Assembly: GCA_951406725.2 (NCBI GenBank)
Contig: OX597828.1
Coordinates: 29,822,001-29,886,000 of the forward strand
Reading direction: 5' to 3'
Length of the DNA stretch: 64,000 bases
DNA from: Octopus vulgaris
Taxonomy: Eukaryota
Each line of letters opens with the position of its first letter. Positions within the stretch are counted from its first letter, which is position 1. Both the position numbers and the translations under genes were made by a program. A model generated the notes under the pieces. The model ran no database searches, had not been told where the DNA came from, and saw only the letters and a program-made list of their open reading frames with translations. Positions 1-64,000 of the stretch are shown here, piece by piece.

Positions 1-155
1 GGCCCCAGTTTGTAACTGGTACTTAATTTATCGACACCGAAAGGATGAAAGGCAAAGTCGACCTCGGCGGAATTTGAACTCACAACGTCTACGCAGACGA
101 AATACCGCTAAGCATTTAACCCGGGGTGCTAACGTTTCTGCCAGCTCGCCGCCTT
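1..155 (-). mobile_element. tRNA-derived SINE, family A (cut by window edge)
   Basis: Reverse complement reads GGCGGCGAGCTGGCAGAAACGTTAGCAC...GAGTTCAAATTCCGCCGAGGTCGACTTTGCCTTTCATCC, with a B-box-like GTTCAAATTC; about 10 similar copies in the window. Confidence 0.85.
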
Positions 156-522
156 CAATAATACTGGCAGCAGTAACCAGAGCAGCTGCGCTGATAAGAT
201 TGATCTATAATAATGTTAATAATTGTTATCATGTTAATAATTCTGAAGTAAATGATAAAGATTTCAAGTTTTAATTATGATAATGATGAAGAAGGGAGAA
301 TGACAATGGAAATTATGATGGTGATGATATTTAAATAGTTGTTATCCCATCCAGGGCAGCAAGGGAGGGAGTTTGCTTCATCCATTTAATATCATACTAT
401 CGTATTTATGCAGATCATCCGTGTACACTTGCATACAAACAAACATAAATGCACGCCCTTGCGCGCATATACACGCATCGCCTGTTTACAACATATACGC
501 TAGATAAAAACGCCATACATGC

Positions 523-586
<64 letters not shown>

Positions 587-2817
587 ATGTGTGTGTCTCA
601 GTACCTGGAAGTATTGAACCCGAGACTCCCTTCATGGTGCAGTTTAAAGTCATACCCAAGTCATACACACCACGACATTACATACATACATACATGCATA
701 CATACATACATAGACTGAGTGAGTGCGTGCATATGAACATATATAAATGAAAGAGTGCATATTTCTGCCTTTATGTGCAAAAACTTATTAAACTGATCGA
801 CTCTCGTTTGCAAATATGTGTGAAAACCTTATTACATTTGTAATTAGTTGCAAATCACACAAACACCCATTGAACTCGTAGCAAAAATAAAAAGATCCTT
901 GCTCGGATGTATGTGGCATACTTTTGCACCGATTATAATGGTTTAGTTAAATTTACTTACGCCCATAAACACATACACACTGACGGTTATTTGCACACTC
1001 ACAGCCATAGAATCACCCATGAAATACATACGGGAATACGAAAATACATACATTAACACTCTTACACAGATTTTAGCTTAAATTTATGATTGTGAAATTT
1101 GTTAATGGGGATCAATGATAAAGGTGAAAAAAACCATTTTCTTCCAAACCAAATCAGTTTTAAAATAAGTGTCTATTTTGAGAAAAGAAGGGCGAAACCA
1201 AAATACATTATAGATGATAACATTTCTAAACCTCATATCTTGTGGCCAATGGTATATAGGAAAAAATATATAGCTTCCGGCAAACTGAGATATCAACGTT
1301 CTTTAATGAACAGTAGAGACTTTTTCAGTTCACGTATGCCTTTAATACTGTTTGGAAAATACTGAATGAACAGCGCGACATAACATTACCCGTCTTTCAA
1401 AATACCGGTTAATAGTGCATAATTGAATGAAACCATTATTTTATGGAAACAGTCTGTAGAGTTATGGAAATGTTTCAACACTAATATACGGTAGTTTTGT
1501 CTAGTATTGATCCGATACATCAACTCCTACATACCTTGTATTTTTCTGTTGAGGAAAAAATATATATTCTGTCTGTAACCCATTCGCTTCTATCTAAAGT
1601 ACAATTTATTTCAAGTAGTCTGCAGCTAGGTAAAAATCTCCTTTGTCAATTACTTCCACGGAATATTTTCGCTTAAACTTAGTTATTCTTGCCCAGATCT
1701 CACTTCTCCAAACTTTACATCCAATATTTGTAGCTTTCTGAAGTTTTTTCAGCTACCAGCAACTTAATTATATCGTTTTCAGTATTGAAAACATTTATTT
1801 TAAATCCTCGTTATCTGTCCCCATCTTTCTGTAACCATTAGCTTTCGCATTTCTTCGGGACTGACAATGATTTTCTGAAGTAGTTGGCATCCTGGACTAT
1901 CTGTAACAGCTTCCTTACATATTTATATGATTGACCCTCATACGGATGTTAAAAACATACTCGAGAAAGACCAATGATCATTTCTAATTCTAATATTTAA
2001 TCTGCCAAACATAATCGTAAGACTAATCGTAAGACTAATCGAAGCAATACTTTTTTCTTATAGATCAACTCTCTCTCTCTCTTTGAATGCCTAGAATATC
2101 CGGTCGAAGTTACACCGACAACACTTTGCATCAAATGTTTTGCACCTATTATCAAACCATACATATACCAATAAATGAAACTACGCACATAAGTATGTCG
2201 GTCGGTTAAACTATGGATGAAGACATTTGTTCGAAACGTCTCGATGTAGGCAACCACTTACCCTCTCCGTCAGGTATTTATCCAATGCCATCCAGTTTGT
2301 TGCACGATTATACAGAGATCAATGGACAGATTCGTACATCTTTCAGTGTGTTGTAATGAAACTCACAATTACTTTTCAGAAGCCGCCTGTTTTCAATCTT
2401 CATCGAAAAGGTTTGCATCAGAAACAGACACAGACACAATATTTTTAAATCGCTTTCTTATAGATTCCATTATGCATGTAGAAACGAGCCCCTTCCTGAC
2501 ATCTAGTCCGATTAATATGACTCCTCGATACGTACAGAGAACCGGAAACAATAACGAACAAATGACATTTCTCTAGCAAATTAGTAGACTTCCCTTCAAC
2601 ATGTACTAATGTATCTTATCATTAAATATTTCATTCTGTACAAGAACCTAGTAGAATATATTTAGATACACCACAAACTACGCAATAGTGCAGCTGAATA
2701 GTCCATATTTAAGAGGACAATATATTTTGAATTCAACAATTTCTGACAGCCAAATGTGATAGCAGCAATTCTTGCTGTCACAAACTGTATTTCAAAGGAA
2801 ACCTTGTTAGTATCAAC

Positions 2818-2848
<31 letters not shown>

Positions 2849-3544
2849 TGTGTGATTGCATATTTATAAGAAAATATAAACATTTATATATTTTTATGCA
2901 TATGTAGCCATATGCGTGTATATATGTAGCAATATAATACAGACGGGATCAAATATATCTCGGCAAATTAATTAGAAGTACCTACGTGTTTCTTTGGCAA
3001 AACAGCTCACTTAGAAAAATTCCTGGTAATTTGACAGAGCTATTCAGCAATCCATAAGAAAGTATGTACCCACACACAGACACGAACACACATAAACACA
3101 CACATGCACAGAAACACACACACACACATAAACACACACAAACGTGTGTGTATGTGTGTGTTTGTACATATATACACAAATATATGAATTGTCAACAATA
3201 TCCGAAGAATATTTACCAATGCTTTCTATTAACTGCTTATTAACAGTGCATCTAACCTCAAGACAGAATTAATTCTTTTTAATGCTTTAATGGTTTAGAT
3301 CTGAAGTACTTTCACGTACACAAAAAAAACCTACGAAGCAAATAAAACAACACTGCGTTTTATGCTTTCTCTGTGGTTTAGTTGTTGTTTTTTTTCTCCC
3401 CCAATGTGTCAGCCATTTAGTGTGTCATGATGTCTGCCCTCAGTTATTTAGTTTTCATTAACACATTTTCTGTGTTTTAATTTGTTATTCTCTTCCTCTG
3501 AGTTCCAACGCAAACATATCTCATATTCATCCACCTGCTTTTCT

Positions 3545-3790
3545 ATTTCTATGCTCTACCGGTTTCAGTCATTTGACTGCGGCCATGCTGGGGCCTTCAA
3601 AAGTTTCAGTCGAACGAATCGACCACAGACCTTACTTATATTTTAAAGCCTACTACTTACTGTATTAGTCACTTTTGCCGAACCGCTAAGTTACATGGAC
3701 TTAAACACACCAACAGTTGTCAAGTGGTGGAGAGTGACAAACGCAGACATAAAGAAACACACATGCATACATAGACACACACATACACAC

Positions 3791-3826
<36 letters not shown>

Positions 3827-3985
3827 GACAGGCTTCGTTCAGTTTCTGCCAAATCCACTCACAAGGATTTGGTCACCCCGGCGTTACGGTAGGAGATACT
3901 TGTGCAAGGTGCCAAGCGGTGGGACTGAAGCCAAAACCTTGTGGTGGAGAAGCAAGCTTCTTACCACACAGCCACGTCAGTGCCT
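3545..3985 (-). mobile_element. tRNA-derived SINE, family B, with internal (TA)n/(TG)n tract
   Basis: Colinear with copies at 20663-21048, 34927-35377 and 43801-44180: head TGGCTGTGTGGTAAG...TTCAGTCCCAC, tail CCAGCATGGCCGCAGTCAAATGACTGAAAC. Confidence 0.85.
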
Positions 3986-4277
3986 ATGCTTACATATACG
4001 CCTGCATGCATACATACCAACATACATACAAACCTGCATACATACACACACACACATACACATGTATATGATGTTTTATTACAGTCGAAACTGTTGAACA
4101 AATTGAATTTCACTCCGGTTTGAAGATCAGTTACATGAAAATTGGAGTAAAAGTGTGAGATATTTTTCAGCAAGCAGAAAACGCTTTCGTTCAATCTAGC
4201 ATTGGTTTTACTAGTACCATTTTCTCCAACTTATTTTTCACGTACGATCGCACATTTCTCTCTTTGTCTGTGTGTCT

Positions 4278-4317
<40 letters not shown>

Positions 4318-4666
4318 GCTCTCTCATTCTGTCTCTGTCTCTCTGTCTCTCTCCCTCACACACACAATATATAGAAGAATAAAACAGTAGATGAAAAAAT
4401 AAAGATACTAGAATAAAGTTCTCAGTTCATCTTATTCCGGTGGGTATGGAGGGTGGTCAGTATTTCCGTGAAGGTCTGGCCTCACAAGTATAAACCCAGC
4501 TAAATCCAGACGGTATTCTGAGCGATGTATTCAGACTGGAGAAAGTGATTAAGTAGGTTGCGTATAAGAAAAATGACCCGCATGAGTTTATTGTTGACCC
4601 ACTACCTGAGACATCTCAGAAACAGCTATAACACATTAATCAATACTACTTCGCCATTTTGGACTC

Positions 4667-4698
<32 letters not shown>

Positions 4699-4840
4699 GT
4701 GAATGAATTATCCTATGTTTATCGTCAGCATGGAAAATTCGTTGAACCGATACCAGGGTAGCAAATTCACGTCAGAAACACGGTTGAAGCGACCTGTCCA
4801 AGGGTAGAAAATCCGGGTTCATGTGCAGAAATTTGTGTGT

Positions 4841-5009
4841 TATATATGAATAAATGAAAGAATGGAGTCGAACGAAGATGTTAACAAAATTCCTTTACTC
4901 TCGACATTCCTTTGGAATGAAAGCATGTTGTCTTCGAAACATATGTCGAGAGTAAAGGAATTTTGTTAACATCTTCGTTCGACTGCATTCTTTCATTTAT
5001 TCATATATA
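4841..5009. repeat. Near-perfect palindrome (67-bp arms, 35-bp loop) of a Penelope-like terminal repeat
   Basis: Arms 4841-4907 and 4943-5009 are reverse complements with one mismatch. Contains GTCTTCGAAACATATGTCGA, also present at 50274-50294 (-) and 62781-62800 (+, downstream of a GIY-YIG fragment). Confidence 0.8.
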
Positions 5010-5424
5010 TATATCAGAAAAAGAATGACTTCACTGGTAGTTCTAATCAGTTGAACTTATTATTTAAAATAATTTTTTGATAATATAAATTTTACACTTT
5101 AGTTCATTGATCTATGAATTAGACGATATATGACTATAATTAAACTAAATTAAACTCAACAGCACAAGCGCGTGTACTCGGGTCCTGCAGAGATGGTGTT
5201 AATGATTGAAACCGATCAGACCTATCGTTGTATCCCCCCTACCGATGGATTGCATTAAAACACAGAAGTTTTTAATTACCTTCCGTATTTAATTTGCCAG
5301 CTTATACTTACAGTGACATCTAAAATTTAAGTTTGCTCCAACTTAATCTAACACACACACTCATGCACACAGATGCCCATGTATGTATGCATAATACATA
5401 CATACATGCATGCATGAAAATATA

Positions 5425-6609
5425 CATAGTCACTCATAATAAAAAAAAGGTGTATTGGCAGAATTTTCCAGTGAAAACCTGAATAAAATGTAAGCATAAT
5501 ATACGTGGAACTGTTGAAAACAGAATAAGATCCAATGCAACATGCAAGATTTCCCATAGGTCTTTAAGTAAAATGAAGTGAAGCATCGGAAAAAAACGCA
5601 ATGATCACCAGAAAGGAGTTGCAAAAAGGTTTGTTAGCTTCAGGGACTAGTGTTGCACTGTAAACAATCAGCAATGAACTTCATAGTAATGAACTGAAGT
5701 CACGCTCTCTTAGAAAAACTCTGCTGTTGACTAAAAGGCATAGAGATGCCCGTTTAAAATTTGTTTATGAACATAAAGATAAACCTGATACATTCTGGGT
5801 AAATGTTCTATGGACAAACGAGTCGAAAATTGAATTGTTTGGAGGAAGTTCGCGTTGCCATGTCTGGAGGAAAGATGGTACTGCCTATTCGCTGAAAAAC
5901 ACAATTCCTACCATAAAATTTGGAGGTGGTAACATCATGGTGTGTGTGTGTGTGGGTGTCTCTGCAAACGGCACTGGCAATTTACATGTGATAGAGGGTG
6001 GAATGAATGCAGAGATGTACCAAAATATTTTGAACAATAATTTATGGAACTCTGTAGAAACGCTCCAGCTTTGTGAAGGGTGGGTTTTACAATAGGATAA
6101 CGACCCTAAGCACACGGCGAAGTCTACCAAAAATTGGATTGTCGATCACAATAAAAAATTATTAGAATGGCCAAGCCAGTCACCTGACTTGAACCCCATT
6201 GAAAATTTGTGGCGTTATTTGAAAATTAAAATTCATTCAAGAGCCCCAACGTGCATTCTAGATTTGAGGAAAATTTGTCAAGAAGAATGGGAAAAAATCC
6301 TAAAGAAACATGAGATTCAGTGATTAAGAACTACAAGAAGACATTTGTTGAAGTGGAACTGAATAATGGTTATGCTACGAAGCATTAAATCAGAATTATC
6401 AGTTATTTATGTTTTGGACGAATACTTTTTTCACCCCTAAATATTTATAATTGTATATAAATTGTAACTATGATTTATTAGTTTCTTTTGCATATTCTTA
6501 GTTTATGCATATGTATGCAAATATAGTATTGGTATATCCCATTTATGTTCATTAGAAATTAGATAGATAAAGAATTTCGACATATACGAATATTTATTTT
6601 CCCCCACTG
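5425..6609 (+). mobile_element. Tc1-family DNA transposon, 5'-truncated, pseudogenised DD34E transposase
   Basis: Translations RHRDARLKF, VLWTNESKIELFG (first D mutated to N), [32 protein letters not shown], ending GYATKH* at 6388. Right end ...CCCCCACTG followed by TA at 6610-6611. No matching left TIR found. Confidence 0.92.
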
Positions 6610-7059
6610 TATATAAATGTATGTGTGTGGGTGTAGGTGTGGCGAGTGTAGGTATGAGAAGAGACGCTTATAAAATGATAAGCAGAGAAATGAAGACCGA
6701 CAAAGACGTAGAGAAATCACATAGGAACTCGGCTCTCTAGGAATTTACGTAAGAGAATTAATATCCTGAATGATTTGCAATGCATTCAAAGGTCTTTGGT
6801 TTTTGGTACAAGAGAACTAAATGCTGATAACAATAGCAGGGCATATGAGTTGAAAAATAAATAGAAAATTATAAAACATTGTAGCAAAATAATAATGCAT
6901 TGATGATTGCTGGAGTGATTCCCGAGCAATAACAATGATTGTACATATATATATGCATATAAATATGCGATTCACTCAAACACACAGACACACAGACAGA
7001 CACACACGCACATACTCTCACTCACACACGCACATATACACAGTCATATGCATATAACA

Positions 7060-7061
<2 letters not shown>

Positions 7062-7111
<50 letters not shown>

Positions 7112-7136
7112 CTGTATGAATGTATATATATGCATG

Positions 7137-7174
<38 letters not shown>

Positions 7175-7230
7175 TATATATATATATGTGTATATATGTA
7201 TATATGTATGTATATATATATATGTGTGTG

Positions 7231-7278
<48 letters not shown>

Positions 7279-7385
7279 AATATATAAACGCAATTAAATA
7301 TGAATTCTTTCATATTTTTTAAAATAACGATAATAATAACAGCAGCAACAACAATACTAATAGTAATAATAATAATAATAACAAC

Positions 7386-7436
<51 letters not shown>

Positions 7437-7441
7437 GATAC

Positions 7442-7516
<75 letters not shown>

Positions 7517-7545
7517 GAAGAAGAAGAAGAAGAAGAAGAAAGGAG
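7062..7545. repeat. Compound microsatellite (TA)n, then (TAA)n(GAA)n
   Basis: Seen directly; explains the poly-IY, poly-I and poly-L ORFs here. Confidence 0.95.
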
Positions 7546-8372
7546 AAGAATGAAAATTAGAATGATGGTACACGTAATGTAATAATAAATCGGAAAATAA
7601 AATTCAATAAGTGTAATTAAGTTTTGAAATGTTTTTCAGTATGTAGAGATCTGTATTAATAAGTCGAATAATATAAATTATGAAAGAGGATATATGTAAT
7701 ATTAGAAGAATGGAAGGTAAATACAGCAGCAACATCAAGAACTACGATTAAAAAAGAAACAGAAACAAAACAACGAGTGAAAATTATGTGTATATATTTC
7801 CATTATTTGAATGTTTTACGAGGGAAAACTGTAATGAAAAGAGAGAAGTGAGTCAGAATATAGAGATAATGCAAACCCAACCGCCAAAACAAAAAGCAAA
7901 AGTAAAAAAAAAAGACATAGTAGTGGAAGCTGAAGGAGAAGAGATAAAGAGAAAGAAATAGAGAGAAACGGGGAAAGAGTGATGCGGTGAGAGAGACAGG
8001 ATTGATTAGAGAGGTGAAGAGAGAGGAAAAGAGAGAAGGCGAAGGAGATGGAAATGAGTAGAAAAGCTTTTATGCATTAATACATTACAAAAGGAAAAAT
8101 GTGAGTACATAAAAATTAAGAGTACAAAAGTAAATTACCAGTAATAAGTAATTATTATTATTAACAGTGACAACAACAACAACATCAACAATAAATATTA
8201 ATAGCAGCGAGAACAACAATGGTAATACTTACTAATATCATTTTATCTGTTATGTTTCTTGTTGTTGTTCATAATCAGTATTTATGGTAGAAAGTCTCCT
8301 CCTTTCCACATCATCATCATCATTGCTGTTGCTGTTGCTGTTGCTGTTGTTGTTATTATTATTATTATTATG

Positions 8373-8583
8373 AAGGTGGCGAGCTGGCAGAATCGTTAGC
8401 ACGCTGGACGAAATGCATAGCAGCATTTCGTCTGTCTTCATGTTCTGAGTTCAAATTCGTCCGAGGTCGACTTTACCGTTCATCCTTTCGGAGTCGATAA
8501 ATTAAGTACCAGTGAAACATTGGGGTTGATGAAATCGATTATCCCTCCCCCAAATTTAAGGCCTTTTGGCTATAGCAGAAAGG

Positions 8584-8585
<2 letters not shown>
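8373..8585 (+). mobile_element. SINE family A, tail type 1, followed by (TTA)n
   Basis: AAGGTGGCGAGCTGGCAGAATCGTTAGCACG...TTCATCCTTTCGGAGTCGATAAATTAAGTACCAGT...CCCTCCCCCAAATTT. Confidence 0.85.
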
Positions 8586-8670
<85 letters not shown>

Positions 8671-8678
8671 ATTATTAT

Positions 8679-10393
8679 TCAGTAGTTTTATTTTTATAGC
8701 GTGCTTTCACTTCACTACCGAGCGCAGCTCTGTGTGCCTTGGGTATGTGCTGTGATTTGTTGTGATGCTCTGATGGTTATTGTATGGAAAGTGTTCTGCG
8801 TAGGATATTTTTTTATCATGCTAATGCACCTACTATGATAGGAATTGTTTCTATTTTCAGATTCCACATTCTAGTTATCTCTATTTCCAGGTCTTTGTAT
8901 TTTGAGAGTTTGTCCATTTCTTTCGTTGTCATCTGTTTTCTGTGACCTTTTCTGGTGTGTGCCTATACCATCTTTTTTCTGTTGTTATTCCATAAATCTT
9001 TTTCTGTTGGCATAGCTTCCAATGTATGTAAGTTCCAACTCTGTCATGTCTGTGAATATATTCCTTCTTAGCCAGGACTGGGCAGCTAGAGATAATATGA
9101 TTTATTGTTTCTTGTCCATCTCCACATATTCTGCAGTTACTTGTAATATTTCTTTTCATTACATGGTTTTGGTAATTTCTGGTGGGGAGGCTTTGGTCTT
9201 GTGCTGCAATTAAAAATCCCTCTGTTTCTGCTTTGAGTCCTGAGCTTCTCAACCATTGCTGGGATTTTTCTTTGTCTATTTCTTTTGCGTTTAGTTTAGT
9301 GCAGTATTTACCATGAAGGGGCTTTTCTTTCCATCGTTTTATCATGGTTCGTTGCTGTTCTATTTTTAGTTTGGATTTCATTTGTTTTATAGCTTTTGTT
9401 GTTTCTCCATCTTCTTCTTCTTCTTCATGTTTATTAGGTGGTATGATTTCTTGTTTGTATTTGTCAGCTTCCTTAAATACTGAGAACAGTCTTTTGTTTT
9501 GCTCGTGTTTTGCTGCTATCTGGATCAGTTTTCCTTCCTTCTGAAGTAGATATTTTTGCAGTCCTATGGTGGTTATTTTATAGTAGTTTTCCAGCTGTAT
9601 AAGGCCTCTACCACCTTCTATACGTTGTATATATAGTCTTTCTATGTCAGATTTTGGGTGATGCATCCTAGATCCTGTCATTATTTTTCTTGTTTTCCTA
9701 TCTATTTTGGTCAGTTCATTTCGTGTCCAGTTAAGGATATTGTAGCTGTAACTTATAACTGGGACAGCTAAAGTGTTGATACCTATTATCTTGTTTTTAG
9801 CATTGAGCTCTGTGTTTAGTATTGATCTAACTCGTCTATAATATTCTTTTTTTATTTTCTCTTTCATTTGTGTGTGTTGTGTCTTATCTAGTTCATGGAT
9901 ACCTAAGTATTTGTAAGTTTGGCTTTGGTCTAATTCTTTTATTTCATTGGTTTTATCTAGTGTGATGTTGTTACTCTTAACTAGTTTTCCTCTTTTCATG
10001 GTTACTTTGGCGCATTTTTCTAATCCAAATTTCATATCTATTTCTTTGGTAAATCCATGAACTGTCTTTAATAGTGTTTCCAGCTGTTTGTCATTTGCAG
10101 CGTATAGTTTTAGGTCATCCATATATAAAAGGTGGCTGATCGTTTTGCCGTAACATTTATATCCGCATCCAGTTCTATTTAGCATATCAGATAGAGGTGA
10201 CAGTGCCAAGCAGAAAAGGAGTGGAGAGAGCGTGTCTCCCTGGAATATTCCTCTTCTAATGGGGATGTCTTTGGTTTTCATGAGTCCCTCTTTTGTTTGG
10301 AGGTGTAGGACTGTTTGCCATTTATTCATAGAGTGCTCTATGAATTTTATGATTGTTGGTGCTACTTTGTTAATGGCTAGTGTTTCGAGGATC
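8679..10393 (-). mobile_element. R4/Dong-type non-LTR retrotransposon, 5'-truncated, in a (TAA)n array
   Basis: ORF carries RT motifs GIFQGDTLSPLLF, HLLYMDDLKLY, FGLEKC, YKYLG and knuckle CRIC...ETINHIISSC. The 3'UTR ends ...AAAACTACTGA then (ATA)n. Microsatellite lies on both sides. Confidence 0.93.
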
Positions 10394-10395
10394 AA
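8929..10395 (-). pseudogene. Uninterrupted 488-aa RT + CCHC segment of the R4/Dong-type ORF; N-terminus and endonuclease core missing
   Basis: Supplied ORF has no internal stops. It is 5'-truncated, and a deletion near 8925 removes the LWD...PD..D region retained in the 36.8-kb copy. Confidence 0.9.
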
Positions 10396-10438
10396 ACGCC
10401 TTTTTGTAGTCGTTATTATTATTATTATTATTATTATT

Positions 10439-10527
<89 letters not shown>

Positions 10528-10531
<4 letters not shown>

Positions 10532-10855
10532 TAGTTTTATTTTTATAGCGTGCTTTCACTTCACTACCAAGCGCAGCTCTGTGTACCTTAGGTATGTGCT
10601 GTGATTTGTTGTGATGCTCTGATGGTTATTGTATGGAAAGTGTTGTGCTGTGATTTGTTGTGATGCTCTGATGGTTATTGTATGGAAAGTGCTCTGCGTA
10701 GGATGTGTGCAGTGCCTAGTAGTGCAATTTTCTGTATGTTATATGTGTTTGTAAGTCCTGGTGTTTTTGTTATGTATTTGTCTGAATATTGTTTTATCAT
10801 GCCTAATTCACCTACTATGATATGAATTGTTTCTGTTTTAAGATTCCACATTCTG

Positions 10856-10857
<2 letters not shown>
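10528..10857 (-). mobile_element. Short 3' fragment of the same R4/Dong subfamily, with a ~48-bp internal tandem duplication
   Basis: Same 3'UTR as the 8679 copy; encodes RMWNLKTETIHIIV...QKIALLGTAHILRRALSIQ; flanked by (TAA)n. Confidence 0.9.
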
Positions 10858-10899
<42 letters not shown>

Positions 10900-10980
10900 T
10901 ACTACTATTATTATTGTTTTTGTTATTATTATTATTATTATTATTACTACTATTATTATTGTTTTTGTTATTATTATTAA

Positions 10981-11047
<67 letters not shown>

Positions 11048-11049
11048 TA

Positions 11050-11413
11050 TATACTCTCAACTGATTAGACTGTTGGAAAAGAGAAGAATCCTAACATCGG
11101 GCTACAAGTAGTCTTAGATGCAAAGAACTCCCTATTGGGTTACAGCAAGTAACTTTAGATGCTAAGAACCCTCCTAAGTATCGTAGCTGACCCTAATAAC
11201 TCTGTTTTCTAGAGCTGTGCTTAACTGGGTTTTATTCCTATTTCCTCTATCCATCTGTTTAGACATTTAGGGATAGTTCGCAATGCCCCTAGAACTCCTG
11301 GGATACATTTTACCCCCACTTTGCATAGTCTCTGTAATTCAATGGCTAATTCAATGGATATTAAAGTTTCTAAATTTTTTAGTGATGTTTGTTTATATGT
11401 CCGATCAGGGACA
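11050..11413 (-). mobile_element. Diverged R4/Dong-type 3' fragment (different subfamily) between (TAA)n arrays
   Basis: Minus translation LAIELQRLCKVGVKCIPGVLGALRTIPKCLNRWIEEIGI...LLGSATILRRVLSI*. Confidence 0.8.
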
Positions 11414-11507
<94 letters not shown>

Positions 11508-11508
11508 T

Positions 11509-11546
<38 letters not shown>

Positions 11547-11879
11547 TTGGGTGGATGCGCTTCTTCTTTCTCCACTGGGCTTGTAATAATGTTTTGCCGC
11601 GTTTACTTTTCGGGCGATTAAGAAAGCGTAGATTTCGTCTTTACACCTGGAAAGAAACAAATAATGTCTGGTTTTAGGTATATTACAAGAAAACTGGAAA
11701 CAGGTTTATTTGTGTTTATGTTTCTCTTCCATCTGGCTTCATTCTAGCTGGAGCAGGGCAAAACTATACAAAGTAAAATAATTTTGAAGATAAAGAAGGG
11801 GACAACATATTCTAATGAATGGGCGAAAACATATGTTACGTCAAATGAGAGATAATAATGTAGACGTTAAACGACACGA

Positions 11880-12065
11880 CATATTTATCCCCGCACCATA
11901 TTCTGACAACCGATGTTGGTGTGTTTACGTCCCCGTAAATTAGCGGTTCGGCAAATGAAGACGATGGAAAAAGAACTAGGCTTACAAAAGGAAAAGTCTT
12001 GGGTTCGTTCACTACGACTAAAGACGGTGTTCCAGCATGGCCACAGTCAAATGACTGAAACAAAT
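11880..12065 (+). mobile_element. SINE family B, 3' half
   Basis: GACAACCGATGTTGGTGTGTTTACGTCCCCG...CCAGCATGGCCACAGTCAAATGACTGAAACAA. Confidence 0.8.
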
Positions 12066-15000
12066 AGAGGAATACTACAAAAAAGGCATGAGAGAGATAA
12101 AGGATTGTTACCATTTGTCACAAAATATATCTCTTTATTTGACAGATTTATCAAAGTTTGGTCAAGGAGGAAGTAAATTTGTCTCATTTTGAAGAACGTC
12201 AAAGAGAGATTTCAGTTTCTCTCAAAATATTTGAATAAGCTTTTAATTGATTGCAGAACCATGTTTCTTATTTCTCTGGGACGGGGTTCATGGTTATCTG
12301 TGCCGGTATTTAAGATCGAGAATGGGGTTTAAGTGTCAGGCCAATATGGTAGGGCACAAAACTTAATTATATGTTACAATATACAAGTTAGCGATTATCA
12401 CATTCATGGCACAGTCCTAGTGTACGGTGAGTGCAGAAATCATTAGAAAGAGTTTAGGGTCTCCTATTAAGGCATTTATGACAAACCAGTCTTCTTCTTT
12501 TTCTTGTCCAATGTTTGGACGCAAGTTGTGTGGATGATGGTGGTGGTGCAAACCATGTAGGTACATAAAGAGACTTGATCTTGGTACACGGGAGTAGTCA
12601 ACAAAACATAGATGTTTTGTACAATTTTCTCTACACATTACAATTTCTTATCCATGATGGCTACAAAGGTTATTAAATTCTAAACTTCAATTGCAAAATA
12701 GAAAAAAACCCAATTAAATTATAGAATTGAATGTAGAAAAGTAAAGGGAAACTGATTAGTTTAGTAAAACTTAATAGAAGAAAATGCCCCCTCCCCCAAC
12801 TACTCTAATAAATAATTTTGAATTTAGCGACAAGTGTAGTAGCGAAGCGACGATTATACGAAGACAAACACTGACATTTTGATCAGTTAAATCTTCTTTT
12901 AATACGAACTGAACGTACGGAATATTTATAGCTATCACAGTTACAAAAATAAACTACGAGGGCAAATTCTGTAAAACCAAACAATACGTATTTCTTTATC
13001 ATGCGCAGTAAGCTGGGAGAGAGAGCAAAGAGAGAATTATAGTTTCTGAAAAGACGAAAGTGCCGTGAAATTTCTATCACTTGGAACATGCAAGTGTTAT
13101 AATAGAATCTGCTGCATCATCCAAGAATCAGTCCAAAACAGCCTGAAACTTGTTCAACATTGCATATGACAAAGATATTCCCCCAAACGCTGTTGTTAAC
13201 AATTTCAATACTTATTTATTCTAAATGAAGTGTTAGTGCACATTTTCAAGCCTCAGTATCTTTCTGATTATTATCCATGACAGGCGTTTTATTGCCACAA
13301 GTCATTCGATTTCCAGCTCGTGCTATTTCAATTCTAGGTAAATTCATTAAATGACCTAACCTGCACTCCCTAAACAGAAAGAATTACCAGAAGAATTCCA
13401 GTGAAACTAAAATCACACTGTTAATCAATATGGTGATAGTATAACATTGTAAGAAAACTGGAAATGACTTCAAAGTATGAAGAATCAATTAAAAGAAACA
13501 CGAATGAGATGTTTAAAATTACTGTTAACTTCAATGAATTAAGTTACAACACATGACTAGATAATGGATTCTGTATGTGAGGATCTGGGGTTAATGCACG
13601 GAACGCGCAGCACGTTAAGGCCTTAAACATTTCATGTTGTCTTACTCTATCACTGAAAATGAATACCAGCTGCAGTTGGTGGATAAGGCACAACGGAATC
13701 TCGGCCATCTTAATCCATATAATTTCGACCGAATGAATAAGTTAGTTTCCAGATTAGAGAAAATACATTAGAATGTGAAACAGAAAAAATCAGTAGGGGT
13801 GGGCCATTTAGCTGAAAATTCAACAGAGGTCGCGGTATTTTCCCCGTCAGTATCTCATCAACATTAATGTTTATAATTTCTCGTATCCCGTTCTTGTTTG
13901 AACGAAAACTGTTTAAATCTTTATATAATCCTGTCATAAAATATTTAAGCACTTCTTATTCTTGGATTACGTAAAGCTAGGTGACAAAACAGAAAAAGAA
14001 GGAGAGAGAGAGAGAAAGAAAGAGCGAGGTGGGCTGTTTTCAATACTGTTTTCAGCAACACCATCGTGCTGGAATCCGGTGTTTTCAAATATGAGGTCCA
14101 TGAGATGAAGGAATGGCAAAATAAATTGACTGAACTTGCAGAAGATAATTATGGAAGACTATTATAAATTATGATAATAAACGACCGGGTGTTTTGGAAT
14201 CTGAGGAATAAAAGAAGAAAGGGGAACAAAGTTATCTAAACAAGAAAATTGCTGTGAATGTGCTTAGCCATATTCGTACAATTAGATGTTGGCAAAGTAT
14301 ATTTGAACAGGGGAAATGTAGGGTCCTCGCGAAATGGGGAAAGAAAGAAAAAGAAAACTGAACGCCTCACAGTCGGAAAGTAGTGATGTGAGCAGTATAA
14401 GTTCGAGGGTAAATATTGTTTATCAAATAACTGATGAGTCATATGGGGTGTAGTCATTCAATCAGCTAACGAAGCAAGTTTCAAAGTGAATAATATCGTT
14501 TGATATTAGCTGCCAAGGTTCTAGCAACCATAATGAGATACATAAAGAAGAACACGGAACACAATGTCACAGCTCCATAAAGGAAGTGTGGTGGAAAAGG
14601 AGGGCCGGTTGCTTATGTACTCCTTGAAAGTCAGATTCTATGTGGCTGAAGATTAACCCCCATTGTTTTTGGTGTGCCTGATGGACGCTATAAAAATCTG
14701 AAAAATATTTAATATTGATATTTTGATGTGAAAATAGGCATTGCAGTTGAATGGTTTCAGCATTAGGCGCAGAAGGCACATATCGCCGCGTGATAACTGA
14801 GTTTGTGTGTATGAAGTCCCAGCATTTGGATATTCACAATTATAAAATCGTATAAAGATATGAATATCTGCGAACACTTCTAGACATTTCTAATAAAAAG
14901 CTAGTTTGATTACCCTGGGAATGTCGTTATTCTAATCTTTAATAATACAGCAATGTCATATAACAGTAAAGATGCGTGAAATATTCAGAGAAAGCAACCT

Positions 15001-15623
15001 CTCAATGTGTGAATGATGTAATGTGGTCCCCATTCATAATTGTTGACATTTCACTTGGTGTATTTTGTTCATGTATTCCCACAAGCTCGTTGTGTCTTGG
15101 CAAAGAAAACCAGCTATGCAAATGTTAAAGAATGGCAGCTGTGCAAGTGGGTGACGAATTGGACTGACGACGAAAGTGTTCATGATTCATATTTGGTTAA
15201 TTGTTGCTAGATTCCTGTGCCTTTCTAAATGCTTGAGCTATTTCAGACACAGTCGAATCACTTGTAAATACATACCCTAATGGCGTACACTTCACTACAA
15301 TAATCAGTAAGACGGTTAGCATGCGGGAGATTTTCAACACATCTTAGTTAAATCATATAAAAGAGAACCTAATGATGATATACGCCGACAAATATACTAA
15401 AGTGCAGCTAAATAGTACAAATTAAATAGTGCAAAAGTTAATTAGAGCATATATCGTAGGCGAGAAGAAGAATCTCAATGTTTAATTATATATTGATGTA
15501 TTTGGGCAAGTCTATGTCTCTATTATGAGACAATTGCAAAAAATATTTTTTTTAAATTCCAAACTCTACAAGATCCGGTACAAGATCTTCATCGTCCAAA
15601 ACGTTGCTTGCTTTTTACTCAAC

Positions 15624-15669
<46 letters not shown>

Positions 15670-16587
15670 TTCTAGATGCACAGGCAAAGAATACGCCGCA
15701 GAAGCTTGAAAAGAAGGCTCCTCTCTATAAACTGGATCGCTATAATATAGCGCTGCTTTCACAAGAATTTCATCCAAAGCACCAACACTTATTTTGTACA
15801 TTCGACATTCTGCAAGCACGCCCACACTGGAGCTTATTCGTTTACAGCCTTTCCAACAGGGGTTCTATCAAGTTGCTTACAGAACGATCATCTTAAATAT
15901 TATAAACGCATAAACATAAACACTCAGTTAAATACTTCATATTTTAAACACGTTTATATCCATCATACAAACACGATGTAAATCTCTTTCGCAACAATTT
16001 CTTCTTCATGTTCACCACCGCAAGCATACGCACATCAAGTGGGAAATCAATATCAGTTGCGCCGAATCAATGAGACAACCGGTTCTTAGAATATTGCTTC
16101 ATTGCCCTCAAACAGTGCATGTCAGATAAAGTTACACTAGTCACACTCTCTAATATACGTTTCAATCACACTCTTCCCAGCGATATAATATCTTCCTTGG
16201 AAACACACTTTAATATTTCCAGTTCGTAAGGGCGGCAACCACTGTGACCCGACTGCCTAAACTCATATCAAAATTTAATATAACAAATGGAATGGAGACA
16301 ACTATTAATAATACAACAATCTTCACTAGAACCGAGTTTGCCTTCATTAATAATTAGCGTGTAAAACCAGCTCCACAGGGGAACTATACGTTAATGTGTT
16401 ATTGGTTGTGTGTTGCATTCGAGAAACTTGGTGAAACACTGTTATTGCACTGGACGCCAGCAAACCCAATACCCACCCCGCAAGACATAGATAGATAGAT
16501 ATATAGATAGATAAAAGGGCTGGCGGTTATTTATGTGTGTATGCAGATGTATGTATGTATGTATGTATGTATGAATGTATACAGACA

Positions 16588-16622
<35 letters not shown>

Positions 16623-17514
16623 ATATATATATATATCTATATATCTATATATACATATATACGTATTTATTTATATATATACACATATCCATATACATGT
16701 ATATCTATGTATATACCTATATATGTATATGGCATATGTATAACACACACATGCTCACACACGCGCACATACACGTATATATATATGTGGTAGTAGCACA
16801 CGGCCACAAGCTTATAGAGAAAGGGTTACGGAGGATTGATTTAGTCCAGTTCATGACAGATAATTATTCTATCGATTCCTTAGAGCTGAATGACAAATTC
16901 AACATCGCTAGATCGGAATCCGAAATATATACGAGCAAAAGGATACGGTGTAAGGGATATAGTGATGCGCCAACTATGTGTACCAAACCACCCGTTTTGA
17001 AAAGAAGATAAATTGAAAGGTAAAACATAAAGACGTATGGGATATAGATTTATCTGCAACCGCTTCAGTTCTGTGTATTATAGTTTGCAGTATTGGAAAG
17101 ATGAATATATTACAAAATCGACCTACGCATGTGACATTTTGGAAAAAAGCAAAAACCAAGAATCACAAATATGATTTATGTCTTCAGAAAGATTGTAATC
17201 GATTCACTCATGAAGACATATGTGTATAGAGACTTATGTACAATTCTAGACAAAATTGATTCCAAATATGGGAAGAAGAATTAACCATTCAAGCAAGGGG
17301 ATAGAATTTGAAGTGAATATTTATGGTTTCTATCGACACACGAATGTCCCACACTGTATGTATGGGGAAGACGTCTAACTCATAAAGAACATGAAATTGT
17401 TTGACCAATCAGACACCATAACAAATATTCCTACTGAAAATTAATGAGTAATTGACAGATCAGATACTTGTCACTAGAACTCATTTTTGACTATGTAATA
17501 TCTTATATAATATG

Positions 17515-17713
17515 TTTTTCTACTCCAGGCACAAGGCCTGAAATGTTTGGGGAGGGGCCTGACGATTAGGTCGACCCCAGTGCGCAACTGGTACTTAATT
17601 TATCGACCTCGAAAGGACGAAAGTTAAAGATTACTTCGGCGGAATTTGAAATTAGAACGAAACACCGCTAAGCATTTCGCCCGGCGTGCTAACCTTTCTG
17701 CCTGCTCGCCGTC
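17515..17713 (-). mobile_element. SINE family A, tail type 1
   Basis: Reverse-complement match to the family A body and the GGCCTTGTGCCT tail. Confidence 0.85.
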
Positions 17714-17799
17714 TTTATTTTATATATCATGGCTTTAATGGAATCGTTCTAGGCACATATTATGGCTTTAATGGAGTCGTTCTAATTATAAATTTCTAA

Positions 17800-18275
17800 T
17801 ACAGCATCAGGTTGTCTTCGTCGTAGACGACGACCAAGGGCATCACACGGGCGAAGACGCGGCACGGTACATCCAGCTGAGAACAATCGTTCTTTGCGTG
17901 CCCTAAAGAACCTGCTGTAGGTCCGGCACTGTTTGTCTGCTGGGACTGAAGGTAGAAAGTTGACTTTGGACTTGTGTAGTTCACGTTTTCTTTATGCCAC
18001 CCTAAAATCCTCACCTGTTCGTAGGAAGTGGCACTTCCGTTGGTTCATCTCCGCTAGGTGGGACGATAATATGCTTACATTTTTCACGCATCGCGATTGA
18101 ACTCAGACCTCTTCAGTAAGGCTTTGAGCATGTCCTTTGAGCATGTCCTTGAAGCCATATTTTCTGTCTCATTGCCCTCCATCAGTTCGCTGTAAAACTG
18201 TTTCTCGGGTAGTCGCGTATCAGGCATTCGAACGAGTTGGCCTGTCCGGCTGACTTGCACAAAGTTACGCATTTC
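17800..18275 (-). mobile_element. Decayed RTE-clade LINE 3' fragment
   Basis: Translation TGQLVRMPDTRLPEKQFYSELMEG resembles the RTE C-terminal motif WxGHxxRMxDxRLPKxxFYxEL. Confidence 0.65.
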
Positions 18276-18401
18276 TGGAAGTGGATTATATTGATCCCAT
18301 CAGTTCTTGATTACCTAATTTATTTACACTTGAATGATGAAAAGTAAAAGTAACGTGAGTAAGGTTTGGATTTTGATCGTAGATCACATGGATTAGTACA
18401 T

Positions 18402-18441
18402 AGGCGCAGGAGTGGCTGTGTGGTAAGTAGCTTGCTAACCA
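18402..18441 (+). mobile_element. SINE family B 5' head, split by an insertion (continues at 20663)
   Basis: AGGCGCAGGAGTGGCTGTGTGGTAAGTAGCTTGCTAACCA; the uninterrupted copy at 34927-35377 (-) continues directly into ACCACATGGTTCCGGG. Confidence 0.92.
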
Positions 18442-19123
18442 GACATGCGCAGTTAGTCGGTTGCTTCTTGTTGAGCTAGAGTGGACGTGAGTCCAACTAA
18501 AGAAAAAAGACCAAAAACGGAAAGTTGTCGAGGTAAGTGATTTTGTTTATTGTGAGTTGGGCATAATTTATTGCGTGCCAATTATTATTTCAGTAGGTTG
18601 TGTCCAACTCTGAGACAATTTCGCCTGCGCTAGGCGGCTGCCGTTTTTGTGTTCATTGAAAAAAAAAAAAAAAAAAAACAGTGGAGGGGCGTATACTCAG
18701 GATTCAATACAGTTACTGTTAAAATTACCGTTGGCAGTAACCAGTGCTGTGTTTGAGTTTGCTGAATTTATTCCCTTGTCAGAGTACTTCGCAAGAAAAG
18801 TATAAAAATAAGCCACTATTGGATTACCTTTCGGACCCATTTTTGTGGAGGTTGTGTTGCAGTTGCGGCGTTCCAGGTTCAACCCAGGCCGGGAGTACCG
18901 CAGAATATTTTTGCTGTGTTTTTTCTGTTTATTAACTTTCTTTTGAACTTCATTTACCCCCCCCCCCCTTTTGTTTTTTCTTTATTGCGACTTTCCGTTA
19001 ATTTCTTCCCTTCTGTTGTGCTTTCTCCTTTTTGTTTTTTCAAAAATCTATCAAATTTATTTAGACTTTTGAACTTTTTTCTTCCTGCTTTTGAGTCTAA
19101 TTTGAATATATTTTTTAAAAAAC

Positions 19124-20366
19124 ATGGCAATGAAAAATAACAAAGTTTTGGAGTGGGAAATCATACCACCCAAAAAGTGGTTGAAGGACCGTGAAGATAG
19201 GACGGTGGTGTTGAGAACCTACTCCAAGGCACTTGACACCATCGCCCTATTCGAAAAAACGGCAATTGAGGAGGAGTTGGAGGAGTATTTGCCAACAATT
19301 AAATTCATTTCCAGGGGTGTCAAATATGGAACGGTGTGGTTGCTGTTTGACACCCCTGAAGAGGCTTGCAAATTTGCTAGCGAACCCTTGGAGGGTAAGG
19401 AAATCTTATTCCTGCCCACTTACAAAAAAAGAAATTAATGAAAGCTTGGATCTGCGGACTGCCACCCGACATAGAACCCGAGTGGATAGAGGAGACTATC
19501 CGCCGGGGTCTGGGTGACAGCGAAACTAAGCTCCTCAATGTAAAAGTTCTTCCTGCGGCTGCTTGGGTTGGCTCGAAAGCAGTTTTGACCCTGTGGACCC
19601 AATCAGCCAATCTGGTTTTTCCAGATTTTTTGAAAATGGCCGGGTGCAGGTACCCGGTGATGCTTGAGGGTCGCCCCCTAAGTGTCATCGGTGCTTGGAG
19701 TCCGGCCACATAAAGAAGAACTGTCCTCGGGAACAAAATAGGATCCCGGAACAGTTAAGTAAAACCCCTCTAGAAGAGGGAACGATAACGGCCGAGAAAG
19801 CAGAGGACTCCTCAAGCAGAGGCCGAAAGAGGAAGGTGAGCAACAATGGGTGCTCACCAAAGGATAATAGGGATGAGGAGAGGAGGGCGAATCTTCCAGC
19901 CACGGAGGAGACGCACCCTCCCTCAGTTGAAAAGGGAAAAAAAAAGAAAAAGAGGAAGAAAAACGGGACGTTGCCGGCTGTCAGTGTGGCACCGGAATGT
20001 CGCGGAACTACGTCGGTTGGGGTTGTGCCACCGACAAGAGAAGGAATACCGTTGGCGGAAACTGTGCCGCCAACGAAAGAACTGAATGTATTGGTCCTCT
20101 TCTATAGAGGAGGAGAAATTGAAAAAGTGATGGAAGAGCACTACAAGGGAGCACCTTTAGCATTCACACAGGACCCCGAATGGCCTCCGCAGGTAGCTGT
20201 GGAGGCCGTGGCGTTCGACGTGACGCTAGGGCTAAAGGAGCTCAATGAAGACTATAACTTGGTCCCGGGCGACGCGAACTCGGAACTTGACTACGTTCTG
20301 AGGGAGGCGTGGTTGATGGTGGAGGGCGCGGGCACAAGCTATTTCGAGGACGATATGTATTATTAG
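19124..20366 (+). CDS. L1/Tx1-type ORF1 (gag-like CCHC zinc-knuckle protein), ~414 aa, broken by two 1-nt homopolymer frameshifts
   Basis: Joins supplied ORFs 19124-19438, 19438-19713 and 19695-20366 through shifts at A7 (19424-19430) and C5 (19674-19678). Reconstructs ...KAWICGLPPDI...YPVMLEGRPPKCHRCLESGHIKKNCP (CX2CX4HX4C), then a basic KGKKKKKRKK patch. Confidence 0.75.
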
Positions 20367-20492
20367 TAATGGACTTAAGTCCAAAAATTGAAAAATTGTA
20401 AGAGGATTAATACCTCGTTTTGTATTAATAATGGACTGCTAAGCCCAAAATTGGAAAAATTGTAAGAGGTTTAATACCTCGTTTTGTGTTAA
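20367..20492 (+). repeat. Two tandem ~63-bp units in the 3'UTR of the ORF1-only element
   Basis: TAATGGACT...AAAAATTGTAAGAGGWTTAATACCTCGTTTTGTRTTAA at 20367-20428 and 20429-20492. Confidence 0.9.
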
Positions 20493-20662
20493 TCTTTTTA
20501 AAAAGAACAATGTTTTAGAGAAGCAAAAGTCGGCGGGCGCTTTCTGTCTTCTCCCATCCTTATCATCTTTCTTTCATTATCATTCACCTCATTAATGTCC
20601 TCGTCCAGACCGCAAAGCTAACTTAATCTGTGTACTGCCTTTATGGCAAATGTTTTGAAATA

Positions 20663-21048
20663 AAGTAGCTTGCTAACCAACCACATGGTTCCGGGTTCAG
20701 TCCCACTGCGTGGAATCTTGGGCAAGTGTCTTCTACTGTAGCCCCGGGCCGACCAATGCCTTGTGAGTGGATTTGGTAGACGGAAACTGAAAGAAGCCTG
20801 TCGTATATATGTACATATATATGTGTATGTGTGTTTGTGTGTCTGTGTTTGTCCCCCCAACATCGCTTGACAACCGATGCTGGTGTGTTTACGTCCCCGT
20901 CATTTAGCGGTTCGGCAAAAGAGTCCGATAGAATAAGTACTGGGCTTACAAAAGAATAAGTCCCGGGGTCGAATTGCTCGACTAAAGGCGGTGCTCCAGC
21001 ATGGCCGCAGTCAAATGACTGAAACAAGTAAAAGAGTAAATGAGTAAA
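20663..21048 (+). mobile_element. SINE family B, remainder of the split copy
   Basis: CCACATGGTTCCGGGTTCAGTCCCACTGCG...CTTGGGCAAGTGTC (CORE-like)...GAAACAAGTAAAAGAGTAAA. Confidence 0.92.
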
Positions 21049-21166
21049 GCATTTTATCCTCCACTTTCTCAATTCTACCATTTCTGCTTCTCCCCCCAAA
21101 AGTGTGATCTGTTGTGTGCGACTGAAATAAATACTATTCGCCGTTTCGTAAGTATTTCTCAATTGA

Positions 21167-21617
21167 GTTTATCACTATATTGTGATTGCACTAACGTTTG
21201 ATTTTACGTGTTTATTGAATCGAGGAAAAGTTCCCCTCCACTATGTGATCTAAATGTTGCACTGCATGTTATACCTTGCTGTTGTTAAAAAATAAACAAA
21301 ATACCACGTCACTGACTTTACCTCGGAGAAAATAATAAAACAGCTGTTTATTCATTTTGGGAGTGAACGGAGTTGTCAGAACGCTGGTTTGTAATCTATT
21401 AATAAAGTTTGACTGACCTATCCAACTGTTTTGTTGACATTCCTTTCAGCGCAGCTCCATCTAATGGATGCATAACGTAACCCCAGCCTCTACTGTAGCG
21501 TCTATTCTATGCGCCTTATAATGCGGTGCGTCTTATATATGGACAAAGTTTTAAAATAGGTCATTCATTGAAGGTGCGCCTTATAATCCGGTGCGCCTTA
21601 TAGTGCGGAAAATACGG
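21167..21617 (+). mobile_element. One end of a pogo/Tc2-type DNA transposon (non-coding; orientation assumed)
   Basis: Ends ...GGTGCGCCTTATAATCCGGTGCGCCTTATAGTGCGGAAAATACGG followed by TA. Four subterminal TGCGYCTTATA repeats. CCGTA terminus plus TA target is typical of pogo-like elements. Confidence 0.8.
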
Positions 21618-21863
21618 TAATTAACATAAGCCACTTATGTTGAAAAGTATATGATTTGTCAATTGCCGTATGTGATAGCATATAAGACGCAGTTTCTTTC
21701 TCTCCAAAAGTTTGCCTAAAATATCACTCCGGGTCCTATATACGACAGTGCGTCCTGCATAAGCTTTAATTCATTAAAAACTAGTTTTCCTGAATATGCG
21801 CTGCGACAATTTAGGTACAACTGATGGATTTGTGAGTCTTTAGTGACATCGATTACGGCACTC

Positions 21864-22040
21864 TATTTCTTTACTACCCACAAGGGGCTAAACACAGAGG
21901 GGAAAAACAAGGACAGACAAACGGTTTAAATCGATTACATCGACCCCAGTGCGTAAGTGGTACTTAATTTATCGACCCCGAAAGGATGAAAGGTAAAGTC
22001 GACCTCGGCGGAATTTGAACTCAGAACGTAACGGCAGACG
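21864..22040 (-). mobile_element. SINE family A, tail type 2, 5'-truncated
   Basis: Minus strand: CGTCTGCCGTTACGTTCTGAG...CCCCTCTGTGTTTAGCCCCTTGTGGGTAGTAAAGAAATA. Confidence 0.85.
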
Positions 22041-22239
22041 GCCGTGAGGGCGTGGTACGATTAAGTTATATTTTAGCGTGTTAGACGTGTTGATCTCAGA
22101 CACACTGTGACGCTATTACTGTGATACATACATAAGCATCTATTTAGTGTGGCACCCCTGATACAATGGCTAATTTTCGCCCTCCTCAGCTGATCGTATA
22201 CTGCTAGTAGGTAAAGCAGTGTGTATCAAATTATTGATA

Positions 22240-22414
22240 TTGTTGTTTTTAACGTGTACTTAAGAATTTCGCTTTTCAACCACGTGCTTTCGATTTCATC
22301 CACCCTGGGTGGCACATTGGGCAAGTGTGTTCCACGACAGTCGGACTGACCAATAACTTGGGAGCGAATTTGGTAGACGAAAACTTTGAAGAAATCCGTC
22401 GTCACTATATTTAT

Positions 22415-22473
<59 letters not shown>

Positions 22474-22895
22474 TACATATACATATGTATGTGTGTGTTT
22501 GGGTTTGAGTTGTGAGTGCCCCCATCCAAACTTAATATTCAGTACAGTTCTATTTTGAAGAGATGAGGAATTATGTACGTTATTTACATTTTACGGATAT
22601 TTGTCCTCATCTTGTTTGTTTATTAACACAACCTGATGAAGGCTGGAGGGTATATCAACCAAAACGTTGTGTTAACAACAAAGAAGATGAGGACAAATAT
22701 CCGTCAAATGTAAATAATGTAAATAACGTCAGTATTGATTTGTTTACGCCTCCATAACTTATCGGTCCAGCAAAAGATCCGATAAACTAGGCACCACACT
22801 TTAAAAAGTACTAAGATCGATTTGTTCTACCAAACACTACAATTCATTGTTCTAGCATGGCTGCTTTCAATGATTTAAGCAAGTAAAAGGTAAAA
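22240..22895 (+). mobile_element. Old SINE family B copy interrupted by a palindromic insertion (22545-22728)
   Basis: TTGGGCAAGTGTG...TTTGGTAGACGAAAACT before the insert; TGTTTACGCCTCC...CTAGCATGG after it. Confidence 0.65.
22545..22728. mobile_element. Palindromic Penelope-like terminal-repeat remnant with a hammerhead-like core
   Basis: Imperfect arms 22571-22632 and 22666-22726 enclose CTGATGA-AGGCTG...CAACC-AAAAC; possible TSD TCAGTA at 22539 and 22729. Confidence 0.6.
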
Positions 22896-23084
22896 GAATG
22901 AGAAATTAGAGAATGATGTTCGAAGAAAAGATTTAGGGAAAATGATTTATAAGAACAGTTTTAGCATGTCGTTTTATTGGGAGCGATACATATAAGGGAC
23001 AGCGCCAAAAAACTATTCACACAATTGCAGTAAAATTCTAGTAAATTCGGTTTATGTATTATTTTATCCATATTGTATACGCGC

Positions 23085-23172
23085 ATCCACATCATCGTAT
23101 CCTCATCACCACAACTGCCTTCCTCTCCTCCACCTCCTCCTCCTCATCATCATCGTCGTCATCCTCATCACT

Positions 23173-23222
<50 letters not shown>

Positions 23223-23400
23223 AACCACAATCAGTGCTACTGCCCCCACAGCTACTGCATGCACCCTCACCATCACAAAAACAGTCAACATCACTCCTGC
23301 ACAACTGAACCACCAACGCCTATAACACCACCACCACCACCACCACCACCACTACCAGCACCACCAGCACCACCACCACTACTACCAGTACCACTATGAT
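23085..23400. repeat. (CAT)n/(CCT)n/(CAC)n trinucleotide tract
   Basis: Seen directly. Confidence 0.9.
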
Positions 23401-25232
23401 TATCATCGGCATCACTGTTTTAGCTTTCTAAAAGAAAATAATTACTTATGTCACGTCAGGTTCACCCATTCGCAAGAGAAAAATTGTCAGTTGAAAAAAA
23501 AAAAAAAAAAAAAGAAACCATCGATTAACTGCCTTTTATTCATAAAAAATATAGAGAAACACTCTCTGAAACTGTGTTATTTGTATTTAAATGCGACACT
23601 CAAAGGGGGTAGCTTTGCAACATAAATCAATGAGGATAAGATTAGTTCTTGTTATTAAGAAATGTAGGAAATAGGTATGTTTCGATCTCAACAAATTTTA
23701 GTAAGATCATTTGGCGTAGCATTGGTCATTAAGTAAAGAAATTAATCAGATGAAGTCCTGTCGATTATGAATATAATTAACAAAACCTTGGAGATGGTGT
23801 CGGAATTTGTATATGTTCTGAACACTTTACCATTTCGACAACTGTAAAGAATTCTCATGCAGAAGGAAACATAATAAAAGAGAAACTCATCCGTTGTTTT
23901 TACAAAATCTCGGTGATAAAAAATGAAAAACTCCCCCCAAACCTATTCCCTGCGATGTCTTTATATTTCAAAAGTTTCAATTACCTTATTGATTTGCAAG
24001 TACCTACTTTGAGTTTCTGATTTCAGTCTTTAGCACTTTTACTGAATTTTGTGTACAATTTGTATGAATTATGTTAGGGATTGGAAATGTTTACGTAATT
24101 GACTACATCTATGGAATTGTACTGTATGTGTATTGAACACGTGATGTATTCCTTCAGGTATATTGCTGAAGTTCAAGCGTCGTAATATTTCGTTCCTGAA
24201 GGAAAAAAGATGTTCAAAAGATGTTCAATATACTTCACATATATAGTATTTTCCAGTCGCTATTTGTAATATATTTTTTTCTTTCGTGCTAGCTTCAGTC
24301 ATCGGCTAATGGAATCCTGAGGTACTGCCCAGGAGAGTCTTCATCGAATAAATAGACCACAGGACTTATTTCTTAAGTTCGGTATTTGTTTTGAAAGTAT
24401 TTTTTACGAGAACGCAAGCATACCATCACAGGTTGTCACACGCACACACACATGCTGGGCCGCTGAAATCTAGAAGTTTTTTTTTTGTTCTCTGTTTATT
24501 TTCTCTTATTCGTCTCTGTTGAAGAAAATAAGCTCGAAACGTAAAAGAACTTTTTCATTTTCAATACACTTGCTTGCTGTTCATGTACTTACATAGGTCG
24601 TAAGTCGACAAGAATGTGTATATAGGATACCTAACACTATTTCGAGTTATTTATCCGAACCATATTGTATTTAATACATTGGTTTTCAGGCGTCGCGTAC
24701 ATCTCTTCACCTTTTATTGTGACATTTGGAAGAGACAACTTACGTACGGAAGCAGACAACAGTTACACCATAACGATATTAATTATGGTATGGTATAGCT
24801 AATATATAACTCGATATACAAATTCTGTAATTAAAATTTATCGTTTGCCTATTTCCAGAAATAATTAAAGCGTAGAAATATAAATAACAGTTCAGCTTTT
24901 AATATAAAATGGCCAACAAGTGGCTAAGGCGTTTATTAATCTTCATTGGCACGTATTTCTTTATATTTAATATTTTTCTGCGAGATAATTCAAATGCCCC
25001 TCTTTGAATGGATCATGTCACACCTCACACCTTTCAAGTTACGAGATTATAGAGAAGCATCAAAGAAAGCAAAATTTCACATGACAAAATATGATTGAAA
25101 TTAAGACAACTCTTTAATTATTGCTTTCTTTAAGAGAGCTGAAATGATACTGCTGGTGCTACTACTACTACTACTACCATCACAACTACTACCACTGATG
25201 CTGATGCTACTCCTACTACTACTATCATTATT

Positions 25233-25273
<41 letters not shown>

Positions 25274-27299
25274 CAATAATATTAATGATAAAAATAATGA
25301 AGACAGAACGACAAAACCACTTTATTAGAGTAGATTACATAACAGCGATTTTTGCGTAGATAATGAAGTATGTTGAAGTATAATGAAATCATACAATTAA
25401 ATATCAAATTTCTAATGTAAATATTTTCGTTTTGATATTTTCAAGCATTTTGGAAACTCTTCAAATATGAAGAGATTAATATGATAAAACTACTTTAATG
25501 CCATAAATGTCCTGACATTTGAAATGTAAATGATATTTATGGCTTTGGAAACGGAAGACGGTGGAGCTCATAACCTTTTTAAAAAGAAGCAGAAAATCTG
25601 GGTAAGTGATAAGAAAGACTGCCAATGTATCACCGGGTTACTGTAGAAATAAGCTGGATATCACAATATCTAGTTAGAGGCAGACATGGACAAAGTGAAC
25701 ACAGGTAAGGTTACGGTTTTATATTTGGTTTGCGCCTTTGATCAACCACCAAGTAACTTGAATCAGAAATTCAGACGATTTCCGACGGTTTATACAAAGA
25801 GACTTGAGCAAATACGACGATTCTGCAGAAGACAATTGTTATGTGTGGCTCACAGCAGATCGAACCCATTAATATATGATGGGCTATCATATTCTAAAGC
25901 CTTTTCGGTTCTGCTTACAGTCGACAGTTAAAGTTCAACGCATGGCATATATAGAACTTAGTCTCTAGAAAAGGAACGAATAAATGACTTGGCTATCGAT
26001 TCAGTTCACAGTTTCACTGGTTAGGTTATGATTTCTACGTTATGAAGGGTTGATGAATATATATCCGTAACGGAACGCATGTATAACAGGAAGTAACATT
26101 CATTTAAGGAAACGGTATTGATGTAGCCCGAAGCACTTCTCCGCAATTCTACGCTGCAAAGTATATTCCTAATGCATGCCATTAGCAAACGAAAATGTTT
26201 ATATCGTCACATATTACGGCGGAAAAAATTAAACCATATCTTATTCCTTACATGTTTGTCTACGTTAAATATATTTAAGTATTTAGATGTAGCTTCATTC
26301 AAATTTTAAATGCAATCAAGTTCAATTTTGATTTCTTCCAGCTGTGAATCCATAAATTTAGTTCCAGTTACGTATTCATAAATATTGAATAAACTATATT
26401 TTTTCCTGCCAAATGCATTGCTTATGTTATATGAGACCGACTTCCTATGTGTATGCAGCCATGAGTTATTGGCATTGGCCCTGTGGAAAATATTCCAGAG
26501 TTGTAATTGCCTAGCAAGTGACATGATATGAGACAATGTTTTGGCAGTAAAAATGGAAAGAACTACGCTAACCTTTTAATAGCATAAAAGTTAAAATACA
26601 TCTAAACTTTTTTCATGAGGCAGCACAATGTTTGTTGCACAACTGAGACGTATCACTGACATTAAGCTCAACCACGATAGCTGTTTAGTCACGGCTCTTA
26701 GTCATCTAGATTAGAAAATCTTGTTTTATCTGTAACCCCAGGAAACGTAAAACTTGCTCATTTAGTGAACCCAGTCAATCTCAGTAACTAGGTCTCTCGT
26801 GAACCGATATGTGATATCACTTGATATTCCCGTGATAAAGAGCCCTTGTGATCTTAATATTCTTATGACCTAGTGAGGAGTAAACTCCCTAGCATTATAC
26901 ATTACAATAGTAAAATATTGCATAACTTTTAAATCACAGTATATTCTAATATTTCGACGACAGGCTGAATACCTACCACGAAGGATTATGAAATGAAATT
27001 TACGAGAGGAAAGTTTATCCAACATCGATATAAAATGCATTTGAGTTTCAATTAACTACTCGAATTGTACATTAAATTTAAATAGGAAAAAAAAAACCTG
27101 CTTGAATATAAATCTAATATTATATACTTCTTTACTAGAATTCGTAGCAACGAAATTAGGCGGAGAGATGTATTTTGAAAATATTCATAGAAATCGGATT
27201 ATTAATTTTCTATTGTAATATGTTGCTGTAAAATATTTTTAATCACGGAATTTGAATTTCATCCGGTAATCAAGCAAATGCTCATACGCAGACATTCAC

Positions 27300-27394
27300 A
27301 TCAACACGCGCACATACACACACGCAGAAGCATACATACACATATAAATACATATGTGCATATATATATATACATACACATGTGTGTGTGTATA

Positions 27395-27458
<64 letters not shown>

Positions 27459-27484
27459 CACATATATATATATATACATATATG

Positions 27485-27515
<31 letters not shown>

Positions 27516-27607
27516 ATATATATGTATATATGCGAATTCACATATATACACAGATGAATATGTATATGTATAGACATATATACCTACATTCATACAATCA
27601 TATTAAC

Positions 27608-27639
<32 letters not shown>

Positions 27640-27686
27640 CTGTGTCTGTGTGTGTGTGTATTTGTGTGTGCGTATATGTATGCATG

Positions 27687-27727
<41 letters not shown>

Positions 27728-28361
27728 GAACATACATATACACACACGAACACCCAGACATCTATATACAGACATATATATGCAGACATACAATCACATA
27801 CATACTCGTGTTTATCCATTTATTTGTATACGAACGTCACCGTTGTGTTACTAACTATAATATTATAGATATTGGCAATACATACAATTACGTAAAGGAA
27901 CATGGGTGTATGCGTATAATTATGTAAGCATATAAAGGTTCATAATTAGCAATCTATTTTTCTATATACATGCATGTTTACACATAAATATAGAAAGCCA
28001 GATACGCCGTTACGCGGTAACCGTAAAATAGATGTGTTTATGAGATTTTGTACACAATCGAGCACACACACGCACACACACACACACACACACAGAAGCA
28101 TACAAACGCACACATACACATATAAGTATATGATATTTACAAATAGATATATAAAGATATTTCTGTATAAGTATTAGTTAGCATACGTCTATATGTATGT
28201 ACGTGTGTATACATACATACACTGACATGCATATAATATTAATAAAATGTTACTCGAAGATAATTATCTTCAAAGTCACGTGCACTTACACACATGCGCC
28301 TGTATTTGTGCGCATATACATATGTGAATATTTATAAGCATTCTTGTATGTATCAATCTGA

Positions 28362-28402
<41 letters not shown>

Positions 28403-28476
28403 CATATAGACATATACACATATGTATACAGAAACATATATACATATTTTTGCACAAACATATATGTAGATATATA

Positions 28477-28529
<53 letters not shown>

Positions 28530-28700
28530 TTGTGTATATATATGCGTTTGTGTATGTGACTGTGTGTGTGTGCCTGTATGTGTGCATGCGTGTGTGTATG
28601 TGCGTGCGTGTATGTGTATGCCTCTGTGTGTGTGTGCATGAGTGTCTGTTTATGTGCGTGTGTGTGCGTGTGCGTGTGTGTGCGTGTGCGCGCGGGTGTG
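27300..28700. repeat. Extended degenerate (TA)n/(TG)n/(CA)n microsatellite field
   Basis: Seen directly; source of many IY/CV/HT ORFs. Confidence 0.9.
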
Positions 28701-29240
28701 TGTTGAGTGTGCCATGACATCGATGATTACCATCTTGAAGATATTCTGCATTTATATCAAAGCAACATATCTTCATATATTAACTTGCAAACACCTCGAA
28801 GTGTTCAAATTCCCGTTTTTCTTTAGCATCACTTCCACTTTTCTGTAAATTTAATCTCAATGATAAAACGTCTTGAAAATATTCAAACGAGAAATTATCG
28901 TGTCTACATGCATTTGGCAAATGCGTTAAGTAATAAAATTTCATCTTGCGATAAAGTGAAATTCTATCACATCTTATTAAAAAAAAGGATATGAAAAAAA
29001 AAAAAGGTTAAAAACTTTAATAAATATATATGTATATTTATATTCATCTTCTTATTCACAGTATTTGATAATGTAACTATGGAATTTATACATTCCTATG
29101 CCTCTCAAATGGAATATTGGAAATACTTATTCACTGGGTTAGTTTATAAATGTGCGCCAGTGTGTGCGCATTTATATACGTATATATATATGCACACACA
29201 CAAACACACATACACGCACACACACATATATATATATAAA

Positions 29241-29460
29241 GGCGGCGAGCTGGCAGAAACGTTAGCACGCTGGGAGAAATGCGTAGCTGTATTTCGTCTG
29301 CCGTTACGTTCTGAGTTCAAATTCGGGCGAGGTCGACTATACCTTTCATCCTTTCGGGGTCGATAAATTAAGTACCAGTTACGCACTGGGGTCGACGTAA
29401 TCCGTGTGTCTGTCCTTATTTGTCCCCTCTGTGTGTAGCCCCTTGTGGGTAGTAAAGAAA
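29241..29460 (+). mobile_element. SINE family A, tail type 2
   Basis: Full head and body, tail GTCCCCTCTGTGTGTAGCCCCTTGTGGGTAGTAAAGAAA. Confidence 0.88.
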
Positions 29461-29478
29461 TATATATATATATATATG

Positions 29479-29512
<34 letters not shown>

Positions 29513-30989
29513 CATATATATATACACGAATATATATATGTATATGTACATATGTATGCGTGTGTAGATATATATGCGTGTGTTTGTGTGTGTATGTGAG
29601 TTGTGTCTATGTGTGTATGTGCGTGTCTTTATGTATCAACTTCCCAGTTCAGATGTATTTGAAACACATTCTATCACTTAATAAGGCAATATCCTGCATT
29701 TTGTCATGTAGAAATATTCTCACTGTTGACAAAACGGTGTAAATACACCAGATCGATTCTACGCGCACCATCTCTCCAGAACGCTGGATACATTCTTGTT
29801 TACAGCGAGACCTTTTCCCAGTCACGAAATGCAGGGAATGTCCTTCTTGTGTGTTCGAGTATGTATCAAACATATTCGAAGTTTTACTTTTCTCTATAAA
29901 TCATTCTTTAGCTCTTGCAGTCTGCGTTTTGCTACAGCCACGCAGCTGTTTAGCGCCAGAAGTCAAACTATTTTCATTGGGTTCTAACACGAGGGACATT
30001 GTCTCTTAATCAATTCGGAGTTGCACCCCCTTTTCCAGTTGTGATGGTGATGAGAAGATAACTACTTCGAAAGAAATGTATGCATCCATCAATCTATACG
30101 TAAGACGCTTGGAACTGATATGATGAGTTTATATGGTTTTGCCGAGAGCGAGAATATTTCTCTATGACAAACTGCAATGATAACCTTCTTTGGGTTCCAA
30201 TATGCCTAAAACATACTTGAATTGACAACAAGTTTATATAAATCATTGCTTAACGCTTCTAATCCGTATATCTATGTTTATCTTTAAATATACATATATT
30301 TATGTAAATATTTTGGTCTATTTTTACAAATATGTGTGTGCGTGTGTGTGTTTTGTGTATACATATAAATATATATCTTTTCGTCTCTCTCTCTCTCTCT
30401 CTCTGTATATATATATATATATATATATTAATACGCATATATTCATGCAAACATATTTACGCATATTTCTACACACACACATACACACGCACACACACAT
30501 ACATATATAAACATACGAAGATGATTATCTACAAAGTCCCGTGTATTTGCCCACCTACCCATAGTTTTGTGTGAGTACGTAACTCTGCATGCATGTAAGC
30601 GTTCATACATAGATTTGCCTAATCTAGTCATTTATATATACACCCGCATACAACACTGTCCAGCGTAGCCTTTCGCTTCAGTATTTCAAATAGGGAAAGG
30701 TTTTCGAATTCTTTTCGCTCTGCAGTTATAATGCTATTAACCATGCATTCTACTTCATCTCTGACTTAATTACTGTAATTACCTTCCCGCAGATTTCAAC
30801 CACTAAGCTGAACAGGTGTACCCAGTCATGGAAACACGGAGAAATACGAAGGAATGTTGCAGCTCTCATTGGCAACCTAAAGGATATAAATTCCAAATCA
30901 TTTAAATAATTGCAGTTTGTTTCAACTAAACTTTATCAAATTCAATAATCTATCAAGAGAAAATATTAAATAAGCTTAAGCTATTAATA

Positions 30990-31371
30990 TTGATTTGAAA
31001 TTTTGACATAAGGCCAGCAACTTAGGTGGGAGGCAGTAAGTCGATTATATCGACCCAAGTACTCAACTGGTACTTATTGTATCGACATCGAAAACATGAA
31101 AAGCGATGTCGCAAAGCATTTTGCCCGGCGTGCTAACGGTTTTGCCAGATCATCGCCCTGCATAAGCTATTAATATCGGTTTCAAATTTTGCAGAAGACA
31201 AATAATTTTTTTGGTGGTGGTGGTGGTGGTGGGGGGGGGAATCGATTATATCGACACCATTACACAACTGGTACTTATTTTATCGATCCTGAAAGAATAA
31301 ATGTAAGGATTTGAACAGAGAATGTAAAGACGGACGGCATGCCGCTAAGCTGTTTGCTCGGCGTGTTAACG
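30990..31371 (-). mobile_element. Two adjacent old SINE family A copies
   Basis: Each shows TCGATTATATCGAC...CAACTGGTACTTATT...GGCGTGYTAACG. Confidence 0.7.
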
Positions 31372-31942
31372 ATGTGGGCTAATGCCGATCACCTGTCGTC
31401 CAGCGAAGGAAGAGTAAGGCTATCGACTGTGTGAATTATAAAAATTGACCCACCGGAAGTTTTAACAAACAAAGGTAAAAATTGTTTTCTCAATGTTGTA
31501 GCAATAGCGAAAGAGGCAGTATGGAAGACTAGGATTAAAGGGATTTAGACTGGCAACTTTATCCCCGGCCACGATTTACGATCATTTTTTTACTTCTCAT
31601 TTGAAAAGGAAAGTGTGGCTGGAGAAGAGTTGTCTATCGGAGAGTATGTTCAAAAAGAGATGGAAGCATGTTGCACGAGTGCTGTGCGTGCAAGGAACCG
31701 TGTGAATAGGCTATAAAAGAAAAACAAGAAAAGGTACCAGCGATAGATCGGGGCTTGTGGGGTCAGAGCATGGCCTGATCATCGCCCCATTTGTGTTGTT
31801 TCTGGATTGTTAATTTCATTCGATTATTTTTCAATATTTTATATAATTTTTATATTCATGTTTTATGTAAAATCATAACGTATTATTGATCCCAATCAGT
31901 TGTTCCATTTCTGTATTTGGCCCCCTGTGGGCAATTAAGAAA
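31372..31942 (+). mobile_element. L1/Tx1-clade LINE 3' fragment (ORF2 C-terminus and 3'UTR)
   Basis: Translation with stops and a frameshift: FLNVVAIAKEAVWKTRIKG...HLKRKVWLEKSCLSESMFKKRW*, fitting the L1/Tx1 ORF2 end pattern AKxxIWxxR...FxxRW. T-rich 3'UTR ends GGCCCCCTGTGGGCAATTAAGAAA. Confidence 0.7.
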
Positions 31943-31965
31943 TTGGCATTTCGTCTGCCGTTCGA

Positions 31966-32067
31966 AGCCATGGTAGAAAGCACTTGCCAAGGTGCCACGC
32001 AGTGAGACTGAACCCGGAACCATGTGGTTGGGAAGCAAGCTTCTTACCACACAGCCACTCCTGCGTC
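31966..32067 (-). mobile_element. SINE family B, 5' part
   Basis: CACTTGCCAAGGTGCCACGCAGTGAGACTGAACCCGGAACCATGTGG...CACAGCCACTCCTGCG. Confidence 0.85.
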
Positions 32068-32084
32068 TGTCTATCTCTCCCCCC

Positions 32085-32115
<31 letters not shown>

Positions 32116-32168
32116 GTTCAAATTCTTGGGGAGTTTTGAACTACAGTTTTGCCTCTGTAGGAATGTAC

Positions 32169-32225
<57 letters not shown>

Positions 32226-32523
32226 CACACATATGCATACATAGCTAAACCTTTCATGTGTTTGTACGTCTGGATATGAAGCGATAACGAATGTGTCTCT
32301 ATATCTTTCAGTCTTTTAATATACCATTCTACAAGAGCCGACTGTCTATTTGTACGAGCGTTAGTTAACCGCTTAGTTATCAGTCTGTGAAAATATCAAT
32401 AAATAAGAATATCGCTATATTCATACATCTGTCTAATTGCCAATACGATTAAGTCGCTGTCTTTCAGAAGGTGGTCAGTAATCTGTGTGAGAGATTGCGT
32501 TTGTGTATGCGTGCGTGTGTGTA

Positions 32524-32563
<40 letters not shown>

Positions 32564-32725
32564 TCTGTGCGTATGCTGTGTATGTACTCTGTATTTATGT
32601 GGGTGAATAAGATTACTGTTTGCTCTGTGTGTGTGATTATATAGTGATAGTGTACTGTTCGGGTGGGTGCGCGACGACAATCGTATACGGGTGTGTGTTA
32701 ATCATGTAGAAGTTAGAGTAATTAT

Positions 32726-32728
32726 CGC

Positions 32729-32765
<37 letters not shown>

Positions 32766-32790
32766 GTCATCGTCGTCGTCATCGTCGTCG

Positions 32791-32824
<34 letters not shown>

Positions 32825-33217
32825 TATCATCATCATCATTGTCCTCATCATCATTTAGCGTACGTTTTCCATGCTGACATGGGTTAGATGGTTTGATCGG
32901 AACTGGTGAGCCGGAGAACTGTACCGGGTCCCGGTCTGATTTGACTTGGTTTCAACGGCTGGATGCTCTTCCCAACGCCAACCACTCCGTGAGTGTACTC
33001 GGTGCCTTTAACATGTCATCGGCACTGGCCACGACTATGGTTTCTCTTGGCTTAACTTCCCAAACACGGCAAATCCCCAAACACCTCGATCACTTCTCAA
33101 CGTCTCTTTGACAACCAGCATTCGAAGATCATGCTTCACCACCTCGTCCCATGTCTTCCTGGATCTACCCCTTCCGTATGTTCCCTCCACAGTTAAAGCT
33201 AGGCACTTCTTTACGCA
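32726..33217 (-). mobile_element. RTE-clade LINE 3' end with (GAT)n tail
   Basis: Translation CVKKCLALTVEGTYGRGRSRKTWDEVVKHDLR...DRGVW fits RTE GRPxxxW...DRxxW; the 3'UTR runs into (GAT)n. Confidence 0.75.
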
Positions 33218-33450
33218 ACAGTGTTGGGCAATGTAATATTTTACCCTATGATTCGTTAAATTCCACCGTATCGAGGCCAACTTTCCCTGTTCTCCTTCTG
33301 TGACCACAAATTGAAACGCCAATCAAGTACTGGTTCAAATACAATCGACTTCCTCCTTCCTCTTAAATGCCTCGAGGTGTGTCTATAATAGAAATAATAA
33401 ATAATTAAGCAGAATATTGTCTCTATGACAATTGCTTTCCACCATGCCTA

Positions 33451-33668
33451 AGGCGAAAAGATGGCAGAAACGTTAGCACGCCGGTCGAAATGTTTAGCGG
33501 TATTTCGTCTGTCTTTACGTTGTGAGTTCAAATTCCGCCGGGGTCGACTTTGTCTTTCATCCTATCAGGGTCGATAAATTAAGTACCAGTTGCGTACTGG
33601 GGTCTATCTAATCGATAGGCCCCCTCCCCCAAAATTTCGGGCCTTGTGCCTAGAGTACAAAAGAATAT
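33451..33668 (+). mobile_element. SINE family A, tail type 1
   Basis: Body as above; tail CCCTCCCCCAAAATTTCGGGCCTTGTGCCTAGAGTA. Confidence 0.88.
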
Positions 33669-34072
33669 CCCCTATGTATAGAGAATATAACAATATCTGG
33701 GGAACAGATATCCTCAGCTGCTAGTTTCAGTCCTGAGAACAATATTAAATCTTTGTTAGTGTATAAATTGATGTCAAATGTAACTTTAATAACAAAATAT
33801 GCATACTTTTGATATGATATATCAAAATATATTATATTCTGATTACAGTTCTTATATGCAGTTTGTGCAATGTTGACGCTGTACGAAAGCCTCTCATAGT
33901 GTCATTCTTCCAAGCCCTATATCACGGCTTCCATTTTTACTTTCTGCCTTTTCTTGATGACCTCGAAAATTTTCTCGTATTGAAACAAATATAATACACA
34001 GACGCATACACACATATACTTCACACACACACACACACACACATACACACATACACACACACACACACACAC

Positions 34073-34110
<38 letters not shown>

Positions 34111-34407
34111 CAAACGATGTGTAGGTGTCAATACGTTATAGTTATGCCCAACGATTAATGGGCACATTATATAGTTTTATAAAACTGTTTTCTTCAGGTG
34201 AATACACGAGCGACATTATTAGGAACATTTAAAATACACGGCATTTGCATATTTCATAATTCCAGGATCATCGCTGGTCGCAAAATGAGTTTGCTAAATC
34301 AAAACAAATATAAAAGTGATTAAAAAGTGTATGCATTTTCAATTTTGACCCGACACAGTGGCTTACCATTTAAGTACCTTATTCACCTTAATATATACAA
34401 GCACACA

Positions 34408-34446
<39 letters not shown>

Positions 34447-34836
34447 ACACATACACATACACACGCACACACATGCACAGATACATATATACAATTTCAA
34501 AATGGCTGATGGATACCAACGAATTTGAATCAAACTATTTTAGTCTATATCTGTAACTCGCAATAAATTTTTAGAGTGCCCTTCTTTCGTTTTTTCACTC
34601 ACTCGTATATATATATATACACGCACACATATATATATATATGTATATATCATGTAGTCAAGTGGTACTTCATTGGTTATGGCCGGTCAGAATGTTACAT
34701 CTGCTACCACACTTGTCAATATAGGTGACTCATCAGTCACTCACATAATCATGCGTAATCTTTCGCACACTTTACGTAAACAAGATTTCTGTGCTTTTAC
34801 ACATCAAATCTTATATACATACATACATACATATAT

Positions 34837-34906
<70 letters not shown>

Positions 34907-34926
34907 ATGTGTGTGTATGTATGTAT

Positions 34927-35150
34927 ACTCTTTTACTCTTTTACTTGTTTCAGGCATTTGACTGCGGCCATGCTGGAGCACCGCCTTTAATCGAGCAACT
35001 CGACCCCAGGACTTATTCTTTTGTAAGCCCAGTACTTATTCTATCGGTCTCTTTTGCCGAACCGCTAGGTAACGAGGACATAAACACACCGGCATCGGTT
35101 GTCAAGTAATGCTAGGGGGACAAACACAGACACACAAACATACACACACT

Positions 35151-35212
<62 letters not shown>

Positions 35213-35377
35213 TACGACGGTCTTCTTTCAGTTTCCGTCTACCAAATCCACTCACAAGGCTTTGGTCGGCCCGAGACTATAGTTGAAGACACTTGCCCAA
35301 GGTGCCACGCAGTGGGACTGAACCCGGAACCATGTGGTTGGTAAGCAAGCTACTTACCACACAAGCCACTCCTGCGC
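34927..35377 (-). mobile_element. SINE family B, full length and uninterrupted
   Basis: Colinear with the joined 18402-18441 + 20680-21048 copy; internal (TA)n expanded. Confidence 0.9.
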
Positions 35378-35386
35378 ATATATGTA

Positions 35387-35454
<68 letters not shown>

Positions 35455-35548
35455 ATAAAGGGTGGAATATAATTAATTTAATAAAATTAATCAATTTCAC
35501 CTAGTAGATTTATCGGTATGGAAAAGACCATATTTGGTAAGGGTTATA

Positions 35549-35762
35549 ATAATTATAATTAAGGGTTAAATGCAACAAGTTGCTCAAAACCACATACCGA
35601 AAATATTAGAAATAGCAGCCAAAATTGATCACCATTTCCTCTACTAGTAAAAAGTCTCCACAAACAAACAGAATTTGTAAGCTGTATATGGCAAAAAAGG
35701 CAGAAAATAACGAAATCCCAGCCTTGAGCAACTTGTTGCATTTAACCCTTAATTATAATTAT
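35549..35762. repeat. Perfect 39-bp inverted repeat enclosing 136 bp
   Basis: ATAATTATAATTAAGGGTTAAATGCAACAAGTTGCTCAA (35549-35587) and its exact reverse complement (35724-35762). Confidence 0.85.
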
Positions 35763-36358
35763 ATATATATATATATATCAATTAAAACAGTTATTGTTTC
35801 TTGTCAGAAAGAAAAAGATTAATAGGACTGCCATAGAAGTGCTCTATTGAAAGAGACAAATATATATTAAACTAAGGTTAAAGAGCAAACAAATGCAATG
35901 TCATCCGCATAACATTTCATAATTCGAGCATTTAATCATAGAATATACATATAAACATCCCGCGTAATTTTTCGTAAATTTTTGTGTAAATAAGCTTAAA
36001 CCACGCATTTCCTGTTAGTTTTACTTGTACTGAATAATATGGGAATTGTTGAATTTATTTTCCATTTTGGAGGAGGGGGTTACATGATAATGGTTAGGAA
36101 CGGAGAAGGCCTCTGGTTAATTTTCACAATAATGTGGCGAGCGTGTTTGCATGTGTTGTGAGAATGATGGAAAAAGTAAAGTTATAAATACATCATTTCA
36201 TTTGGAAGACAGAAATAAATTTGAACGACTATCACTCTGTTATAATCCAACAATTTTTCAGTTATTTATAGGTTTTATTTGTTGCTTTTATTCCCCATGG
36301 CTTTGGATAAATTTCGGAGAAATGTTTTATCGTCCACAAATGGTAAAAGGTATTTTCC

Positions 36359-36460
36359 TGTTTAACGTCCCCGGTGTTCTCTTGTTGAAAGTCCCCGGGG
36401 TTCTCTTGTGAAACATAAACATCCCCAGTATTTTATCTGTTAAACGTCCCCGGTGTTTTC
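36359..36460. repeat. Short ~24-bp minisatellite (4 imperfect units)
   Basis: Units resemble TGTTTAACGTCCCCGGTGTTCTCT. Confidence 0.75.
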
Positions 36461-36521
<61 letters not shown>

Positions 36522-36555
36522 GTTATTAGTATTATTATTGTTATTGTTATTGTTA

Positions 36556-36602
<47 letters not shown>

Positions 36603-36604
36603 GT

Positions 36605-37703
36605 TACTTTTTTTTTTCTTCTTTCAAATTTGCTTCAATTTCTTGCCGAGTGTCTTCCCGACTCCTAGGGCAAAGAAACTCATAGCATACATTGGTAGGC
36701 CATTAAACCAAACTCAGTAGTTCGTTCATTTTTTAATTTAAAAAAATTTTTTTTTTTAAGTTAAATTAAAATACATGAGCAGCAACAGTTCTCACATCGA
36801 CAATGCTCTTCTCAATACGTGTGATGTACCAGTTAAGACAATCTTTTGCACTTCTTGCAGGGATGGTAAGCCAGGGATCATTCTCATATAATTTTCGGTT
36901 CCCTTCTTGATCATTCCTAGTGCTCCTACGATCACTGGTATTGTAACCGCCTTGAGATGCCACATTTTCTCAATTTCAATGAGTAGGTCTTTATATTTTC
37001 TGAGCTTGTCAAACTCTTTCGCTGAGATATTATGATCACAGGGGATGCTCATGTCGATCAATAAGCAAACTTTATTGTTTTGGTCTTTCACAACAATATC
37101 TGGTTTATTGGCCTTGATGGTTCGGTCTGTATGTACTGGAAAGTCCCACAGAATGGTTACATTTTCTCCTTCAGTTACAGCCTCAGTGTGGTGATTATAC
37201 CACTTGTCGGCAGTTTTGATATTGTAATGCCGACTTATTAGCCAGTGGAGATATTGGCCAACTCTGTCATGTCTTAATTTATACTCCACTGGTGCCAAGA
37301 CTTTACATCCAGAGATTAGGTGGTCCACTGTTTCAATCATGTCGTTGCAGAATCGGCATTTTGGGTCTGCTCCATTCTTCATCACATTGGCCTGGTAGTT
37401 CCGGGTTAATAGGCTTTGATCTTGAGAAGCCAGGATGAAACCTTCGCTCTCTGCTTTTAGCCCTGAGCTCCGTAGCCACTGATGGGTTTGCTTCTGGTCA
37501 ATATCAGCTTGTTTGCTGCGGATCACATATTTGCCGTGCAGAGGTTACTCCTCCCACCTATCAGCCAATTGCTCGTGCGCTTTCTTCATTGCCATCATTT
37601 TCACCTTCTTTGCAACAATAGTTGCCGTACTTCCCTCGGGTTGTTCAGTTTGGGTATCCTGCACGAGATCAATAGCAAATTTTTTGCTTTCCTTTATGAT
37701 AGA
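36605..37703 (-). mobile_element. R4/Dong-type LINE 3' portion with CCHC and restriction-like endonuclease, in (TAA)n
   Basis: ORF 36792-37526: CRFC...ETVDHLISGC, RHD, ILWD, ANKPDIVVKD...LLIDMSIP...KLRKYKDL, IPVIVGALG. The frame extends upstream past one stop. Both flanks are (TAA)n. Confidence 0.93.
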
Positions 37704-37782
<79 letters not shown>

Positions 37783-37787
<5 letters not shown>

Positions 37788-37925
37788 TAGTTTTATTTTA
37801 TAACGTACTTTCACTTCACTACCGAGCGCAGCTTTGTGTGTCTTGGGCATGTGTTGTGGTTTAGTGTGATGCCCTTATGGTTACTGCATCGAAAGTGTTT
37901 TGTCTAGGATGTTTGCAGTGCCATT
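37783..37925 (-). mobile_element. Short R4/Dong-type 3'UTR fragment
   Basis: Similar to the 3' end of the 8679 copy (TCAGTAGTTTTATT...CACTACCGAGCGCAGCT). Confidence 0.85.
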
Positions 37926-37929
37926 AGTG

Positions 37930-38029
<100 letters not shown>

Positions 38030-38479
38030 GTTGTTAAAATATTACTTCTACTAACAATAGAAATCATCTGTTCATTTCGTTTCGTATTATTTACGTTGCA
38101 TTTCAACCTACGAGTTCCTGAGATATAAGATACAGAAATAGTTATAGTTTGACTGACATGAAGATACACAGTGAAGAAGTGTTCACAGCAGAGTCACATA
38201 ACAATTTCCAACTAAACACGCACATTCTCGTATGCATTGCGCTTGTAACAAACAGATCTCATGCACGTAAGTGTAAAGGCGTCTGCTAAAACATGTATTC
38301 ATTTTCGGCAGATATAGGTATGAAACACATAATGAAACATACAAGGCGTGCACATATCACCTGGAGTCACACTATTGTAATTACTTTTGCTGTGCATCCT
38401 CACGAAGTTTTGTACACATACGTGTATCTACACAGAAACATAGGAAGATGAATATACACTCAATTTAAACGACACTGTA

Positions 38480-40680
<2,201 letters not shown>

Positions 40681-43337
40681 AAGTGTTGGTATTCAATAAA
40701 TCAAGAGGTTAAAAAAAATAGTACTTGATATCACGAACTTGCAAATGTTGAATCTCGTGGATTTGCTCGTATTTTCTCTCTCATTTACATCTGTTATGTT
40801 AAGCAAGCACTTAAAATCATGAAGGAACGGCATGCGTTGCAACTAGAATTTGCTTAGTCACTTAGCTAGAAGGATTGATTATTTCATTCCTCCTTTCATG
40901 TTTTTGATTTAGCAAGTTATCAAATCTTGATTCCATGTCTAGACAAGATTTAACCTCAAAACCTATGAATAAATTTTACAAATTCCTTTGCCTGTGTCCA
41001 TGGTTGTGACACTTATACTGTAAATTCTGTTGGTGTGAAACAACAATGCAGCGTCTAGAAATAACGAAATCGTTTTGAAATTTCCCTGAAATTTCTCTAC
41101 CGTTTGAAAACGAAGAATACGGTGAACTATATTGATTATATTTCTGAGAAAAGAAAAAGTGAACGGCTATAGCTTCATGCTCTTGATCATTGGTCTGTTT
41201 TCTTGGGAGTGACATGGCATTAAACTTTCAGTACTTTCAAGTTCTCGATGTTTTATTAGGTTTTCTAATTCAATATTGTAAATGGCAGGAGCTGTGTGAC
41301 ATAGCAGTGATAATCACGCCAGTGGGAAAATCTCCCTCCAAATCGATTAGCCGTCTTCCTATGTGAAGTACTGGCATTAGTCGTTGAGGAGTTCACGGAA
41401 CAATGGTAAAATGAATATTGCCCATATAGACAATAGAAGCAGGTGTCTTGAATCAATCGCAAATATTCTTCGGCAAAGCATTGTACGGTGAGCTTGTAAT
41501 TACTCACACTTACACGTATTGATCGCTTGCAACGCAATGGATGTTTAGTCACATTGAATAATATCGAGTGACAGTCAACTCCTCGTGATCTCGAAGCTGA
41601 GGTGATACAGGCTATTCGAAATATATTACTGAATGGTTTCTGGGTACTTTTATCTGGGTTTCAATCCTGAGAATACTTTGAAGAAGCTGGTAACTGTACT
41701 TGCCATGGAAGGTAAGCTGAGGTGCACTGAACTAAATAACATAAATACATCCATGCAAGAAAGGAAACGGTAGCAGTTGATACGCTGTGTATGGCTTGGA
41801 TGAAGAAGATGACGTTAGTGAGTTAATAAGTTTCATCGGATTCAGAATCGATTCAAGAAAATGAGCAAAAATTATATCGCTGCAGTTTAAATACATAAAA
41901 TTTTAGGCTTTGGACATCTACCCTACTATTTGTTGTTCATGTGATACCTTTTGGTATATTGTTATTTCCGGGCAGATCTAACATTTACACATGATGCATT
42001 TATATTTTATTTGGGAACATATTTTGAAGAATAAATTGCATTTTCTGGTCTTATCGGCAATGTGTTTACGTCAACAAAGTATTCTCTGCAACATAGTTAA
42101 AGAACCATTATGGGTTTGCTCATTCAATCATTCATGTCTGTCGCCAAGACAATTAGTTTGCTGTAGACATCACGTAGCTAACCTAAATGATTAGATGATT
42201 AATTTAAATGTCAATTACATGTAAGTAAAGTATGTAACTTGAGAAATTATCATAAAATAAATTTGGTTAGCACAAATCATTCACTCACAGTAATTCGATA
42301 ATATCAAATTCGAAATAGATTGAAGGGGGAAATGGATTTATTATTGCACGTCTTATCGATGACAGAGAAGAGGTATTTGCCGCAGATTTTTCTGAAATCT
42401 CAGATCTAAACCAGTCAATAAAATATGTACCAATAATAGACGTTTTAATCTGAAAATTAAAATAATGTAGAATTGAATGAAATAAAAGGATCATGTCTCT
42501 CAAAATTATGAAAGAATGACTGAAATTATTGTTTTGCAGGTAACGGAATGGAAATGGCATATCTGGTTATTGAAACTGAATCGTGGAATTTGTAACCATG
42601 ACGTTCCACCTCTTTTAGCTCTCATCCATTTTTATAAAATGTCATACAACAAAAATAAATTTGCCGGAAATATGCTACAGTACCGTGGTTGACCGAATAT
42701 AAAGGAAATAATATTAAGAGTCGTTCTTTGAGAGTTCTCAGGAATAATGACTTTATCCAGAAATAGCATTGCATTGTGAAGAGTAGTCTAGAATACTAAG
42801 AATAACAATGCAAACAAGAAAAAATGTCTTCAGATATACTACTTACGTGTTCTCTTAGACAATGGCTTTTGCAGATAATCTAGATGACAAGTCTCATAAA
42901 TTACCCTATCATCATCATCATCCTCATCATCGTAGTGGTCGTCGTGGTCGTGGTCGTCGTAATTGTCGTAGTCGTAATCGTCATCATCATCATCATCATC
43001 ATCATCATCTTCATCATTATTATTGAAATTTATGGTTCAGCAAAACAATGACCGAACAATAAAAGAATTAATTAACTGTTGGGAGACGCTATGTCTGCTT
43101 GTATTCGGTGGTATTATTTGTACATGAATTGTTGAGTTTTACTGATAATAATAATCTATTTTCATCTGCCGATCATAATTGACGAAAGATTTGCGGTTAT
43201 CATATGATAACAAACAATACAACAGTCTTATATTTGCCCTGTTTTTTTTTTTTACGCACACTCGCCAGGAGCACTCTCATACGCACACGTTTAAACAACG
43301 TGCCGGAGGGAGAATGACCAAGTGAGAAAACACAATG

Positions 43338-43396
<59 letters not shown>

Positions 43397-43498
43397 CATA
43401 CATATCTATCTATCTATCTATCTATATATCTATCTATCTATCTATCTATCTATCTCTTTATATATATACATGCATATATATATATACACATGCATATG

Positions 43499-43799
43499 AA
43501 GGCGCATGGCTTAGTGGCTAGGGGTATTCGGCTCACGATTGTAAGTATGTGAGCTTAATTCCTGGTGACGCGTTCTGTCCTTGAGCAAAACACTTTATTT
43601 CATGTTGCTTCAGTCCACTCAGCTGGCAAAAAAGAGTAGTACCTGTATTTCAAAGGGACAGCCTTGACACACTTTGTCTCACGCCGAATCTCCCTGAGAA
43701 CTGCGTTAAGCGTACACGTGTCTGTGGAGTGCTCAGCCACTTAGACCTTAATTTCACGAGCAAACTGTTCCGTTGATCGGATCAAGTGGAACGCTCGTC
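43499..43799 (+). mobile_element. Third tRNA-derived SINE (family C)
   Basis: A-box TGGCTTAGTGG, degenerate B box, TGTCCTTGAGCAAAACACTT core-like motif; only one copy in the window. Confidence 0.6.
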
Positions 43800-43800
43800 T

Positions 43801-44180
43801 AGGCGCAGGAGTGACTGTGTGGAAAGAAGCTTGCTTCCCTACCACATGGCTACGGATTCAGTCCCACTGGTTGGAACCTAGTACAAGTCTCTTCTACAGG
43901 CCGACCGAAGCTTTGTGAGTGAATTCGGTAGACGGAATCTGAAAGAAGGACATCGTGTAATATTTATATATATTTGTGTGTCTATGTTTGCCCCCCCCCC
44001 CATCACCACTTGACAACCGGTGTGGGCGTATTTACGTCCCCCTAACTTAGATGTTCGGCAAAAAAACCGATACAATAGGTACCAGGTTTAAAACATAAGT
44101 ACTGGGGTCGATTTATTCGACAAAAACTTCAAGGCGGTGGCCCAGCATAGCCACAGTCTAATCACCAAAGCAAGTAAACT
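43801..44180 (+). mobile_element. SINE family B, directly after the family C copy
   Basis: AGGCGCAGGAGTGACTGTGTGG...CCAGCATAGCCACAGTC. Confidence 0.85.
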
Positions 44181-44206
44181 AAAAAAATAGTATGCTTAAA
44201 GAAGGC

Positions 44207-44256
<50 letters not shown>

Positions 44257-44734
44257 GATGGAGACATATATATATATATATATATATAAGAAAGGGAGGA
44301 AAAAGTGAGGGAGTCAGAGAGAAAAAAAGATAGAGACAGATAGACAGAGAAAGAGAGAAGGAGGGAAGGAGAGTAAGAATAAACGTTTGAGGTGTTTTCT
44401 TTGTAAGTTTTTTATAAGAGAATTATTGAATCCTCACTTCGATATCTAGTTACAAATCGTCGGCAAATTTTATACCCTAAACTGACGATTTTACTCATGA
44501 AAGACCAAAATTTTCGACGTCACTCAGAAATATTACACTGGTATAACCCGTGTTGCAGAATGCCTTTCTTTGTAGAGGAATCTGTTTTAATTGTTTCTTA
44601 TCCGGTGCCTATATATTAGCGGCAGTAAATCAGAGATATTTGAAAAGTAACTTAACTCTGAAAATATTTCAGTTTAATATTTAGATTCAGACACACATGG
44701 ACACACGCATACACACACACACAACACACAGACG

Positions 44735-44806
<72 letters not shown>

Positions 44807-46374
44807 TGCAGTTACACACACATGCAGACAGAAGGAAATTACTATTAAAATTTTCTGCTTACCTACACCTCGGTCATGGTATAGAGCTTCATGATTGACC
44901 AATGGCACAGAATATCAATATCTGCAGGACATTGTCGATACCGAAAATCCACCGTAAACGTTGATGGTTTAAATCACAAGCCAATCAAAAGTATTGAATT
45001 CTATTCTGCACAGTGCAGAAAGTTGGCAAGTCTAAAATATATCAAGAGCCTTGCGAAAACATCGCGAAACTAATTAAATGGTCTCATCGTTGACAGTGAA
45101 ATAAGTTCCATTTTGAAGCGAAGAGGGGTCGTGACACATTAATGAATATGAACTCCGATTTGATAATCAAAATTAGCAAAGTGGTCGAATATATTTGTCA
45201 AAGCGGGTGAGGTATGAAATGCTAAATAGTGTGTTTACAATTCATGTGGTGCAAATTTTTAGAGATGTTATTTTCCTACATGAGCCTGTCTTCTACGAAT
45301 ATCAGCAGTAAAGGGAAGAAATATATGGATTGAAGAAAATGTACATTAGCTATAAATAGATATAGAGCTTAAACATAGTTATATATTTATAGATAAATAA
45401 AAAAAGAAACCATGAATGAAAAATGCATCAATAACCATGGTATGGAGAAATAAGAAAATAGCAATAAAAGAATGAAATGTAAAAAACCCTCAATAAAATG
45501 CACAATAAAATATTTAATAAATCAAGAGAATAAATCAACACGATTTCTCCAATGAAAGCTAGGAAAGGAAAGAAAAGGAAAAAACTGAAAAACTTCCTAT
45601 AATGAGGATATATTTCAGCATCGAAGTACAGAATAACAATATATATTTCTTAGGAGCAAGAATGTTTTATTTACAAAAGTGCAGAAAGACATCCCGTGAA
45701 GAGTTTAGCTTGTGAAGATGTAAGCAGAAGATTCTACGAAGTAAAGATTTTGTAGTTAACGTATTTTAGTTTATTCCTTAGTGAAGAGATCATTTGTTAT
45801 GACATTATAACATTAGTGATATGTTTTCAAAGTGTAAAGGTATGACCGTTGCGCAATATATCAACGCTTTGTAATTGATTTATTTTTAAAGATGTTCTTT
45901 GTAAAAAATATAAAATATAAGACAGTGAGAAACATCGACCACGCGATTCAGAATATACGTGGCATCACCGAGGGAAACAAAAATGAAGTATTTCTTCTAT
46001 TTACTGTATTTTTATTCATGTTTATGTGTGTTTACAGAGGAAGCAAATTCTGGAAAGCGGTCTAACTGCGCTGAAATGAATACTTCTCAGGAATGAATAT
46101 ATCTTATTTGCTGGGGAAAATCTTACACATAATTTCAAGCCTCCAGTTTTCAGAAACTCATCAATTCAAATGATGGTCTCTCAAAGTGTCTTCAATGCCA
46201 AGAATTTTACATATTCTTGGACGAATTTATACAAAAACGCTGTATTATTTTTTAGGAATATAATTTTAAACAGGCTACTGGCATTTGATTTGAGATTAAG
46301 AAATGCTAGCAATACTACGTTTATCACTCTGATATTCATATAATGATGATGATGATGATGATGTTGATAACGAC

Positions 46375-46414
<40 letters not shown>

Positions 46415-46628
46415 TATCCTTTCTGCTAAAGATACAAGGTTTGACATTTTTGGGAGGGGACTAGACAATTACATCGACCCCAGTGTTTCACTGGCACTTA
46501 ATTTATCGACTAGCGAAAGGATGAAAAGCCAAATCGACCTCGGCAGAATTTGAACTGAGAACGTAAAGACGGAGGAAATGCCGCTAAGCATCTTATCCGG
46601 TGGCATGCTAACGAGTCTGCCAGCTCGT
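46415..46628 (-). mobile_element. SINE family A, tail type 1
   Basis: Reverse-complement match to family A, between (GAT)n and (AAT)n. Confidence 0.8.
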
Positions 46629-46643
46629 AGTCTTATAATAATG

Positions 46644-46881
<238 letters not shown>

Positions 46882-46883
46882 GA

Positions 46884-47805
46884 ATATTGCCACAATTGGC
46901 CTAGACACCTACCTGAAAAATCTGAGTACTGGATGTTAAAACTTGTCTCAAAACATGAAAACAAGAAAGCATCATACTCTGTAACAAAACAGGCAAAGGG
47001 ATATCTAAGTGAATTCCAAATACAACAAATTCCAGAATTAGACATACGAGAAACAAGCGCAGAAAAAGCTAAGCGCGTGAAAACCCGTGCTAAAATTGCT
47101 GCCTTAGATATTCTGACTGATAAATGACAAGAAAAGCCTCTCAATAGCAAATACCTAAAGAGAGCGAATAATGCCGATGTTGACAATGCCCTGAGCCATC
47201 AATGGCTAATGGACTCTGGCTTAAAATCTGAAACAAAAGGGTTTATCTTAGGAGCTCAAGATCAATGCCTACCTACAAGGAACTACCAGGCCAACATATT
47301 AAAGAACCGCAGTAGATCAAAATGTCATATACGTCAACAACAATATGAAACCATTGATCATGTTGTCTCCAAATGCAGTCTTCTTGCGCCTACAGTGTAT
47401 CTCAACAGGCATGATAGAGCTGCACAATATATTCACTGGGTAATTTGCAAAACTCTGGATTTGCCCCATGATAAAAACTGATAAAACACAAACCACCTCC
47501 ACTGCTTGAAAATGAACACATCTCACTCCTCTGGAACTTCACCATTCAAACTGACAGAAAGATAGATGCGAATAGGCTAGATATCATATTGAAAGACTTC
47601 AGACAAAAATCACGCCTCCTCAATGAAATGGCTGTCCCAATCAATATAAACGTATCTGTCAAGACCTCCCAAAAACTGAGCAAATATAAAGATCTTGAAA
47701 TAGAGATTAACAAAATGTGGAACCTGAAGACTAAAACAATACCTGTTGTCATAGCAAAAGGGGCTGATTGCTACCTAGCTCAGATACCAGGAAACCCCCA
47801 AATGC
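46884..47805 (+). mobile_element. R4/Dong-type LINE fragment (another subfamily) after (AAT)n
   Basis: One frame with stops: HQWLMDSGLKSETKGFILGAQDQCLPTRNY...RHDRAAQYIHW...LSKYKDLEIEINKMWNLKTKTIPVVI. Confidence 0.9.
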
Positions 47806-48099
47806 GGACAGCTGACACTTTCTATCATACCCAGCAAAATAAGCTGTGAGACTTCATATAATAATAATATAAATAATAACAACAGCAACAACAACAACAA
47901 AAACAACAATAATAATGATAATAATATTCAGAGTTAGTCACAAAGCACAAAAATGCTGCCACAAGAGCGACACTGACAGGCTATACCTAACTATGTGAAA
48001 TGTGTTAATCAGCTGTGAAATTTGTATATTCTCAGAAGAAAATAGTTTAGGGTGATATATCAATACTGCTATAGGACACTGCTGGGTAGGGAGAGATAT

Positions 48100-48960
48100 T
48101 CAGGATAGATGTTACTGTGAAAACAGAAGAGGACAGAGAGAAACAGGGTAAGGAAGGAAAAAAATGAAATGAAAACGTCGTACAGAAAGTTTGAGAGAGA
48201 TGTAAGAAGGAATCTCACATCGATGGGAGACCAAATTAGACCCACTTGAAGCAAGAGAAAGAAGCGCTTATCCGTGTTATGCAGAGACAATCATCTGGGA
48301 CAAATTACACTAACGCAAGATTGACAATACGACTGAAATTGGCAAATGCAGGTTGTGCAGTGAAAAGGAGGGACTGTGCAGCATATTGTAAATGAGTGCT
48401 CAATGTTGGCCCCAAAAGGATACAGAAAAAGATACGATAATATCGCAAGAATGATTCGTCTGGAGCTGTTTGGAAAGTATGAGTCGGGTAGAGCAAAGAT
48501 ATAGTAGTGCAAACTGCAGAAGAAATAATCGAGACTGACAAGGTAGGGAAAAAGCAAAATTTCATGAGCCAATGTGATCATCAAATACTGAATATGAAAA
48601 GTCGGATGTGGAGGTTGTGTATAAGAAGGACATAAAATCTGTTTAATCACAGATATTGCATATCATAGTGATGGTATATGTCGGTAAATGAAAACGAGAA
48701 GCAGGTCATATATGCTGATTTGTACGGGGAAATAAAACAAATCATCTCTTTGAAGAGTACGTATGCTATACCTGTTTTGGTATAGGCTTCGGTAATATAA
48801 GTAGGAAGCCCACAAACTGGATTCAAAAGATAGGGGTATGTGTGAAGATAGAGTAACCGCAGAAAATAGTTTTCCTTAGAACTGCACAAGTTATCCAAGG
48901 TTTCTTTAAATCTAAATGGAGAGAGTTAACTTAGTCCACTACTTATGGACAGCTAACACT
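48100..48960 (+). mobile_element. Highly decayed R4/Dong-type LINE fragment
   Basis: Across frameshifts: CRLCSEK...VQHIVNECSMLAPKGYRKRYDNIARMI, and LELHKLS/LRTAQVI-like C-terminal remnants. Confidence 0.65.
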
Positions 48961-49252
48961 TTGTTACATACTCCGGCGCACTTGCAGTGTCAAAGAAGGT
49001 AAAATGAATTAAACCCTCTCCGCAAAGTCACTGACACGAGGCCAGCGATTTTGCGGGGAGGGATTAAACGACTACAATCAGACATAACCCTCGACGGTTC
49101 CTTTGTATATCGAATCGGGGGGGGGATAGACGACGATTTGAGATTAGAATATAAGGAGCTGGAACAAATAACACGCGATTTTTTCCCGGCCACTATGACG
49201 ATTACACTAATCTATCACAATTATTAGAACAACAGCGATAACAAGAATAATC

Positions 49253-49452
49253 ATTTCTACCATAGGCACATGCACTGCCATTTTGGTGGATGAGGCTAAT
49301 CGATTTCAGTGACTACATTCCTCTAGTGGTACTTATTTCCTCCACCCCGAGAGGATGAAAGGCAAAGTCGACTACGGCAGAATTTGAACGCAGAAGAAAT
49401 GTCGCGAAGCATTTTGTAGGGTGCAGTTATGATTCTTCCAGCTCGCCACCTT
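49253..49452 (-). mobile_element. Old SINE family A copy
   Basis: GAGAGGATGAAAGGCAAAGTCGAC...CCAGCTCGCCACCTT. Confidence 0.75.
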
Positions 49453-50074
49453 AATGACAATAATAAAAGTGATTCGTATTTTATTGATCCCGGAACTGTG
49501 AAAGCTACCGTTAATGTTGGAGAGATATCGTACCAGAAATTCAAGGTATGTCACCGAATACGGTTCGATTTTTTTGTCACTCCTCTACCGATCCGCCAAC
49601 GCAAAATTTTTCACGAATACATAATATTGATATGTTATATATCATACAGGATTTACTGGGCAATACTAATTGCAATAATAATATTAGTTGCCAAATATGA
49701 ACAGTTTATAATCCACGAATCTGCTTATCGCCATCAATTTCAAAATGCAGTAATTCTGAGAATGACAGCTCTAAAGAAGCATCATGTAATCCTAGATAAT
49801 TCAAGAAATAGCAGCGCGTTAGAAAAGCTTATTTTGGGGTTGAACAGGAGGTGAAATAAGCCTGACATCTAATGCTGGCCTTATCAACCGTTTTAAGTAA
49901 TGGAAAATTAATACTGTCTTGTGGCATTCTGACCATACAACTAAATTCTTGTAAAACACATATTAACCTATCAAACTGAATATTGTGAAAGTCCCTTACG
50001 TATTTCTCTGAGATATGTTTTGAGTACGTACGAACAGTGATATACATGCATACATACAAACATGCATACATACA

Positions 50075-50132
<58 letters not shown>

Positions 50133-50137
50133 AAAGC

Positions 50138-50190
<53 letters not shown>

Positions 50191-50263
50191 ACACACACAT
50201 ACAAGTATATATAAATAAATATAAATAAATGAAAGAATGGAGTCGAACGACGATTTAACAAAG

Positions 50264-50362
50264 TTCCTTTATTCTCGACATATGTTTCGAAGACTGCATA
50301 TTCTTAATTCCGAAGGAATAAAGGGTGCATTATGCCGCCTTCTCATCAAGAAAGACAAGGAA
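50264..50362 (-). ncRNA. Putative minimal type I hammerhead ribozyme within a Penelope-like terminal repeat
   Basis: Minus strand: TTCCTTGTCTTTC-TTGATGA-GAAGGC...GTCTTC-GAAA-C-ATAT-G-TC^GAGAATAAAGGAA. Stems I and II pair, helix III is one pair with a palindromic ATAT loop, and the core has C3 changed to U. Confidence 0.6.
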
Positions 50363-50437
50363 CTTATGTCAGCATCATGACGAACAAAAACTGTTAGACG
50401 ACTGCCCACACGGATAATTCATTCAACTACTTAAATA

Positions 50438-50511
<74 letters not shown>

Positions 50512-50987
50512 TACGCACACATAAGTGTACACATTTACTTTGTATATAAACTGTAGAACTGAAGACAACGCTTCTAACCGTTCATCGTATGTCGATCCTG
50601 TACTACATTCTGGCGTGAAGTACACTTTCTTTCCTTCATTACGGAACACAGGAAGAGATCCAGTCAAACACACGCTCACACATATAAAAATACATACACA
50701 CACAAATACACATATACGTTAAGACTTAAGGATGGAGACGGAGACAGACAGAGTGACAAACATCTAGCTACTCCCTGAGATGATGGCCAACCATATTTGT
50801 TGAAAATTGTTCATGACACTTAGCTTTGGCTGGCCATTCCCACTCGTTGTCATGATGAGAGTACTTCTGCAAAGAAGTTATTGATAGTACGATCACACTT
50901 TGAATGCATGATTTGAAGCTTTAATCAATCTTTAAGTTTTAGTCGGAAGAAATATGTAAACTCGCCTATATGATTTTTAGGTGCTTG

Positions 50988-51200
50988 AAGGCGGCGAGCT
51001 GGCAGAAACGTTTGCCCGTCGGGCGAAAAGCGTAGCTGTATTTCGTCTGCCGTTACGTTCTGAGTTCAAATTCCGCCGAGGTCGACTTTACCTTTCATCC
51101 TTTCGGGGTCGATAAATTAAGTACCAGTTACGCACTGGGGTCGTTTGTCTGTCCTTGTTTGTCCCCTCTATGTTTAGCCCCTTGTGGGTAGTAAAAAAAT
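50988..51200 (+). mobile_element. SINE family A, tail type 2
   Basis: Tail GTCCCCTCTATGTTTAGCCCCTTGTGGGTAGTAAAAAAAT. Confidence 0.88.
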
Positions 51201-52091
51201 ATATATGATATTTAGGTGCTGTTAGTAAAATGTAAGCTTCTCTCTTGGTGAATTCCATCTTTTCGCGTAACAACTTTTCGTGACTGCATGTAATATAACA
51301 CTAGCATTATTTTAACTTATCTAATTCTGCTTATACTTACACAATACATCGCGCTGATGTCAACTATTGTTCTAGGTTCTGTTCCTTCTTTCTATGTTCT
51401 TCACATGAAGATATGTTTGTTTACAGATTTTCAGCTGTTTTTTGAACAAATCAGTCAGTTTCAGTCGCCAGTTCTCATTTATTAATCAACAACCGAACAA
51501 CTAACCGTCAAGGTTTATTAACGCGTTGCGTGTTAGCTATCATCATTATACTACAAGTGTAGCCATATTTAAATGATCTCCGAATTCTGTCTTATTTACG
51601 GATTAAATCTGATTGCTCTCAGTAATGTTTGATTGCAAGAGGTCGAGAATAAACCTTTCGTGTTTGATTGCTAAAAATGAAAACAGATAGTTCAGGTTTC
51701 ACATGCAGTAAGACCGAGAGAATGTGACGCACTGTGCCGTACATATTGCACACACGTTTGTTATAATCAGCGAACAATAACATATGTGGAAGGAAGCGTA
51801 ACATCCGATACTTCACACAGGAAATTTTCTCACGTCAGCCCCCTTGCTTCAAGCTATTTCTAGAAATTAGTTCTGACAATATTTTCACTCTGTTCTTGGT
51901 ACATGTTCACAAAATCTTTTTCGGTTCTTTTCTGACGATGCTATTTCATCTCGATTACAGATGGAGGGGCTTTTCTCTCACGGTCATTAGGCTATGCGCT
52001 TATTTCTTCTTCTTCTTCTTCTTCTTCTTCTTCTTCTTCTTCTTCTTCTTCTTCTTCTTCTTCTTCTTCTTCTTCTCCTCTTCTTCTTCTT

Positions 52092-52560
<469 letters not shown>

Positions 52561-52574
52561 CATTATTATTATCA

Positions 52575-52967
52575 TTCGGTAGTTTTATTTTTATAGCGTG
52601 CTTTCACTTCACTACCGAGCACAGCTCTGTGTGCCTTGGGTATGTGCTGTGATTTGTTGTGATGCTCTGATGGTTATTGTATGGAAAGTGTTCTGCGTAG
52701 GATGTGTGCAGTGCCTAGTAGTGCAATTTTCTGTATGTTATATGTGTTTGTAAGTCCTGGTGTTTTTGTTATGTATTTGTCTGAATATTTTTTTATCATG
52801 CCTAATGCACCTACTATGATAGGAATTGTTTCTGTTTTCAGATTCCACATTCTAGTTACCTCTATTTCCAGGTCTTTGTATTTTGAGAGTTTCTCCATTT
52901 CTTTTAGAGACACGTTGTCATCAGCCGGTATTGATACATCAATTAGAAAGCATTTTTTCTTCTTCAT
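52575..52967 (-). mobile_element. R4/Dong-type 3' end, same subfamily as the 8679 copy
   Basis: ORF 52674-52967 CFLIDVSIPADDNVSLKEMEKLSKYKDLEIE...AHILRRTLSIQ; near-identical 3'UTR. Confidence 0.92.
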
Positions 52968-52975
52968 TATTATTC

Positions 52976-53008
<33 letters not shown>

Positions 53009-53016
53009 GTTGTTAC

Positions 53017-53053
<37 letters not shown>

Positions 53054-53578
53054 GAATGAGTGAGAGAGCAGCGCATGCCATCACAGTGATACTGGAGTAA
53101 AATATAAGTAGCCCAGTATAGGTATCATGACTACCCGTCTGATAAGGGTGCACCAGGCACATGCATCACAACCACATGAGCGCGACGTGATGATCTAACA
53201 CCAAGATAAACAGCACACGACCATACATTTGGGGGTCCACTTAGAGTTTTCTACTGCTCGAGTAGCCCATCCCACTCAAAAGGTCCCTGAATGAGGGTTG
53301 TTTAAGTATGTTGGACAAAACACCCATGTTTCCAAAGGTGAATTATCCAAACCCCAAAGAATTCCTCTTAACACATGCTTATGATGCTCCCCGGCTACTT
53401 CTGCCCGTGGTCAGGGATGCGCATATCGTCAACTACTAAATGTCATGCTCAACTGGTTAAGGTCAAACAACTGACAAGCAAATCTGTGGTATTGAGCAGA
53501 ATATTTGCTGTAGCCCATCTTGTATACCAAGACAGAACAATATACATGATAACACCTCCAATCATTTAAGATCAGAAG
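53054..53578 (-). mobile_element. Non-coding interspersed repeat ending in (AAT)n (second copy at 61757-62020)
   Basis: 53054-53320 is the reverse complement of 61757-62020 (e.g. CCCTTATCAGACGGGTA, GATGGCATGC, TGCTCTCTCACTCA). Confidence 0.75.
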
Positions 53579-53642
53579 TTATCATCATCATCAAAATCAT
53601 CATCATCGTCATCATCATCATCATCATCATCATCACCACCAC

Positions 53643-53687
<45 letters not shown>

Positions 53688-53714
53688 TATCATCATCATT
53701 ATTGTTATTATTAA

Positions 53715-53757
<43 letters not shown>

Positions 53758-53764
53758 TTATTAC

Positions 53765-54410
53765 GCTGCACAGCTTCTAACGCTGGAGATGTACTGCGGT
53801 GTCAGCTGTTTACTACCAGTGAACTAAAGTAACACCTATTATTTTTCGAGCACATTCCGGCGTATTTGAGCGGTTCCAAGCAGTGTTGCTTTCTTCAGAT
53901 GCTCCACCCTTATTACAACCCTTATTTCTTCCATGTACTTCCCAAGATTTTAGTCACTGTTCTCAGCGATCCCATTAATTATTGGTACTACTACCACCTG
54001 CTTTATCGACCACAACTGCTTAACCTCCCAAGGTAACCTGTATTATTTACCTACTTTTCTTTCTTCCTTATCGTATACCTTGTTGTCAGCTAGGCATGAT
54101 ATATCTATGATCCAGCATCGTTTGCGATCTTTCTGAATTAAGACTATGTCTGGTTTCCTATGTCTGGTTTCTCTGAATCATAAAATCCCATAGGATCTTT
54201 GCATTATCATTTTTGATGATGCCTTCGAGTTTATGTTCGTACTACTTTTTTTGCTCTGTCTTATCCACATTTGTTGCAAAGTGGCCAATGGATAATCCTT
54301 GCTATATTGTCATGACGTCTCTTATATTCCTTCTGGGCTAGTGGCGTACATTGACTGGTAACATGCCATACGGTTTCACCATTTTGATGTTTTGTCTATT
54401 CCTTATTGGA
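53765..54410 (-). mobile_element. Decayed R4/Dong-type LINE 3' fragment between (TAA)n arrays
   Basis: Minus translation HRKPDIVLIQKDRKRCWIIDISCLADNKV...WEVKQLW...VVVVPII...LLGTAQIRRNVLEK*. Confidence 0.85.
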
Positions 54411-54424
54411 TGTAATTTTTTTTA

Positions 54425-54567
<143 letters not shown>

Positions 54568-57004
54568 TACTATTATTATTATTATTGCTGTTACTGCTGT
54601 GCAATGAATATTTTTCCACTTCTGTTGTGATATTATGCAATTGTTGCCGCATGTATGCCTTAGCGTGGATAACATTCTGAAACAGAGATCGCTTGTTGAC
54701 ATTATTTATCACATGTGTTTTCAGCGATCAGTTGGTGTAGTCAATAGAGAGTCATCGTGATAATCATCCAATGTAGATTGTCAGTATTTCATTCCGACCT
54801 ACCTCCCTACATACTTCTAAAACAGCAAACATGATCGTAATTAACACATTGCAGGTGTGATTTAAACTTAACGTTAAGTACGAAGCTAAACAGCAACTAT
54901 TTATATGTTATGTTTCTCAAAAACTCTTATCACGTTCTCTACTGTTCATGCATTTTCTAAATAATCTGAACTGCTATCCCTAAATACTGGGCAACACAAA
55001 ACAAATTGTAAATGTATATTTATTTCTAGGCCCATTATTCAGTTATTCCTAAATGATGTTCCTGTACATCAAAATAACTCGATAACATTTTTTGAGAATT
55101 AGCTCAATTTAATAGCTTGGTCTGTATGGGGGAGGATGCAGGGCCCATAACAATTGCAGCCACCTCATCAACCTCATAATCTGTGGTAGATATGCAGTTA
55201 CCCTTCATTTGATTGATGAGATCATATTTTTCGATCGTATAAGATTTACGCAGTGTAGAGGGCATCGCCCCATCGGAATACATAATAACAGAACTTCGCC
55301 CTCTAAATTATAGGACACTTAAGACCTGTTGGTCAAAGAGCTTTTCAGTAAAAGCAACCAAAATATTATGCAATTTGCAAGCCAAGTGTGTTGTGCTTAC
55401 ATATTTTGGAAATACGACAAATCCATTGAAATCCTACATTATGCATAATTTGTTGAAAAGTGTTCTTACAGGTGCCGAAATTAGCGATCCATTGGTGAGC
55501 ATATCTGATAAGAACGATTCTATCACATTTGCGTGCGAAAAATAAGTACTTATTGACTGGTAAAGAATTCAAAGACATTTCCCTTTCATTTAAACATCTT
55601 TCTCTTAATCTGTAAATTGGTGTTAATATCCATAACAAGTTAACCCAGCTAAGATTGCAATAGGACGATAGAGTGTCAAGATTATTCAGTTCCGTTATGT
55701 TGTGCAATACATGTTTGTTGTATATCGGACTGTGATTCCTATTATTTCTATGTCGATAAATATTTAAGGTTCTACACATGATTTATGTAGCTTCAGCACT
55801 GATCTATCTTAATGGTTGTAAAATATTATGTACTTACGTGTAATAAAAGTGATGCAATATTTCGTGAGAGTTTCGCTAATGCATTTTTGCTCGAGTATTT
55901 CAAAGGATTGTTAATAACGTGTTTCATTCTGATATTCACTAAATATTAGAAGAATAACTATTCTTAAACATTGAAGATAGAGGGTATGCAACTCACAGCG
56001 GATAACAATGCATAATTGGTTCCATTATATTGGAGAATTAGGAACACAAGTGATATTAGAATACTCAGATGTGAACATGCTCTGGGGGCTGTAGTGCACA
56101 TAACAGCACTTTTTCACACCTCAGAAAATCGAAAGTACAAACTGAACAAATAGAAAAAAAAAGAAAGAAAAATGGAGGGGAAAAGATGATGTTCGTTTAC
56201 TCTGGTAATTGCTGATGACAAGGATACCCTACGGTAGTTTTCATTTGTTAATGGGATGCGTAAAATGATTTCACCGATTTTACTAATAGCTACATTAAGT
56301 GATAAAATACGTGGGATACATTCAAAGACCTAAGGAAGAAAGGGCACCGATGGGAAATGCTATGATGATATACACTGAAAACGTAGACGAAGGAAATTCT
56401 AAAATTTGAAGCGAATGTGGAACTATTGTTTGGCTATTAAAAGGCCATTAGCAGTATGATATACAATGAAATATTTGCCAATAACACTAAAATACGGTTG
56501 GAAACATTAAGTTATCACAACAAAAGTTACGCATCTCCCCCCGTAATAAAAGAAAATTTGAAAACGTACATAAGTTTTATGCGTCTTGATAAAAATTATA
56601 TAGAATAATATGTGACACTCATGCATACTGGTAAACTGATATAGTGTATATTTAATTTCGAATATATGTTAAAATGTATATTGCAATTCAGTAATAAAAA
56701 ATGGTTGCTTTAAAATATGCTGTTTCTCATTCATTGGCATATATTTCAATTGCAAAAATTTAATGAGAAAACGACTGCATATAGCAAAATATATAATGTT
56801 TGTGTAGTGGTTTACTTAAAACATTCATGATCAATAACAGCGTATCGCTATAGGAAGTCTTTGTCTAACTCAGGTTGATAGAAAAGACAAATACATTTAG
56901 TTAATTGCGTCAAAATCCGTTTTATGGCGGTTCCGGCATTATTACAATAATTTTTACTGTTTTTGATATGCTTTTAGCAGTATACATACATAAATACATA
57001 ATAC

Positions 57005-57047
<43 letters not shown>

Positions 57048-57468
57048 TATGTATAACAGTATACAAATATGCATGTATTCGCATACGACTACGCAAATAC
57101 AAACAAATCTATGCATATAAAATCTGAATAATATATAAATTTCAATAATCGAAAATTAGTTGAATAAAATGAATCTAGCTCAAACAAACACAAGTTTATA
57201 AGTAACGCTAGTACTCACTCACACTCTTCCTCTACCCTCTCCCCACTACCCCCTTCCAATTCTCAAAGTATCGTTTCATGTATAGTAGATGAAGAATACA
57301 CACACGCATACGAACACACACATGCACACACACGCACACAGACATATCCATACCTACTCACATACACCCCTGCCTAAACATGTAAATGCGATTATATATA
57401 CATATGTGTGTATGAGTGTGTGTGCGTGCGTGTTGGTGTGTATACATATATATATATATATGTGTGTG

Positions 57469-57544
<76 letters not shown>

Positions 57545-57581
57545 TGAAAATGGATGCGTGGCGTTCGATTAAGTAATAATA

Positions 57582-57617
<36 letters not shown>

Positions 57618-57618
<1 letters not shown>

Positions 57619-58056
57619 CGTAAAAATATGTTTGCCACCTAAATGTGGCTAACCATTAAGGCTTGATGCTAATGTAGCTTGTAGCCCCAGGCAGACATCT
57701 CCTCTACCTGTCTTTTGACACACTTTCTGTGCCCTATCAGAATTTACAAAGGAACGCCATCCTTCCCATCTCCAGCCTGATGTGATACACACGGCCCCGA
57801 GTTTCTGGGTATTGACCCGTCATCAGCATGGGAACCACTTCACATCGCCAGCCGTTGGTTGTCACACGCTGCTGACGGGTCCGTGTGTATCATATCAGGC
57901 TGGAGATAGGAAGGATGACTTCCCTTTGCAAATACTGATAGGGCACGGATAGTGGGTCAATAGCCAGAAGGAGGAGATGTCTTGCTGGAGCTACAAGCTA
58001 CAATAGCATCGATCCTTAAGGGTAAGTCACATTTAGGTGGCAAATATATTTCACGA
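57618..58056. mobile_element. Foldback/MITE-like element with ~180-bp imperfect inverted arms
   Basis: TTTGCCACCTAAATGTG/CACATTTAGGTGGCAAA, GCCCTATCAG/CTGATAGGGC and TCTCCAGCCTGATGTGATACACACGG/CCGTGTGTATCATATCAGGCTGGAGA pair in nested order. Confidence 0.8.
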
Positions 58057-58117
58057 TGTAGTGCAGCTACAGTTTATACTCTGAATTTATTATTGCTTAT
58101 ATATAATTTATTTTGTG

Positions 58118-58175
<58 letters not shown>

Positions 58176-58611
58176 AATGTAAAAAAATACAAACTGGGAC
58201 AAGAACGTAAAACATTTAGAAGACGATACAAAAAACAACACGGACAGGACATTCGAAGCCTTCAATCTTCAGTCAAGAACCGGATCATCTTCGCAATTTC
58301 GGCTGATTAATCTTGAGATTGCTCCGATCTGACCAACCCCAAAGGAAAATCTAAGCCAAGCGCATTAGATTCCTTGGAAGAAAGCCTCGAATGTATACAA
58401 AACAAGGACGGAAAACCGGACGTTGTTATACGAATAAAAATACAAAAATACGTAAAAACAATAATGATAATAATAACAACAAATATAGGAAGTCACAGAC
58501 AAGCGTCTTTTCGACAGGACAAGTAATTTTTGAGCTGGCGTTAGAAATAAGCCTTAGGGCTAGAGAGAGAAAAAAAATGTGTCTTGCCGAAACGGCTGCT
58601 GACCACGAAGA

Positions 58612-58666
<55 letters not shown>

Positions 58667-58715
58667 TCGGGGTGAGTACTTGATAATTATAAGCAATAAT
58701 TATATATATAAGCAA

Positions 58716-58770
<55 letters not shown>

Positions 58771-58994
58771 AAAGATAGATAGATATGTACGATGACGATA
58801 CTTGTACCGCCTACGCCTAAGAGACTATGCTGTCTGCATAACATCATTTCATCAGTTTGCTGACTGTATAGGGCTTGTTTCCACACATGTGCCTTTGGTT
58901 ACTGACAGTTGCTTTCAGGAATAGTAGGTAAACACCATCACCACTCTCTTTTTGACTCTCACTCTCTCTTTATCTAAACAGGATACATAGTCTG

Positions 58995-59268
58995 GAACGT
59001 GAAGCAGCATCAGCTGCAAATCCCGGTGTCGCCGCCCATAAGGAGGAGGAAAGAAAAACCAATAAATGCAGACACCTGGCCAACCATTACCAGTTTGTGC
59101 CAGTCGCAGTCAAGATGTCAGGTGATCTGGACCCCGTACTACCGATCTCATTTGGAAAATAGAGATAAAGGCGGCCCCTCGTTGAAGTGGGCCCCGAAGG
59201 TTGGGTGGCTGCTTCAGTGAAAGTCGCTGGCTATTCTCCATGGCAAGGCCATTGCGGTTATGAGAGTA
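58995..59268 (+). mobile_element. CRE-clade-like non-LTR retrotransposon C-terminal fragment
   Basis: PGVAAHKEEERKTNKCRHLANHYQFVPVAVKMSG and WLLQ*KSLAILHGKAIAV resemble AAxxAExxKxxKY...FVPxAVETxG and QRLSxAxxRGNA. Confidence 0.65.
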
Positions 59269-59351
59269 GGGTGTGGCTGAGCACAGCTGAGCGTGGCTGA
59301 GTACGTCTGACATGGCTGAGCAGGTCTGGCCAGAGCAGGGCACGATTGGGT

Positions 59352-59383
<32 letters not shown>

Positions 59384-59425
59384 CGTATGTATTACACACA
59401 CACACACACACACTTATACATATAT

Positions 59426-59457
<32 letters not shown>

Positions 59458-59633
59458 GTATTACATATATATAAGAAGGATGGCCATTAAGTGGACATCC
59501 ATTATGCTAGACGTAGTATGTTCTGAAAATATTTTTCTTCTAACCAGATTTGATACTTCTGAACATGGCTATTTTTCTATGTATGTATGTATGTATGTAT
59601 GTATGTATGTATGTATGTATGTATGTATGTATG

Positions 59634-59684
<51 letters not shown>

Positions 59685-61433
59685 CAGGGGCAGGCAACAA
59701 CATTAAAGAAATTATTTACTCTTATTATATTATATATACTCTATATATATATATATATACATACAACAATTAATGGGCTGGCTCCTCCCTTAATGCGTTT
59801 AATGCAAATAATTTACGAAGGGGAAAATGAAATTCCCTTGACCACTAGTCTAGTTTAGTGCACGACTTGATATGGTGTTGCGCTTACCGTATACTTAGAT
59901 GCACTATTTATATTCCATTTGTCCGTGGCGTTTGTTCTAGGAAACATTTGGAATATTCTGTACTTATTTAACCTTTAATTACACTTAGCTATGCTGATAT
60001 ATAATGCACACGCCAAGAAAAACTACATATTATACAGCACCAAATTATCACTGAAAACATACAAATGTCCTATATAAATCTTACAGAAAGCGTCTAACAA
60101 GAAAAGAATATTTCTTTCAGCCAGTGCCATATGGAATATCTCCGGAACATTATCCAATCCTATTTGGAAATCCAGTATTACAGGAATAGACATAAACATC
60201 AAATGGCTAATAAGATGTAGAAAACTAATCATATGCCAAGGGACCTGAATTTTATTAACTCTGACAGAATGAACAAAAAAGGTCAGCTTCATCAGACACA
60301 TTACTACAGTCTTAAAGAAACTGGTCTCATTTTTCTGCCATATCTAAAAATACATGAACACATATTTATGTCCCAATTTACTAAAGATGGCAAAACACAT
60401 TGTTGAAACCAGTAAATTGTAAAAGTTTAATTTTGATAGGAATATTAATAAAATTAAAATATATTATATTTATTATCAACAATTTTGTTAATCGTAAATA
60501 TAGATTTAACATTTTTATTTCTTTTTGAAGAATATTTCTGAACACCGTTCTGAAAATATCATTCTTCTTGCCAGATTTGAAACGTCTGAACATGGCTATT
60601 TTTCTAATTCTGAATAAGCAAACGATAAATTATATCATGGTACTAAAAGGTCAATGGTAGTATCAAAATATAATTCACTTCTTAGTACCATATAGAGAAA
60701 GACTAGATAGCCCCAAAGTGAAACGTTTGGCCTGCATAAATGGTTGATTTATAAATACTAATAACAACTTCATCATCGTTACCAACAACACCGACAACAG
60801 CGCGCAAAATGCAATCCTCGTATATTACGCCCATGTCATATCGAAACACAGTTGAAATTTTCTGAGTTCAATTTCAATAATTCGACAATCGACCAAGACA
60901 TGTCAAAAGAATTTTCTGAATATTGTCTATCGAAGGAAAGAAAATAATTTTTTTATCGACACATCATGTTTCTTTAGAAAATGCTGTAGTCTAGACGTTA
61001 TAAGCTAAGTTAAGCTAATGGAATTTAAAAATAAACCTTCTACAGTCATTCAAAATGTAAGCAGAATTACTAAGTGACATTCAATCGTTCAAACTTCTCT
61101 GAGTAAAACTACAAGAATAACTACGACAGGATTATGGCCAGATATGTCTTAAATTTCACATGCGAGCACACTCAATCGCTCACCTCTCTCTCTTTCGCTC
61201 TCTCTCTCTCACACATACACTTACAGACTCACCAAGAAATATGCAACAAATGATAGATAAAAACGAACTACAAGAGGTTCCGCCCTGCCTGCAAATAAAG
61301 CTTGTGAGTCGTATCTGAATGTTTCATGCTTTGTTTCACAAAATCTGTTATATGCACGTGTATGTATGAATGTGTATGTATGTATTATGTATGTATGTAT
61401 GTATGTATGTATGTATGTATGTATGTATGTATG

Positions 61434-61477
<44 letters not shown>

Positions 61478-61507
61478 CATGCATACATATATATATATAT
61501 ATGTGTG

Positions 61508-61552
<45 letters not shown>

Positions 61553-61756
61553 ATGAGTGTGTGTGTACTTGCGTGTGCGCAGCAATTTTAAGTATTGCTA
61601 CTATGTTTATCCTACGCTATGACTGCACAGATCGCAAAATCCCATATTATTGTTGGTCCAAGTTAGATTCACTAGGACCTACCTGACATAATATATCAGG
61701 AGTTTTATATGCTTACTGAAAGATGTTCATGTGTGTATGTTTGTGTATCTGAGTTT

Positions 61757-62020
61757 GTTTGTTCAACATCCTTAAACAACACTTATTCAGGGACCTTTTG
61801 AGTGGGATGGGCTACTCGACCTGAACAAAATTCTAACTGGGCCCCCACCTGCAAGGTTATGCGCTGTTTATCTTGATATAAGATCACCATGTCGCGTAAC
61901 ATATGTTTGTGATGCATGTGCCTGCTGTACCCTTATCAGACGGGTATTCATGATGGGTATACTGGGCTTCGTACATTTTACCCCAGTGTCACTTTGATGG
62001 CATGCACTGCTCTCTCACTC
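61757..62020 (+). mobile_element. Second, shorter copy of the (AAT)n-tailed non-coding repeat
   Basis: Matches 53054-53320; followed by AATAATAATAAT. Confidence 0.75.
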
Positions 62021-62033
62021 AATAATAATAATA

Positions 62034-62845
62034 GCAACATAGATTTGGTCTCTGAGGACAACACCAGCAGAATTATATTTATGTCTAATAATTCCAAGAT
62101 TAAGAATTCTATATACCAACGTAAAATGTCCTCCGGTACCGAAATCTATTTCTGTATTGGCGCTTCATCTTCTAAGTTATCTAAGAGAATTTCCAATCAT
62201 TATTCTTCATTTAGGGATAGCAGTAAACGCAATAGCACAAGGCTTAATAAATTGGTTTGGTATCTTAAAGACAGCAATAAAGATTTTATGTTAGATTGGT
62301 TCATCCTGCCCATCTTTTTCGCTTATGATAAGGGCAATGGATTCTATAACATTTGTAACTCTGAACTCTGAACTCCATATTCTCTTCTCTAAGAATCACC
62401 TGGTTAACACACTTATAGAGTGATCTTACAAATGTAAGCACTGGCAGAAACACACCTTTATCTGATATAAGTGAACATTTAGTTCACCTTGCACTTTACT
62501 TCAAAAGATCAATCTACTTCCAAACCTCTGAACATTTTTTAAACCAACATATCCCTCTATATTTCTCCTTTATTTGTTCTCTACTTATTTCTTTACCACT
62601 TCTTTTTCTATGGACTGCCTTTGACGTCGGATCTACTAACAGTTATTTTTTAAAATACTTAATAACGTTCTGTTTTTCATTTATGCAGTCATCAAAATTG
62701 TTGTAATGTCTTGTTGTCGAGATGGGTTCTCTTTCTTTCCCGATGCGAAGATTACATTATTTTACACCGTTTATACCTTTGTCTTCGAAACATATGTCGA
62801 AAGTAAAGGAATTTGCATATTTGTGTTCAACTTCATTTATTTACT
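62034..62845 (+). mobile_element. Penelope-like element 3' fragment: decayed GIY-YIG endonuclease plus terminal repeat
   Basis: SIYQ...FCIGASSSKLSKRISNHYSSFR...NSTRLNKLVWYLKD...DWFIL...NICNSE...CKH fits the Penelope-type GIY-YIG C-terminus. Degenerate hammerhead at 62728-62810. Confidence 0.8.
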
Positions 62846-62888
<43 letters not shown>

Positions 62889-62976
62889 ATATAAATAATA
62901 TATGTATATATATTATAATATAGATAATATAAATATATATATGCATGTATACATACATATATGTACATACCTACAT

Positions 62977-63034
<58 letters not shown>

Positions 63035-64000
63035 GCATATATGGGTACAGCTCGTCAAAAAAACTTAAACAAAATGAGAAATGAGAACATTAAAAACAAA
63101 AACATGGAAAACGAACAATTTTTTCGAACAACGAAAGAATCAAATAGCGAAACGAGACAGGCAACATTAAAAAATTCCCTTCATCAGTTGTTCCCTGTTT
63201 TATCTACTCCGCGTTTCAAAGGTAGGGACGAGACGCGACTTCAATAAAACAGTCGTTTCCGCAAAGAAAATTAAAAAAAACATTGGGATTTACGGAGGGT
63301 TAAAAGCAGAAAAGCAGAACAAGAGAGGGAGGTAGAATACAGACGGTGTGTATATATATATATGTATATATAAAACGTATTCAAGTGAATGGTTCATACT
63401 GAGAGATGTAAAGAGATCTGTAAAGAAAGTGCTACTGCGATTCTCTGTTCCGCCGATATAATCGGGTGATAATACTCAGGATTATTAATAATCAAAAGGA
63501 TTATTATTCATGTAAATCTATACATTTACTTTTCCATTTCCTTTTAAATCTCCATAGATTGAATTACTAATTTCTGTCTTGTGTTCTATAATATATTCTC
63601 ATGTTGACAATTCGCTATGTGTTCAGTGTTTCCCTTGTGTCACTCGTAACATTATGTATTACTAAATAAATATAGAATTTAATAATGAAATAAAAATAAT
63701 TATGTTATTTTAATATATGACTTCTTTGGAATTCCTCAAAGAGAAACGCAATATGATGCTTACAAGAGATTCTTATAGACATCTTATGATGTCTATGAGA
63801 ATTGCATTTATTTGAGGAAACTGGAGAATTTTATAAAGATTTACAACTTAATACTGAAGTTTAAAGTTAAGTAAAAATCGGGTATTTAGTAAAATTTCCA
63901 CTGGCTGAAACGGATATAACTTTCTTCGAACGGGCTTAACTCTCTGTCTGTGTACTCGAATCGTAAGATGTACTTTATTCTCTCTCTCAAAACACACGAG

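What the first reader, a model, noticed from the sequence alone, without database searches (positions are those of the whole stretch)
18425..20679. Apparently complete ORF1-only (HAL1-like) retroposon inserted into a SINE with a perfect 17-bp TSD
Seen: a 2221-bp unit bounded by an exact 17-bp duplication splits a family B SINE, and the empty-site sequence is visible in the 34927-35377 copy. It has a long 5'UTR, one ~414-aa CX2CX4HX4C protein and a 3'UTR ending at AATAAA, with no RT, endonuclease, LTR or TIR. Known: TSDs of this length are typical of target-primed reverse transcription by L1/Tx1 machinery, and ORF1-only HAL1 elements are described mainly from mammals. Inference: a young non-autonomous family that keeps its own RNA-binding ORF1 and borrows ORF2 in trans. 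I know of no description of this in cephalopods.
Basis: partly seen in the sequence, partly recalled or inferred. Interest (0 to 1): 0.82.

Follow-up and report, generated by a model that had tools for sequence, protein, structure and literature searches.

The report
Octopus ORF1-only hitch-hiking retroposon family
This 2.2-kb repeat, present in many copies in octopus DNA, carries one conserved gene predicted to bind RNA but no copying enzyme, so it likely spreads by borrowing the enzyme of a full-length LINE retrotransposon, a lifestyle known from mammals and insects but not found described for molluscs in our searches.

Summary
Mostly confirmed. An exact 17-bp duplication (18425-18441, 20663-20679) brackets 2221 bp that split a tRNA-like SINE. 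No RT, endonuclease, LTR or TIR was found.

Two corrections. The 414-aa ORF is broken in the window at two homopolymer runs; one public contig (3 substitutions in 2059 nt) and an Octopus sinensis relative read through both. AATAAA borrows two bases from the duplication, and there is no poly(A).

The unit is multi-copy along its whole length in 3 of 3 DNA runs. One contig at about 80 times flank depth runs from ORF1 through the stop into the 3' region with no ORF2. Of 25 listed coding differences, 17 are synonymous (7.6 expected). The protein is predicted as RRM-RRM-CCHC (type I LINE ORF1p); all 13 relatives with a species name (22 looked up) are octopod.

Best reading: an ORF1-only non-autonomous LINE family, likely mobilised by L1/Tx1 machinery. 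The class is known (HAL1, HeT-A, Ag-Sponge); no mollusc case was found in 9 searches.

Still open: the shared 3' end, other copies' TSDs, the partner and its clade, SINE targeting and expression.

The parts
18400..18441 (+). 5' half of the host tRNA-like SINE (A-box-like part; box labels recalled), ending in the left duplication
   Evidence: loose ends put the SINE 5' edge at 18400-18402
18425..18441 (+). left target-site duplication, 17 bp
   Evidence: D7
18442..20662 (+). inserted unit, 2221 bp, multi-copy along its whole length
18442..19123 (+). 5' untranslated region, 682 nt, T-rich towards the start codon; presumed internal promoter (inferred)
18453..18489 (+). initiator-like hexamer (18453) and downstream-promoter-element-like heptamer (18483, at +29); motif labels recalled, picked after seeing the sequence, untested
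   Evidence: the only such pair among 544 initiator-like sites in the window; heptamer in the first 60 nt in 10 of 2000 shuffles
18531..18538 (+). perfect splice-donor-like octamer; acceptor-like sites end at 18782, 18850 and 19095; retained in the genomic copies seen
   Evidence: only occurrence in the window; 24 of 2000 shuffles; contigs over 18705-18813 are unspliced
19124..20366 (+). ORF1-like gene, 414 aa by arithmetic; broken in the window at two homopolymer runs (about 19423 and 19673)
   Evidence: table 4, 40, 61, 86, 87
19163..19428 (+). first RRM-fold domain (predicted on relative P0001, residues 14-102; window limits approximate)
   Evidence: (La RRM Z 9.0, rmsd 2.6, 82 aligned)
19429..19673 (+). 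second RRM-fold domain (predicted on P0001, residues 103-185; limits approximate)
   Evidence: (U2AF65 RRM1 Z 8.1, rmsd 2.6, 75 aligned)
19683..19724 (+). single CCHC zinc knuckle
20070..20363 (+). C-terminal region of about 98 aa with no known family; conserved (6 of 7 listed differences synonymous)
20367..20662 (+). 296-nt 3' region with no ORF2: 64-nt tandem duplication (20361-20493), pyrimidine-rich tract, and AATAAA at 20659-20664 overlapping the right duplication
   Evidence: (D2)
20663..20679 (+). right target-site duplication, 17 bp
   Evidence: D7
20663..21046 (+). 3' part of the host SINE (B-box-like part, body, TA/TG microsatellite, tail)

Best explanation
The 2221-bp unit is one copy of a multi-copy octopus repeat that carries a single conserved gene, predicted to be a type I LINE ORF1 protein (two RRM folds and a CCHC knuckle), and no reverse transcriptase or endonuclease; it is likely a non-autonomous LINE that is copied by the ORF2 protein of a full-length L1/Tx1-type element. 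Proposed steps. (1) Shown: multi-copy over the whole length, stop codon running straight into the 3' region, mostly synonymous coding differences, and a 17-bp duplication of a SINE target. (2) Predicted: ORF1p binds RNA. (3) Inferred: a Pol II promoter in the first 50 nt makes the RNA. ORF1p coats its own RNA, which would explain why selection keeps the ORF. A borrowed ORF2p nicks the bottom strand at a TT/A step and primes on the A-rich 3' end, pairing with the two shared A's at 20663-20664. A second nick 17 nt away leaves the duplication. (4) The two frame breaks in the window are likely homopolymer errors or lesions of this copy, not the family's state.
For: TSD and split SINE. Copy number (table 2): the lowest element bin is 76, 6 and 34 times the highest flank bin in X2, X9 and X12. 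Single contigs (table 8): 18705-18813 at 66 times flank-contig depth (X12) and 17 times (X9); 20330-20450 at 81 times (X9, 1 difference in 121 nt, 34 nt before and 84 nt after the stop). X1 contig 18432-20490 has 3 substitutions and 4 gaps, two of them one extra base at the two breaks. The extra base at 19423 also shows in X2, X9 and X12; that at 19673 in X9 and X12. P0001 (O. sinensis, XP_029652367) is continuous across both breaks. Selection: 17 of 25 listed coding differences are synonymous against 7.6 expected, P about 1e-4; 16 of 23 without the two X1-only rows, P 1.3e-4; all 3 in the linker are non-synonymous. Fold: AF2 pLDDT 80.5, tandem-RRM matches. ESM Atlas nearest clusters are CCHC and ZCCHC3-RBD clusters at 0.90-0.92 (a lead). 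RRM+CCHC is type I ORF1p and in non-mammalian animals is 'consistent with the Tx1 clade' (PMC5203782 passages). A partner pool exists: 13 recently active L1-Tx1 families with 421 insertions in O. vulgaris (PMC13282606 Table 1).
Against: No listed contig bridges 20490-20662 or shows another copy's 3' junction; SINE reads filled the joint and loose-end tables (829 and 1689 rows not shown). So the family's 3' end and copy-specific TSDs were not seen. There is no poly(A) tail. No partner was found and no relative could be tied to an ORF2, so L1/Tx1 rests on architecture and TSD length; type I ORF1p also occurs in other clades. The extra bases at the breaks appear in only part of the depth in the DNA runs: 2352 of 8799, 995 of 2023 and 121 of 11416 at 19423; 0 of 12938, 3470 of 11438 and 14705 of 60089 at 19673. 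X1's other two gaps are not listed and one could lie in the ORF. The selection test used only the 40 best-supported of 78 rows, from short contigs that may mix subfamilies and autonomous relatives. Depth ratios are not copy numbers (tool's warning). No Pfam ZCCHC3-RBD match among the 25 families shown for the 28 alignment members.
Confidence: 0.6

Rival explanations
1. The unit is the 5' half (5'UTR, ORF1 and a spacer of about 300 nt or more) of a longer autonomous LINE. This one copy ended early at an AATAAA-like site, and the high depth comes from full-length relatives.
For: The family's continuation beyond 20662 was not seen (tables cut). No poly(A) tail. An ATG 2 nt after the stop opens 10 codons. 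The second tandem unit reads as a frame loosely like the start of an APE endonuclease (likeness recalled, the key Asn is missing).
Against: The 296 nt after the stop hold no ORF2-like frame. The stop runs into this region at about 80 times flank depth. Mean summed depth is higher over the 3' region than over the 5'UTR in all 3 DNA runs, and highest there in 2 of 3, as expected for a true 3' end with 5'-truncated copies, though divergence of the 5'UTR could also give this.
Confidence: 0.17
2. It is an ORF1-only non-autonomous LINE, but its parent and helper belong to another clade with type I ORF1p (I/Nimb, Jockey-group, L2/CR1), not L1/Tx1.
For: Type I ORF1p is not limited to L1/Tx1. The initiator- and DPE-like pair recalls Jockey/I-type promoters (recalled). 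O. vulgaris has CR1 (169 families), I (26) and unclassified LINEs.
Against: A 17-bp duplication, a TT/A-like nick site and an A-rich end without a microsatellite tail fit L1/Tx1 better (own knowledge). No I-clade family is listed as recently active.
Confidence: 0.12
3. It is a retrocopy or expanded family of a host gene domesticated from a LINE ORF1 (a ZCCHC3- or L1TD1-like case), not a mobile family.
For: Gene-like 5' end: promoter-like motifs and a perfect splice donor. Purifying selection. The O. sinensis relative has three RefSeq isoforms.
Against: Tens-fold depth over the whole unit. The donor-acceptor interval is retained, where a processed mRNA copy would lack it. Dozens of divergent octopod relatives at 23-36% identity look like TE diversity.
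Confidence: 0.06
4. The unit moves at the DNA level (a recombinase or transposase supplied in trans), and the 17 bp are an attachment core or a long DDE-type duplication.
For: No poly(A). The same 5-bp-stem hairpin stands near the 5' end (18482) and just after the stop (20370) and nowhere else in the window.
Against: No terminal inverted or long direct repeats. The 5'UTR-3'UTR likeness is at chance level (138 of 500 shuffles). The protein fold is that of LINE ORF1p.
Confidence: 0.05

Closest known systems
HAL1 (half-L1), mammals
   Same: Encodes only ORF1p, is non-autonomous, and keeps ORF1 coding capacity, read as a need for cis ORF1p plus trans ORF2p (PMC5753468 and PMC3627910 passages; Bao and Jurka 2010 itself was not held).
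   Different: The ORF1p here is RRM-RRM-CCHC (type I), not the Transposase_22 type II protein of mammalian L1. No poly(A). Mollusc host. No sequence link to HAL1 was shown.
HeT-A (Drosophila, Jockey clade) and Ag-Sponge (CR1 clade; Anopheles, host recalled)
   Same: Listed with HAL1 as ORF1-present non-autonomous LINEs whose protein likely multimerises with that of the autonomous partner (PMC5786205 passage).
   Different: HeT-A adds to telomere ends; this element sits inside a SINE with a 17-bp duplication. It has a single CCHC knuckle. A Tx1/L1-Tx1 parent, if right, is not among the three clades that passage names.
Tx1-clade LINEs (Tx1L, Keno, Kibi, Koshi, Tx1-Mar); octopus L1-Tx1 families
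   Same: Type I ORF1p architecture. Many Tx1 families insert into other repeats or small-RNA genes (PMC4494074 passages). L1-Tx1 is abundant and recently active in O. vulgaris (80 families, 13 active).
   Different: No ORF2, so the RT tree that defines the clade cannot be built from this element. Target preference is not shown.
ZCCHC3-type proteins (two RNA-binding domains plus CCHC)
   Same: Nearest named ESM Atlas clusters (score 0.90, 168 shared features).
   Different: No PF23057/PF23058 match among the families shown by HMM. This is a multi-copy repeat, not a single host gene.

Membership tests
ORF1-present non-autonomous LINE (HAL1/HeT-A/Ag-Sponge class) | Encodes a LINE ORF1p-type protein | tested here: met
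   Predicted RRM-RRM-CCHC on relative P0001 (71-80% identical over the two RRM pieces); type I definition
ORF1-present non-autonomous LINE (HAL1/HeT-A/Ag-Sponge class) | No ORF2 (RT, endonuclease) in the unit | tested here: met
ORF1-present non-autonomous LINE (HAL1/HeT-A/Ag-Sponge class) | Multi-copy family with the same stop-to-3'-region junction | tested here: met
   tables 2 and 8 (contig 20330-20450 at 81 times flank depth in X9; X1 contig to 20490)
ORF1-present non-autonomous LINE (HAL1/HeT-A/Ag-Sponge class) | Copies share one 3' terminus and have their own target duplications | tested here: inconclusive
   One TSD seen. Other junctions were hidden by SINE reads; no genome is held.
ORF1-present non-autonomous LINE (HAL1/HeT-A/Ag-Sponge class) | ORF1 kept by purifying selection | tested here: met
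   17 of 25 listed coding differences synonymous against 7.6 expected; 40 of 78 rows were available
ORF1-present non-autonomous LINE (HAL1/HeT-A/Ag-Sponge class) | 5' and 3' parts shared with an autonomous partner LINE | tested here: inconclusive
   No partner in JGI, IMG/VR or GTDB scans; these collections are not expected to hold octopus genomes
HAL1 proper | Type II (coiled coil, RRM, CTD; Transposase_22) ORF1p derived from mammalian L1 | tested here: not met
   Two RRM folds plus CCHC; no Transposase_22 match
Tx1 / L1-Tx1 clade | RT phylogeny of the element or its partner | not testable with these tools
Tx1 / L1-Tx1 clade | Type I ORF1p and a TSD of about 10-20 bp | tested here: met
   not exclusive to Tx1
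Tx1 / L1-Tx1 clade | Target preference (over 20% of flanks of one repeat type, criterion in PMC4494074) | tested here: inconclusive
   One insertion site known; 22 unaligned letters at the start of the X1 contig were not shown
LTR element or TIR DNA transposon | Long terminal direct repeats or terminal inverted repeats | tested here: not met

The most novel reading that the evidence does not exclude
An ORF1-only Tx1 derivative that is target-specific for the abundant octopus tRNA-SINE: it uses its own ORF1p and a borrowed sequence-specific endonuclease to land between the SINE's A- and B-box-like motifs. That would make it a protein-coding hyper-parasite that disables SINE promoters as it spreads, and a fourth clade and first mollusc case of ORF1-only LINEs.
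Probability: 0.2. Interest if true: 0.75.

Novelty: new member of a known kind. Interest (0 to 1): 0.5.

Why it matters
ORF1-only LINEs are rare: a 2018 paper names three cases (HAL1, HeT-A, Ag-Sponge). An independent case in a mollusc, with measurable purifying selection on a type I ORF1p, supports the idea that some LINE machinery needs ORF1p made from the same RNA while ORF2p can come in trans. Such families have no RT, so pipelines may file them as unknown repeats or host genes: the relatives stand in NCBI and UniRef as 'uncharacterized' or 'CCHC-type' octopus proteins, and may inflate counts of octopus-specific zinc-knuckle genes. If the family targets the SINE, it gives a testable case of one retroposon parasitising another in a genome that is about 12% SINE.

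Tried and rejected
Genome and copies. No whole genome is held, so copies, flanks and partner could not be read. Scans for octopus loci in JGI metagenomes, IMG/VR and GTDB gave 0 confirmed loci; a scan with alignment A1 could not be built.

Protein searches. P0001 at similar length returned only itself. The 'longer' search with A1 covered 1403-4005 aa and found none; this is weak evidence.

C-terminal region. I suspected it matches the C-terminal tails of 6 relatives; an HMM gave -1.4 bits, reached by 832 of 2000 shuffles, so this was rejected. The Atlas was blank and the single-sequence fold was unusable, pLDDT 39.8.

3' and 5' ends. A decayed ORF2 start in the tandem repeat got no Pfam or PDB support. 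5'-3' terminal similarity was at chance level. RNA folds of 4 end regions had z from 0.07 to -1.61, none significant.

RNA families and expression. Rfam gave 0 matches and ARAGORN 0 genes in the window, so 'tRNA-like' for the SINE rests on recalled A/B-box motifs. No RNA holder was listed; X1 is only guessed to be RNA, so expression is not claimed.

Earlier findings and papers. Five look-ups of earlier findings returned nothing. Bao and Jurka 2010 and Khazina and Weichenrieder 2009 were not held. TRE5-A.2 of Dictyostelium as a further ORF1-only precedent is recalled only; one search did not show it. No complex prediction was run.
Full report
OBSERVATION. An exact 17-bp direct repeat stands at 18425-18441 and 20663-20679. 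It occurs only twice in the window, against about 4e-6 expected by chance. The 2221 bp between the copies have no second copy in the window. The sequence on either side joins up as one SINE: the left part matches the uninterrupted copy at 35381-35339 (93%) and the right part matches 35355-34926 (83%); copies at 43800, 3988 and 32068 also match both parts. At SINE position 20675, 67-75% of SINE depth has T in 4 of 4 runs, while both duplicated copies have A. This fits duplication of one target. The insertion lies between A-box-like and B-box-like motifs (labels recalled; Rfam and ARAGORN found nothing). The window looks like octopus DNA: SINEs, long microsatellites, RT fragments, and all 13 relatives with a species name among 22 looked up are octopod.

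TWO CORRECTIONS. First, the window has no 414-aa ORF. The coding region is in three frames, broken at an A7 run near 19423 and a C5 run near 19673. A 2083-nt contig of run X1 covers 18432-20490 with 3 substitutions and 4 gaps, two of which are one extra base at exactly these runs. Contigs of X2, X9 and X12 show the first extra base, and X9 and X12 the second (table 4). The O. sinensis protein P0001 is continuous across both breaks, and P0001 and P0002 start at a Met matching ATG 19124. That gives 414 aa by arithmetic (one search gives 412 from ATG 19130). Against this, the extra bases appear in only part of the depth in the DNA runs (1-49% at 19423, 0-30% at 19673), which short clipped contigs may explain, and X1's other two gaps are not listed. 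Second, AATAAA (20659-20664) is complete only with the first two bases of the right duplication, and no poly(A) follows.

A FAMILY, NOT A ONE-OFF. I laid 4 of 24 listed runs. In the three DNA runs every one of 23 element bins is far above the unique left flank; the lowest is 76, 6 and 34 times the highest flank bin. Summed depth is no copy number, so single contigs are the better guide: 18705-18813 is at 66 times the flank contig in X12 and 17 times in X9, and 20330-20450 is at 81 times in X9. This last contig has one difference in 121 nt and spans the stop codon with 34 nt before and 84 nt after it. The join of ORF1 to this 3' region is therefore common in the genome. What the data do not show is the family's 3' end. 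No listed contig bridges 20490-20662, and SINE reads filled the joint and loose-end tables (829 and 1689 rows not shown). Holders carry three organism codes; I laid runs of two of them.

SELECTION. One search listed 40 of 78 letter differences. Of these, 34 lie in the unit and 25 in the coding frames; the 6 in the SINE and 9 in the UTRs were left out of the test. Seventeen of 25 are synonymous against 7.6 expected from the same change types (P about 1e-4; ratio about 0.2). By region: 10 of 14 in the RRMs, 1 of 1 beside the knuckle, 0 of 3 in the linker, 6 of 7 in the C-terminal region. Without the two X1-only rows it is 16 of 23 (P 1.3e-4). The rows are the best supported, come from short contigs and may mix subfamilies or autonomous relatives. 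This shows constraint on the protein in the family's history, not a clean dN/dS among ORF1-only copies. The number of differences also means this copy is not near-identical to most of the family, so 'young' is shown only for the sub-lineage it shares with X1.

PROTEIN. Pfam finds only a sub-threshold zinc knuckle. phmmer with P0001 gave 47 proteins at E up to 0.001, itself included, most at 23-36% identity. None of 52 stored proteins has more than one CCHC motif or an endonuclease-like motif, and none of 21 scanned has an RT or endonuclease family. AlphaFold2 on a 28-sequence alignment gave pLDDT 80.5. Foldseek's best matches are tandem-RRM proteins (E about 5e-6, low TM over the whole chain). 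VIA-align matched residues 14-102 to the La RRM (Z 9.0, rmsd 2.6, 82 aligned) and 103-183 to U2AF65 RRM1 (Z 8.1, rmsd 2.6, 75 aligned). The ESM Atlas points to CCHC and ZCCHC3-RBD clusters (0.90-0.92, a lead). RRM plus CCHC defines type I ORF1p, which in non-mammalian animals fits the Tx1 clade but is not limited to it (PMC5203782, passages). The last 98 or so residues are conserved but have no known family. No RT, endonuclease, LTR or TIR was found.

MECHANISM. Shown: a dispersed-type insertion with a 17-bp duplication, a multi-copy ORF1-plus-3'-region unit, and constraint on the ORF. Predicted: RNA binding. Inferred from known LINE biology: transcription from an internal promoter, ORF1p coating its own RNA, and a borrowed ORF2p nicking the bottom strand at a TT/A step and priming on the A-rich end. 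An initiator-like hexamer and a DPE-like heptamer lie in the first 50 nt and form the only such pair among 544 sites in the window; they were picked after the fact and the spacing is one base off the recalled rule. L1/Tx1 is the likeliest helper: O. vulgaris has 80 L1-Tx1 families, 13 recently active (PMC13282606; parts 1-2 of 3 of the text and the whole supplement read). I found no partner, so this step is untested.

RIVALS. The strongest (0.17) is that the unit is the 5' half of an autonomous LINE with a long spacer and that this copy ended early. The missing poly(A) and the unseen 3' junctions leave it open; the lack of any ORF2-like frame in 296 nt and the high 3' depth weigh against it. 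A helper from another clade (0.12), a domesticated gene or retrocopy (0.06) and DNA-level movement (0.05) follow.

TARGETING. Many Tx1 families insert into particular repeats (PMC4494074, passages). One site cannot show that here. SINEs are 11.7% of the O. vulgaris genome and this family's non-microsatellite parts cover 2.7% of the window, so a chance landing is not far-fetched. The X1 contig matches the last 10 bases of the left duplication, but its first 22 letters did not align and were not shown. That could be a second insertion in a similar target, a library adapter, or something else.

WHAT IS KNOWN. ORF1-present non-autonomous LINEs are a named class: HeT-A (Jockey), HAL1 (L1) and Ag-Sponge (CR1) (PMC5786205, passages; also PMC5753468 and PMC3627910, passages). 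The element works like them but is not a HAL1, since its ORF1p is of another type. Nine paper searches (listings and abstract starts) and passages of PMC8967140 and PMC8869645 showed no ORF1-only LINE from cephalopods or from Tx1. The supplement of PMC13282606 has 0 occurrences of 'non-autonomous', 'ORF1' or 'HAL1'. Repbase, Dfam, that paper's Zenodo library and subscription journals were not available, so the family may already be catalogued.

VERDICT. A real, multi-copy, selectively constrained ORF1-only retroposon family is the best reading (0.6 with an L1/Tx1 helper, about 0.7 with any helper). It is a new member of a rare known kind. Interest 0.5; 0.75 if it proves to target the SINE (probability 0.2).

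Noticed in passing
window 18482-18495, 20370-20383 (variant at 20432-20447): The same 5-bp-stem, 4-nt-loop hairpin stands near the element's 5' end and 3 nt after the stop codon, and nowhere else in the window. The overall 5'-3' similarity is at chance level; function unknown.
   Followed up: partly
window 18531-18538, acceptor-like sites ending at 18782, 18850, 19095: The window's only perfect splice-donor octamer lies about 90 nt into the element. It recalls the 5'UTR donor of human L1 (recalled); no spliced copy was seen.
   Followed up: partly
window 20367-20518: An ATG 2 nt after the ORF1 stop opens 10 codons, and the second tandem unit reads as a frame faintly like an endonuclease N-terminus. 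Possibly a decayed ORF2 start; no database support.
   Followed up: partly
run X1, contig laid on window 18432-20490: Its first 22 letters do not align to the window's SINE head although the next 2059 have only 3 substitutions and 4 gaps; unexplained (table 8).
   Followed up: no
protein P0002 (O. sinensis XP_029639579): A gene model that fuses about 45 residues of a close ORF1 relative with an integrase-core region (PF00665); probably a chimera of two TEs.
   Followed up: partly
proteins P0003-P0047: A large, divergent octopod family of RRM-RRM-CCHC proteins annotated as uncharacterized or CCHC-type genes. Several relatives share a C-terminal tail with each other, but not detectably with this element.
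   Followed up: partly
window 8929-10527 (-), 36792-37544 (-), 47475-47849 (+), 52485-53055: Fragments of one or more LINE families with RT and zf-RVT beside (ATT)n tracts; they look like Dong/R4-type elements (label recalled). Unrelated to the finding.
   Followed up: no
window 5664-6095 (+): Tc1/mariner transposase fragment (HTH_Tnp_Tc3_2, E 8.6e-8).
   Followed up: no
window 61913-62371 (+): A 152-aa frame without a Pfam match whose end resembles Penelope-like GIY-YIG endonuclease regions (recalled).
   Followed up: no

What the first reader, a model, noticed from the sequence alone, without database searches (positions are those of the whole stretch)
31905..31945. Shared 3'-terminal stem-loop links a Tx1-like LINE, a SINE tail and the ORF1-only element
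Seen: LINE end TCTGTATTTG-GCCC-CCTGT-GGGC-AATTAAGAAA (31.9 kb); SINE A type-2 tail TCTGTGTTTA-GCCC-CTTGT-GGGT-AGTAAAGAAATA (21.9, 29.4, 51.2 kb); ORF1-only end TCTGTGTAC-TGCC-TTTAT-GGCA-AATGTTTTGAAATA (20.6 kb). All have TCTGT, a 4-bp stem with a 5-nt loop, then GAAA. Known: many LINE/SINE pairs share a 3' stem-loop recognised by the LINE RT. Inference: a three-member system (autonomous LINE, half-LINE, SINE) using related Tx1 machinery. The LINE-SINE match is strong; the match to the ORF1-only element is weaker.
Basis: partly seen in the sequence, partly recalled or inferred. Interest (0 to 1): 0.72.

Follow-up and report, generated by a model that had tools for sequence, protein, structure and literature searches.

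The report
Octopus jumping genes share one tail
A young short repeat in an octopus-type genome ends in nearly the same 35 bases and small hairpin as a broken L1-type retrotransposon, which suggests that it borrowed that element's copying enzyme, a pairing rarely reported for L1-type elements in animals.

Summary
The LINE-SINE link is real. The last 34-35 nt of a dead, 5'-truncated L1-clade ORF2 fragment (31.37-31.94 kb) match the type-2 tail of SINE A at 28 of 34 positions, ungapped and ending together (E 8.7e-5; best other site in the window 23 of 35). The three type-2 copies form one young subfamily, and one has a 19-bp target duplication around head and tail, so they are not independent LINE insertions. 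The ORF1-only element (18442-20662, 17-bp duplication, RRM/CCHC-like ORF1, no ORF2) is not similar by sequence. It does end in the same layout (TCTGT, 4-bp/5-nt hairpin, GAAATA, no poly(A)), found at no other window site under an end-anchored, partly post-hoc test. Hairpin function is unshown: there is no covariation and folding is no better than shuffles. The LINE end rests on one copy without a target duplication that abuts SINE debris. Tx1 versus L1 could not be settled. Two additions: older SINE A tails carry the same CTTGT loop, and the 24 nt before the LINE-like part resemble SINE B. Verdict: a likely SINE/L1-clade tail pair, with a plausible half-LINE third member.

The parts
31372..31716 (+). 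C-terminal ~115 codons of an L1-clade (APE-RT-zf) ORF2, 5'-truncated and dead: stops at 31432 and 31546, frameshift in the T-run near 31585-31591; the end of the ORF is approximate
   Evidence: 48 hits, best E 2e-16; tblastn P0057 31363-31713 E 4e-15; Argonauta P0061 E 5e-12
31717..31909 (+). T-rich 3' UTR of the LINE fragment (inferred from position); no AATAAA, no other match in the window
31910..31943 (+). LINE 3'-terminal motif: TCTGT, stem 31920-31923/31929-31932, loop CCTGT, GAAAT; no poly(A), no target duplication found
31944..31962 (+). Short SINE A head fragment (15 of 15 to the type-2 variant) directly after the LINE end, followed by a truncated SINE B on the minus strand
50986..51201 (+). 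SINE A type-2 copy with head and tail: head/body, SINE B-like segment 51143-51166, LINE-like tail 51167-51201; 19-bp target duplication (1 mismatch) at 50967-50985 / 51202-51220
29237..29462 (+). SINE A type-2 copy with head and tail inside a (TA)n tract; tail motif 29428-29462
21864..22040 (-). 5'-truncated SINE A type-2 copy; tail motif 21898-21864; no target duplication found
18442..20662 (+). ORF1-only (half-LINE-like) element, 2221 bp, between perfect 17-bp target duplications 18425-18441 / 20663-20679, inserted in a SINE B head
19124..20366 (+). ORF1 in three frames (shifts in an A-run near 19424-19435 and a C-run near 19677): RRM-like region, CCHC knuckle, long tail; 72% and 80% identical to Octopus sinensis LOC115225585 over two stretches
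   Evidence: (zf-CCHC E 0.0037, below the curated cut-off)
20627..20662 (+). ORF1-only 3'-terminal motif: TCTGT, stem-loop 20636-20648 (loop TTTAT), GAAATA
17509..17716 (-). Example of an older SINE A type-1 copy; tail hairpin 17539-17527 with the same CTTGT loop (others start at 8374+, 33451+, 46627-, 49451-, 31157-)
20833..20856 (+). Internal SINE B segment matching the 24 nt that precede the LINE-like part of the type-2 tail (21 of 24; also 35139- 21 of 24, 43972+ 19 of 24)

Best explanation
A tRNA-type SINE of an octopod genome (SINE A) gave rise once to a younger subfamily whose 3' end was replaced, probably by template switching, with a 24-nt SINE B-like piece plus the last ~35 nt of an L1-clade (Tx1-like) LINE. 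That LINE lineage ends in a short hairpin with a pyrimidine-rich 5-nt loop and GAAAT(A) rather than poly(A). Its ORF2 protein most likely binds this end, nicks the target and primes reverse transcription, so the SINE rides on it and leaves 17-19-bp target duplications. The ORF1-only element is an internally deleted relative (half-LINE) of the same broad lineage, probably of a sister family, which kept the same terminal layout with a different stem sequence. Shown: the L1-clade identity of the LINE piece, the tail match, the subfamily structure, the target duplications and the lack of ORF2 in the 2.2-kb element. Inferred: that the 35 nt are the LINE family's own terminus, hairpin recognition, trans-mobilisation, and common machinery for the half-LINE (about 0.45 on its own).
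For: Tail match 28 of 34, ungapped, ending together. The match sits about 200 nt after the end of an L1-clade ORF2, behind a T-rich UTR. Type-2 bodies are 94-99% alike against 67-82% among five type-1 copies, and type-2 tails are 52-54 of 57 alike. A target duplication brackets head and tail in the 51-kb copy. The two elements with clear duplications (17 and 19 bp) both end in RAAATA without poly(A). The SINE B-like segment stops exactly where the LINE match starts. Full-length relatives have APE + RVT_1 + zf-RVT, and their best solved match is L1 ORF2p (E 2e-53, against 4e-24 for R2). ORF1 look-alikes are CCHC and ZCCHC3-type RRM clusters (scores 0.92-0.88), the ORF1 type fused to one ORF2 relative (P0168). 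Stem pairing probability in context is 0.75-0.88 for the LINE and 0.72-0.86 for the ORF1-only end. Stem-loop recognition by ORF2 is established for L2-clade LINEs (PMC4176376, abstract and discussion).
Against: There is one LINE copy, without a target duplication, lying between SINE A fragments, so its true terminus is not defined. The match is short and 82% identical, and it does not extend convincingly upstream (4 of 11 columns constant). No compensatory change was seen; folding is no better than shuffles; stem probability in the SINE copies is only 0.11-0.12 and 0.53-0.56. The ORF1-only end fails sequence and covariance-model tests, and its whole UTR does not match the LINE UTR (p 0.2). Older type-1 tails carry a CTTGT-loop hairpin too, so the loop need not come from this LINE. 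Two of three type-2 copies have no clean target duplication.
Confidence: 0.62

Rival explanations
1. The 35 nt at 31910-31943 are not the LINE's own end but a worn, 5'-truncated SINE A type-2 tail that landed behind a LINE fragment in a nest of SINE pieces. The SINE's partner is then some other LINE.
For: The LINE fragment is flanked by SINE A on both sides, and a 15-of-15 type-2-like head piece follows at once. No target duplication brackets the LINE. There is only one LINE copy.
Against: The match stops where the SINE B-like segment begins, with no linker or body in front. It differs from the type-2 tails at 6-7 of 34 positions while those differ from each other at 3-5 of 57. It lies at a normal 3' UTR distance from ORF2. 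An independent L1-type element with a duplication-defined end has the same layout.
Confidence: 0.16
2. The hairpin with a CTTGT-like loop is an older, shared signal. Type-1 and type-2 tails are two versions of one ancestral tail, or tails of two sister LINE families, and the LINE at 31.9 kb is a cousin of the true partner. The SINE then switched between related partners rather than capturing this exact LINE's end.
For: Type-1 tails show a stem with a CTTGT loop and a similar CCCCTC...AGTA-AAA frame. The LINE loop (CCTGT) and ORF1-only loop (TTTAT) differ from the SINE loop by 1 and 2 bases. In L2 LINEs the loop carries the specificity (PMC4176376 discussion). O. vulgaris has 80 L1-Tx1 and 60 L1 families (PMC13282606 supplement).
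Against: Type-1 tails are not significantly similar to type-2 tails or to the LINE end (p 0.13-0.89 for the ten pairs tested; neither profile finds the other), whereas type-2 and LINE are. Two type-1 copies run into trinucleotide repeats, unlike type 2.
Confidence: 0.14
3. The tail is of L1-clade origin but is a passenger. The LINE is of the relaxed type and primes on the terminal A/T bases by microhomology with AT-rich targets; the hairpin plays no part, and the ORF1-only layout is convergence or chance.
For: The hairpin is weak and shows no covariation. A 4-bp/5-nt hairpin alone occurs near 15-19% of arbitrary ends. One copy sits in (TA)n and another's target starts TATAT. L1-clade LINEs are mostly relaxed (PMC3472496 part 1).
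Against: None of the five ends has poly(A), which relaxed L1s need. All five keep four pairable positions with a 5-nt loop, and the ORF1-only stem differs at two pairs on both sides if aligned on the loop (one sequence). The full layout is absent elsewhere in the window under the anchored test.
Confidence: 0.15
4. The LINE-SINE match is chance similarity between T/G-rich short sequences.
For: The match is short (34 nt) and was found by eye in a low-complexity window.
Against: E 8.7e-5 in a leave-out profile search, above all 200 block-shuffled windows, and both ends coincide.
Confidence: 0.02

Closest known systems
Maize ZmSINE2/ZmSINE3 with LINE1-1_ZM, and Chlamydomonas SINEX-3_CR with L1-1_CR (PMC3472496, PMC3747384)
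   Same: A tRNA-type SINE shares a short 3' end with an L1-clade LINE; in the monocot case ~45-50 nt with a hairpin whose stem varies.
   Different: Those are green plants, end in poly(A) (stated for the algal pair) and show compensatory changes in the monocot case. Here it is an animal, a 4-bp stem, no poly(A), and no covariation shown. [quoted passage not shown]
Crocodilian SINEU with Tx1-Mar (PMC4494074)
   Same: A SINE is thought to be moved by Tx1-clade LINEs, with insertion into other repeats and ~10-16-bp duplications.
   Different: There the link rests on shared target preference and 5' heads; no LINE sharing the SINEU-1 3' end was found, and SINEU has poly(A) and snRNA heads. Here the link is a shared tail.
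HAL1 (half-L1), HeT-A, Ag-Sponge: ORF1-encoding non-autonomous LINEs (as summarised in PMC5786205)
   Same: 5' UTR + ORF1 + 3' end, no ORF2, bracketed by a target duplication.
   Different: HAL1 ORF1 is of the mammalian L1 type (recalled); this ORF1 looks RRM + CCHC. Family status and parent LINE are unknown, with one copy in the window.
Stringent L2/CR1 pairs (ZfL2-1/ZfL2-2, bivalve BivaV/BivaCORE SINEs; PMC4176376, PMC4824008) and tail exchange in SINE superfamilies
   Same: Stem-loop tails shared with the partner LINE; SINEs survive by swapping tails.
   Different: A different LINE clade; those end in short tandem repeats, and the L2 case has experimental support.
Octopus tRNA-derived SINEs OK, OR1, OR2 (Ohshima and Okada 1994; seen only as a citation; OR1/OR2 named as CORE-SINEs in PMC4824008 and PMC4758252)
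   Same: Abundant tRNA-type SINEs of octopus; SINE A and SINE B probably correspond to these families (recalled, not tested).

Membership tests
L1 clade in the wide sense (L1/Tx1) non-LTR retrotransposon | ORF2 with APE endonuclease, RT and C-terminal zinc motif | tested here: met
   Met through relatives: the window piece matches the C-termini of P0057 and P0061, which carry Exo_endo_phos, RVT_1 and zf-RVT. The window itself holds only the last ~115 codons.
L1 clade in the wide sense (L1/Tx1) non-LTR retrotransposon | RT closer to L1 than to other clades | tested here: met
   P0061 against PDB: L1 ORF2p E 2e-53, R2 proteins E 4e-24 or weaker, 11 sequences matched. Few clades have solved structures.
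Tx1 clade | RT phylogeny groups with named Tx1 families (Tx1L, Keno, Kibi, Koshi) | not testable with these tools
   No hit carried a Tx1 name. A FastTree of 39 rows places the nearest full-length relatives in a 4-member clade with two Argonauta proteins, sister to 12 unnamed ENA/JGI proteins, without named references.
Tx1 clade | ORF1 with RRM domains and CCHC knuckles (feature recalled) | tested here: inconclusive
   The LINE's own ORF1 is absent. Two ORF2 relatives are fused to CCHC ORF1s (P0168 with ZCCHC3-type RRMs, P0237). The ORF1-only protein resembles such proteins, but its link to this LINE is not shown.
Tx1 clade | Target-sequence preference for repeats | tested here: inconclusive
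   The ORF1-only copy sits in a SINE B head and the LINE end abuts a SINE A head piece: one case each. The three type-2 SINE targets share no clear sequence beyond AT richness.
tRNA-derived SINE | Pol III head with A and B boxes | tested here: inconclusive
   A- and B-box-like strings seen by eye against a recalled consensus. ARAGORN 0 genes and Rfam 0 hits at gathering score.
tRNA-derived SINE | Short, dispersed, non-coding repeat with target duplications and no internal T4 terminator | tested here: met
   11 copies aligned, about 220 bp; 19-bp duplication in 1 of 3 type-2 copies; no T4 run in 2 of 3.
Stringent-type SINE/LINE pair | SINE 3' end homologous to the LINE 3' end | tested here: met
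   28 of 34, E 8.7e-5, ends coincide; one LINE copy only.
Stringent-type SINE/LINE pair | Conserved stem-loop with compensatory changes | tested here: inconclusive
   16 of 16 cells pair, one one-sided change, no two-sided change in 4 sequences; too few and too alike to show covariation.
Stringent-type SINE/LINE pair | Tail required for mobilisation by the cognate ORF2 | not testable with these tools
   Needs a retrotransposition assay.
Half-LINE (HAL1-like ORF1-only element) | ORF1 present, ORF2 absent, inserted as a unit | tested here: met
   Perfect 17-bp duplication. No ORF2 hit in 18442-20662 by tblastn with two full-length ORF2 relatives or by the C-terminal profile; 296 nt lie between the ORF1 stop and the end.
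Half-LINE (HAL1-like ORF1-only element) | A multi-copy family, not a single deleted copy | not testable with these tools
   One copy in the window. Two O. sinensis proteins are related, but their DNA context is not available.
Half-LINE (HAL1-like ORF1-only element) | 3' end homologous to the parent LINE | tested here: inconclusive
   No sequence significance against the LINE in this window; shared layout only. The parent may be another family.
MetaSINE | 66-bp Meta central domain after the tRNA head | tested here: inconclusive
   By eye, SINE A's body does not resemble the BivaMeta/BivaMD alignments in the supplement of PMC4824008 (part 1 of 4). No alignment was run; not filed there.

The most novel reading that the evidence does not exclude
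Octopods carry an animal L1/Tx1 lineage that is stringent and poly(A)-independent: its ORF2 reads a TCTGT-hairpin-GAAATA end. One such signal supports a three-tier system of autonomous LINE, ORF1-only half-LINE and a major SINE subfamily built from pieces of two SINEs and the LINE. The older SINE tail is the signal of a sister family with the same loop.
Probability: 0.3. Interest if true: 0.7.

Novelty: new variant of a known kind. Interest (0 to 1): 0.5.

Why it matters
SINE/LINE tail sharing is textbook, but the L1 clade is the stated exception: 3 SINEs with L1 tails among 58 pairs, all in green plants (PMC3472496, PMC3747384). The one Tx1-SINE link that I read rests on targets, not tails (PMC4494074). 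Whether ancestral L1-clade elements were stringent or relaxed is posed as an open question in those papers. An animal L1/Tx1 element with a shared hairpin tail and no poly(A) would bear on it and give a short, mutable RNA signal to test. It would also name a driver for one SINE expansion in octopus, where SINEs are 11.7% of the O. vulgaris assembly and mostly unclassified (PMC13282606). I found no report of this pair in 10 literature searches. Repbase, Dfam, SINEBase sequences and subscription papers were not searchable, so it may already be noted there.

Tried and rejected
Word-indexed protein search with the LINE piece: 0 hits among 24 candidates; the exhaustive search then found 48, 3 of which (P0006, P0039, P0049) matched through several short stretches and were not used. 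Pfam on 148 of 203 complex window ORFs, with those at 31.3-31.76 kb left out, and the ORF2 profile scan found no second L1-clade fragment. Covariance model R1 missed the ORF1-only and type-1 ends. The type-1 tail profile found only its 5 input copies at significant E and no LINE partner; two of its weak hits look like older SINE A copies. Two extra descriptor hits (24824+, 35672-) were set aside: the second lies inside an inverted-repeat element, and neither passes the end-anchored test. Single-sequence AlphaFold of the ORF1 relative gave pLDDT 38 and was not used. A careful tree did not finish; the FastTree lacks named clade references. ARAGORN and Rfam found nothing. A motif search of papers gave 5 unrelated hits. 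The bacterial, phage and plasmid collections were not used, as they cannot hold these elements. No eukaryotic DNA collection was open, so no genome-wide consensus could be built. The language-model look-up of the LINE's ORF2 piece stayed unchecked.

Full report
Setting. The window is repeat-rich animal DNA. Its ORF1-like protein has named relatives only in Octopus sinensis (2 hits among 106 candidates), and the LINE fragment's only named relatives among 10 clusters looked up are from Argonauta hians, so it is an octopod-type genome. It holds two SINE families (A, about 220 bp, 11 copies aligned; B, about 400 bp), Dong/R4-like LINE pieces and a Tc1 fragment.

Observation. The LINE and ORF1-only strings are exact at 31910-31942 and 20627-20662. 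The SINE string is exact for the minus-strand copy at 21898-21864. The 29.4-kb copy has one change before the stem, and the 51.2-kb copy lacks both TCTGT and GAAA. All five ends can form a 4-bp stem with a 5-nt loop (CCTGT, CTTGT x3, TTTAT), and none has a poly(A) tail.

LINE versus SINE. The LINE end matches the type-2 tail at 28 of 34 positions without gaps, and both end at the same base. Local scores beat all 2000 shuffles for each of the three tails. A profile built from the SINE tails alone finds the LINE end at E 8.7e-5 and nothing else below E 2.9. The ungapped score is 28 of 35, against 23 of 35 for the next site in the window and at most 25 in 200 locally shuffled windows. Five type-1 tails and two SINE B tails served as controls and did not match the LINE (p 0.13-0.93).

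What the LINE is. 31372-31716 encodes the broken C-terminus of an ORF2, with stops at 31432 and 31546 and a frameshift near 31590. An exhaustive protein search gave 48 hits. Cluster mates include full-length proteins of 1096 aa (Argonauta) and 1111 aa with APE endonuclease, RT and zf-RVT, which match back to 31363-31713 at E 4e-15 and to part of it at 5e-12. Their best solved relative is L1 ORF2p. So the element is L1-clade in the wide sense. No hit was named Tx1 and no named reference was at hand; the tree (39 rows, FastTree) shows only an Argonauta-containing clade. 'Tx1-like' is consistent with the data but untested. The copy is dead, 5'-truncated at a junction with an old minus-strand SINE A, has no target duplication, and is followed by a 19-nt SINE A head piece and a truncated SINE B. 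This is the main weakness: the LINE family's real end is inferred from one copy.

What the type-2 SINE is. The three copies are 94-99% alike in the body, while five type-1 copies are 67-82% alike; the type-2 tails agree at 52-54 of 57 positions. The 51-kb copy has a 19-bp duplication with one mismatch around head and tail; the 29-kb copy sits in (TA)n; the 22-kb copy is 5'-truncated with no duplication. Small deletions differ at the body-tail border, but the tail is one sequence. The 24 nt directly in front of the LINE-like 35 nt match an internal segment of SINE B (21, 21 and 19 of 24 in three copies; best other site 17; at most 20 in 200 shuffles). The segment is GT-rich, so I treat this as probable, not certain. 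It makes the subfamily a three-part composite.

What the ORF1-only element is. A perfect 17-bp duplication defines a 2221-bp insertion (18442-20662) in the head of a SINE B. It has a 682-nt leader, one ORF broken by two homopolymer frameshifts (these may be assembly errors) and a 296-nt 3' UTR with a 62-nt tandem duplication. The ORF is 72% and 80% identical to O. sinensis LOC115225585 over two stretches. It has a weak zf-CCHC match. No ORF2 remnant was found. This fits an ORF1-encoding non-autonomous LINE like HAL1 (PMC5786205, passages). Its end is not similar in sequence to the LINE or SINE. The layout is shared: TCTGT 36 nt from the end (35 in the SINE), hairpin, terminal GAAATA. Each added feature is met by 0.3-0.6% of arbitrary ends, and the combination by 0 of 20,000 shuffles. 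I set the spacing ranges knowing this end, so the true odds are weaker, but a coincidence at a duplication-defined terminus is unlikely. Aligned on the loop, two of four stem pairs differ on both sides from the LINE, which is compensatory if the ends are homologous.

The hairpin. It is weak. None of the five 60-nt ends folds better than shuffles. In longer context the stem forms with probability 0.75-0.88 (LINE), 0.72-0.86 (ORF1-only), 0.53-0.56 and 0.11-0.12 (two SINE copies). Among LINE and SINE tails there is one one-sided change and no two-sided change. Older type-1 tails also carry a stem with a CTTGT loop (clear in 2 of 6 copies, worn in the rest), though they are not significantly similar to type 2. 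The loop may therefore be an older signal of sister LINE families.

Mechanism. Most likely the L1-clade ORF2 binds a terminal hairpin-plus-GAAATA signal, as L2-clade ORF2 binds stem and loop (PMC4176376, abstract and discussion read). It then primes at a nick and copies any RNA that carries the signal. SINE A gained the signal by a tail swap, the route proposed for SINE superfamilies in PMC4824008 (passages). The half-LINE kept a related signal after losing ORF2. Confidence is 0.62 for the SINE part and about 0.45 for the half-LINE sharing machinery. Rivals are a stray SINE tail behind the LINE (0.16), a passenger tail with relaxed priming (0.15), cousin partners with an older shared loop (0.14), and chance (0.02).

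Comparison with what is known. PMC3472496 (part 1 of 3 and Table S1 part 1 of 2 read) and PMC3747384 (passages) count 3 SINEs with L1 tails among 58 pairs, in maize/sorghum and Chlamydomonas. PMC4494074 (parts 1-4 of 5 read) links SINEU to Tx1 by target choice and found no LINE sharing the SINEU-1 tail. PMC13282606 (part 1 of 3, passages and supplement) lists L1-Tx1 and many unclassified SINE families in O. vulgaris; the words 'partner' and 'tail' do not occur in its main text. Passages of PMC4758252, PMC10294476, PMC3531059, PMC9223172 and PMC8967140 gave no such pair. Ohshima and Okada 1994 and Bao and Jurka 2010 were seen only as citations. Repbase and Dfam were not searchable.

Verdict. 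The core observation is real and points to a SINE/L1-clade tail pair in an animal, with a plausible half-LINE as third member. It is a variant of a known kind of system, supported by one LINE copy and no structural proof. Interest 0.5.

Noticed in passing
window 8374-8587 (+), 33451-33668 (+), 17716-17509 (-), 46633-46413 (-), 49451-49250 (-), 31157-30990 (-): Older SINE A copies with the type-1 tail; a hairpin with a CTTGT loop (worn in some) lies at the same place as in type 2. No partner LINE was found in the window.
   Followed up: partly
window 51143-51166, 29404-29427, 21922-21899 vs SINE B 20833-20856, 35139 (-), 43972 (+): The 24 nt before the LINE-like tail match an internal SINE B segment (21 of 24), suggesting a three-part composite SINE.
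   Followed up: partly
window 18425-18441 / 20663-20679 and 31944-31962: The ORF1-only element sits inside a SINE B head and the LINE end abuts a SINE A head fragment: a possible preference for tRNA-like heads as targets, one case each.
   Followed up: partly
window 22040 (-) and 31944-31962 (+): Two SINE A pieces begin at nearly the same internal position (about 51-58 of the element), which may be a truncation or insertion hot spot.
   Followed up: no
window SINE A body vs SINE B about 20900-20990: SINE A and SINE B share a weakly similar internal stretch (p about 0.012), perhaps a common central domain. SINE B has its own different tail.
   Followed up: partly
window 8932-10527 (-), 36795-37544 (-), 47128-47846 (+), and shorter pieces near 10675-11046 and 52663-53055: Several RT/zf-RVT LINE pieces embedded in (TAA)n arrays, Dong/R4-like by recall; identical 3' ends at 8668-8710 (-) and 10518-10560 (-).
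   Followed up: partly
window 5664-6320 (+): Broken Tc1/mariner transposase (HTH_Tnp_Tc3_2 E 9e-8, DDE_3 E 1e-10).
   Followed up: no
window 35545-35767: Small element with 44-bp terminal inverted repeats (98% complementary), MITE-like.
   Followed up: no
window 20361-20493: 62-nt tandem duplication (89%) starting at the ORF1 stop in the ORF1-only 3' UTR.
   Followed up: no
window about 20070-20363 (+): The ORF1-only protein has a ~100-aa non-repetitive C-terminal stretch without a Pfam match that is absent from the shorter O. sinensis model.
   Followed up: no
window 30960-31371 (-): Two old SINE A copies in tandem, with a ~28-nt near-duplication around the second, directly upstream of the LINE fragment.
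   Followed up: no
window 61913-62368 (+): 152-aa frame without a Pfam match that by eye resembles a Penelope GIY-YIG end (recalled motif).
   Followed up: no
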